A DNA stretch of 64,000 nt, taken from Octopus sinensis. Lineage: Eukaryota. The position numbers and the translations under genes were made by a program. The notes beneath the pieces are model-generated. The model saw nothing but the letters and a program-made list of their open reading frames with translations. It ran no database searches and was not told the origin of the DNA. The stretch spans positions 61,504,001-61,568,000 of the forward strand of contig NC_043004.1 in NCBI RefSeq assembly GCF_006345805.1, in the 5' to 3' direction. Shown here piece after piece: positions 1-64,000 of this stretch; position 1 is the stretch's first letter; each line of letters opens with the position of its first letter.

Positions 1-990
1 GTAGTAGCTCAATCACAAGTATAACTTTCATATATAAGGCAACTGAGGGAGATAAGTGCTATATATGCCTTAGTAGATCTCTTTATAAATTAAAACAAAA
101 AACTCCCCAACACAAACGGAAGTTAGAAAAAGACAATCACTACTCCTACAATCAATTATATGTTTCCGGAACAGAAAGAGATTTAACAGTAAGCTTTCCC
201 GTTTAATAAGTAATTTTGCCTTCTCTTAACTTACCTTGGGACTTCCACAACATCACACATAAACGCTTGAAGTAATTCAAAATATGTCTTCAGTGAGGAA
301 GTTCTCAAATTACATTACAACTGAAATTATCATGAACTTAGATTATAACCTAAAGACACAACTGGATAAATAATCGCTGCTTCAGTAAATTCATACTCCT
401 TTCTGAATAGTAAGAAAAATCGATGGAATATATTAGCGTCGTCGCCCTTGTCTGGGTTCTCAGATTTTAAATACTTTCTGGCAGAATTTGTTGCATATTT
501 TCAAGAGTAATCTCAGTGAATAAAAGCTTCCAACTCACTATATATTATATACGAAACTCTACTTTATTTACAAAGCAAATAATCCGCCGCTTGGAGATCG
601 GGAATTATTTATAAATCTTCTATTTCATTTAACTCATCATCAACTTTACTGTTTAAAATATATGATTCTCACAAATGAATGAGCTTCAAGGATTTTACTC
701 AATTTATAAGGATTAATTGGGAAATATATTTCTAAACATAAAGAAAGCATTTTATAATGGCTTCATGCTTACACTGTCTGCAAAATGACTATAGATGGAA
801 CTTATTTCATCATTTCAATGCTCTATCATCACTGGCACGTCGTTAAACATCAAGAGTATCAAAATATGATAACTCTTTATATCCACATCTAATTTCAAAC
901 GACATTAAGCGTTAATGCATATTTTGAATAACTATCTCTGTATGTATACATTGTTGTTGTACACACAAATACACAAAAAACACTATATTC

Positions 991-1035
<45 letters not shown>

Positions 1036-1077
1036 AAAAGATATATATATATTGTGTATATACATACACACACACAC

Positions 1078-1111
<34 letters not shown>

Positions 1112-1115
<4 letters not shown>

Positions 1116-1362
1116 AATTGCAGCGTGGAAGGTGTTTATAAGCCATTTAAGAAACACACAAAAGCCGTTCGATTCACTTCAACATTTAAGTTTAATTTGT
1201 CAAAATATTTTCGTCGCTAAAATCCGCGACTTAAATGTTGAAGTGAATCGAACGGCTTTTGTGTGTTTCTTAAATGGCTTATAAACACCTTCCACGCTGC
1301 AATTGTTTTCGTTTCAGCACACGATCTCAGATCAAATTACTTGCTATGCGAGTACATCTCCG

Positions 1363-1365
<3 letters not shown>
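1112..1365. mobile_element. Short non-coding foldback element (family F1) in (TA)n; perfect 80-bp inverted arms 1112-1191 and 1229-1308
   Basis: Arms are exact reverse complements; same family at 2208-2367, 10483-10637 and 44235-44578; spacer holds hammerhead stem II, GAAA and stem III but lacks the 5' core. Confidence 0.85.
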
Positions 1366-1424
<59 letters not shown>

Positions 1425-2166
1425 CTTTATGTAGCCAAAAGAAATCATGTTCACCAGAATATCCCAAGCAGTGCGTTTTGTCGACAGACAATGTTTTTAC
1501 CAATCAACTGTATTGTGGTAAAAAAATATAAACATCTAATTTGTATTACAAGACCACAATTTAGGAAAAATTTGTTTGATTGCCAACTAATTCATGGCCA
1601 ATCTTTCACTGGTGACTAATCTTATTATTGCCAGAATGATGAAAGGCAAATACTGTATGGTTGGAATATGAACAACAATGTAGAAACAAGGTAGGAAAAT
1701 GTGTATCCTTTTTCATTTGTAATCCAGCAAATTCCGCCACTCAAACACCTTCTGATAGCAATATAATACGAAGATAACTGCAAGAAAATAATAGCATTTC
1801 CATTTACATCTGTGAAAAGAAAATGTCAACGAAACAAAGTTATTATTAAATTTGAATATATGTTCTAAATAATCTTAACACGTAGCCTACAGATTGCTAG
1901 AGCAGTAGTGTAGTAAGAAGCTATAAATTCATTCATAATGTCTTCTGCAAAGTGGCTCCTCCATGTTACTACTAGTTTAACCCTAGGCAGATTCTCCGCC
2001 AGTTTGTAACTGGTGCGACTCTGCAACCTTTATATACAATACACATTGTTAGCTAAGGCAGCTAAAACCTACCATCCTCTTGAAGGTTATCAGTCACTTT
2101 GATGTGGCGACTGACTTTACATCTTAATATAGTTACTACTCTGTTATTTTGTAAGTGGATGGTTTG

Positions 2167-2207
<41 letters not shown>

Positions 2208-2209
<2 letters not shown>

Positions 2210-2367
2210 GGAGGTGTACTTGCATAGCGAGTGACTTGATCTGTGATCGTGTGCTGGAACGAAAACAATTGCAGCGTGGAAGGTGTTAGATTCACTTCAA
2301 CATTTAAATTTAATTTGTCAAACTATTTTCGTCGATTTGAGACCGCGACCTGTTCACTGACAAAACT
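2208..2367 (-). mobile_element. Family F1 copy with a G3-C8 hammerhead-like fold (2314-2364)
   Basis: Minus strand reads tttgtca-GTGAACA-g-gtcgc-ggtctcaaa-tcgac-GAAA-atagtt-tgacaaa; abuts (TA)n. Confidence 0.75.
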
Positions 2368-2391
2368 TACAATTTGTTTTTTTTATTTTAG

Positions 2392-2453
2392 AGATGACGG
2401 AGATGGTATTTTTTCAGTGAATGCCTGGTATGACTCGGAAATGAATTCAATCA
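2392..2453 (+). CDS. M13 peptidase exon (DDGDGIFSVNAWYDSEMNSI)
   Basis: T-rich tract and TAG acceptor, GTAAGT donor; VNAWY matches the M13 VNA(F/Y)Y substrate-binding motif; phase-1 end fits the next exon. Confidence 0.9.
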
Positions 2454-2804
2454 GTAAGTAGCAATAATAATTTCCCATTTGGGAATATGGTCTCATAATT
2501 ACAGAGTGAGAGGAAATGAGAATTTTGCGCACATTCGCGCAGCAATGCGTTGCTGCTTTACATACGCTTTTGAGTAAAAAATATCTTCTTCGCAATGAAA
2601 AATAAACTATTTTCTGTCCGCCTTTCTACCATATTCTCTCGCGCTCTTTTTTTTATTTTCCGTCTTCTCTGCACAAGGTACACACATACACACACACTCA
2701 CACACACAGACACACACACACACAAACACACACGCACATACACACACACACAAACATACACTTACATATACTTACCGTCATTACTGTTATCGTGTATATA
2801 AATG

Positions 2805-2856
<52 letters not shown>

Positions 2857-2897
2857 GATATAGTTATATGTTTATATATGTACGTGTATATATATAG

Positions 2898-3063
2898 CGA
2901 GAGAATTCACGAAACACAAGTCGAAGACAGATGGTGTAGTAAACAAACAGATGTATCAGTATAACGCTCGGGAATTGAAAAAGTCGTTTACGTTCCGAGC
3001 CTATGCTCTTCCACAAAAAGGAACACAGAAAGAAACAAGGAGAGAAAACTGTGTGTAGTTGCT
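2898..3063 (-). mobile_element. Solo Penelope-type 3' terminal repeat with a decayed hammerhead
   Basis: Reverse-complement similarity to 51730-51887; flanked by TA repeats. Confidence 0.7.
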
Positions 3064-3572
3064 ATATATATATATGTATGTATGTATTTGAATTTAGATG
3101 TCTTCATTTGACCCGTTTGATCCTCTCTCACCCACCTCCATTCATCTTCGAAGACAGAAACAACAGAGTGAATTTAGGTGAAATACGTTAAGATCCATCA
3201 TTTAATTTCTCTGTGTCTTAGAATTATAAGGTACAATTGAGCATGTGGGATGCGAGAAAGTAAACATTTATCCTCATTCTTCATATCCATTTTTCACTCA
3301 TCTTGGATGTAATGGTACGGTCAATTGCGAACCATGTTACGTTTATCAATTATTAATCTTTAATAAGAGGAGACAATGACCAGTCGAAGGCACTGGTTTG
3401 GACGCCAAAATATACCCACAAAACCTCTGACTATGTTCAGAATGCAGTGACTAGTGCATGTGTTTATATCACTGTGTTGCAAATCTGCGTATTTTTTATG
3501 CAAATATATGTACATTCACCCATCAATATTAAACCAGCACATAGAAGAAATACCACGGTTCCTGATCCCTAA

Positions 3573-3619
3573 TGATGCTGACGAGTGAATACTTTTACGA
3601 AAACGTAGAATTTACATCG
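3573..3619 (+). ncRNA. Minimal type I hammerhead ribozyme-like motif
   Basis: tgatg-CTGACGA-gtgaa-tact-tttac-GAAA-acgtagaat-TTA-catcg; stems I and II pair, stem III only about 2 bp. Confidence 0.55.
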
Positions 3620-4817
3620 AAAATAAGATTCGAGAGTTTATATTCCTATCGGCAACAGCACTGGGGCCAATCGTTCAAAAATTCGTTTCATTAAAAAATT
3701 GTGGGAGGATATCATGGAAGCACCCAAGGAAGCCATCCCTAGATAAATGAACTGAATCGTCAGTCATAAATGGGAATTTATTCATCACCTGTTAAGGTGA
3801 ATGCATTTTTCGATGCAGGGTTGTAATAGTAAGCAGCATCCTATGTCAAATAAACGTATCCAAAATAAGTTTAAGCAAACTTATAAGAGCTTGATTGTGT
3901 GCACCGATATTGTTAGAAAGGACAAATATACTTTCCAAGTTAACCATTGGCTTATACAGAAACACCTTGGAAGATATAATTAAGCCAGAAAAGTTGTGTC
4001 AGGGAGTGCGTCATCAACAGACACCGACGCTGTTCAGCTTTATCCAGAATTCCGTAAACTTAACGAATAAAGGTGACTATTTAGCCCACTACATATTGAA
4101 CGCAGATGCAACAAGCTTTTGAGGCACGAGGTGATTGCAAAAAGTTAAGTAGCTAAGAGAAGGCAAGGATACCAACTTTTCTAGCTGGTAAAGACCGAAT
4201 GGCTTTATTTTACTGTAGGAACTCCACTCGAGTATTTAAATCTAAATTACTGCTTACACACCGTTTTACTCAACCTTGATCTTTAAGAGCAATAGTGCCT
4301 GACACGTAAGAATATTAGTCCTTATGTACTAATGCGTTATCACAGAAAGTGTGTGAGTGCTGAGGGCGCCTTTACCGTTCTTAGGGCTGAAATAGTGGTG
4401 TCACTTTTTAATTCCTAGTACTGTGTCACCAAAAATATGCTAATTTTGGTAGTTTCCGATATAGCCCTGTTCGTCCTAATCTCAAATATATTCGACAAAG
4501 TTTACTATAGCGTGATTATTATAGGCACAGTTTCGAGTTTTTCACGAGGGTGACATCCTCTCTCCACAATACTTTATTGAGATAAGCTTACTTTTTACTG
4601 GTGTATCTAGAAGTGTAGCATGTAGTTGGAGCTGCGTATATGCTCCGTCACTATCATTTTGCATTCCTCACTCATCCACTCATCAATGTATGAAACATTT
4701 CTCCTGGCCAGATTGTTGTCTACATACTGAGATATGCAAAGTCAAAATCATGGCTTACTAGATATTGTTTGAAACGTCTATCCAGCCATACGAAAAAAAA
4801 ATTGCGACACCTCCAAT

Positions 4818-5958
4818 TAAATATGTATGTATTATGCGTGTGTGTTTGTCTCTGTGTGTTTGTTTGAGTGTGTTCACTATCGCCTGGCACCCATTGTTGG
4901 TGTGCATATGTCCCCAAGAAGTTAGTGGTTCGGCAAAAGGGACTGATACTATAAGTACTAGGATTAAAAAGAATAAGAGTTGTGATCGATTGGCTGTCAC
5001 TTTTATGACCGTATTATTATTAATGTTTGAAATGTCACTACAAAGTGTGATTCTTAAGGCCAGCATTGATAAAATGTGTGAAAAGTAGTTCTAATGTTAT
5101 AGTACACTGAATTGATGGAATTACGTCAGGTCCAAACGAATCAGCGTGCATTCTACATATTTCTGATAGGGTTTTACCTATTTTCATTCAAGTTGGACAT
5201 GCTTCAGTTAAGTTACGTTTTCAATGGTATTCCTTCGAGAAACTGGATGTTACGAACAAAACACGATCATCAGCATTGATGTTGTTGATTAGTACATCGG
5301 ACTCTCAAGTCAACTTCACACATTTCTCAACAGCAAATTCTATATCAACGTGAAAGCTCGGTGATGCTACATCGGTTTACCTATTATACAGCTACTGAGA
5401 GCATATTTTATGGTTGCGTTAGCAGATTCTAATTATTACATACCCATTTCTATCACATACTTCCACCATAATTTGTAACAAGAAGCGATTAATAATGTGA
5501 CAGGACGTATAACATAATGTGGTAGCCATTTTGAGTGCGTATCACAATCATATGTTCAGTATAAGCTATGTAGTATTTCCGAAGGCAATATAAGAATGAT
5601 GTTTCATTGTTGATTTTCATAAAAATTGCTGTCCGATTATTGGAATGCAGAATATTACTTCATTTCCATATGCATAGCATGTAGTTGCGTGCTCTTGTTA
5701 TAGATTCTCACAATGATTACTAACAACCAACGTAAAATTTTTACAGTTACGCATTCAGATAGAGAAAAAAGACACACATACAGATAAATATGTATGTATT
5801 ATGCGTGTGTGTTTGTCTCTGTGTATTTGTTTGAGTGTGTCCACTATCGCCTGGCACCCATTGTTGGTGTGCATATGTCCCCAAGAAGTTAGTGGTTCGG
5901 CAATAGGGACTGATATTATAAGTACTAGGATTAAAAAGAATAAGAGTTGTGATCGATT
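4818..5958 (+). repeat. 174-bp direct duplication of a diverged SINE body (4818-4991 and 5785-5958)
   Basis: Near-identical copies 967 bp apart. Confidence 0.85.
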
Positions 5959-6798
5959 TCTGCAACTAAAACTGTTTCAGACGGTGCTCCTGCATGGCCA
6001 AATTAAAATGACTGAAACAAGTAAAAAAATAAAAGCATATATATATATTAGACTATCTATCAGTCTGTCTTTCTATCTATCAATATCTGCCACAAAAGTT
6101 AACATATCTGCATAGTGTGGACGTCGATGCCGTCAAAACGGAAATAGATATCGCCCTTTTATCACCAACAAACCTCATTGAGGTACAGATGAATCCAGGG
6201 ACGTACAATAGAATCCAAGTCCCTTATGCACCAAATGGAACAACAGTTGGTACAAAGGCACATACACGACTTTTGAGGAACCCACCAGGCAGAGGAAGTC
6301 AGGAAAACAACTATGGTGGTCCGGCCTGACCAGATCTACACGGCTGAAACGAATAAAAGAATAGAATATATGTAGATATGTAGCCATATATGAATCGCAG
6401 ACGATTTTTCTTTTTTCCTTCATCTTACATTTCTATTGGAATCTGTTTTTATTGACAGTATTCTGGGAGGCATTTTGCCCAAGCTTGAACTCACGCAAGA
6501 AAAATAAGCGAAGGTCCTTTATTATCATCTTCGTAATTAAGAACGCCTACGCTTCAAAAATATTTTCTGCCTGAAATACGTAGAAACTTATTAAAGAGCA
6601 TACAACAATTATTAAGAATGTCGAAATTCATCTAAGATATAATTAAAATAGTATGATAAAGATTGCGTTTTAAAACACAAAACTTAGAGCCGCCATTATT
6701 TTCGGCACAACGTAACATATACTGTGTTCATTAAGCAATGTTTATCTCTGACCAGATGGCGTACATTTTTGTTGATATTACTTTACCGGAAGAGTAAC

Positions 6799-6868
<70 letters not shown>

Positions 6869-7016
6869 ATACATACATACACCCATGCATGTATGTGTGT
6901 GTATCTGTGTGCGCGTTCGTGTGTACACACACATTTGCTGAACCGTCGGTGCTTTAACATAATAACTTATTTGCTACGGAATAAATGTGACTTGTTACAT
7001 TACACCTTCAAGGAAA

Positions 7017-7056
<40 letters not shown>

Positions 7057-7628
7057 TAAATATTAGTAGGTCGGTAGTTATGTACATATATGTTGTGGTG
7101 TGTATGATGTAATGTGGTAGTTTGTAATTTAATTTTTGCCTTTTGCACATGTTGATTTGCTGCGATAATTATTGCATCTGCATTGGAAAGTTTTTATGAG
7201 GCGTTTATTTTTTTTGTTTAATTATTCATTCCAGATCCGTCTATTATTTTACTATAGACTTTGCTTTAACTCAATGTATTTTAGTTTTTTTTTCTTTTCG
7301 AATGCGACAAAGAAGCAGAAATATAACTGCCAATCAACAAATGCAACAGGTAAACCAGTAGACAAGCAAAACACTTGGATATAAACTAACAATTATAAGT
7401 CTATTACAAATATAGAGATGTATCACCTTTCACACGCCTTCAGAATGGAAATCACTTGGAACACGTGTCAGAAGATAATAACCACGTTTCAAACAAACAT
7501 GTAATCTACACACAATTCTTTAATGCGTCTCTCTTATTTGCTCGATGCACCTCGCCTTTCAAGTGTGCATGTGTGTGTATGAATGCGTGGCGTATGCGTG
7601 CATGTATATGTGTATGTATTTATGTATG

Positions 7629-7660
<32 letters not shown>

Positions 7661-7710
7661 AGTGTGTGTACGTGTGTGTGTGCGTGTGCGTCTGTTTATA
7701 TATATATATA

Positions 7711-7749
<39 letters not shown>

Positions 7750-7751
<2 letters not shown>

Positions 7752-7935
7752 GCAGGCGTTGCCGTGTGCTACAGTCGCAGGACTGGCTTTTTGGTAAGAA
7801 GCTTGCGCTTCCCAACCACATGGTTTCAGGTTCAGTCCCAGCTTGGACAGGTGTATTATCAGGTAACATCGGGGGTGGGGGGCGACTAAAGCCTTGTGTG
7901 TGGATTTGATAGAGGGAAATTGAAAGTAATTAGTC

Positions 7936-7971
<36 letters not shown>

Positions 7972-8160
7972 ATACACACACTTATGTGTGTGTCTGTGTT
8001 TGTTTGCCTAACACCACTAGACAACCGGTATCGTTCTCTTTCCATTGCCATTACTTAGCATTTCGCCAATGGAATCGATGGAATACGAACCAAGCTTAAA
8101 AAAGAAGTACTGGGCTCGATTCATTCAACTGAAAATTCAATGCGGTGCCCCAGTATAGTA
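7750..8160 (+). mobile_element. tRNA-derived SINE, family A (internal microsatellite)
   Basis: Head ggtaagaagcttgc...ggttcagtccca; homologous to copies at 13780-14115 and 36535-36960 on the minus strand. Confidence 0.75.
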
Positions 8161-9362
8161 TGAAGAAATTTTTCCGACTAAGGCAAAAGAAGAAAATGAC
8201 TTTCCCCAGACGCAAAGATTATTAACGTTAATATACATTTGATAGCAATAGCGATAACTTCACCAATTCCCCTAAGCCTCTGGTATGTTTGACGCAGAAA
8301 TAACTATGGAGACCTACACATCTGTAAGTATTAGATGCTACTTGTCTTAGATTTTGTCTAATTGCCCATCTCCTTGATGGTTACAACTTGTGCTTGCCAC
8401 TTCGACGAAACAAGTCATGAACAAATCCATTCAATTACTGCAGCTAATGCTATTACATCTACAGACATTGTGTTTAATATGAGATTCTGTAAATAATAAA
8501 ATACCATTAATTATTTTGTCTTATATATTACTAATTTTCCGTTCACTTGTTATATTTTATATACAATATATACAGCATCTTTTAATTTTTTTTTATTCTA
8601 GCGAAATTTCATTTTTATCTCAAAATTATTAACAAAATAATCACAAGGTAAAATATTTTTATCATAGTGAGCCTCGATAATAATTTCTGCAGTACTTGAT
8701 CATGTAATGCTCCTTTTATATTGCCAACTTTTCAGTTCAAATCGCCGACGTGGTTTGATCAAGTTGTGTAAAGGGCATAAAAAACAATGCAATGTTTTCA
8801 CTGCTGCGCATTTAATTTTGTCATTTATCGCCCAGATACAAACTTTGCATGTTTAAAAACCCTGTTCGAGTGCTAGATAGTGGAAACATCAGAAAGCGAT
8901 TCATATATGAAATGTTATTTAATTAGAACTTATCAGAACAAGCAAACTCGATCGTATTTTCTCTTTCATTTCTCTTCGTTTCAGTGCATTTGTATCAAAT
9001 TATTTCTATGAAAGTGCTTGCCACAAAATGGACTATTTCTCAATAGCAATCTCACATGCAATATATAATTGCAATAATTGCAATAAATAAGCTGCATAAA
9101 TTAAACTATACCCTATCAATCGGAAATCATTTTTAAAAAGTTTACAAATAATGTAATGCTCAATTTGACGCCGGAACCCTTTAAATGTAAATACACGATA
9201 ACTTGGAAATTAATCTGTTTCAAAGAAATACATATTATATCTCTTGTATCTATTGATACTTTTATGACGTAACGCTCAATATATGCACGCAGAAAGAGAT
9301 AAACGATACACACATACTTACACACAGACACATAAATGTGTCTGTGTTCGCGCGTTTGCGCT

Positions 9363-9415
<53 letters not shown>

Positions 9416-9720
9416 GTGTGAGAGAAAGATTATGTGCATATGAATACGTATCGATATGTGCAACATATGTAGGTAAACACATATATAACGATGTATGTAT
9501 GTAATGCATGTATAACTGCTTTACATGCACCAGGTGTAAATAGTTTACAGTATGTAGCGTAACTTCATCCGTTTCCACGTGTTAAACCTCACCGCTAAAT
9601 TTTTGTCGCTTTCACTTATAAACAATTGATATAAACACAAGTGCATGTCAATGCGAAAACAGTCCGCCAATCGAAAATGGCCGAATGTGAATGGATACTT
9701 ACATACATACAAACATACGT

Positions 9721-9753
<33 letters not shown>

Positions 9754-9944
9754 AGAGATTAAGGGAAAGAGTTTGAGAGAGATGGGTAGAGGCACGCAGG
9801 CAGGTAAAAATGCGATATCTTTACTTAGTTTTATGGAGGCTGAGAAACTTCTAAGATTTCTGTGTTTCACGTAACCAAACTTGAAAACTTTGTATAGAAA
9901 CGTTTTCGCCTTGCTTTGCACTTCATTGCCCGGACGCGTATATG

Positions 9945-10040
9945 TGTGGCTGTGTGGTAAGAAGCTTGCTTTCCAGCAACAGCGTTTCGAGTTCTGTCCG
10001 ATTGCATGGGACATTCGGCACGTGTTCTTTTTACAATAGC
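9945..10040 (+). mobile_element. SINE family A head fragment
   Basis: gtggctgtgtggtaagaagcttgctt...gttctgtcc. Confidence 0.6.
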
Positions 10041-10089
10041 ACACGCGTGCACGGACACACACACACACATACACACATATATGTATATA

Positions 10090-10163
<74 letters not shown>

Positions 10164-10482
10164 TGCTAGCATATATAGGTGCATGTAAATGAGTGTATGT
10201 GCTTACACCTAGACATGTTATGCACTTCCGCGTACGATCGGAAGTTTAGCGAATGCTACAAAAGCTAGACGGTTGGTCTTAGGAAGTTATTGAAAGGCGA
10301 TTAAACCAAAAGAAAACTTCAATCTTGCATGTTCGTGTGCATGTTTATACAAACGTATATTTATAGATGCATATACATTAGCGACCGAGGCAGTATCATT
10401 ACCGATCCGTAATATTTAACCAGGCTTAAAGGTGCACGGTCTGATCTGGCATACAAAGATACGGACATCCCCCCATGCTCTC

Positions 10483-10635
10483 AAATATTGTGGCAAATTA
10501 TATTTAAATGTTGAAGTGAATATAATTGTTTTTGTTTGTTTCTTAAATGGCTTATAAACACCTTACCCGCTGCAATTTCTTTCGTTCCAGCACACGATCT
10601 CATATCAGGTAACTTGCTATGCAAGTACATCTCCG

Positions 10636-10637
<2 letters not shown>
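10483..10637 (+). mobile_element. 5'-truncated family F1 copy ending in (TA)n
   Basis: Similar to 1229-1365; begins in hammerhead stem III. Confidence 0.75.
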
Positions 10638-10721
<84 letters not shown>

Positions 10722-10802
10722 TTGTAATATAGGATATTTTTTTTCAAAAGTTTCATCTAGTGGCCAGCATATTAAAATACATGTAAAGATGAAAATTATA
10801 AA

Positions 10803-11470
<668 letters not shown>

Positions 11471-11474
11471 TTAT

Positions 11475-11508
<34 letters not shown>

Positions 11509-11613
11509 TCTTCTAGGCATATTATGCAATTCTTTCTGATGATTCACCGAATGATTTTACTGATATGCGAAGTGGGAGAAATTGGCCTGCAGTTTTTGTA
11601 TAGATGTCTATGA

Positions 11614-11655
<42 letters not shown>

Positions 11656-11787
11656 ATGCATATATGTATGTATACCCACCTGTACATGCATACATATATA
11701 GTTATATACATGTATATATACATACAAACATTTGCACGTTCACACACGAAATACACATAGACATACGTGAAACACTGGCACATTCTT

Positions 11788-11830
<43 letters not shown>

Positions 11831-12961
11831 CATATGAATCACTTTCTCATGCATTTAAAGAATCAATCATTGCCGTATTTTAAAATATTTTTCATTTTCA
11901 TGTCACATTCCTAACATGTGTAATAATGAACGTGGTAATCAAATGATATGCCCGTCCAATAACATAAAGTGAAATGGAAATACGTCCTGCGATTATGTAT
12001 TCCTGTCCAATGTTTTTGTTAATCGTTGGTAATCAGACACACTATGATGCACGCTGCTATATTCTAAAATATTTTAATATTGATATTTTAATATAGGTTT
12101 TGTATCGGCAACCTGGTATTCCTAAAATGTTTGGGAACGAAAATTGATATTTGTCTTTGCACAGACGCGAGTGGTATTCTCACATAAACTCATACATAAA
12201 GAGTTGTTTTCATATGTGTTTGTGCATCTGTGTTTATGTTTATCTTATGTAACACCATATTACTAGAAATATTAAATTGCCATTCGATAATCGGGAAATG
12301 ATAACAATATGTAGCAGACTGAATAAATTACATGGCTTGATATGATCAACAAAAGTCGCATGAAGAATGTACTCAATGTAGTCACAGTTTAATTGTTTAA
12401 GCTTGGAATGTAGGCACATTTGACCGCGACGGCAATTGAACTTTTAATCCAAATATATGGAAGACGTATCGCAGACCATTTTGTCGGACTCGTTAACGAT
12501 TCTGCCATTTCACCATTTTCTTTATTTCCAAAATATGGGCTGCGGAGCAAAATTATCCAAGGAGACAATATTCTATTTTTTAACAAGTCAGGGGTGGATG
12601 TGAGAGTTATAAGGCCGCTACTACCAGCTGGAGCGGAATCATGTAGAATATTATTTCTATATCTCGAATTGGAAATATTTAGAACGATAAGTTCTCTCTA
12701 ACGTAATCAGTGAGACGATGTCCCGGCAAACCATATATGCGTGGTTTGATTCACGTCATTTAACCGCTTTGTGTTCACTGTCTTAAATTCAAATCACTTG
12801 CAATGTAACAGATATATTCAAAATCCTTATTTTACGTTTATGTATTTATTTTGCAAGATTCCTGATGTGAGATCATATGTTGAAACGTGTACTGTTAAAT
12901 TTCGGGATGGTCTTTTTGTTTTTTTCATATACCCAAATGTTCTAGAAACTCATTTTTCATT

Positions 12962-13031
12962 CATAATAATAATAATAATAATAATAATAATTCTTCTTCT
13001 TCTTCTTCTTCTTCTTCTTCTTCTTCTTCTT

Positions 13032-13115
<84 letters not shown>

Positions 13116-13148
13116 GTTATTGTTATTATTATTATTACTACTACTACT
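12962..13148. repeat. Compound microsatellite (AAT)n-(TTC)n-(TTA)n
   Basis: Visible directly. Confidence 0.95.
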
Positions 13149-13149
13149 A

Positions 13150-13375
13150 AGGCGGCAAGCTGGCAATGACGTTAGCACGCCGAGCGATATGCTTAGCGAT
13201 ATTTCGTCCGTCTTCACGTTCTGTGTTCAAATCCCACTGAGGTCAGCTGTGTCTTTCATCCTTTCGATGTCCAATAACAAAGTACCAGTCACGCACTGGG
13301 ATCGATGTAATTCGAGCAGTAACCTCTTACAGAATTTCAAGTCTTGTGCCTTTAGGAGAAATGATTATTATTATT
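13150..13375 (+). mobile_element. tRNA-derived SINE, family B (diverged)
   Basis: ggcggcaagctggca...gttcaaatccc...gtaccagtcacgcactggg, homologous to 37769-38002. Confidence 0.8.
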
Positions 13376-13464
13376 CAGACGAGGTAGCTGAATCAACCGG
13401 CCCTCTCAAAATCCAAATTAGGGGACTTCTTCCATTTTGTTTCTCCGATAAACATAGTCGTTTT

Positions 13465-13770
13465 CAGAGTAGGGTGTGTTAATATTCGTTGCCTGGGGCC
13501 GGCTAGAAAGCAAGGTCAGTTGATAAATGACCTCGTTTCACTAGATTTAGATATGGCTGCAATTAGCGAGACAAGAATTTCTAATGCGCAAGCACTAGCG
13601 CTCATTTTCCAAGACTATGAGATATTCTCATCATGTTGTCTGTTGGGAACGGGCGGCGGAATAGGAGTGCTATTCCGAAAATCCTTAGATCTTGAAGTAA
13701 AGGCAATCTCGTCAGGTTGGCGGTCTTATATGTAAATGGTAACGAAGGTGTCGCCCTTAGAAATGTGATC
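13465..13770 (+). mobile_element. Non-LTR retrotransposon APE endonuclease N-terminal fragment (L1/Tx1-like)
   Basis: VGCVNIRCLG...KQGQLINDLVSLDLDMAAISETR...GGGIGVLFRK. Confidence 0.75.
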
Positions 13771-13779
13771 ATCTATCCC

Positions 13780-13916
13780 TCTGCTTATTCTTTGTAAGCC
13801 TAGTACTTATTGTATCGATTTCTTTTGCCGAACCGCTAGTTTACAGACGTAAACAAGCGATGGTAGGGAGATAAATACAAACACACAAATACATACCTAC
13901 GTACATGCATACATCC

Positions 13917-13957
<41 letters not shown>

Positions 13958-14115
13958 CAGGCTTCTTCCATTTTCTGCCTACGAAATCTACTCAAAATCT
14001 ATGGTCAACCCGAGGCTGTAGTGGAAAGCAGATTCCTAAGATGCCACGTAGTGGGACTGAACCCAGAACCATGTAGTTTCGAAGCAAGCTTCTTACCACA
14101 CAGCTACTCCTGCCC
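13780..14115 (-). mobile_element. SINE family A
   Basis: Reverse complement of the family A head and body with internal (CA)n. Confidence 0.8.
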
Positions 14116-14124
14116 TTATATATA

Positions 14125-14164
<40 letters not shown>

Positions 14165-14621
14165 TATACTACTAATATACTTATTAATCTAATACCTCTT
14201 TCTGTTTTTTTCTTCTTTCAACTGGCAATCCCTTCGATTAATATAACCAGCTTCTTTACATTCTTTTTTTTTTTTTCATTTCCCAAAATCCTACATGTGG
14301 CTTAGTAGAAAAGCATGAAAGATTATAAAATGCTGAAATGAAACACCATTGGATTGGGTGTATATTTAACTAAAGTCAGAGGAAGTTTGAGTTGATATTA
14401 TAGCATGTTAAATAGATGTACACTGATTGCTGTAAAATTGTTTGCTTATCTTCCCAGTTATGTACATCCTCAGTTATTTATCACACATTCGCTTCTGCTT
14501 TGCAATTTGGCTGCAGCGGATATGTATCACAATTTGTTTAAAAATAATTGCAATAATGTTTGATTTATCCGTCAATAAAATGATTCTCATCATACGCTTG
14601 TTTTTCATATATATTTTATAG

Positions 14622-14673
14622 CTATACCAGCAGGAATACTAAGAAATCCTTTTTTCAACATACGTTCCCCTAT
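14622..14673 (+). CDS. M13 peptidase exon (TIPAGILRNPFFNIRSPM)
   Basis: tttatag acceptor, GTGAGT donor; matches the FPAGILQPPFF motif. Confidence 0.93.
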
Positions 14674-14997
14674 GTGAGTAGAAGCATAAGATTTATTAAA
14701 ACTTCTAATGTAAACAGCAACCAACTATTTTGTAGACACGCAGAAAAAAATATTAACGGCAGTAGGTGGCAGAAGTATTAACACCATTTAAGCATGTTTA
14801 TTTGCCTTGTAGCTACTCTGTCTAATCCAAACTTACACACAAGGACAGAAATGTGAATAAACAGGAAGTTCTTATGCAGCAGAAAGGAAAAATAGGTTCT
14901 CTATCTATGCAGAAAAAAGTAAATAAAATAAATAAACCAATGATAATTAACTGTACTATGAGTGTGCACTGAAACAACAGCAACAACAACAAACAAG

Positions 14998-15065
<68 letters not shown>

Positions 15066-15335
15066 TTACTAAAACGACGACTACTACTAAAACTGTTAAA
15101 AAATCAATAATACTATAATAATAATTTCTAGTGTAGGCACAGAACAGTATTTTTTGTTGGGAAGGGCTAGTCGGGAATCTGGGGTCAATATCTTAATAAC
15201 AATATATTATATCGACCTCGTATAATATCACATAATTGGATATAACATTCATGACATAACAACATACATGTAATTTATTCGCTATAAAAGTAATATTGAA
15301 TATGCTACCGCGCCAGTTTAAAATGCTCTGATCCC

Positions 15336-15392
<57 letters not shown>

Positions 15393-15394
<2 letters not shown>

Positions 15395-16099
15395 CAGTTA
15401 GATGTGTGTTGATTCTAGTTGGAAACGGATCTTCTGTGGTTGCTTCGGAGCTATTTTTAGCACTAGAGTTATCCACATAGTGGATAACTCTCTAATAATT
15501 TATGTATAAATTTGTATTTCCTCCGTAGTTTTTTGTGCTAAGCCACTTGGTGTTAAATTGACGGTATTATTAAATTAATATCGATTTTTCACCCTCATTT
15601 ATAATTTTATAAATTTAACTACGCGGCAGTCAATATTTTATTTGATGCGGCATACGTTTCCAATGGAGTCTAGGCATGCTTTTGGCGCGGAATTTGAGAC
15701 ATAACTAAAAATGTAATTGGTTGGACCGCTCGTGTTTTTGACGCCCGAATCGATCTAATTAATTGCATTTCTGACAAACTCTACCGAAGATTTATAGATG
15801 CAAGTGTAAGTAAAACTACATATTGCATTAGTAATGAAACAATTGTATAGAGTCAATCTATTTTATTCGTTGTATTTCACTTTCCTTCAGTTAGATGTGT
15901 GTTGATTCTAGTTGGAAACGGATCTTCTGTGGTTGCTTCGGAGCTATTTTTAGCACTAGAGTTATCCACATAGTGGATAACTCTCTAATAATTTATGTAT
16001 AAATTTGTATTTCCTCCGTAGTTTTTTGTGCTAAGCCACTTGGTGTTAAATTGACGGTATTATTAAATTAATATCGATTTTTCACCCTCATTTATAATT
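15393..16099 (+). mobile_element. Retrozyme-like or PLE-dependent partial tandem: 493-bp unit, 1.4 copies, identical 214-bp direct repeats (15393-15606 and 15886-16099), hammerhead fold at 15778-15853
   Basis: actcta-CCGAAGA-long stem II-GAAAC-aatt-GTA-tagagt; (TA)n on both sides; no ORF. Confidence 0.8.
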
Positions 16100-16505
16100 A
16101 TATATATATATATATATAAACAAAACCGGGTACAAAATTTCTCATGAAGACTCAAAACTTTTCATATACACTTCGGATACATGGTAAAGGAAAGACAGAA
16201 GATGGAATATACGAGAATTTATTATTAATGACGACAATTGTTTTGATATATCTAGCATCGGTCCCTCACTGGTGGGACACTTTACTGGTTCAGGTGCATC
16301 TTGTGGTGCTCCTGAACATATATACAAAAATACATATATACATACATGCATTCATACATACATTCATAAATACATACATACATACATGAATGGTGTCTTA
16401 AAACTTCTTATGCCTATCTACAATAAACACTAGTTTGACAGTATGCACCAAATACTGTAAGCTATTTCTCATTAAATCCAAAGTAAATGACATGTATCTC
16501 TCTCG

Positions 16506-16547
<42 letters not shown>

Positions 16548-16883
16548 CCCTGTTATTAATTGATCCGTTATAATGTGTAGTATTTTAAAGAAGAGATGTC
16601 ACTGCCCAGTGCACCAGCTTTAGTTTATACTTCAATCAAATCTGCAAAAGCGAACTAGTTCCACAAACTTGCACTAGTGGACAAATATTGATGTAGAATT
16701 CCAGTTGTCTGTAGAAACAAAGTAAAAAGAAAAATGAAAATGAAGAACAGTTTGAATAGGATTGACAGGCAATAGTCTATTTTAAAGAAACTGAGGATAC
16801 TTATTTTATCATATTTTATAATATTGTAAAGATGACCCCAAATGTATAAAATTAATTTCTATTCTTTCTTTTTCATCTTACAG

Positions 16884-16951
16884 GTCATTAAATTTCGGTG
16901 GCCTTGGTACCATACTGGGTCATGAATTGATGCATGCCTTTGATAACGATG
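16884..16951 (+). CDS. M13 peptidase exon with the zinc-binding HELMH motif (SLNFGGLGTILGHELMHAFDNDG)
   Basis: ttacag acceptor, GTAACG donor; HExxH in the LN(F/Y)GGIG-GHE-H-FD context. Confidence 0.97.
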
Positions 16952-17097
16952 GTAACGTATATAATAAACTATATATTTAAGTTAAGTCACTATTACATTT
17001 GTAACTGTGCAGTTTCATGTTAACTTAAATTGAACTCTTGGATATTGATCATTTGATTCACTACTGTTACTCGCTTGGTGAATATGCATCAGTATTC

Positions 17098-17163
<66 letters not shown>

Positions 17164-17177
17164 TATGCATCAGCATT

Positions 17178-17253
<76 letters not shown>

Positions 17254-17619
17254 CGTCTGTGAGCGCGCTACCTCCCTCTACATTAATATCTTAATATACA
17301 ATTCTATTATATAGTGCTGAGCATATATGATAGTTTCAAATTTTGGCAACAAACCAGCAATCCCGACAGAGAGAAAAGTCGATTACGAGTGCTTAACTCG
17401 TTAATATTTTATCGACCATTAAAGGATGAAAGTCAAAGCCGACCTGGTGTAATTTGTACTCAGAGTGTAAAGACAGGCGAAGTTCCCCTAAGCATTTGCC
17501 CTGGCGTGCTAACCTTTCTGACAGCTCACCACCCCTCTGAGTGTAGATATTAATGCAAATATGTACACAGAATTATTTATACATACATACACACACATGC
17601 ATACATACATACATACATA

Positions 17620-18095
17620 ATCCATCAAAAGGATGGAATATGACGTCGAAGAAAGAAATAAGAACCCACAGTATCGTCGAATACGTAAACACACATAATA
17701 AGGAGTACAAGTGGAATGTTCCAGTGAAGACTTCAATAAAATGTAAGTATAAAAGTCCTAATACAATGATGTGGGATAGAGAAGAGAAACTGTGTACAGT
17801 TGCGGAAATCAGCTACCCACCGGATGTTAACATAAAGCTGAAGATCAGTGAAGAAGCGAAGCGAATACCTACGCTGAACTACTGAGAAATCTGCAATTAC
17901 TCTAACCAGATTACAAGTTCACCTTTATACCTGTAATTACTGGGGCCCCGGGATATGTAACGCACTGCCTAAATGCCAATCTTGAGCAATTAGGCTTCTC
18001 AAAACCAGAAAGGAGAAAGCTAATTGGAAGATTACAGATCCAATACATTACTGGAAGTATAAAAATGTGTAAAACTTTCTAGATGTTTATTGTTT
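17620..18095 (+). mobile_element. 3' fragment of a non-LTR retrotransposon with a restriction-like endonuclease (R4/NeSL-like)
   Basis: WNVPVKTSIKCK..PNTMMWDREEKLCTVAEISYPPDVNIKLKISE, then FIPVITGAPGYV and SIKMCKTF. Confidence 0.75.
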
Positions 18096-19990
18096 AAATA
18101 TATATGAGAATGTCTAGATATGCAACTATATGCATGAGGATACATACATAAAACTAGATTTTACAATCTGCACATATACATGCATACAAACAAGCAAAAA
18201 TAACTTGTTGATATTGGAATTCCAATGAAGTAGCTTTGGATCTTGTTTAGAAACAGTATCTTTATCTATTGGCAAGAAATCTGAACAATGACATACATAC
18301 ACACACACAAACGTATATGCATTTATGTATGTATGTATGTATGTATGTATGTATGTATGTATGTATGTATGTATATGTATATTCGTAGATCATGATGATA
18401 AATTAGTTTCAAGATTTGTTTGAAAAAGGAATTTTTGAATACGAATCTTTAAAAGTTGATCGTAACGTTCCAATATATAACTGAATGTGAGGTCAGTCTA
18501 ATGCCATTCCTGGCAAACAAGTGTGTACCGCTGAATTGATCCAATAAGATCAAAATCACGTGTTCTGGTGGTTGCGAAAGCACACCGAATAACCAACGCG
18601 CAGATTTGTCGGTTCTTAGAGGATACCCACTTTAAGGAGACGACATACATCACACAAAATATAATTGTTGGGTGAAAATATATGTGTGCATGATTGCGAG
18701 TGCGGGCAGCTGTGAGTGTGTGAGAGACAAAAAGAGAACAGAGCAAGTGAGAGAGAGAGGGAGAGAGAAATAGAGAGTTTGACAGAGAGAAAGAAAAAAT
18801 TAAAGTGATACAAAGAGAAAGGATAATTTTAAAAATCGGTAGAAAGTTATAGAGGAGAAACCAAAGGATTCATGAAGACAGTTCATCGTCAGAATTTGAT
18901 AAGATTTCTGTATCTAACTCTAACAGTCTTTCTCTACTACTACGGTATTAACATTCGAGATATTAACTTATTTCTAAGGCAGGAGCAGAATTACGCAGCT
19001 GATCCTTTGTGCTACAGGTACAGTTCATGTCGTTTTGTCAATTTAACCACTGCGTATTGCACAGGCATTTGTAATCACTTAGTAGAAACAGTAACAGTAT
19101 ATGAGGATTCCAGATACTTTCAATTTCCTTTTAGTTCGTAAATCACAAGTTATTCGACTGAGATGACATTCTTAAGTCATTCCCCAGGATATGCTCAACA
19201 TGACACATCGCGTGTTGAAGAGTTGGTTTTATGAATTACATGTAATCCAACTGCTGATGTTTCAAAGCCATCATCTCCTCAGTGCCTGTCAAAATTCTGC
19301 TTTGATAGAAAATATATTTCCAGAGTGCTGCGTAGTGGTAACAGACACGTGATATTCTGTTCCTGAAGGGAAAATCTTAAATCTTGTAACCTGCACTCAT
19401 TTTATATACATACTTTGAGAGAGAAAAACATACGCTTCAATGGAAACAGTGTATGGGGCAGTTACGAAACCGTCTACCAGATACACCGTAGCACAATATT
19501 TGACAACTCTATCAGTTTCAATTACAAATCCATGAGACCGGCTTCTACACCAGTTCTGTCTATAATATATGTTTCACAATATTTGGATAGACCCCGAGTA
19601 ATAATAAAGAAACACACTTTCCCAAAAGACCAAACTGAGATCAAGCCTATAACTACATAATTGCGAAACACCAACTAGTGTATTATACAGTAGGGTGAAA
19701 CCAACAATTGCTGGATTGTGAATACATGACCAAACACATAGTATGGAAAGCGGAACCGCATGAGGGAGATACGAATTACTTAAACACCATGCTATAATTG
19801 AAGGTGTACCTATGTACCTTTTTACCATATACATACATGTCAGCGTTTGCATTCAAAAGAGAATACGCACAATAAATATAATGTCTAAGAAGCAGGTGTT
19901 GCATATTATTAATATTTTGCTAAAATTATTGCTTTAATTAATTGTTTCTATAATTCCATTCGATAAAGATCTATAGTACTTCATGTAGTT

Positions 19991-20043
<53 letters not shown>

Positions 20044-20049
<6 letters not shown>

Positions 20050-20668
20050 CAATATAAGGAGTGGCCTTAATAGGCTATTCGACTCACTAGAAAGAGCAGC
20101 CAAACTCAAACCGTTAAATAGTTGTAATTCTGAAATTGAAAGAGAAATAAAAATATTTACCCTTTTCATCTCTGGACTATGCATAGTTTCGACAAACTTT
20201 AGTAAACAAATTAATTAAATTAAATTAAATTTATTTACAACTGGCGTGTCTCGTCAGCAGAGAAGCCGAGGACGAGTATATGTCCACGAGGCGACGGCAA
20301 AGAAGCCTCCAGTCTATATGCTCTAAATTTTCAAAATCCACCGCCACCGCGCTGTCTTCTCAGCAGCAAATATAAACTGCTGATTTAATTTCAAAATTAG
20401 CCAAAAAATCATTAATTAATAAATATAAGGGTAGCAAAAAAATTCTAGAAAAATTTCTCCGCTACCAGCGGTCTAATGAGAAAGGAAACATAATCAAAGA
20501 TTATATAATATACATTCAACAATATAAGGAATGGCCCTAATAGGCTATTCGATTCACTAGAAAGAGCAGCCAAACTCAAACCGCTAAATAGTTGTAATTC
20601 TGAAATTGAAAAAGAAATAAAAACATTTACCCTTTTCATCTCTGGACAATGCATAGTTTCGACAAACT
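20044..20668 (-). mobile_element. Retrozyme-like partial tandem: 470-bp unit, ~1.3 copies, 155-bp direct repeats (20044-20198 and 20514-20668)
   Basis: Repeats differ at about 7 positions; (TA)n on both flanks; non-coding; carries a hammerhead. Confidence 0.85.
20169..20263 (-). ncRNA. Canonical type I hammerhead ribozyme
   Basis: tctctg-CTGACGA-gaca-(AT-rich hairpin)-tgtc-GAAAC-tatgcata-GTC-cagaga; full core, 6-bp stem I, palindromic stem III, GUC cleavage triplet. Confidence 0.88.
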
Positions 20669-20706
20669 ATATATATATATATATATATATGTTTTTTTCA
20701 TTTTAG

Positions 20707-20837
20707 GTACCTTATACAACGCTCAGGGAGAATATTCGCCATGGCTCACAACGAGTGCAAAAGCGTCTTTTGAAAGACTTTCTAAAGAGCTAATTAACCA
20801 ATATTCACACTTCAAAATACCTGGTACCAGTCTACAT
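20707..20837 (+). CDS. M13 peptidase exon (GTLYNAQGEYSPWL...INQYSHFKIPGTSLH)
   Basis: ttttag acceptor, GTAAGT donor; 131 nt with phases 1 to 0 fitting both neighbours. Confidence 0.93.
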
Positions 20838-21019
20838 GTAAGTTTGTTTATTGTCTTATATAGCATATTAATAAACATACGTAGGAAATTCAGATTAAGT
20901 AAAAACACCAAAACAACATTTATAAATCTATGTGCATATAAATATAATCTAACATTTGTTTTTTATAAGCGCTAACACGTGTCTTGTAAAATAAAAATAA
21001 GACGATAAATTATTTTCGA

Positions 21020-22255
21020 ATGCAGATATATTAGGTGTCAGCTGTTTTAAGCATTGTGTTGCAGGCATGATAAGGCAGTGTCTTAAATGTTTTACTCGTT
21101 TAAATCGTTTGCAGTTCTTAAGTTCTTAAAACTGGCATAGAGATAGATACGTAGGTTCGTGTGTCTGGTTGCACTGATAACTACCACATCTAAATTTAGT
21201 GACCTCAGTTTATTGAGGTAGCCCTGTTTCCAAGATGACCTCAAGCCATGTGCATTTATATTTCTATTCAAAGCAAGGCCATGTTAGATTACGGAATTGA
21301 AGCAGAAGGGATTTTGTTCGAAAAACGGAGATAGATGTTCATTCCACATAGCTATATCTGCGTGCTCCCACGACCAGTTATTATACACTCGTTCAGACAA
21401 TGTGGTTTTCATGGATTTCTATGTGTTTCTTGTTGCTTGGTTGAGTTGTATGTATATTGGAGTGTTGTTTGGGGGTACGATAAGATGCCAGTGTGTGCCG
21501 TCTGTAGGGATGTATATATGTTTCGTTAGTTCTTAATTTTTCGTATTTATACCTGTGTAGTTAATGTTATTTAAGTGCTGTGATAATGAATTTGGTTGTG
21601 CTTGTAAGGATGGTGTATGTGATAATATTGGTGGTTATGTTAGTGATGGATTAGATATTGTTGACGGTATTGGCATAGCTCCTACTGGGGGTGTTTTTTG
21701 CACACTGTTTCTCAAAGGTTTCTACACCTTTGTTTATAACTGCTAAATTTTGCGGCGTGATATTGTTTTTCTTTAATTTTTTAGACCTGGCGACATTTTG
21801 CTATTTAGGTTTTTCATTGTCACATTCTTCTTGGTCTCACAAAGAGAAGTATGTCTTGGGAAGATGTTGGTGCTGTTGCGTTGATAATGTAGTTGTTGAT
21901 CTCGGGGATTCTGATCCTGTTCTTTTTGTTGCTGTGTCGAATCTGGAATTCATTGGATTGCTGTATTTTCTGCTCTGATTGATGCTGTTGCTTCCACTGT
22001 TATTGTTCTTGTTGTTGCTGCAACTGCTACAGATACTGTTGTAATTTCGGATGTTACTCTTGTGTCTGCATCTTTAGTGGTCACCTGTCTCTACTAGTGC
22101 TATTATATTTCTGTCGGCAAAAGTGGATGTCTCCGAGTCTCTGATTTGCTACGGGCAAAAGGACTTTTGTTCCATACTTGATAGGTTATCCGTCTGCCTG
22201 GCGCCAAACCACGAAACCAGGCCACAAGCACTCTGTTTCTAAACTGACCTCCATA
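21020..22255 (-). mobile_element. Decayed L1/Tx1-like element, 5' portion (low-complexity ORF1-like region and start of APE)
   Basis: Minus strand near 21170-21270 encodes NINAHGLRSSWKQGYL.KLRSLNLDVVVISATR; boundaries approximate. Confidence 0.55.
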
Positions 22256-22258
22256 TCA

Positions 22259-22356
<98 letters not shown>

Positions 22357-22401
22357 GAAATATGTTTTGAAAAAATATATAGAATACACGTGTAAATGTA
22401 A

Positions 22402-24589
22402 GGGTAAAATATAAAAAATCAACGAAAATGCATATTGTAGATATAAAAAGGCTATTTATGTCAGGTAGTGACAAATATATACATTTAGAGTATTACTAGT
22501 CAAAAAGGTCATTATTATTGATGATTATAAGAAGTTAATAATAATAATAATAAGGTAGGGGACTGAAACGAACCAATTGGTTTTCGCGTTAGCTATTCAT
22601 CGTTTGAACAACACCGGTTAGTAAACGGTGTCAGGTCTAATAGTTCCTGAGAAAAGAGATTATTTTTAAGGGAGGTAAGTAGTTCTGGATTATATGTATA
22701 AGGGAGGTAAGTAGTTCAGACATTAGAAATGTGAATGATCTAGAAAGTGTATAGGGTTTAATGGTTTAAATTGAAGGGTTACTGGTGTTCTGTATTGAGC
22801 TGTGTGTTCACATTTAGTTGGGGGAGAAATTTGTTGATGAAAAATGACTCTTTATTCGACCTTTGTTGCATTGTGGTGTTCTGTGAGCATTGGTAAAAGG
22901 GAAATATTTGGAAATTGAGATTAAGTTTCCTGGCACATCTTTCTATGTGTTCACTCACCTTTAACTGTCTCTATTGTGGGTGGCGGATTTGCTCTTTGTG
23001 AATGGTGATTCTTTGACGGAGCGAAATTCCTGTTTGTCTAATATAGAGTTTACCGCATCCTATGCATGTCATGACATAGATTACATTTGCTGAGGCGCAG
23101 GTGAAATTTGATTTGATCTTAAATATTTCTCCTTGTTTGAATTGGAATTCTGAACCCTGCAGAAGGTGGGGGCATGTTCCACAGTTAGAACGTCCACATT
23201 TTGTCACTTTTGGCTCAGTTGTTAGTGGATAAAGTCTAGTGGGTAAAGTGTTTGGGGTAGCAGACATCTTAATTAGAATAGTTAACAACCACATAGAAAC
23301 AGACATCTTTTATAAACCCAAAGAATCTAAACAATACCTATTATTTAACTCCTGCCACCCCAAACACATAAAAATCAACATACCCTTTAACCTAGCAGAA
23401 AGAATCTGCACCATAGTTTCCGATACATACACTCGTGAACATAGACTCCTTGAACTTAGATCTACACTAACTAAAAGACACTACCCAATCTCATTAGTAA
23501 ATGAAGGTATCAAAGAGCTAAGGGAATAGATATACAAAGATTAAGGGAAACTAGCCGAAATACTAAACAAGACTTAAAAATACTCCCGTACACCTCCACA
23601 CATAACCCCAGAAACAACGAAGCCTTCAACATCATCACCCAAAACCTCCCCATCCTCACAGCAGACAAAACAATGAACAACATTTTAAGCTCATATAAAA
23701 TTATAAAAAGCAAAAAGCAACCGAAGTCACTGAAAAGAATACTAACCAGCGCTAGACTTTACCCACTAACTACTGAGCCAAAAGTGACAAAATGTAGACG
23801 TTCTAACTGTGGAACATGCCCCCACCTTCTGGAGGGTTCAGAATTCCAATTCAAACAAGGAGAAATATTTAAGATCAAATCAAATTTCACCTGCGCCTCA
23901 GCAAATGTAATCTATGTCATGATATGCATAGGATGTGATAAACTCTATATTGGACAAACAGGAATTTCGCTCCATCAAATAATCCCTATTTACAAAGAGC
24001 AAATCCGCCACCCACAATAGAGACAGTTAAAGGTGAGTGAACACATAGAAAGATGTGCCAGGAAACTTAATCTCAATTTCCAAATATTTCCCTTTTACCA
24101 ATGCTCACAGAACACCACAATGCAACAAAGGTCGAATAAAGAGTCATTTTTCATCAACAAATTTCTCCCCCAACTAAATGTGAACACACAGCTCAATACA
24201 GAACACCACTAACTCTTCAATTTAAACCACTAAACCCTATACACTTTCTAGATCATTCACATTTCTAATTTCTGAACTACTTACCTCCCTTATACATATA
24301 ATCCAGAACTACTTACCTCCCTTAAAAATAAACTCTTTTCTCAGGAACTATTAGACCTGACACCGTTTACTAACCGGTGTTGTTCAAACGATGAATAGCT
24401 AACGCGAAAACCAATTGGTTCGTTTCAGTCTCCTACCTTATTATTATTATTATTAATTTCTTATAATCATTAATAATAATGACCTTTTTGACTAGTAATA
24501 CTCTAAATGTATATATTTGTCACTACCTGACATAAATAGCCTTTTTATATCTACAATATGCATTTTCGTTGATTTTATATATTTTACCC
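22402..24589 (+). mobile_element. 5'-truncated Penelope-like retroelement (RT C-terminus and GIY-YIG endonuclease) preceded by an inverted ~838-bp copy of its own 3' end
   Basis: TDIFYKP..SKQYLLFNSCHPKHIKINIP; CRRSNCGTC...FTCASANVIYVMICIGCDKLYIGQTG; arms 22402-23239 and 23752-24589; (TA)n on both sides; frameshift and stop present. Confidence 0.93.
24386..24425 (+). ncRNA. Variant hammerhead-like fold with A3-U8 core in the PLE 3' repeat (mirror copy 22566-22605, minus strand)
   Basis: aaacg-ATGAATA-gc-taac-gc-GAAA-accaattggt-t-cgttt; needs one extra nucleotide in the core. Confidence 0.55.
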
Positions 24590-26097
24590 CTATATATATA
24601 TATATATATATATATATGCATATATAAGAGTGTCTGCATAGGTATACGTTCACGTACAGACTCACATACGTAGATATACACATACGCGATTAGGCATTCA
24701 CAAGTTAAGTATTATTCACATATGCAATAGAAATGTGAATAAATACACTTAGCTTACATAAATGAAAGGATGAATGTCTTCCAAAATATTTTATAAATTA
24801 TTACATCAAATTATAGTTATTGTAAACGTAAATTTGAAAAGCAACAACAGCACAAGAATAGAAAAGGTTCATTATGGATACAACGTGCTTCGAATTTGTG
24901 AAGAATTCATTTCTTCAGGTAAACATGAACATGTTTATATATAAGGGTTGTTCCGCTAAGGAATTTGAATGATATAAATTATATTTAATAGTAACGTTTT
25001 TTTTTCCTGACGCAGAAAAACATCGCTAGCTCGACTAGATACAGTGTAAAACTTGCATTCAGTGTTTTGTTAATAGAAACTTTGTTAACACATGAAGCTG
25101 AAATACTTCAATATATAACTTTTCCTTTTGTTTACCTTTTTTTTGCTTCAAATTGATATGCTGATAAAAACGATATTATTTTGGACATTCTTATGCTTAG
25201 CTTGAAGTTAATTATCACACTTTGTTAATTGGTAACATATGAAAATGTAGGCGCAAGTGTATCTCTATCTGCATAAGGATAAGTTTCTAGTCTCATTTGT
25301 GTGTTGAATAACTGTATGGGATTCGATCCGGTATCTTAACAAGCAACCAAACGCTAGGTTAACATTTTTGATAAACTTCTTACTCTTAGTGATTCTGTGG
25401 TAGAATAATAAGAGCGCCCGGTTGAATATATCCTGGTATTTACATCCCTGATACCAAATTGTTAGTAAGTTTAGTCTTCTATAAGTTATTATTATTAAGA
25501 TTCCGCTAAGGTTAACTTTAACATTCCTCCTCTCGGGATCGATAAAGTATAGAGATACCACTGGTTTGAATTTTAAGATTTAAGCAACATCGAAAGATTT
25601 TAAACGAGTACTTGATTTTCCTTTCAGACTAATAATGCAGTCTTTGTCGTGATCTGCTTCCTGGTTCTTCAATTTAATAATGTAGCTCTCTCGTTTTTTC
25701 ATTTAAGAAAATGAGCAATGTGTCTTCATATTAAGACACAAGTAAAAGCCAACGTTCTTTATTATTAACAACTCATTAAACATTGAGTTTATAATACTCA
25801 TTCCATTAAATGTTTTCCACTTTCGATCAATTTTCTAATCCTTCTATGTATTCTTTGGAAATATCCTGCACCAATCTTGACCAAAAAAATGTAGTTTGTT
25901 CATGTTTTAAAAATTATTGTTGAATCGTTTTATTTGATTCGTTCCAAATCTCACCCAAAGACTGCAAGGAACTACAAGCTGGTCGTTTTACTATCGGAGT
26001 TATTTATAATAATCCATGATATAATAATAATAAAAATAAAAAATAAAAATAGTAATAAAAAATGAAAATAATAATAATAATAATAATGATAATAATA

Positions 26098-27174
26098 ATG
26101 GGAATATTGTATACTGTGCTCAGGTGCACCACAAGTTGTCAAAAGTGCGTATAAAGCATATGCAGTAATATACAAATGTCTGAAAAGTGAACAGTGTATG
26201 AGTCAGATACATGCTTGCGTGTGTAAGGAGGGTAGGAAATCATGTTTAGTGTTGGCGAATCTCAGGAAGCATGGACGTTCGAAGGATGCAAGTGCTCCAA
26301 CAGCTAACAACTGATGCCGGCAGTTTGTTCTATACCTCAGCAACTCTTAGCGCGAAAAAATGTTTCCGAAAGTCATGGGAGCTGTGCTGTTTTCTGACTT
26401 TGTAAACATGTCCAGGGGGGTTTGACGGGTGGAGTTTGAAAGGTAGTCAGCGTTATTGTTAGTAAGATGGTTAATAATTTTATAAGTGTCTGCCAAGTCA
26501 GCTGCCAGACATCGGAGTTTCAATGTATCCATGCTCAAGTAAGTAAAGCGTTCAGAATATGGCAAATGTCTGATGGAGGGTATTCTCTTGGTTGCACGTC
26601 GCTGAACGGTTTCCAGACGATATGTGGTAGGGAAAGGAGACTAGAGTGCAAGAAATAAGATTCTTCTAAATTTGTAATATTTTAGTCCTGAAGGTGTTTT
26701 ATAAGTACCAAACACATTCAAGTTCACAGTCCTTTTCTTGGTATGTGGGGATACCAATGTCTGGCAGCTGACTTGGCAGACACCGATGAAATTCTTAACG
26801 ATCATACTAACAGTAACTCTGACCACCTTTTCAAACTCCACCCGTCTAACACCCGTGGACATGTTTACAAAGTCAGAAAACAGCACAGCTCCCATGACTT
26901 TCGGAAACATTTTTTCACGCTAAGAGTTGCTGAAGCATGGAACAGACTGCCGGCATCAGTTGTTAGCTGTTGGAGCACTGCATCCTTCGAAACGTCCATG
27001 CTTCCTGAGATTCGCCAACATTAAACACGATTTCCCCCCCCCCCTTACACACGCAAGCATGTATCTGACTCGTACACTGTTCACTTTTCAGACATTTGTA
27101 CATTACTGCATATGCTTTATACGCACTTTTGCCAAGTTGTGATGCACCTGAGCACAGTATACAATATACCCATT
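26098..27174. mobile_element. Two CR1/L2-type LINE 3' ends in inverted orientation (about 26098-26610 minus; 26760-27174 plus)
   Basis: TRGHVYKVRKQHSSHDFRKHFFTLRVAEAWNRLPASVVSC; matching 3' UTRs; (TTA)n and poly-A tails face outward. Confidence 0.85.
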
Positions 27175-27397
27175 AAAAAAAAAAACATTTTGGTGACCTG
27201 ACACCTTAGGCATTGTGTCTAAGAGTGAAATTTGCCATTGCACTCTGGTTTTCGGCATTCACACATGCATATGTTTTTCTTAGATGCTGCAGTTTTGGGA
27301 CATCTCTTTTAAGGTCCCTATATTTAGTTATCTTTTTTTGCTATAACAGAAGATATATAGCAATAGTAGTAATATTGTAAGCAACAGCAGCAGCAAT

Positions 27398-27459
<62 letters not shown>

Positions 27460-28047
27460 CGTTGCTGCTGCTATTTTGATTGTTGTAGTGGTCTTGGCAA
27501 TATTGCTCTAACATCTATATTAATTTGTATGTCCTTAATGTTTTTTTTTTGGCTCAGATGCTGCCGACGTCAGCTTTGAATCCATATTTTCGAGACCTAT
27601 ATAGTACTGGGGTTGATGTAATCCTGCATTCACTCTCTCTTAGAATTTCTGGCATTCTGCCAAATTGAAAACCAGCAAATAGAATGTTAAATTGACTGGT
27701 GCGCAGGAAATATGTGGTAAAAATTTGTAACAAACTCAAAGCCACCATTATAAATATGATTATTGCAGTAATGTAAATAACACAGTTGTACCAATAAACT
27801 TTCAGCAGCAGAGAAAACCAACAATGAAATCTCTTCCAGACAAATGACAGAAGATCACATCCTATCATCCCAAATAAACAACACAGCGCATAATGCATTG
27901 CTACATACGACTAAAATGACATACTCGATCATAGGTATATTCGATCAAGATAGCGTTATACGACACAAACAACAACAGATCCGACATCTTTCGGGCGAAA
28001 CTTTACAGTTTCAATATTCGTTTAAACATTATTTATTTCATTGTTGT

Positions 28048-29252
28048 TTACAAATATAAGAGTTGCCTTTAAGCATACGCTTTCATTTCCAGTAATTAAT
28101 CTTTAATTACTTGAAATTATCCCAACACTTGTTATTGAGAATTTCTAAGACTAGATTTTTTGTTTGCTTTTCCTTCAACTAAAATAGTAATCTCATTGGG
28201 GAAATGTTTGTGTTGGTCGTTAGGTACACTACTTCTTAATATAGATTCAGGTGTATTTTGTAATTTAAAAGTATTTGGTGGATTCTATCATCCCTTCTCT
28301 GTCATCTCTCTATAAATCTATAAATTTATCCCTACATATATGTTACATTTACACGTGTGTTCCTATCTATATATCTATATATATTTATATGCGGGTGTGT
28401 GAGTCTATGTTTGTGATTTACTTCAACTATTCCACTTAGAACACTTTTATATTTCTAAAAATGTAGGTGGATTTTGTATCGATCTCGACAATATACAGTC
28501 AACAGCTCAAGTAACTGAATTTCTGCTCTATAAATTAACATGTTAATGGCTGAGCTATTTCCTTGGACGTGTTCCATTAATACGGTTTTCAGATTCAATT
28601 AGCTTCACACGATGTGAATTACAACCCAGAGAGAAGGAGCGAGAAAGGAATACAATGATAATTATAATGGCACGCGAACATATATATATATATAAAGAGA
28701 CGGATAGAGGAATGGACACATCACAAGACTGGTAATTTACTTATTGACCCCGAAATGAGAAAGGAGAAAATTTATCCCAGCGAAATTTTAACTACCATAT
28801 ATAAATATTAGTGCTATGCTTTGCGGCTGACACTTTCATTATTATATTAATTCGCATCCATTTAATTATGTCTCATATGCTACGACATCAACTAATGCCT
28901 GTTGGTATTTGCCCCGTTTTCATATCTAAACAATGAACTGGGTGATCAACGAGGAACGCAAGGAAATGAAATGGCAGAATTATTTACATCATGGGAAATA
29001 ATTCTCTACATCATTTCTTTATTCGATTTGTAATTCCTTGTATTGTTAATTTCGGAAGCTAAAACAGTGAGCTGCAGAATCGTTAGCACTCCAGGAAATA
29101 TGTTTGCGGTATTTAGTGAGTCTTCTGTTTTGAGTTCCAATTCCTCCGTACTGCAGTTGATGTAATCGACTTACAAATATAAGAGTTGCCTTTAAGCATA
29201 CGCTTTCATTTCCAGTAATTAATCTTTAATTACTTGAAATTATCCCAACACT
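28048..29252 (+). repeat. Exact 82-bp duplication (28048-28129 and 29171-29252); the second copy lies inside a decayed family B SINE (about 29066-29290)
   Basis: Direct comparison of the two copies. Confidence 0.9.
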
Positions 29253-29814
29253 AAATTTACTGGCTTTCTGCCAAAGTTTGAAGTCAGTTTTAGTTTTGGA
29301 AGTTAAGGGGTGTATTTTCAAGTAAATTCTTGGCGCTCTCTCGCAAGTTGAGAAAATGACATATACGTTTCCAAGACTGAATTCGATAATTAATGTCTAA
29401 GATAAAGTTACATTTATTCTTCTCTTCAAGGCTTAACAAGACTCGGGAGAATGTCACGAAAGAAAATATATAAGAGGAAATCCTACGCTTCTAAGTTAAT
29501 CACGCAATTTGTATTCTATATAGTTATAGAGAAAGTGCAACAGATGTTGCATATTGAAAAAGGAAACAAACATAGAACTCTCATGACAGATTATGTGGTT
29601 CATTCGCCGCCTGCAACATTAATGAGTTTGATCTGGAAATAGATTATACAGAACTACAGCATACTAAAAAAATAAACTTCAAAATTTTCAAATTAATAGA
29701 ACATTCAATTTTCCAAATGGTACATTTCATGTATCATATCATTTTTACTCAAGTGGTATATATATATATATATATATTGAAATGTACACACCCACACAAA
29801 CACTCATATAAATA

Positions 29815-29881
<67 letters not shown>

Positions 29882-31129
29882 GGCATCAGGTTTTAATATA
29901 TCGTTATTATCTCTCTCATTTCTTTTTTCGTACCTTTTAACCTAACTATATAAATTATGCGTTTCAATTCCTTCGTATCACTTAGAATGAATAAATCAAA
30001 TATGAAATTGACTTTGGCGCCTTGATGTGAATCACATAATTACTGAATCCAAGTTCTTTAAGTATTTAAGATAATTTATACCTTCACATCGTATTGTCTT
30101 GAAATCCGTACATAAATGTATCTAACTGAAAATGCATTGTTTTTGCATTTATATTCATAGTCTGCTTTTGTTGGTCGAAAGATATGCATCCATTTGATTA
30201 AAGATAAATTTTGCCATTGGAAATCGAAAATTCTTGCATATCACTGCGAAAAGCCGAGGTTCTGCTTGTCATACGTGAACACATGTTGTAGTAATTCGAG
30301 ATGCTACAAATAGCAAACGTCACTCAAACGACAGTGAGACATTTTTAGATTCTATTAAAAAATGGGTGCATAGCGGCATATCGTGCTTTAGAGAAACACA
30401 CAAGCGCGCTTTCACAAAATTGGGTGGGCATAAATGGAACTTTTTAATCATATATCTGCACTCTCTGGATGAGCAAATGATCACAAGCATAATGAAACAA
30501 ACCGACGATGGTGCCGCTACATCATTGCTTAACCTGCACGAAAGAGCTGTTAATTAAATCAGCCACCAATTGGTCTTCATACAGAAATTACATATTGTGA
30601 ATGAGAATCTACTAATATAGACAAGAAAGACTAAAATTCTAGGCATGCTATTCTTTATTGTACTAAATATACGCTTTTCGTTTAGAAGACACCTCTTGTT
30701 ATATAGGAACAATTAATCGAACTATACGCTGAATATTGCTAGACCAGTGCCCTAATTTATATCCATTCTCCTCTTATTATAGACGTTCAGAAATCAGTGC
30801 ATTACCTGAATCATTAGCGCGTCGTGCAGAATATGAATAATAATTGTTGATGCTCAAATATCGCTTAGGTTAAATGTGTGTTTGTGAGTGGAGTGTATGT
30901 GTGTGGTATTGATAAATACAAGTTGCTATGTCTAAATTTTACGAATGTATACGTTTCTATTTTATCAAGAATAGCTTCATATTTAATAAAGGTTAAAGAA
31001 GATGCTAGCTGACATACAAGAATGGAATCCAGTTGAATATTAGAACAGGATTTTCTGTATCATAATTACGCGCCGGGTACCAAAAATACCGAGATGATGA
31101 TTGCGATATATTGCTCGGCGAACACTATA

Positions 31130-31620
31130 AAGACAGTAAGACTTAATGTGGACAACTGAAATCATCACGACTACATATTGAAATCTTTGAACAGGGATTT
31201 AGGCTGAATATCTGTCAGATACATGAAACTGCTAGAAGCTTTTGCCGTATTCCTGTTGGAGAGGGTTGGTGCTGGAAGGTCATATGCCATTCTTCAAGAA
31301 GAGTTAGAAGTGGTTGACGGAGAATTTCTATAACTTCATCATGCGCAATATCTAGCCTCATGATTTCCTCACTTGTATACCCATAGATTGCTATGTGTGG
31401 GACACCGTCGTGAGAGACACCACCCGATCAGCATGCAACACCGAGATAGAGCTGGTAGCTTAGGTCAAGGCCGTGTTTGAAGATCTTCCTAGGGATACAA
31501 CGAGCAGCGAATGCACCAAATCTCGAAGCCGCTTTGAGACCTTTAGTTGAAGCTAAAAGCAACTACTTTGGGCAAACTCTAATCTGCCCGCCATATTATT
31601 TGTGCATACCTTCTTAATTT
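31130..31620 (+). mobile_element. Tc1/mariner-superfamily transposase remnant (maT/DD37D-like C-terminus)
   Basis: PIDCYVWDTVVRDTTRSACNTEIELVA*VKAVFEDLPRD...RSRFE..VEAKSNYF. Confidence 0.65.
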
Positions 31621-34600
31621 TTAAAATTCCTTAATTTTGGATAAGATATTGCGTTTTTTTTCTATTCGTGCGGTCAGATTTATAACGAAAACTCTTTAGA
31701 GTATCATTCCAGGGTTGACGACCAGCGTAATTTCGAGTATTTTGAACGAAACATGTTTCCTTTTTTTTGTGTGTGTGTGTGTGCTGGAACTTTGCGTTGT
31801 GCTGCAATTTCTCCCCCCTACCATTACAGGAATCGTTTAACTCTGATAGACATCTAATGACTCACGGAGATCTATAATTAGGCGACTCGACAAGTTGATC
31901 CCGATATCTCAGTAACATTAGTATAAAAACCAATCGCATCCTTGATTGATGAAGATCACACAATGTTTTTAAAATACTGATTGGTAATATTGGCTCAAAT
32001 CTAATGCTTTATACGGTGGAAGGTAAAGTAGGTAATATAGAAAGCAGTATATGGCTGAGTATTTATGTAATGTTAGAGTTTCAAATATCAGAATCAGTTC
32101 ACTCATTACTCTTCAACACAGCTGCTTTAAAGTTACGCTTATTTCCATCTGAACAATACATGAGGCAACAGCACTTTCTGCTATTTGTCGTTTGAAGACA
32201 TGCGCAAGAATTGTATTAATCCACAATCTTCAGTTCCAGTTCTTGAGTTCTCCGATTACTCTTACATGAACTTATCAAGTTCACTTTTGTCCATGAGTTG
32301 TCTTCAAGAACGTTCAGACCTTTGCTCGAATTCCCTAACACTATATTCAATTGCGTTCTTCAATGCCAGCAACGACACGTATACTTTCCTTTGCCTGACA
32401 AAACTGTAAGACAAATGAAGATTATAAATATAAGAAAATGCACATTATATCGCAGCATATCTTCTAACTTTAGCTTCTGTGTTGATATGGCGCTGATGTC
32501 GAATTTTACCTTCACTCTTTCTAGTTTGATAACATAAGTACCAGTTAAAGACTGGCGTTGATATAATCTACTTCCGCTCTCTCTCCCAATTGCTTTCCTT
32601 GTTCCACAATTTGAAATCGGTATTTATTAGAATTTATGCGGTTTATTCATACAAGGGAAACCGGATTGCAGTCAGCTGAATAACAGATGCGATGGTGTAT
32701 TTATAAATTGTTGGGACGATAAGCAACGAAGAATTTCTTTAAAATTAACTAAATTTCAATGTTTACTGTAGAATATCATTTTACTGTAATATGATAGTTG
32801 TTTGATAAGGATGTCGCCAAGATATTTAGAAAACATTTTCAGCATTCAAATAATGTTTTGAAGGATTTCTTCAGTCACTATTATATTTATGAGCTTGATG
32901 AGATGTACAGTAATTAATGAAAGAACTTGTGGTTATAATAACTACATTCTTTGAGCTTTGAATTTACAAGTCTCTGCTTTTCATTCTACTGAACCTACAC
33001 ATATTATAATTATAAAGGATAAATAAATCTAGTATCCTAATCTTCAGAACATAAAATAATTAGATGAGATCTATTATTTATTTGGCAATACGTTTAACCT
33101 ATAGTAGTATTAGTTTCTTCTATACAATATGAGAAGACAGAACTGAATATTTTTATCAAGATGGCTTCTTTGCTTAAAACCGTGATTGCGTCTAATCATA
33201 ACAATTCTTTCTTGTCTATGCAATCTTTTATCCATTATAATAAACATTAATCAGGTTGTAACTTGGCATAGAAATTTTTCAAAAAGGAAATAGTTCTCCC
33301 ACATTTTCTGAACAATACTGGGACTCTCCGGCATATAAGTTCTTAATGGCTTTCTTGGAATAAAATTCTTATATATATTTATATCATTTTTACTTCAAAG
33401 AAACATCAATCAATAGCACTCCTTGTTTAAATTGTTTTCTTTTGTTATATATATTTATACCGTACTGGTGCAATTTTGTTTTTTTCTTGAAAAAGAGAGC
33501 GATGTATTAGAAGTTTTATTTCATCTTACCCTATGTAGCTCAAATAACGCCTATTACAATGCAATTTCGTCAAGGAATTTGCTTTCTGTTTTCCATCAAA
33601 CAGATGGTACATATTCCCTTACAACCATTGTAACAACAATATATATTTCAGCTACTAGGAGTATCACATCTGAAATGCAGTCGACATGACAATTATGGTG
33701 TATTCATTGTTATTGCTGTCATTAAAGCATACCCTGTTGTTTCTTACTGTTATTTAGTTGTTAGTAACATGCTTTGGTACAGAGATACATCGTCTATATT
33801 TCTTTCTGGAAAAAGAAAGTCGGTACAACCAAGAAAACGTGTACATTAATGTTTCAAAGTAACAAATTTTTGATAATTTCTTAAAATCCTTTGTCGATTC
33901 TCGGATTACTGTTATCCTAAGCGCGCAGTGTCTATCTGAGTATGCAAATCTGTCAATTCCTAAACAGAAACAGCTGCATAGCATTCTTATTTTACCTGTG
34001 TTTGCAATTTAATAGCTGAGTCGATGGAAATCATTAAGGTTTTCAGCTTGCTTTCACACCGACAGCTGTTTTACAATGAAAAATCACGACAGGCCTTTAT
34101 GTGTTATATATTAATCGAAATGTAAAAGTATCACAGTGCCAATTTCAAGCAAATAGGGATATGCAATAATCAGTAAAACGTGTACATATATTAGGACAAA
34201 TAAACTTATTATTTCAGACGTCTTGCATTTTCCATGATTTGTTTCCTGCAAAATTAAGGCGGGAAATACAAATTTTGTCTCTCTACAGGTTTTATTTGTC
34301 TCTGGAAGTCAAATTCATCTATATAGCCTGTGCATAAGACCGAATGGGATATTTTCTGTCTAATATGTTTATATATGAGTCCTAGGACTTCTTTATACGC
34401 ACCTCTGGTTGTGGCCATAACAGTATGTCTAATATGGACTTTCTATATACTTTTTCACAGTACTGTTGTACAGTATTCTTTTACGCTAAGCAACAGTCTT
34501 GAAATAAATAACTATCTGGATTAAAACACGAAATTATAAGTATCACATGATATGTATGTCCAGATAGATGAAAGGATATTCGGCAACTATTTTGAATGTA

Positions 34601-34904
34601 ATTATTAATAAACGTGGTATTTGTAAACCGCTCAAGAAACACTTAATTTTCTAGAGAGGAAAACTTCCGACCTATGCAATTTTGTCGGGGTAGACGTTTT
34701 TGTCTTTACCCTTTACTGGTGTGTGTTTTCAGGAATTTGCCATGTAGATGAATACATCTATTTGTATTAGAATAGCTGTTCGCTTTAAATATATTTCTGT
34801 GGGATGTTTTCGATGTGAACTAATAATTGTCCTCTTATATTGTCCGCTTATTCTTGACTAGCACTTATCCTCTTAATATTATTGTAACTATTTAAAGTAG
34901 AAAG

Positions 34905-35095
34905 CAGGCAGAATCGTTTGCACACCCTGAAAAACGCCTAGCGGCATTCCGTCCGTCTTTACGTGGTCGATTTTGCTATAAATCGTCTAGGACCGACAAA
35001 ATGAGTACTAGTGGGATATAATCGACTTACTGAGGGATTTTAATCGATTTATATTCACAACTGAAATTGCCTGTCTAGTGCCAAAATTTGAAGGA
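34905..35095 (+). mobile_element. SINE family B, decayed
   Basis: ggcagaatcgtt...cgtccgtctttacgt...taatcgactta...gtgccaaaatttgaa. Confidence 0.6.
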
Positions 35096-35185
35096 AATAT
35101 TACTATAATTATTACTAATTGCTGGAATGGCGTGCTTTAATGATACATCTTAATATTTTTTCATTTATGTCTCTTTTAGACTCTT

Positions 35186-35221
<36 letters not shown>

Positions 35222-35387
35222 TCGTATACACAATCAAACACACAGACTGAAACATCTGCACCAGTATTAGAGTGCGTGTGTATGTGTATGTATCTATGTC
35301 TGTGTGCATGCATGTGTGCAAGTGTGTTTACACTTATTTATTAATGTTTAATGAAGCACTTCTATTTTCATTTTCTTTTCAATTAAG

Positions 35388-35453
35388 ATTAATGGTCAAC
35401 TGACGCTGGATGAAAATATTGCTGACAACGGCGGTATTCATGTGGCCTACAAC
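35388..35453 (+). CDS. M13 peptidase exon with the third zinc ligand (INGQLTLDENIADNGGIHVAYN)
   Basis: Pyrimidine tract and AAG acceptor, GTAAGT donor; ENIADNGG signature. Confidence 0.96.
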
Positions 35454-36534
35454 GTAAGTTTGTTAATTTCAGTTTCAATGCACAATTTAATCAATATTTT
35501 GTATGCGGCAAATAGCTTTCCATTTACAATTATTATGATAATAATACTATAGTGTATTTAGAATTTTTTTTAACTGACGGAGACAAGTACCAGTGGAATC
35601 ATTTGCCAGTCTAGTCAGAACAGAAGTGTGTTCTCAGAAGGTTGATATCATTTCGGTCAGAGAATGAATTGTGTTACGCATAACCTCATACATTAAAACT
35701 TATAAATTTCTAAACACTTAGTTCTATAGGAAATGCAATGACAATGATTTCTTTTTGGATCCCCGAAATTGATAGCAACAGTTTGAACTCTCCTGATTGA
35801 CGTGATAAATCGTCCCAATAATTGCAACAAACATCACTCAGTTATACGAAGTAGATTTCTTGGTATACTTAGTTATAAGTAGTGCATTCCTAGGTAAGGA
35901 ACTTTTGTTAAAATGGGTGTCTCGTTAAAATAAACTCAGATCCTCTCAAAAAAGATTAAATATCCGGAAGTAGGATTTGCATAGATTTTGTCGACTCAAA
36001 TTTCATATACAAATTTATTTTATAGTAGGAGTAAATGCATAGCTGTCAAACCGAATCTTCAAGTCACATAGCTTCGACTCGAGCATATTATACATAATAT
36101 TGATTGCACTCAAATGATTAAATTAAAGTTGATTGCTTCTCGTGAAAAAAAAAGTAATTAAATAACTTTTGTATTCGATCTCCTTAATTATACAGAAGAT
36201 TTGATGTTACACAATAACTGGTATATTAATTACAATCGCTGTCCAGTTTTCATAAGGGAACGATGTAGTTCATATTATTGATGTCAGAATATAAATGGTT
36301 ATCGAAATACCAGAAATGAAGGAGACACATCCACAGACTGCAATTTACTATCTATGAAAATGGGTGGATTTTTAAGTCTTAGATATACAGAGCCATTGGA
36401 TTTTCAGGAATAAGATGGGTTCAATCACTTTCTTTTCGATTAAAGCTGATCTCGGGCAAAACATGAAGAACAACTTGGGACTGAATTTTACCTGAAAATG
36501 CAGATGTGTATATCCACATATTTACATATACATG

Positions 36535-36754
36535 CTAGTTTACTCTTTTACTTGTTTCTCTCATTTGACAGAAGCCATGCTGGAGCACCGCCTTTAATCG
36601 AGCAAATCGACCCCAGGACTTATTCTATGTAAGCCTAGTACGTATAAGATCGGTCTCTTTTGCCGAACTGCTAAGTTATGGGGACGTAAACACACCAGCA
36701 TCAATTGTCAAGCGATGTTGGGGGGACAAACACAGACACAAAAACATATACACA

Positions 36755-36802
<48 letters not shown>

Positions 36803-36960
36803 TACGACGGGCTTCTTTTTAGTTTCCATCTACCAAATCCACTGAGAAGGCTTTCATCGGCCCGAGGCTATAGTAGAAGACACTCACCCATGGTGCCAGG
36901 CAGTGTGACTGAACTCGGAAATATGTGGTTCGTAAACAAGCTACTTACCACACAGCCACT
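36535..36960 (-). mobile_element. SINE family A, near full length
   Basis: Head ...gctacttaccacacagccac on the + strand; body with internal (TA)n. Confidence 0.85.
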
Positions 36961-37236
36961 TATATATACATATAAATATATAGGCTTATATATACATATA
37001 AATATATAGCTGCACAAACTAATAAATCATCACCTAGTTTAACATTGTATATAATCATAAAGACATTCTAATAAGCATCAAGCATTTGTACTAAGTCTAA
37101 TATGAAACGTTAATTATATTTCGATGCGCTGCCTCCTATTCAGAAACATGGAAGATCTTTGGCCTCTCAACTACCAGTGTTGATGCTAGTATACACATAT
37201 GAAAGTTTTGTTTTCTTCTTAAATCAGTATTATCAT

Positions 37237-37237
<1 letters not shown>

Positions 37238-37320
<83 letters not shown>

Positions 37321-37330
37321 TGTAGTAGTG

Positions 37331-37379
<49 letters not shown>

Positions 37380-37530
37380 TAGTAGTAGTAGTAGTTGTAG
37401 TAGTAATAAGATGAAGGCAGCAGCAGGAGGATCAAGAGGAGGAGTAGGGAGAGGTAGAGGAGGTGCAGGTAGAGGAGGTGCAGGTTAAGGAGGTGCAGGT
37501 AGAGGAGGTGTAGGTGCAGGAGGAGCAGGA
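37238..37530. repeat. (AGT)n microsatellite followed by degenerate 15-mer repeats (aggtagaggaggtgc)
   Basis: Visible directly. Confidence 0.9.
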
Positions 37531-37768
37531 GTAATGAGTGGGTCGGTGGAGGGCAACGCAGCAGCAGTGCGTCACTTACTTCACCATTTATTGGTGATCT
37601 CATGCTCCCAATGGAATACGCCTTTCCACATGTTAGAGCCATCGACCCAAGTGTCTCTTACTTTAGTCATGCTGGTTAGGTATTTATGAAGTCGGCGTTC
37701 AAACTCAATTTTAACCTCTTTTAGTTAGCTTTAACGCTACGCAAGGGCAGCATATATTATGTTATATA

Positions 37769-38002
37769 GAGGCGCCGAGCTGGCAGAAACGTTAGAGTAT
37801 CGGGCGAAATGCTTAGCGTTATTTCGTCTGTCGTTACGTTCTGAGTTCAAATTCCGCCGAGGTCGACTTTGCCTTTCATCCTTTCGGGGTCGATAAATAA
37901 AGCACCAGTTTCGCACTGGGGTCGATGTAATCGACTTAATCCCTTTGTCTGTCCTTGTTTGTCCCCTCTAAGTGTCTAGCCCCTTGTGGGCAGTAAAGAA
38001 AT
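37769..38002 (+). mobile_element. tRNA-derived SINE family B, well preserved
   Basis: A-box-like gagctggcagaa, B-box gagttcaaattcc, tail agccccttgtgggcagtaaagaaata; copies at 40808-41040 (-) and 60128-60360 (+). Confidence 0.9.
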
Positions 38003-38010
38003 ATATATAT

Positions 38011-38325
38011 GATTCTGAGATTTATAAATGCTGGCGTGATTGATGTCTGCTAATGTAGCTGCAACAGCGTTGCTCATGGTGCGCATGCACAAATTCTGTA
38101 AGTTTAAGACCTTTCATCGGATCTCCAGGAATCGAACTTTCTTCAATGCAGTTAATCTTACACCCTCTTTTGTATCTACCCCTTTTTATGTTTGGGAATT
38201 CTCTGATGTTTTTTTGGGTGACGAGTACGAGCCATCTGTATTCACTGCATTTTTTGTAGCTTATTAAAGATGTCCTCGTACGAAACAATTGTACCGAGAT
38301 TTTAATCCATTCTTGTTGCTTTTTT

Positions 38326-38327
<2 letters not shown>
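38011..38327 (+). mobile_element. Short non-coding element between (TA)n tracts with a hammerhead fold at 38212-38299
   Basis: ttttgg-GTGACGA-gtacgag...ctcgtac-GAAAC-aatt-GTA-ccgaga; 7-bp stem II; G instead of C at position 3. Confidence 0.7.
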
Positions 38328-38365
<38 letters not shown>

Positions 38366-38369
<4 letters not shown>

Positions 38370-38490
38370 GGCCTGCTCGCTTAGCCAGCGGGGTGGCGTC
38401 ATTTGAAGGCTAAAACAATGCGAAGCGCATTGTGTCCAGCGATGTGTAGCAACATCTGATAACCTGGTCGGTCACGGGGACCACGGTGAT
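38366..38490 (+). mobile_element. SINE family C 3' fragment
   Basis: Reverse complement of 56832-56930. Confidence 0.75.
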
Positions 38491-40807
38491 ATATATATAT
38501 ATATATATGCACACATCAAGTACAAAACACAATATGGACGCATATATGTCCTTCCATAGAAACACGTACGCACCTATACGTTTAGAAACAAATATTCCTT
38601 AATCACACAAACCCTTACATACGTCTTAAATCCCCTCGCACACGCGCGCATGCGCAGCACTCATTAACGATCACGTAATTACACGCACACACACATACGC
38701 ATATACAGACATCAACACTCATACCACTAATAACACATACACAGCTGACATACACACCAACAGTCTCGCTCATGCGAGCACCCACACAGGTGCTACACAC
38801 ACACACGCAATACTCATATACATACACCTTACAAATCACGTACCTATGCATGAACGAGTTGATGCCATCAGCCCTTACCGATAAGACAAAATTCACCAAC
38901 GCATTATTTCACACGCGCTTGCACACTCCATACAGGCTTAAACACATGTATAATTACTAGACACCCACATCCAACTACTCGTATATCTGGTATGCACACA
39001 CATGCTTCCTTGCCCGCCGTATCTCTGTCATATCTCATGTTTCTGCAAAACCATGTCTCGGCCAATCACCAGTTCCCGCTACTACATCTAGTGCAACTTA
39101 AATGCACGTCTCACCTCTAACAACACCATGCGACCCACCTTCACAATCGGTAGATCAGTTTCTATTAGTAATCTTCGTCATCTTCTGTCTCTCTATTCGG
39201 AAGTCTGAGTTAGAAACGCACTAGGTTAGAGTAAGATACAGTTTTAAAAATAATAATGCCCACGCAAACCACACACGCACACACATATACATAAACACGA
39301 ACACATATAACATTCCATAGTTAATATTGCAGAAAGCTGTTTTTCTCGAAGCAGGAAAAATATTTATTTAAAATGCAAAGCAAGGTCGCGAATATTGTAA
39401 GCGCCGTGTCTAGAATATGGTCTGATACACAGAACCAGAAGTTTTCATTAGAGAGCTTAATATAAGCAAGACTAGTCTTTCCGCCTTTGGCCGACGCGTT
39501 CACAATAATTCCATTATATAACGTCGCACTATGAAATCTACGCGCACGTTATATACACACATGTATACATACATACATACATATATACGGGCATACATAC
39601 ACACACACGCAGACACACAAAAGCATACACACACACACACACACACACTCATACATATATACATTGCATTGTTATATAACATAGACTGAAATAGAATTTA
39701 TAGTCTATATGGTTTGGCCTTTGTAATAATCATGCTAACAATATATTTAATGCGCTGGTTACCATTGTTTGTCCGAACAGTAATTTACACACCAATGATG
39801 CTTTTAACAAAGAAAAGTGGAAACTATCAAATTACTTATCAAAGTCAGACATTATCCATACGATGCAAGAAAATAATTGGTGAAGAAAACCATAAATATG
39901 AAATTCTTTATCATTCATATTTATACCTTATTGAATTATTCATTAGGAGAGGTTAGTTATAATAGAAACCACAGTAAACAGCCTCATATGGTTGTGTACT
40001 ATAACATAAATTTAATAAACTAGTCAATTATGCTCAGAGTTGGTACTGTTTTTATGCATTCCCAAGCAAGAAATATTTCCCCTAAATTAATGCACAGAAA
40101 TTATTCACATTCATGTTCATACAAGTATGTTAATTAAGGAGAGGAACGATTGCTCCCTGGGTGGTTATATGCTTGTCGCTAAGTGATATTTACGCAGTTG
40201 ATTCCCGATTTCTGTAATTTATAGTAATATATCAAATGTTTCTTTGTATCCTTTATTCGTATAATAACTCTCACTTTCTGAACACATATATGAAGCATGA
40301 TAATATGAAGTCAATGGCGACGTTAGTATTGATAAAGAAATCAGGTATTATGTTGAGTTAACTTAATGACGTTTAAGTCCACTCTTTATCATATATCTAC
40401 ATAGTAAAGTTTGCAAATTTTAATGACTGGGAAATGGATTGCACACTTACTACATACAGGAAAATATCATAGTGAAAACCTTCATCTACGCTTCAACTGA
40501 AGTGATTATTTAACTTATTATTTGCTGTGTCGACCTTGTAGTACCAGTAACCTATATCGAAATGCAAATACAACTTTGCAGAGATTGTAATATATTTCTT
40601 TCTTTGTCCTCATTACAAAAAACGCTCTTAACTAGCTTATTAACTACTGGCATTATATAAGGCATATTACGTTGTAACACTAGATGTAAAATCGCTGTCT
40701 TAAACTCAATTAAATATTGTTATATTTAGTCAAAATTTTTCTATAATAAAGTTTCGCAAAGAGATATTAAAAATAGAATGGTTTAAGATATATATATATA
40801 TATATAT

Positions 40808-41040
40808 ATTCCTTTACTACCCACAAGGGGTTAAACATAGAGGGGACAAGCAAGGATAGAGAAAGGGATTAAGTCGATTACATTGACCCCAGTGCGAAAC
40901 TGGTACTTTATTTATCGACCCCGAAAGGATGAAAGGCAAAGTCGACCTCGGCGGAATTTGAACTCAGAACGTAACGACAGACGAAATACCGCTAAGCATT
41001 TCGCCAGGTGCACTAACGTTTCTGGCAACTCGTCGCCTTA
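40808..41040 (-). mobile_element. SINE family B
   Basis: Reverse complement of 37769-38002. Confidence 0.9.
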
Positions 41041-41407
41041 TGAGGCTTAAGATATATAGACAGTACAGACTTTAACAATTGCTATATTTTAGTAAACGTT
41101 ACATACTTCAAACTAAAAAAGAAGCAACATTTTTAGTTAGAAAAGCTATAAATATATAGGGAGAAATAGGAAGAGGCGTACAGAGACATATAGGGATATA
41201 CATACGCACATATGTATAAATATATTTCTGCTTATAACATATTCAGCGGAAGCCTTGCATTTACACGGTTACTGTTGGATCATATTAATGTTCAGAATAT
41301 GTGAAGTAGCATTTACCAGCTTATAGTAATGGACAAAAGCAATTGTACTGACTTGGATTAAATCCTCTTTATTCCAACTTCTTGTACTATACTCTTTTAT
41401 ACACAAA

Positions 41408-41449
<42 letters not shown>

Positions 41450-41459
41450 GTAAATCCGC

Positions 41460-41695
41460 CCCACCCAAAAAAAAACGAAGAACAAACCCAACAAGAAAAA
41501 AAAACAACAACGCTAGTACGTGGGACATGCACGGTATTAGCAGACGCTCAGGGAAGGAAAGAAATGTGGTTTTACGTTTCGAGGTTTCGAGGTTTCGAGT
41601 AAAGCCCTCGTCAGAAACAGGGGACGGGGGAATGTCCAAGTAAAAAGGAAGACAGAGTAAAAAGATCACGAACGATCTACACGTGGTTATATTTG
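41460..41695 (-). mobile_element. Solo Penelope-type terminal repeat with hammerhead (41569-41618) disrupted by a triplicated 8-mer (gtttcgag)
   Basis: Minus strand gttt-CTGACGA-gggctttactc-GAAAC...GTA-aaac; homologous to 61335-61552. Confidence 0.7.
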
Positions 41696-41715
41696 GAATA
41701 CACACACACACACAT

Positions 41716-41753
<38 letters not shown>

Positions 41754-42231
41754 GCATACCTACACACACACATACAAATACATAAATATATATGTATATA
41801 CACTAAATGTCACTAGAGTGTCAATAAATATCTATATTGCTAGAAATATGAGTTAACCGCTCTCAAACTGTAGTTAATGCACGTGTATTAAAACATATAG
41901 ACTAACAACTATAAACAATTCTTAACACTAGCGTGAGTCTCAGCAGTTTCTTTGCAACGTGAGTTAAGACCGCTCGATTGTACGGCTGTTTCTGAACTCG
42001 CTTCAACATTAGTATTTCTTTTGTTGTCCAAAGTATTGCATGAATTTGCGATACACTAAAAGCGATTTCGTCCTTATTTCCTACAATGTAGGTGTTTCCT
42101 TTCACCCTAATCACATTCAGTGATAAATATAATTTTTCTATGTATATATATATGTATATATATATATAATTCAAATTCTTTTACTTCCGTGTTAATTATT
42201 AACAAGGGCAAAATACACACATCTATATCTA

Positions 42232-42262
<31 letters not shown>

Positions 42263-42281
42263 ATCTATCTATCTATCTATC

Positions 42282-42351
<70 letters not shown>

Positions 42352-43905
42352 TCTATATATATATAAAACTGAGAATGTGTGTCTGTCTGTCTGTCTGTGT
42401 GTTTCCCTAAAACTTGAGAGCTACACAACGAATTCCATTCAAATTTTACACATGCCTTACTTAGGGTCCATGCAGTTTCATGGGCAAAAAAATGTTCAAC
42501 GTCTTGCCTAGAGCGAGCCCATAGCAATATCATATCTTCTCCACTATTTCAGTATTACGTGTTAAAAGTGAAACAAAAACATTTCCTTATTTTATGTCAG
42601 ATACTTTCATTTTAACAATAAAAATAATAATAACAATTGAATTATATGTAGTAAGTAATAAAGTCAAACTAAATAATCGTAACACAACAAAAGCAAAAAT
42701 AGCAATTGGTATAAAATTGCATCAATGACTTGAACTTGAATAAGTGGTTTCACATGAATGGGAATAAATTAAAAATAAAATTAGCGTGCAGAAATGGAAA
42801 AGTCCAGATGGAGCTGTGCTTTTACATTAGCTTATCTGCTAATTAGCTAGCATTAAGTATCTATATGAAGTTTGGCTTGTATTTTATATCTGTTTTCTCG
42901 AACAGCCGGTTCTACAGAATACTGCTGTTGGTTTATTTCTTATACATAAAGGACTAAACCGTCGACTGCTTACTGCTTTCTGATTCATCGTAAGCTTTGT
43001 TGTTATTAGTATTACTGTTTAACTATTGTTATCACGTTTGTTGGTTCCTCGTAAAGGAAACTTTGTTGTGTTGCATTTATTAAATAATTGTAATCTGTAA
43101 CCCTCTCCCTTTGGGAAAAGGAGCTTTGGTTATTGTTTAAAAATAGAATTGTGTCCCTGTTTGGGGAAATTGACAATATTTTCACCGTTTACACGGAAGC
43201 ATTTTTGTTAGAATGCCTTCGATAGGAGAAAGTCCAAAAATGAATTTCGCTGCAGCCGTCGGTGGGCGCGAACTCATTGAAAGTAAAATGGAAGAGATAC
43301 GGATTGATCACCGACAAAGACGGTGAATCTAGGATAAAACCACCAAACGAAATAAAGAAATTAATTAAAGAAAAGACTATTGTCTATAAAGTATACAATG
43401 TAGAGAAAAAAATGATTTGAACACCGAGAGGAAAGCGCAATCGGAACGTGTCTTTGTGCGATTATGAAAGATATCTAACTAGAGGCGGTTAATTCGCCAC
43501 AATAGAAGCAAGGTTCGAGTCAACGGAGCGTGCAAGGGAGTACTCGAGTCGAACCTTGCAAAGTGGAAATATTTTATTTTTACCTTTATATCTGGGACGT
43601 AGGACGTCCCGAATAAAATATAAAATGTTCCCCCAGAAGTAGAGGTAGGCTGGATTAGCCACACTTCTATACAAGAGGGAGGACAAGATAAAATTGATCG
43701 AAATTGCAAGAGACGTACAATTCCAGTCTGTTATATATTTTGAGTACTGTTATCACTAGCGATATCAAGATATAACTTTGTATTTTGTATTTTATGTGTA
43801 GATGTATATATATATAGATGTACATGTAATATGTAGACATATATATATATACACATATATACATGCACTAGCACTATGACCCGGCAAAGACGAGTTATAA
43901 TGCTA

Positions 43906-43906
<1 letters not shown>
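42352..43906 (+). mobile_element. Non-autonomous Helitron-like element
   Basis: 5' TCTATATATATAAAA followed by (GTCT)n; 3' imperfect hairpin atgacccggcaaagacgagttat followed by CTAG; inserted in (TA)n. Confidence 0.7.
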
Positions 43907-43953
<47 letters not shown>

Positions 43954-43976
43954 TATATACATAAATAAATATATAC

Positions 43977-44064
<88 letters not shown>

Positions 44065-44234
44065 ATGTATATATTTAGTTATGTATGTAAATATATATAT
44101 ATATATATAGGGAGAGAGAGAGAGATAGACAGATATAGATGTGTGTGTTTTGCCCTTTTTAACAATTAACACGGAAGTAAATGAATTTGAATAACACGTG
44201 TTTTTAACTCCATTTATATATATATATATATATA

Positions 44235-44578
44235 TTACGGAGTTGTTTTTTCATAGCAAGTGACCTGATCTGAGATCGTGTGCTGGAACGAAATCAGTTC
44301 CAGCGTGGCAGGTGTTTATAACCATTTAAGAAACACACAAAAACCGTTAGATTCACTTCAACATTTAAATTTAATTTGCCAAAATATTTTCGTCCCTTTT
44401 AAACCACGACCTGTTCAACGACAAAATTCGTGCTGCATCTCGGATTCTTGTCAGTGAGCAGGTCGCGGTCTGAGAGCGATGAAAATATTTTGACAAATTA
44501 AATTTAAACGTTGTAATGAATATAACGGCTTTGTGTGTTTCTTAAATGGCTTATAAACACCTTCCACGCTGCAATTGT
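44235..44578. mobile_element. Family F1 foldback with two inverted hammerhead-like folds; + strand G3-C8 core at 44448-44496
   Basis: ttgtca-GTGAGCA-g-gtcgc-ggtctgaga-gcgat-GAAA-atat-TT-tgacaa. Confidence 0.8.
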
Positions 44579-44635
44579 ATATATATATATATATATATAT
44601 TAATTATATATTTATATATATATATATACTCTCAA

Positions 44636-45606
44636 GAATATTTATACTGACATGGTTGCTATGGGCTGACGCTCCAGCTTTATCAACAGTGCAAAATTGT
44701 CAGCTGAATTTGATAGAAGGGAAAGTTTTGAAGATGACCCAAGATCTGGACGTTCTGTAATTATCAACACCAAATAATTTATTGATGATGTTCCCCACAT
44801 GTTGAGAATAAGCTGCAAAATTAACTTGACATGACGAAGGTTTCTGCTCCGTGGGTATCATGTATGCTGACTCCTGACGAAAACACACTAATCTGATCAT
44901 ATCAGGAAACACATCTGACGTTGCCTGAAGCATATCCAGTTGGATTCTTTGAACATGTCTTAACACTTGAGGAGAGTTGGGTTCATAATATGGAGCCAGA
45001 GGCAAAGAGACACTCCTTGTAGTGGAAGCATCCCTTCTCACCTGCTTCAACAAAGGCAAAGGTCGCTTTATTTGCAGGTAAGTCGATGGCCTCATAGTTT
45101 TGGGATGCGTTTATTGGCTATCTTCAAAATTACCTCACCATTAAAAGTAGAGCACTATGCCAAATTGCTGAGAAAGTTAAGAAAGTCTATCAAGAACCAA
45201 TGTCCAGTAAAGCTGAGGAAAGGGGTCCTGTTTCAGGAGGACAATGCCCGAGCACAATATACGTAGTATCAATGACAGTTATGTGTGACTGTAACGTTGA
45301 TTTAATTCATCACCATCTCCACCTATTCTCACGGTGTGGACCTATCTGATTAGCGCCTGTTCTCCAATAAAGAAGCGAAAGTTTTGGCTGGATTTAGTAT
45401 CGCAGGGATGATGACGTAATATCTGCTGTTTGTTAATTTTTGACCAATAGGTTCAAGTTTTCTTTGCTAACGAGATCCAATCAATGCATCATCTGTGGAA
45501 GCCTTGTGTGGAACGCAAGGAGGACTATGTCAAAAAATACACCTCAGTTGGTGACATTGCATAAGATTATCTTGGTTAGACCATGGACTTTACAGCCGAC
45601 TTTCGT
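44636..45606 (+). mobile_element. Decayed mariner transposase
   Basis: ESFEDDPRSGR; ESWVHNMEPEAKR; FWDA; LRKSIKNQCPVKLRKGVLFQEDNARA; WKPCVERKEDYVKK. Confidence 0.85.
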
Positions 45607-46467
45607 AGATCAAATAACTGCAATGACCTTTTTAAAATTGAGATAACACTTTTACAATATTTTTGCATCACTAATATTTTCAGTTATCGAACTAAAAGAC
45701 TCACACGGAATGAGACACAGATGAGTACAATGTACCCTTTCCTTTAGGTGTAAGGTTTTGATATCTAATAGATGACCTAAACTAGAATTAATCGCTCTAT
45801 ATTAACTATATTCTTTATGTAACAACTTAAAGGGATATGGCCCAGTTTCATCGACTGGAATTGTACACATTTTATTTAGATTATTTCCTTAAAAAATCAG
45901 CAAGTAGATTCTAAAGAGTTCGTATCTGATTTATTTCTGACATACTTTCGGATCGTTCGATACTCCATGAAATACTCACCGAAGCTGCAGTAGCTCACAT
46001 AGCTCCTGTATTCAGCTCTAACTGAATTGAGTCATTTTCCTTTATTCTATTGAGAATCTGTATAATACGCCAATCCACACACACACACACACACAAACAG
46101 ACACACAGCGTGCGCGCATACACAGACATACACACAAATACGCACACATACAGATACATGTTGCGAGGTGGCTGTCTGATACCTATGTCTGCGTAGAAGG
46201 TGCACGTGTGTTAAGCTGGGGTGCGGTGTGAGATGATAGCATCAGCTTCTTGATGTGTATGTGCATGCTTACTTTGATTGGTAAGTATGAGTGTGGTTGT
46301 GTAACCGCCATGTGTGACCACTCGCTTGCGTGAATATGTACCTGTGTGTATGTGTGTGTTTCTGTGTCTGTGCAAATACGTGTGCGTCGGTGCCTGCTGT
46401 TAATGGTTGTGTGCGCCTATGCATGTCTCGGCATATTTTCGTATGATTCAATGATGATAGTGAATAT

Positions 46468-46828
46468 GTAGAGTAGCACCTCGATTTTCGAACGACTCTG
46501 ATCACGAATAAATCGTGCTTTATATATATATATCTATTATATAAAATCCGATCTGTCTGTTTGTGTGTGTCTTCTAGAATTTCGGGCATCCTCCATCCGA
46601 TTGCGCTAGCATCGATCGCAAAAGATGATGTACTTACGCGTAAAAATGCACGTTCCTACGGCTTTATCGATCGCATTCTCACCTGCAATCGATTTTTTCG
46701 TTATTTTTTCAAGACTTATACACGCCCTGATACCGACCTTATCTACATATCAATATGTAGATACAGATACAGATATAAAGCATGAGTTATTCGTGATCAG
46801 ACGCATTCGTAAACCGAGGTATACCGTA
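46468..46828. mobile_element. MITE-like element with ~55-bp imperfect terminal inverted repeats and an internal Helitron-like 5' fragment
   Basis: acctcgattttcgaacgactctgatcacgaataa and ttattcgtgatcagacgcattcgtaaaccgaggt. Confidence 0.6.
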
Positions 46829-47062
46829 TTAAATGAATATAAGAAAGACTGGAGATAAAACACAATTCATTCGTGATCAGATGCGTTTGCAACTATTTTG
46901 AAACTTTGATCACAGAAGAATGCAAAATATGTAAATGATATGGAAAAAAAAAGATCCCAAAATTATATAACATCTTGAAAAACCGCCCTCAGAACATTAA
47001 CACAAAGATCTGCATATTAAACTGCTGTGTCCACCATGTGTTAATATATGGTACTGAGGCAT

Positions 47063-47116
<54 letters not shown>

Positions 47117-47635
47117 ATAAGTCATCTTGAAGTATGTAAGGACAGAGACGCTTGTTGACAAATTACTAAAATGTAGTTGTAAATATAAGTTTACAGTTGG
47201 CACTCATTGTGTCACATCGATGCCAATGGGCAATTTCATAACATCCATGTGACAAAAGAATATTTGCGAAAAAGCATGCGTTCGTTTCGAACTCAATGGA
47301 TTTTGGTTTGTATCCTTGTGCGTGGCCTTTTGGAGATTTGATATACCTATTATTATGGGTAATACTACATGTACTTTTCATATTTTTTATAGTGTGATGT
47401 AACTCTTTGGAATAGCAATGCATGTGGCTGAACAGAGATTTAAACCATCTTTTATATCTATTATACACTGATGTAAGAACAGGTCGTTTATAAAGCTTGA
47501 AACACGTGTACCGCGGCATCATTTGCGTCCTGTTTTTAATTTTATTTGATATATACCCTCTCACTTCTGCCACTAGCTGGCGTATACAGGTGCTTACACT
47601 TATGAAGTATTCACCCTACATTTTCAGTACCTATA

Positions 47636-47684
<49 letters not shown>

Positions 47685-47690
<6 letters not shown>

Positions 47691-47878
47691 TAAAGCAGCA
47701 GAAATTTCAACAAAACCTGTTACTCTGAGTTTCCCGTTGCCGTTCATCGGACAGTTCTAGCAACTCAGAGTAACAGGTTTTGTTGAATTTTCTGCTGCTT
47801 TAAATAAAGCATAGTACTCTACCACTGGTATCTGAGTACTCTATTTTCCACTTTGTTTCACATTTATGTGTTTACTCC

Positions 47879-47880
<2 letters not shown>
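47685..47880. mobile_element. Foldback element in (TA)n: 47-bp arms (47685-47731 and 47762-47808) and a minus-strand hammerhead-like fold (47717-47754)
   Basis: ctgt-CCGATGA-acggcaacgg-GAAAC-tcaga-GTA-acag; one mismatch between arms; stem II imperfect. Confidence 0.7.
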
Positions 47881-47959
<79 letters not shown>

Positions 47960-48001
47960 ATGTGGTTGTGTGTGTTTGTGTGTGTGCGTGCGTGTTAGTA
48001 T

Positions 48002-48072
<71 letters not shown>

Positions 48073-48811
48073 ATAGATGTATAGATAAATAGATAGATAC
48101 AAGATACAAGATACATAGATACATACATAAATACATAGAAATAAAAAAGAGATATATTGATAGATATTTATGGATACGCACACATATATATTTATTACTA
48201 CACACACATCAAGCGAGCGCCCACACACAACACACACACACTTATATTTATTTCCAAAACCTGATTGTTAGAAAAAAGTGTATGCTCCATTGATTTTATA
48301 TCGCATTCTTCACTGAGCATTAGCATTTATTTCAACTCTCACCACAAACACACATCACATGCACACGGATCCACTCAAACCCACTCAAATATGCGTCTTT
48401 GTATGTATATCTACATACATTCTCTTTTATGTATACCTTATATATAAACCGTAGTTGTAAAGCTCACTATTAGTTCATTTGGGATATATGTATATAGAAG
48501 TAATGGATTTAGTATAGAAATGAAAACGTATGCACATACGCTTGTATATTGGTTTAAATTAAATTACCTATTAATCTTCCTTCTCAAATTTCTTTAAAGC
48601 TGTAAACGATCTAACGTAGCCGCCTCATTGGTGCAACACAAGTGTAGAATTGTGAATTCATATATATAGATTTTGTTATTTCCTATTTATCTTTCTCACT
48701 GTCCCTGTTCTAAAAACATGTCCGTTTCTCTTCACCATTTACATAATGTATATATGTATATATATATATATATATACAAACACATATATATATATAACTA
48801 TATATATATTC

Positions 48812-48879
<68 letters not shown>

Positions 48880-50849
48880 TTGTGTGTATGCATATATATA
48901 TATGTAAATATATACATATATATATATATTTACATATATATAAATGTAAATATATATATATATAAATATATTTATAAATATATATATATATACATATATA
49001 TAAATATATAAATACATATATAAATACATATAAATTATATAAATACATATGTACATATGTATATATATATATGTATTTACATACATATATACATATTTAT
49101 GTATACATTTGTACATGCATATATACATATATCTATATACATGTGTATACGTATGTATCAGCGTCTACATGTTTGTCAACCTACTCTCTCTCTGTATATA
49201 TATATATATATATAACATGATTCATACGTCCGGAAAGTAATTGTCTTTACAGTGGTAATGTGCTTCTAGAGGCCGCCACATATTTTCCAATGATACAATT
49301 CCCAGCATTAACTAAATTCAATATTGATTTTTCTCTCCAGTGATTCCTATTGTTATACGACCAATGATGCAGCCACTCAATTTATTGTGCCTTGGTTGGA
49401 CCAATTTCACATTGGCATCAACAAATTTATCGATCAGTACCACTGTTTATCACTGTGAGCAATAACAATAAGCAACGTTCAGTTGCGAAGAACTGACAAC
49501 AAACGACTTCTAACCGATCAGAGTTAAGCAAATCTAAATTAATTGAGACGGTATGAAGTAGCATATTTTCCATATATCTATATTTACTTCATGATCAAGC
49601 TAACAGCACATGGGCTGGTTTTCTTGAGAAAAGCAGACTCCTTCGTGGATGTTTAGAAAGAGATCAATAACACGCGATCAGAACAATAAGGGGAAAGAAT
49701 AATTGCTAGTATTAGTGGACAGCTAAAGAAAACAGACGTTGACTGGGTCTTATAGTGTCTAGTATAACATTTAATTTCTCTTCATGTAAGTTGCAATGAA
49801 AGAAAATTTTAGTATCTCAGCTTATTCTCGTGTGTGCATGTGTTTGAGTGTGTGATGCTGTGTGTATGATTACGTATGTGTACACATTTCTGTACACACT
49901 CATGGACATACGAATACGAAATTATGAACATATATATTTCTGTCTATGTAAGAAGCTACACATCGACATATATATATATACATTTGTAAACGCACACATA
50001 CGAATACATAAAAATGCACATTCTTGAACATACAAACACATTAGTACTTTCGGAAGCACGTACATGTCATGTATGCACATACACACACACACTTACACAC
50101 AAACATACACATATGTATGCATATATATTTTTATATGTATTACAAAAAAAAACAGAAGCAAATTCATCACCAAGATTATATTGCAGAAATATGAAATTTC
50201 TGATATGTCAATGAGTTTATCATTCAGCATATCATCTTACAAATCTTAAGAAACATCGAGAAGTAGATAACATGATATCTTGTTCTACGCTTCCGCTACT
50301 AGTTGTTTTTCCTTGGGATATTAATACATAGACTGAGAAGCTTTTGAACTCACTTTGTGTGCGTGTTTTAACGCCTACAGGCTTTACTTTACTCAAACAC
50401 AAATACGCTGCGTTTTTTCCGTAACACACACAATCTAGTGCACATACATATACATACATACACACACACACATACATACATACATACATACATACATACA
50501 TACATACATACATACATACATACATACATACATACATAGATTTTAATTTTTCAGTCAGAGCCAAATAGAATATTTTTTTGAGCTATCAATATTTTTCATA
50601 CATGAACAAGCAGTCTACGCAACATTTAATAACACGCCTTGTTTCTTTCCGAGAAATCTTCGGGTTCTGAAGGCATGATATAAGGGAGATAACCCACTCT
50701 CGCCTTCAGGGATTGTTTATTTTTTGTTTAGTAACTAATTGACGGTAACAGGATTCTACCTCCACAGTTTGAAGAGTATATGGCCTTCGTCCTTAGATAC
50801 TGACGAGTCGTCCACAATGCTAAGCGGGCTATGTATGCAAAACTATTGG

Positions 50850-51886
50850 CCACTCTTTGACGGGACATATACTTCAGTTCATTGCTTCACCTGCACTTCT
50901 ACCAATATCATCTATTGCATCTCCTGCCATTCCCTGTACATCGGACAAATGGGACGCTTAGCTGACCGGTTAGCGGAACACCTCCCTCCTTTGTGCTATA
51001 TGAGCTCAACTCTCCACCCATCTTCATCTAACCTCCTCCCCTTGCCTCTCTCCCCCTCCCTCCTACGTCCTCCCACCCACCTCTCCTCTCTTGCTCCGAC
51101 TCTTTCTTCCCTTCAATCCTACTTCTCTTCACTCCTACTCTCTTTCTCTCTTCTCTCTTACTCTCTTTCTCTCTTCTCACATACCCATCTTCCCTATCCC
51201 CCTTTCATCGTCAACCCTCCCACATAAGCCCACCCCACCCATACATATTCCTACTCCACCTTCCCTATCCCACCTCATCACATCCCTTACGCCTTCTCCC
51301 ACATACCCCCACCCTCTGCCTACCTACAAATCCCACCTCTACCCCAACCTCTGCCTACCCACATACCCCAACTCTACTCTAACCCTCAGCCTAACCCACA
51401 CCCCACCCGTGATTTCCTCACTCTCGCCTCCCCCACCTCCCAACAACATCACACCACACCACACTACACCATTCCACACTACACATCACATCACAACACA
51501 CCACCCACACATCAGCACTGACCAATTCCCATCCCCACATTCTCACACCTACACATATACACAGGCACACATCAAGACCACCAGCCCCCTTTCACACGCT
51601 TGTACGTACTTTCTTATACACACACGCACCTTCGTTTAAGGGATCATATTTACATTGTTATCTTCCCTACTTCTTCACCCTCCTGTGTGATCCTTCTGTC
51701 CGGCAGTCACCATGATAGATCGGTAGCCACTACACACATTTTGTTTTTCTCTCCTGTTGTCTTTCTGTAGAAGAGTGTAGGCTCGAAACATAAAAGACTT
51801 TTTTCAATTCCTGAGCGTTATACTAATACATCTGTTTGTTTTCTACACCACCTATCTCCGTCGTTAGTTTTTTCGTGAACTCTCCC

Positions 51887-51887
<1 letters not shown>
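50850..51887 (+). mobile_element. Decayed Penelope-like 3' end: GIY-YIG fragment, C-rich low-complexity spacer, terminal repeat with hammerhead-like motif (51761-51796)
   Basis: FTCTSTNIIYCISCHSLYIGQMGRLADRLAEHL; cttt-CTGTAGA-agag...ctc-GAAAC-ATA-aaag; ends in (TA)n. Confidence 0.75.
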
Positions 51888-51959
<72 letters not shown>

Positions 51960-51979
51960 GTGTGTGTGTGTATGTATTA

Positions 51980-52281
51980 TGTATCCCTAACACTCTTAAC
52001 GTTAATGATAGGATAGAATACATTCACCCAAGCCACGCTTTTGTTACCCTTAAGGACCATAAAGCTAATTACAGCAGAAACGGCAAATGTAGAGTAATCA
52101 ACCCAGCTAAAACAGAAATAGTTATTTACATTATCTACATTATTTACTTTGGACAGATATTTGTCGCTATCTTGTTTATTGTTAACACAACGTTTCGGTT
52201 GATATACCCACCAGCCTTCATAAGGTGTCTTGGGGAATTTTCGAACCTGGGTTCTCATTCCTAATGTATTTTTGATGTTAA

Positions 52282-52314
<33 letters not shown>

Positions 52315-52394
52315 GGCGTAGTGGTTAAGTGCGTGGGCTACTTTCCCCAAGATTCCGATTTCGATTCTAGGCAGTGACCAGAATAATAATGATG

Positions 52395-52449
<55 letters not shown>

Positions 52450-53230
52450 CAACAACGTCGACAACAACAACATCAACAAAAATACATTAGGAGTGAGAAC
52501 CCAGGTTAGATATTTCCCCAATACATCTGAGGAGGGCTGGAGGGTATATCAGCCGAAACATTGTGTTAACAACAAACAAAATGAGAACAAATATCCGTCA
52601 AATCTAAATAATGTACATAATTCCTCATCCCTTAAATATAGAACTGCAGAAAGAGGTATTATTAGTAAAAATATATTAAATTCTGTTTTAAACAAATTAA
52701 ATAGAGAATTAAATTTACGTATTTGGGGAAATAGTAAGTTATAGATGTGTTTAAGGGAATTAGCCATAAATGTAATTTCAAATTTACACAGTTCGATACT
52801 GTCGATTTATACCCGTTAATAGCCAGTCATTTACTTCTTAAAGCATTAGACTTCGTTACAATCAACAGTTCGGAGAAATCCTTCCCATTTTACGATGATT
52901 CAACCTGGGTCAAAAAGATATGCCGATGGGCGCTTATGATGGGGTAAAGTTATGTATGTTTATAACAGCCTATACTTTGCATCACCTGCACCTGGAATTC
53001 CCTTTTGTAGATCAGGATTATACTGAGTTACGGTATTATATTCACCCATAATTTGAACGGCTTTGAGTTAGATTTAGGAAGAATCTTATTACTTTCTTCC
53101 AAAGAATGGGCCTACGGATTACGATAGATACTAACCTTAATAATGTAGATTTATTTATATGCTAATTTAGATTTGCTATTAGATAAATTAAACCCTAACG
53201 TAAGCTTAATGAAAGACTATTTTATACAGG
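51980..53230 (+). mobile_element. Decayed Penelope-like reverse transcriptase, interrupted by the insertion at 52122-52646
   Basis: AFVTLKDHKANYSRNGKCRVINPAKTEI | GIISKNIL; QFDTVDLYP; MGAYDG; GLRITIDTNLNNVD. Confidence 0.8.
52122..52646 (+). mobile_element. tRNA-headed SINE-like element with a hammerhead-bearing tail and a 5' inverted copy of the tail; 9-bp target-site duplication
   Basis: A box TGGCGTAGTGG (52314), B-box-like TTCGATTC (about 52360), (AAT)n, hammerhead 52523-52566, inverted copy 52184-52229; TSD cagaaatag/cagaaagag. Confidence 0.8.
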
Positions 53231-53359
53231 CATACCTAACTCTACATCGTTAATGGTTTGCGAGAGACACGACTTAAGTCGAAATACGACTCAAGTCGAA
53301 TTAACTTGTCTGTAGGCTAGGCTAGGCCGAACTTACTTTTCATATTATTATCATTATTA

Positions 53360-53426
<67 letters not shown>

Positions 53427-53650
53427 TTATTATTATTATTATTATATTCATGCGTTTATGCTTATCTGTATATCGTATGCGTGTTTACATGCAAGTTACT
53501 ATTGAATATATGTATATATAAGTGAGTATGTATGCATATTTCATTATTATTTTTCCTCATTCCCCTTTTCCTTATCGTAAGATGATTTAGTGAACACAAT
53601 TACGTTCTCTCTCTTTTTCTATCTTTTCTATCTTTATTTCTCTCTCTCTC

Positions 53651-53695
<45 letters not shown>

Positions 53696-54109
53696 CCATT
53701 CTACAACTTCTTTTTTTCTTCTAGCCACCGCCTCTTATTCTTAATCGGATTCTTTTCTAACGACCAGCAATGGAGTTGCGACTTCAAATTATACGCACAA
53801 AGATGTATGATGTGTATAAATATATATATGTGTGTGTGTGTGTGTGTGCGTGCGTGTGTATGCGTGCGTGTTTGTGTGTGCATGTGTGTGTGTTTGTGTG
53901 TGCATGTATGTGTGTGTATAGATACCTAACTATACATTACTACATATAATCATATTTATATTTTATTTTGCCTGTGTATGTTTGTAGATATGTATATATG
54001 CATGTATTAGCATTTGTATGTTTAATGTACATATTATGTTTATGTTTTTTAGTGTGTTTATTTTTAGGCCATTTCATTTATGTAAATGTATATTATTATA
54101 AAACAGACG

Positions 54110-56820
54110 TATAGATAGTCATGGTTCACATGGTGAAGCCATCTAGTAACGACTCCGTTCAGAAAGCTGGAATAGATGATATCATTCGAAGAAAGAACAT
54201 TGTACAATGAATATCCACAGAATCAAGCTGTAGTTTTTAAATGCTTTTACTCCAGGTCATAAATATATACATGTTGAATAAATCGCGAAAGGTATTTACA
54301 AGTGAAAGGCCGTGTTTACCAGTGTTAGATATGATGCTCCGGATTACTACTGGCGATTACAAGGTCATCGATGTATGCGAAGAGAAAGTCTAACCCACGA
54401 ACGACCACATGAATTAACCTTTGGAACGTAATGGCTGCTTTACGTAGACTAAACGGCATAGAAAATAAGTCAAATGCTCCAAAAAATGGGGTGACGGCTG
54501 TTTTTAGAATATCATCGGGGTTGACAGGGATTTGATGGTATGAGCATACCGAGTCGACTTTAGATAGAAAAACCTTATAGGCATGCTGGTTAGACGAGAT
54601 ACTGCACATTTTGTACCGGATATAGCGATCTGGAATAGCAACAGTATTAAGGCGTCTAAAATCTCCAACCGGTCGAAAATCAGCTTCATTCTTCCTGGCC
54701 ATGTGTGAGGGCGCTGCTCAGGGGCTCGTAGAGGGACGAATAAGGCCCAGCTATAATATGCGCTCGAATTCAGCCCGGACGATCCGGAGATTCCCTTTAG
54801 ACAAACGGCGCGGTCGGGAAAAATCAGGAAGTCCCTTAGTTGTGATGAAATGTTTCATGGAATGGGCTTGATTCGACGGATGAAATGACAAATCGGTCAA
54901 CAGTGGGAACGAAGCAAGTAACTGGCGGTAAGCGCCACGTGATGCAGCCACAAAGAAAGAAGGGTTCACAACAGCGAGCGAGGTAGTATCAGCAAGACGC
55001 CGGTGTCCTCTAACGTCCACCAGTGATGTAAGAAGTCAGCTCCAAGTATGGGGTTGGGGAGGTCCACTATGACGAAGATCCACTTGAAATCCCTACAGAG
55101 TGACAAAGCGAGGGTAAGAGTGATTTGTCCGTATGTTTTAATGGCAGAGGGATTCATCACGTAGAGAGAGATGTCAGAAAGACTAGGAATGGTGGAAGTA
55201 AACCTTCGAGGCCTGAAAATCACACTGACTCCCGTGTCAACCTTAAAGGACTTTGAAGATCTAGCATCGCGGATAAGAGAATGCACGGTAAGGTGAATCA
55301 ATGGGGGAGACAGCTGTCGTACTCAATGCCTTCTGGCCTAGTTTCCCGGAGAAGAGCAGAGCTGAGAACAATTTTTGGCCTGGTCTTTAAATTTCCTATG
55401 ATACCAGCAAACGAATGGCTCAGGAAGCGTGCATCCGCGCCAGTAAGAGCGGCGTCTACTCCTTCCTGTAGAATAATTCCGAGAAGAACGGTTCCTTCAC
55501 ATGCGTGAAACTTGACGGATCAGTTCCCTAATAGCCCATAAGGTTTCGGAAGATTGTGTGTCATCCGGAGCAGAAGAAGAAGTGCAAGTTCGCGAGGAAG
55601 AGGAGAAAGCAACTGCGACAATGTTGTCAGATGGTGACGAGGTACCAGAGTATTCCAGAATACTGTCTGAAGAGACGGTAAGTTGTTTTAATAACGGTAT
55701 GTTCCGTCATGGATGCTAGAATTGATTGGACATTAGAAGGCTTCCTTGAGAAAAATAACTGTTTGACGAATGATTGACCCTCATATGAACTATCGGTAAA
55801 TCCCGGATCCGTCGCAAAAACTCCGTGAGGGCTTGGCCCTCGAGATACTCATCGCGCAAGAGTATTCATACGTCATGTCGGGTGGGTTCCTGTTATCATA
55901 TCGCAGACTGAGAGTGCGAGAGAAAAAGGAATGACTGGGAGTGCAATGTGTAGTTTGATCTGAGCCGACTGAATATTCGAAGAAATGAAAAATGATTCCA
56001 ATTGTGTCAACCTCTTCGTAGAATCTCTATGAAATTGAGGCAAATGAAAATGACTCATCTTTAGGCGATAATACCACGAAGTACATGCTGGTTGAAGGAA
56101 ACGCCGTTAGAAATGGTCGTCAAACACACTAGTTGAAAAAAGACGCGAAGAGCATCAAACTAGGAATTTCATACTCTACAGTAGAGGATGAAATGGGAGA
56201 GTTCTTGCTAGCGGATGAAGAACAGAACAAAGGCCAACACATAGTACCGGTAGGTTTGAGAGAGGAGAAATTGTTATCCCTATGAATTCAAGATAACACT
56301 GTCTGTTAAATATAACTTCTTTTATATGAAAAGAATAAAAATTCTCCTGGGAAGCTGTGTCTTAGAAGGGCGAAGTTGTAATTTCAGATACGACACGAGG
56401 AAAAAATGCTCTGCAGTTCCCGATTAAAAGTGGCGCCAAAAAATTTGAAAGAGAAGACAAATATGGCAACGAGAGGAGCATCAGTAGTATGTCCTTTTAC
56501 GATGAATGGCGATTTAGACGCATAGTCAAAGTTGAAAAGGAGAAAAAGGAATGCATGTATTGACAGATTCAGAAATTCATCCGCGAAGGATCACCACTTT
56601 AGAAGAAATTGTGATCAATTATAGATGGTCATGGCTAACGTGGTGAAACCATCTAATAACGACTCTGTTCAGAAAGCTGGAATAGAAGATATCATTCGAA
56701 GAAAAATCAGTGTTCAATAAAGGTCCACAGAAGGAAGCTGTAAATGATTTTACTCCACGTCACACACATATATATAAGTTGAATAAATCATGAAAGGTAT
56801 TTAAAGTAAAAGGCCATGCA
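54110..56820 (-). mobile_element. Internally deleted Ty3/Gypsy LTR retrotransposon (gag, protease, RT; ~200-bp LTR-like direct repeats at 54110-54312 and about 56600-56820)
   Basis: CWYHRKF..AKNC; VDTG...PILGADFL; GDFRRLN, YHQIPV, MPFSL..A..TFQR, AYIDD; PBS-like tggtgatcc next to the right repeat. Confidence 0.9.
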
Positions 56821-56831
56821 TATGTTGGTTA

Positions 56832-57110
56832 TCACGTGATCACGTGACCGACCAGTCCATCAGATGTTGTTACACATCGCTGGTCACAATGCGTTCGAAT
56901 AATGCCACCCCGCTGGCTAAGCGAGCAGGCCAAGAGAAGAAAGAGTGGTGAAAGGGTACAGCAGGGATCACCACCCCCTGCCGGAGCCTCGTGGAGCTTT
57001 TTTCGGTGTTTTCGCTCAATAAACACTCACAACGCCCGGTCTTGGAATCGAAACCGCGATCCTACGACCGCGAGTCCGCTGCCCTAACCACTAGGCCATT
57101 GTGCCTCCAC
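56832..57110 (-). mobile_element. tRNA-derived SINE family C
   Basis: Minus strand head tggcctagtggttagggcagcggactcgc...ggtttcgattcc with A and B boxes, followed by a non-tRNA body. Confidence 0.85.
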
Positions 57111-57599
57111 ATATTGGTTATATAGTAGTAAATAATTGCGTCCGTTCTGGCCAAGGTCAGTGGTTGTAGAGTTCTTTTTAGCAATGGGGTTATGGGTGTG
57201 TAGGTAGTCGAGAATGGAGGAGATAGTTCAATGTTAATTTATGATTGGGAGTTAGTATTAGATTCTAGCGGATTTATTGGGTTAAGATGTTAAAATAAAT
57301 TAACGATAAATTAAAGAATTAATATTTACCTCATAAAGTGAGGAGGTAAGAAGACAGAAAACATATAAGAGGTAAGGTAAATGTAACATATATAGATATA
57401 TTAGAGAGATAATAGAGATACAGATGCGTATGTGTTAATGATCATAGGGGTTTATATATGGGTTTTATTCGTGGAGGCAGAGTGAACTTACATTTAGATA
57501 TATTTAAGAGTGTGGAAGAATTTGTGCTTACACGTAGTCAAGGTTTCGTTGTGTTTATTAAGCATTTCTCGTAAGTTGTGGGTTAAAATTTTGGAGGCT

Positions 57600-58705
57600 T
57601 CTTTTGTTGATTATCTTGGTAATATTCTTTTGATATTTGGAATAAAATGTACAGAATTTTATGGATTTTATCATTTCTAAAATTGTGTTTTCAAAGTCTA
57701 TCAATAGCGGATTATGTTTAGGTTTTTTGTAGACAAATCTTCTGCTCTTCAGAGATATAAAATTTGAATTTTATATAATATATCGAATCGTAGTTTTTTT
57801 AAAATTTGAAGTAATACTATAAAATGGTGCTTGTTTGAAATATAAATTAAAAGTTAAAAATTACTTCTTTTGATTTTGGTATGTACACTTTAGTATGAGA
57901 GTCTTTAAATCCATATATATTTCCTAGGTTAGCCTTCTGTAATAATCCATAATATTTGTGTGTAAAATCTGTTATGTTGTCTTGTATTCCAGTTATATTT
58001 CATAGACTTAGATAATATAGAATAATGGATTCCTATATTGATAAGCATTACTAGATAACTGTTCTACTCTTCAGTACTATTAAATATGAAATCTTTATAA
58101 TTCTACGAAAGGTAGTTTTTTTTTTTTTTTTATTATGAAGTAATATGGGAAAATGGTGTTTCTTTGAAATATAAATTAAGAATTACTGCTTTTTATTTTG
58201 GTAAGTACCTTTTTGTATGACAATCTTCAAATTCATATAAGCCTCCTTGGTAATTCTTCTGTAGCAATCCAAAATAATTATGTATAAAATCCATTTTATT
58301 GTTCAAATATACTTCATAGACTTAAATAATATAAAATAAAATTATATTTTAAATTATATGTGAAATTATAAAATTGTAAATTGGTCAAAATATTTCTTTT
58401 ATATTTTTATCTTTATAAATGGTTATCAATATAGCAGTCCATTATTCTATATTATCTGAGTCTATGAACTATATTTGGAATACAAGACATTGTAATGGAT
58501 TTTACACATAAATATTATGGATTATTACTGAAGCCTGACCAAGGATGTATTTATGGATTGAAAGACTCTCGTACTAAACACCATTTATAAACAAACATCA
58601 TTTTATAGTATTACTTCAAATTTTAAAAACCAAAAATAACTACCATTCGATATATTATACAAAATGCAAATTTTATATCTCTGACGAGCAGAAGAGTTGT
58701 CTATA
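57600..58705. repeat. Diverged inverted repeat (about 57730-58050 and 58417-58705) plus a third partial copy (about 58130-58335); possibly the N-terminus of a decayed PLE
   Basis: Arms recognisably complementary; minus strand next to the left arm encodes HNPLLIDFENTILEMIKSIKF. Confidence 0.6.
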
Positions 58706-58954
58706 AATGCTCATTAATATAGGATTCTATGATAGGGATAGCACTTCTGTGAAACGATCATAATATGCATTAAAAACTTAATTAGAAACTTTGAAACTGT
58801 CATATATATTATATATTTATACTTATACATATTTACATATATTTATATTTCTAATACAACAATTATTTTACACATGTATATATCTTTCTGAAGAATTTTC
58901 TTATATTGATTTCCTGATATTAATAATATATAATATAGAATATACACACACACG

Positions 58955-59050
<96 letters not shown>

Positions 59051-59237
59051 CAAAGCAACAAGAATGGATCGGTAGATTAATACAGTTGTTTTCTGTCACC
59101 ACAGAAATAGACTGATCTTTCTTTTTAGTATCTTTGTTTCTTTTACACCCCAATATATATATTTTACCCCTTCTGTTCTTTTCTCTAGCTAGTCAGCTTC
59201 CTTGACCTACCCCGCTTTCATTCCTACTACTATAGAA

Positions 59238-59261
<24 letters not shown>

Positions 59262-59268
<7 letters not shown>

Positions 59269-59430
59269 CATACACACACCTGTGTATGTTTGCTAATACA
59301 TGGTTACACACACACATATGCATAGTTAATCGATAAAATTGTATATACATACATACACACACCTGTGTATATTTGCTAATACATGGTTACACACACACAT
59401 ATGCATAGTTAATCGATAAAATTGTATATA
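59262..59430 (+). repeat. Tandem duplication of an ~82-bp unit
   Basis: cacacacctgtgtat..gctaatacatggttacac...atcgataaaattgtatata occurs twice. Confidence 0.85.
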
Positions 59431-60127
59431 TTCGATTGTTACATAGAACATTCAGACACATATTGTCTTGCATTATTCATGAAATACAAGCAATGACCCC
59501 TCTGTCAATAGAAGATCAGTATAGTCCACATCAACTATATTTCAACTCACCCATTCAACCGAAGGAAAACGACTTTAGTTTACTTTATGCAACTACTCGT
59601 TCGGTAATTCATCTGGTAATTAATATATAATTCAAATACTGACATCGTTTATGAAATGAAATATGTATTGTCTCCTGATGCTGACACTGATTTTGTCATT
59701 GTATGTGGCAGGCATCATATGAAAAGCAAACACTCTTGAAATACTCCCATTTGAATCGGAATTATGTTCCCCGACGTGGAGTGAATTGAGAGTGTAATAA
59801 TTAATACGTCTCTTGGAGACCTTTGAATTAATTAGAATTAATACCGAATGAATGAATAAATCATTCTCTCTACATTCACTTCAATGACGAGATTATTCAA
59901 AACCAAGTCATATGTCAAAGATATGAGCTCATTCATGTTTAGTGTAAACAAAATGTAGAAAACCGAAATTACAGTACCTGTATGTGTGTGAGTGTTTGTA
60001 TTTATATATATATATACATATATGTGTGTGTGTGTATGTATTTATCTCTCTCTCTCTCTCTCGCTATATATATATATGTAAGTATCTATGTATGTATGTA
60101 TGTTAGGTAGGTAGGTATAAGGTATAT

Positions 60128-60360
60128 TGGCGGCGAGCTGGCAGAAACGATAGCATGTAGGGCGGCAATGCTTTGCAGTATTTCGTCTGCCGCTACGTTC
60201 TGAGTTAAAATTCCGCCTAGGTCGACTTTGCCTTTCATCCTTTCAGGGTCGATTAAATAAGTACGAGTTACGCGCTGGGGTCGATATAATCGACTTAATC
60301 CGTTTCTCAGTCCTTGTTTGTCCTCTCTGTGTTTAGCCCCTTGTGGGTAGTAAAGAAATA
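60128..60360 (+). mobile_element. SINE family B
   Basis: Homologous to 37769-38002. Confidence 0.9.
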
Positions 60361-60400
60361 AGTATAAGGTATAAGTGTCTATACATAAACACACACACGC

Positions 60401-60461
<61 letters not shown>

Positions 60462-60539
60462 TATCGTCTAAATTACGCAAAATTACAAAAACACTAGTAT
60501 CTCATGTTAACAAATATATTTATCAATATTATATTATTA

Positions 60540-61325
60540 TATAAAAATATCGTGAAATACTAAAGAATAAATTTATTCAATAATATCGCCATTTGCTTAC
60601 ACCATGGCCTCCTGACGATTTTGGAATCTCTTACGGCTATTTTGAACTCTCTCCTTGCTTAAGGTGGTAAGTGGTGCCATAATCCTTGCTTTAGTTCATC
60701 TTCTGTGTTACAAGGAGTTTTGTTAGTCTCTCGGTCATCAGCGTCCCATATAATAATCAAGAGGGTTGCAGTCTCAGAAGTCAGGTGGCCAGATATTAGC
60801 TGTAATGTAATCGCAGAAATTGTCTGAAGGCCACAACTGACTTCTCCTCCTGGTGTGCCATGGAACAGATACCTGTTGCCAGACACAGAGTCTTCCAGCA
60901 GCCACCCTCTTGATCCATGGCAACTCCTCCAGGCACTTTGTATAGGATCTGTCTTGAGTCTGAAGTCGTGATGGAAGACGAATGGAAGCATAAGGACGCC
61001 CTAACTGGTGATCAGCCCAAACACCTTCATATTACTGGAGGTTTGATGTTTATCACTCTCGGTATATACTCTTAGATTGCACTGACCTCAAATTGACACG
61101 AATACAATCTTAATGATTCCCATTGGAGCTTCTAGCGAGAAGACCAGGCAGTACATCATATTGTTTACATGTGTCTGGTAAATTGAATTTCGTCATGTTA
61201 ATATTTTTCGCTCAGACGGTGCCCAACTGACTCTACTATACTGTGTAGTCGACAAAATTAGAACAATCAATGCGCATGCACGAAATTAAAAATATAAAAT
61301 GTGGCAATCTAAAAATCGCACACTG
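60540..61325 (-). mobile_element. Tc1/mariner-superfamily transposase remnant (same type as 31130-31620)
   Basis: DCNPLDYY...DRETNKTPCNTEDELK; PFVFHHDFRLKT. Confidence 0.7.
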
Positions 61326-61334
61326 TATATATAA

Positions 61335-61552
61335 ATATACTTTTCAGTATGTGACCTCGTGAAGATCACTTGCATTTTTTTCCCTCTGTCCTCCCACCTC
61401 GAGATATTTCTTTCTCCTATGTTTCCGACGAAGAGCTCCGCTCGAAACGTCATACCCTCCTTCTTCCCTTCTTTCCTGAGCGTCCAATAATACTTTATTT
61501 GTTCCACATACTCGCGTTGTTGTCTTTTTGTTTTCTTGTTTGGATTAACTTT
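61335..61552 (+). mobile_element. Solo Penelope-type terminal repeat with minimal hammerhead (61421-61455)
   Basis: gttt-CCGACGA-a-gagc-tcc-gctc-GAAAC-GTC-atac; ends in (TA)n. Confidence 0.72.
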
Positions 61553-61584
61553 ATATATATATATATATATATAGGTATATATAT

Positions 61585-61629
<45 letters not shown>

Positions 61630-62133
61630 GGTATGTGTGTGTATGCGTATGTATACGCGTGTGTACCTGTGTATGCATGTATGTATATTTTCATATATAT
61701 AAGCCACTGTGAGTGGGAAATATGGAGAGACAGACTGAGCTGGAACGAGTGGGATGTCGATCACTGTTTAGGATTCCTTATTGTCAGTCTGCAATGGAAG
61801 GCCGAGTTTCGCCCTTAAAAGTAGCCACAAGAAAGAAGTAGAATTAGTAAAATAGTTTATGATTAAATACAAAGTGACTTAAATGGGTTAATAGTACCTT
61901 AGATGCTATTCTTGAACGCATCTAATGCATGAAGAAACAATAATGAAAATAAGAATCTGAAAATGGACGGCCACATCATCTTCGACCATAGATGCACTTC
62001 AAATGATTGGCGTTCCATTTGCGTATGTGTGAAGAGGTAACAAGTACAAGCGTTTTCATATACGTTAATTGACACTAATGGATTAAGAAATATGCTATTA
62101 AATTAATTACTGATCATTTTTTCTCCTCTCTAG

Positions 62134-62229
62134 GCGTTTTTGAAATGGAAGTCATCACAAAATGTTCACTATATGTTACCTGGTTTGCCACTTTCGTCTG
62201 ATCAACTATTTTTCCTCACCTTTGCCCAG
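62134..62229 (+). CDS. M13 peptidase exon (AFLKWKSSQNVHYMLPGLPLSSDQLFFLTFAQ)
   Basis: ctctctag acceptor, GTAAGT donor; LPGL...QLFF..FAQ motif. Confidence 0.95.
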
Positions 62230-62298
62230 GTAAGTAACTTACAATTTTTTGTTTTGTTTTTCTTATATATCAGTTAGTGTCACTGATATATATATATA

Positions 62299-62365
<67 letters not shown>

Positions 62366-62510
62366 TGCATTCCATCGGTTACTGAAAATGTGGTTGCCAA
62401 CGAAACAACATATAGTAAATGATTATGGTGCGTATCTGTGTATATATATAGATGTAAGCATGTTTACATATATGTATATATATATATATATATATATACA
62501 TATTCATACC

Positions 62511-62617
<107 letters not shown>

Positions 62618-63049
62618 GAATGCATATATATGTGTCTGTATGCGCATACAAACAAAAATGTTCGTTTTCATAAAAAAACAAAACACGTAACACATAGTGC
62701 TTTTCCATACACTCAGGGATGAGAAATAATTCGTTGCTGATACTTTTCCATGGACACTAGATTATCTGTTGCAAAAACTCCCTTGATTCCAAGGAAATTA
62801 ATATTTTCGATTGACTAAACATGCTTTTGTAAATTAATAATCCAACATATACAGAGATAATCACGTTCACAGATATCACTCAATAGTAAGGGAAAGAAAC
62901 ATGAAGACATGTGTATACTTGTGTGATCAAACTCAACTGCACGCAAACACACGCACCCTACCTCGCCAAATATATGCATATATACAAACATAGATATGCC
63001 TGAACACACACACAAAAGGCACACACACGTACACATACACATATACACA

Positions 63050-64000
63050 TATACGGTGATCCCACACATCGAAGAACTACTTGCACTTAAGCACTTCCTT
63101 GACATTTGGCCTGACTCTCAACCTGACACCTCCACGCTTCATCTGGCTGAACTTGCCCTCTCCCTCAACTGCTTGACATTTGCGGAGGAGTTATAGAAAC
63201 AAGTCCCCGGATTATGGGCCCCAAATATACGAATCTGTTCGTTTGCTACGTTGAGGCCCAAATATTCTCACAATTAATTCCTCCCATACCCAAGCAATAC
63301 GGTCGTTATATCGTTGCATCTATCGGCACGACCTAACTCTTCTTCGAACAACTGGACTCTTTCCTCTCGTTTCACCAAACCTTCGGTCCTAGCCTCGAAT
63401 TCTTCTACACTATATCTAACTCTTACAGCGAATTTCTCGAAAATTCAATCACCATACACCACTCCGCTCAAAATTATTCTATTCATTACAAATACACTGA
63501 ATCACCCTCCTACGCCAGCCTCTCCTTCTCCCACCTTACCCACACCCACACCCAATTCATCGGTCTACGCTGGCTCTGCAGTGACGACCATGGCTTTGAG
63601 ATTCAATCTCAAATCATGGCTCGCCACTTCATCCTACGTAGATTTCCCATCACTATTATCTACACTGCCTTGCCCGGGCACGATCTGTGGACCTTGCTTC
63701 CGCCTTTTCTCCTCGCACCCATCCTATCCTTACCCGTCTGCCGCCTCCCGTATCCAGTCACATAACACCAATCCATCGTACTGCTCCAACACACCATTCT
63801 CCGAGTCTTCCAGCGACTCCAGTTTCTCTACTCCACATTGCATACCTTCCCTAGTTTACCCCTTCCCTCCTTGAAACGTGCTCATAACCTGCATGACCGC
63901 CTAATCCAAACTTTCATTCCTACACCCTACTCCCAGCCTGGCTTCTTCCCTTGCTCCAGATCTCGCTGTCTTATCTTCCCCTTCCTCACCAGCACCACCT
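63050..64000 (+). mobile_element. Decayed Penelope-like reverse transcriptase, running off the window
   Basis: IPHIEELLALKHFLD...LAELALSLNCLTF; MGPKYTNLFVCYVE; YGRYI; LRWLCSDD. Confidence 0.8.

What the first reader, a model, noticed from the sequence alone, without database searches (positions are those of the whole stretch)
24386..24425. A3-U8 hammerhead variant at the expected ribozyme position of a coding Penelope element
Seen: the PLE 3' repeat has no CUGANGA but reads aaacg-AUGAAUA-gc(uaac)gc-GAAA-accaauuggu-u-cguuu, identical in both inverted arms. With the canonical C3-G8 and the G3-C8 elements, three different Watson-Crick pairs at 3:8 occur within this one gene. Established: PLE terminal repeats typically carry minimal hammerheads with palindromic stem III. 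Caveat: one extra nucleotide (before position 3 or within GAAAA) must be accommodated and stem II is only 2 bp.
Basis: partly seen in the sequence, partly recalled or inferred. Interest (0 to 1): 0.8.

Follow-up and report, generated by a model that had tools for sequence, protein, structure and literature searches.

The report
Flipped-core hammerheads in Penelope-like elements
This 40-base motif in the tail of a broken Penelope-like jumping gene is a descendant of a self-cutting hammerhead RNA whose core C-G pair has become A-U, a form that fills over a thousand copies in this genome beside the other three possible pairs, while this young branch has also shifted a key catalytic G by one place and likely cuts weakly or not at all (untested).

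Summary
The arms come from one insertion, and the copy is 5'-truncated and broken, not coding. Older subfamilies of the same Neptune-like PLE family carry clean hammerheads at the homologous spot. With one fixed descriptor, 6,705 motifs genome-wide are U3-A8 5,020, A3-U8 1,062, and about 95 C3-G8 and 86 G3-C8, so about 93% are Watson-Crick. The 'extra nucleotide' lies in the G12-A15.1 strand and arose by substitution: CGAAA to GUAAA to GAAAA, so the old G12 was lost and a new G stands one base 5'. Eleven of 35 copies of the window's subfamily carry an unpaired A3-C8. No cleavage evidence was found; the monomer is predicted to misfold. Natural A3-U8 was in none of the papers I could read, but Lunse 2017 was not held. 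Verdict: a new variant of a known kind. The ancestral A3-U8 cores are likely active; activity of this subfamily is about 40%.

The parts
24386..24390 (+). Hammerhead stem I, 5' strand (G24390 = 2.1)
   Evidence: Pairs with 24421-25; 2.1-1.1 changed A-U to G-C on one internal branch subtending 55 of 76 tips
24391..24397 (+). Core 5' strand A3 U4 G5 A6 A7 U8 A9
   Evidence: 3:8 is A-U in 59, G-C in 7, A-C in 8, A-A in 2 of 76 parsed copies
24398..24405 (+). Stem-loop II, 2 bp (G10.1-C11.1, C-G), loop UAAC
   Evidence: In 46 copies lacking the old G12: G10.1-C in 44, second pair C-G 38 and U-G 4; loop changed 4 times on internal branches
24406..24410 (+). Core 3' strand G-A-A-A-A: new G12 (old C11.1), one extra base (old G12, then U, then A), A13 A14 A15.1
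   Evidence: Homology series CGAAA / GGAAA / GUAAA / GCAAA / GAAAA on the family tree
24410..24419 (+). Palindromic stem III (A15.1 to U16.1), predicted dimer interface
   Evidence: Self-duplex -13.0 kcal/mol; palindrome kept while its length varies across subfamilies
24420..24421 (+). U17 and predicted cleavage site (after G-U-U, between 24420 and 24421)
   Evidence: Inferred from homology: A17 in old subfamilies, U or C17 in young ones; no RNA ends observed
24421..24425 (+). Hammerhead stem I, 3' strand
24379..24399 (+). Competing 8-bp hairpin that sequesters the core 5' strand in the monomer
   Evidence: MFE structure; stem I pair probability 0.01
22566..22605 (-). Second, identical copy of the motif in the inverted arm
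23233..24212 (+). Broken 3' part of the PLE ORF: RT thumb, CX4CX2C linker (23793-23819), GIY-YIG endonuclease; frameshift near 23510-23525, TAG at 24018
   Evidence: family copy L267 has a 627-aa open frame with DKG and YLDD motifs and Pfam GIY-YIG E 4.6e-6
24213..24590 (+). 3' UTR / pseudo-LTR holding the hammerhead, ending at a (TA)n run
22384..23239 (-). Inverted 5'-truncated second copy (endonuclease and 3' UTR), ending near a (TA)n run
   Evidence: typical PLE insertion layout per PMC8557442

Best explanation
The motif is the type I minimal hammerhead of a Neptune-like Penelope retroelement with a natural A3-U8 core pair, and it would likely cut, slowly if at all, after U24420 only when two copies pair through their stem III palindromes. 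Shown: homology, register, compensatory changes at 3:8 and in stem I, and the history of the 3' core strand. In this young branch the old G12 was replaced (G to U to A) after C11.1 became G. A new 2-bp stem II then put a new G one base 5', leaving one extra base between it and A15.1. Inferred: this is an attenuated ribozyme, probably needing the element's own protein as shown for an Anolis PLE. Weak activity is tolerated or even useful, because reverse transcription starts about 160 nt downstream and must copy through an uncut site. At this locus the RNA is likely silent: any read-through transcript meets the 856-nt antisense arm before the sense hammerhead, and the monomer misfolds. My odds: homology and register 0.93; older clean A3-U8 families catalytically competent 0.75; the window's GAAAA subfamily measurably active in a dimer or with protein 0.4.
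For: Clean cores at the homologous position in older subfamilies: A3-U8 (L088, L089, L100, L102, L104, L108) and G3-C8 (L091, L106, L119), and in sister families at 55-60% protein identity, U3-A8 and a second A3-U8 lineage with a different, complementary stem I. Double changes on single internal branches at 3:8 and 2.1:1.1, in a tree built without the motif. Genome-wide about 6,263 of 6,705 motifs are Watson-Crick at 3:8; reversed-pattern controls 0-21. In the 45-tip young clade, internal changes fall mostly on positions a hammerhead leaves free: loop II 4, stem III centre 3, extra base 2, H17 2, against 4 over 27 paired or core sites. Perreault 2011 reports an active natural insertion in the GAAA strand (U13a) and 2-bp stem II. 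PMC11167929: a PLE hammerhead needs the element's protein, tolerates G3-C8, and is not needed for insertion in vitro. No copy starts exactly at the cut site among the first 100 of 272 tail-selected copies, as expected if templates are uncut.
Against: No cleavage was observed or could be tested. The old G12 (the general base) was replaced in the lineage. An extra base between G12 and A13 (the GUAAA state) is not among the variants I read. An unpaired A3-C8 spread to 11 of 35 subfamily copies. In the young clade the deficit of changes at constrained sites is not significant against the flank (4 observed, 7.4 expected, P 0.14). Over the whole tree, core internal changes are 1 in 9 columns against 0.64 per UTR column (P 0.02), but terminal changes are low too and the ratio test is not significant (P 0.46), partly because my parser dropped 13 of 89 degraded copies. 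Stem II shrank from 3-4 bp to 2 bp along the lineage. The monomer hammerhead fold has probability 0.01.
Confidence: 0.5

Rival explanations
1. Catalytically dead relic: the ancestors were working A3-U8 hammerheads, but catalysis was lost when G12 was replaced. The motif persists by short divergence time or as a non-catalytic RNA handle (dimerisation through the palindrome, protein binding).
For: Old G12 is U, A or C in 46 of 76 tips; uncompensated A3-C8 clade, support 99/91; constraint in the young clade not significant; the GUAAA-type clade still reached roughly 425 copies (490 matches, control 65); hammerhead mutants do not impair insertion in vitro.
Against: A G and a new G-C/C-G stem II appeared exactly one base 5' and were kept; A3-A9, A13-A15.1 and U16.1 show no other internal change in the young clade while loops change repeatedly.
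Confidence: 0.37
2. Register switch in the GAAAA subfamily: GAAA is read canonically (24406-09), stem III is the 12-nt palindrome 24409-24420, C24421 is the cleavage site, and the extra base sits 5' of the core (G24390 as an insertion before A3, or G24390 pairing with U/C24396 around a bulged A).
For: The palindrome is perfect over 12 nt (duplex -14.8 vs -13.0). The C8 clade arose inside the GAAAA clade, where G24390-C8 would be Watson-Crick. Insertions before position 3 exist in saltern hammerheads with weak activity.
Against: Not the homologous register; it breaks the G2.1-C1.1 pair that arose compensatorily. It is impossible in the GUAAA ancestors. It scores 1.5 kcal/mol worse as a monomer. 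It rests on one evolutionary event.
Confidence: 0.11
3. Chance resemblance: ordinary AT-rich UTR sequence that fits a loose hammerhead pattern.
For: No Rfam hammerhead model matched 20000-28000 even at E 10.
Against: Homologous clean hammerheads and covariation; 1,062 A3-U8 matches against 2 in the control.
Confidence: 0.02

Closest known systems
Minimal type I hammerheads (min-HHRs) of metazoan Penelope-like elements, including the U3-A8 variant of Schistosoma mansoni Cercyon (Cervera and De la Pena 2014, PMC4209133; main text parts 1-2 and supplement part 1 read)
   Same: Place in the pLTR/3' UTR, type I topology, short stem I, G10.1-C11.1, palindromic stem III, predicted dimer action, covariation at 3:8.
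   Different: Pair is A3-U8 (purine-pyrimidine), not C3-G8 or U3-A8; no extra base between A9 and 10.1 (their consensus CUGANGAH); stem II 2 bp instead of 6-8; extra base in the G12-A15.1 strand.
Natural hammerhead core variants of Perreault et al. 2011 (PMC3088659; passages and part 3 read)
   Same: Natural U3-A8; insertion U13a in the GAAA strand; insertions 2a/2b before position 3; 2-bp stem II.
   Different: No A3-U8 or G3-C8 in the passages read; their insertion follows A13, whereas the ancestral form here has U directly after the G; theirs are rare single cases, here whole subfamilies.
Anolis Poseidon PAc hammerhead (PMC11167929; passages read)
   Same: PLE hammerhead; engineered G3-C8 partly rescues cleavage; protein-assisted; not needed for insertion in vitro.
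   Different: Canonical C3-G8 in nature; Poseidon clade; overlaps the start codon, whereas here the motif lies in the 3' UTR copy about 175 nt after the stop.
Short-stem-III PLE hammerheads (Lunse, Weinberg and Breaker 2017) and engineered 3:8 swaps (Przybilski and Hammann 2007); neither held, content recalled
   Same: Dimer cleavage of PLE hammerheads; as recalled, any Watson-Crick pair at 3:8 kept some activity in vitro.
   Different: Unknown whether Lunse's roughly 150,000 motifs (number recalled) already include A3-U8; this is the main gap in the novelty claim.
Neptune/Nematis clades of EN+ Penelope-like elements (PMC8557442; passages read)
   Same: RT followed by a CX2-5CxxC linker and C-terminal GIY-YIG with CCHH; DKG motif; (TA)n targets; inverted 5'-truncated partner copy.
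   Different: Hammerhead core is non-canonical, so a CUGANGA descriptor such as the one used there would miss it.

Membership tests
Hammerhead ribozyme (type I, PLE minimal form) | Three helices round the core, with covariation support | tested here: met
   Compensatory changes at 2.1-1.1 and 2.3-1.3 (the latter possibly a slip); palindromic stem III of varying length; G10.1-C11.1
Hammerhead ribozyme (type I, PLE minimal form) | U4 G5 A6 N7 and A9 | tested here: met
   U4 76/76, G5 75/76, A6 76/76, A9 75/76 of parsed copies (the parser required a near-intact core)
Hammerhead ribozyme (type I, PLE minimal form) | Watson-Crick pair at 3:8 | tested here: met
   A-U in the window; about 93% Watson-Crick among 6,705 genome-wide motifs; broken (A-C) in 11 of 35 subfamily copies
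Hammerhead ribozyme (type I, PLE minimal form) | Contiguous G12 A13 A14 A15.1 between stems II and III | tested here: not met
   One extra base in the window's subfamily (GAAAA) and its ancestors (GUAAA); met in the older A3-U8 subfamilies
Hammerhead ribozyme (type I, PLE minimal form) | A15.1-U16.1 pair and H17 | tested here: met
   A-U in 72 of 76; H17 is U 43, A 22, C 10, G 1
Hammerhead ribozyme (type I, PLE minimal form) | Site-specific self-cleavage | not testable with these tools
   Only assembled contigs were available, none on record as RNA
Hammerhead ribozyme (type I, PLE minimal form) | Match to an Rfam hammerhead model | tested here: not met
   No hammerhead family among 18 hits at E up to 10; expected for minimal non-canonical forms
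EN+ Penelope-like element, Neptune/Nematis type | RT followed by C-terminal GIY-YIG endonuclease in one ORF | tested here: met
   L267 627-aa frame with DKG, YLDD and GIY-YIG; homologues carry PF00078 and PF01541
EN+ Penelope-like element, Neptune/Nematis type | CX2-5CxxC linker zinc finger and CCHH motif | tested here: met
   CX4CX2C at window 23793-23819; CxxC and two His in the endonuclease (definition)
EN+ Penelope-like element, Neptune/Nematis type | Placement within Neptune (rather than Nematis) in an RT tree with named references | not tested
   No named reference PLE set was available; 'Neptune-like' rests on motifs
EN+ Penelope-like element, Neptune/Nematis type | Tandem/inverted insertions, (TA)n targets | tested here: met
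   Inverted arms in (TA)n here; same-strand tandem pairs at L022 and L242/L243

The most novel reading that the evidence does not exclude
One radiation of Penelope-like elements has sampled all four Watson-Crick pairs at the hammerhead's 3:8 position in nature, crossing through mismatched intermediates such as the A3-C8 clade caught here. In its youngest branch it rebuilt the active site by handing the general-base role to a new G one nucleotide upstream, giving a working hammerhead with A3-U8 and a bulged base after G12. That would be a new natural core architecture with its whole evolutionary path preserved in one genome.
Probability: 0.3. Interest if true: 0.75.

Novelty: new variant of a known kind. 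Interest (0 to 1): 0.52.

Why it matters
C3-G8 is treated as nearly fixed in nature, and descriptors built on CUGANGA miss these motifs: under my descriptor only about 1.4% of 6,705 motifs are canonical, though it undercounts canonical forms that have a non-G base after A9. Abundant natural A3-U8 and G3-C8 cores give the phylogenetic proof of the 3:8 pair in the purine-pyrimidine orientation and widen ribozyme searches. The family also offers a dated natural series (clean A3-U8, G3-C8, GUAAA, GAAAA, A3-C8). Assaying it would directly test the open question of whether PLE hammerheads are kept for catalysis, for weak regulated catalysis, or merely ride along.

Tried and rejected
My first idea, that the U/C variation at 24396 meant G24390 is the real position 3, was demoted once older subfamilies fixed the register; it is kept as a minor rival. 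A C3(delta U4) reading of CGAUGA was rejected because stems I and II cannot then form. Rfam scan: no hammerhead. A second hammerhead in long family copies: none credible; an antisense G3-C8-like string inside the endonuclease (window about 24108 minus) lacks a palindrome and has a wobble-rich stem I, and the canonical motif in L269 belongs to another inserted repeat. The G3-C8-like string at 46505(-) and the C3-G8 string at 3578(+) fail the strict scan. RNA evidence: no RNA holder listed; all runs were contigs, with no molecule ends. 5' truncation at the cut site as a genomic footprint of cleavage: 0 of the first 100 of 272 copies start at 1.1 and 3 start within 2 nt, no excess (read by eye). 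Host gene: no exon found. In the protein tree the row L258 is mislabelled G3-C8 (its best match is a neighbouring U3-A8 element) and was ignored; L126 is a long branch. The order of A3-U8 and G3-C8 at the base of the window's family is unresolved. Papers not held: Lunse 2017, Przybilski and Hammann 2007, Nelson and Uhlenbeck 2008, Seehafer 2011, Hammann 2012. Supplement file 1 of PMC4209133 was not searched and parts 2-3 of file 2 were seen only as search passages. Earlier scan findings: none for this genome.

Full report
Observation. The motif is at window 24386-24425 (+) as described, with an identical copy in the inverted arm. The arms (22384-23239, 23752-24607; 97%) are the two halves of one insertion in a (TA)n tract, a layout described for PLEs (PMC8557442), so their agreement is not independent. 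The right-hand copy spans about 23233-24590 and keeps only the RT thumb, linker and GIY-YIG region, with a frameshift near 23510-23525 and a stop at 24018. A family copy elsewhere has a 627-aa open frame with DKG, YLDD, a CX4CX2C linker and GIY-YIG, which marks a Neptune/Nematis-type EN+ PLE. Named homologues are mostly from bivalves or bivalve-associated samples at 44-48%. Rfam found no hammerhead.

Finding the register. A search of the genome with the linker/endonuclease peptide scored 150 copies from 100% to 56% identity. I read the 3' ends of the top 30 and of 60 more chosen across the range. At the homologous position, older subfamilies (63-80%) carry unambiguous minimal hammerheads: stem I, a 7-nt core, stem II of up to 4 bp opening G-C, GAAA, a palindrome, U16.1 and A17. 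Their cores are A3-U8 (with N7 = A or U) or G3-C8. Sister families (55-60%) carry U3-A8, or A3-U8 with a different complementary stem I. From 250 loci I anchored 182 motifs, 143 unique. Of these, 89 had at least 450 nt of homologous upstream sequence and went into a tree built without the motif. I parsed 82 and dropped 6 more as misparsed, leaving 76. On that tree, 3 and 8 change together once (G-C / A-U), 2.1 and 1.1 change together once (A-U to G-C, 55 tips), and 2.3-1.3 once more (possibly a slip).

The extra base. Aligned by homology, the strand before stem III runs C-G-AAA in old subfamilies, G-G-AAA or C-G-AAA in intermediates, G-U-AAA in most young copies, and G-A-AAA in the window's subfamily (clade support 100/95). 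No insertion is needed: C11.1 became G and G12 became U, then A. At the same time the neighbouring bases formed a new 2-bp stem II with G10.1 (44 of 46 and 42 of 46 paired). Functionally this is either a slipped G12 with a bulged base, or a lost G12. The window's clade matches a pattern 490 times (control 65), mostly GUAAA in the 100 listed. The GAAAA subfamily has 35 exact matches (control 0), 24 with U8 and 11 with C8; the A3-C8 copies form a nested clade (99/91). Mean pairwise divergence is 6.3% for GAAAA, 5.8% for GUAAA, 11.7% for old A3-U8 and 13.2% for G3-C8. Runs labelled as two other organisms show the AUGAAUA core, and one shows the GUAAA form, in loose-end strings.

Genome-wide picture. 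With G after A9, C before GAAA and the palindrome ACCGGU fixed, and 3, 7 and 8 free, there are 6,705 matches (control 21): U3-A8 5,020, A3-U8 1,062, and 191 with G or C at both places. Of the 100 listed of those 191, 50 are C3-G8, 45 G3-C8 and 5 mismatched (counted by hand). About 93% are therefore Watson-Crick. Copies are not independent, and the descriptor excludes canonical motifs with a non-G base after A9 or another palindrome. A protein tree (49 rows) has a U3-A8 family basal and three supported clades: U3-A8; A3-U8 with U3-A8-like sisters; and the window's family (A3-U8 plus G3-C8). So A3-U8 probably arose more than once, or once with reversals.

Is it under selection? Over the whole family, yes by covariation, modestly by conservation: 1 internal change in 9 core columns against 0.64 per UTR column and 0.63 per third codon position (P about 0.02, 64 tips not chosen by pattern). 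Against coding columns overall P is 0.16, and the internal-to-terminal ratio does not differ (P 0.46). In the young clade the test has little power: 4 changes at 27 constrained sites against 7.4 expected (P 0.14), with 11 changes in loops, the extra base and H17. The loss of the old G12 and the A3-C8 clade point towards relaxation.

How it likely works. By analogy with PLE min-HHRs (PMC4209133), two copies in one RNA pair through their palindromes (-13.0 kcal/mol) and each cuts after G-U-U. Same-strand tandem copies exist (L022, L242/L243). Copies end about 160 nt downstream of the site, so reverse transcription must cross it uncut. None of the first 100 of 272 tail-selected copies begins at the site. 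In the Anolis PLE the hammerhead needs the element's protein and is dispensable for insertion in vitro (PMC11167929). A weak, protein-dependent or dispensable ribozyme would let the core drift through mismatches and explains why all four pairs were reached. For the window's own locus, the monomer is predicted to hide the core in an 8-bp hairpin (stem I probability 0.01), and on either strand the antisense arm is transcribed before the sense motif, so this copy is probably inert. These steps are inference; no RNA ends were available.

What is known. Natural U3-A8 is in print (PMC3088659; PMC4209133), as are an active U13a insertion, weak 2a/2b insertions and 2-bp stem II. Engineered G3-C8 rescue is in print. 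From memory, Przybilski and Hammann 2007 found every Watson-Crick pair at 3:8 cleavage-competent in vitro. Full-text searches for A3-U8, A3U8, G3C8 and related terms returned only the U3-A8 report or irrelevant papers, and a search for hammerhead with octopus and Penelope gave nothing on this. The Cervera supplement consensus is CUGANGAH. Lunse 2017 and four other key papers were not held, so absence from print is not established.

Verdict. A real PLE hammerhead homologue with a natural A3-U8 core, abundant in this genome; the window's copy belongs to the family's most derived and possibly decaying branch. New variant of a known kind; interest 0.52.

Noticed in passing
window 2300-2365 (minus; core starts at 2357); L271-L285: Short multi-copy repeat with a clean G3-C8 hammerhead (7-bp stem I, 4-bp stem II, extra G after A9, AUAU palindrome, U17); 908 first-look candidates, often in close inverted pairs.
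   Followed up: partly
window 41614 (minus) and 52527 (plus): Canonical C3-G8 minimal hammerheads, one with internal duplications, one with a decayed palindrome; the 52527 family also sits inside L269.
   Followed up: partly
L270 (G000:C4:158033500-158035000), L251-L255: C3-G8 hammerhead family in tandem units about 355-360 nt apart with no endonuclease match nearby, resembling non-autonomous retrozyme arrays.
   Followed up: no
L110, L114, L117: A G3-C8 sub-branch has GAUA in place of GAAA (A14 to U), another shared core deviation.
   Followed up: no
L286-L315: About 12 of 30 tail-selected copies are 5'-truncated within 15 nt of the hammerhead's 5' border (window 24378-24392), some with GAT slippage repeats; could be microhomology with (TA)n or a reverse-transcription stall (read by eye).
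   Followed up: no
L014, L015, L017, L018, L019, L024, L038, L040, L043: A3-C8 clade: the exact intermediate between A3-U8 and G3-C8. Speculation: A-to-I editing of A3 would restore an I-C pair.
   Followed up: partly
window 54328-54717 (minus): Fragment of another reverse transcriptase (Pfam RVT_1, E 6.5e-7).
   Followed up: no
window 13188-13349, 32444-32605, 37770-37973, 40801-41038, 60167-60366: A dispersed repeat of about 200 nt in several copies and both orientations.
   Followed up: no
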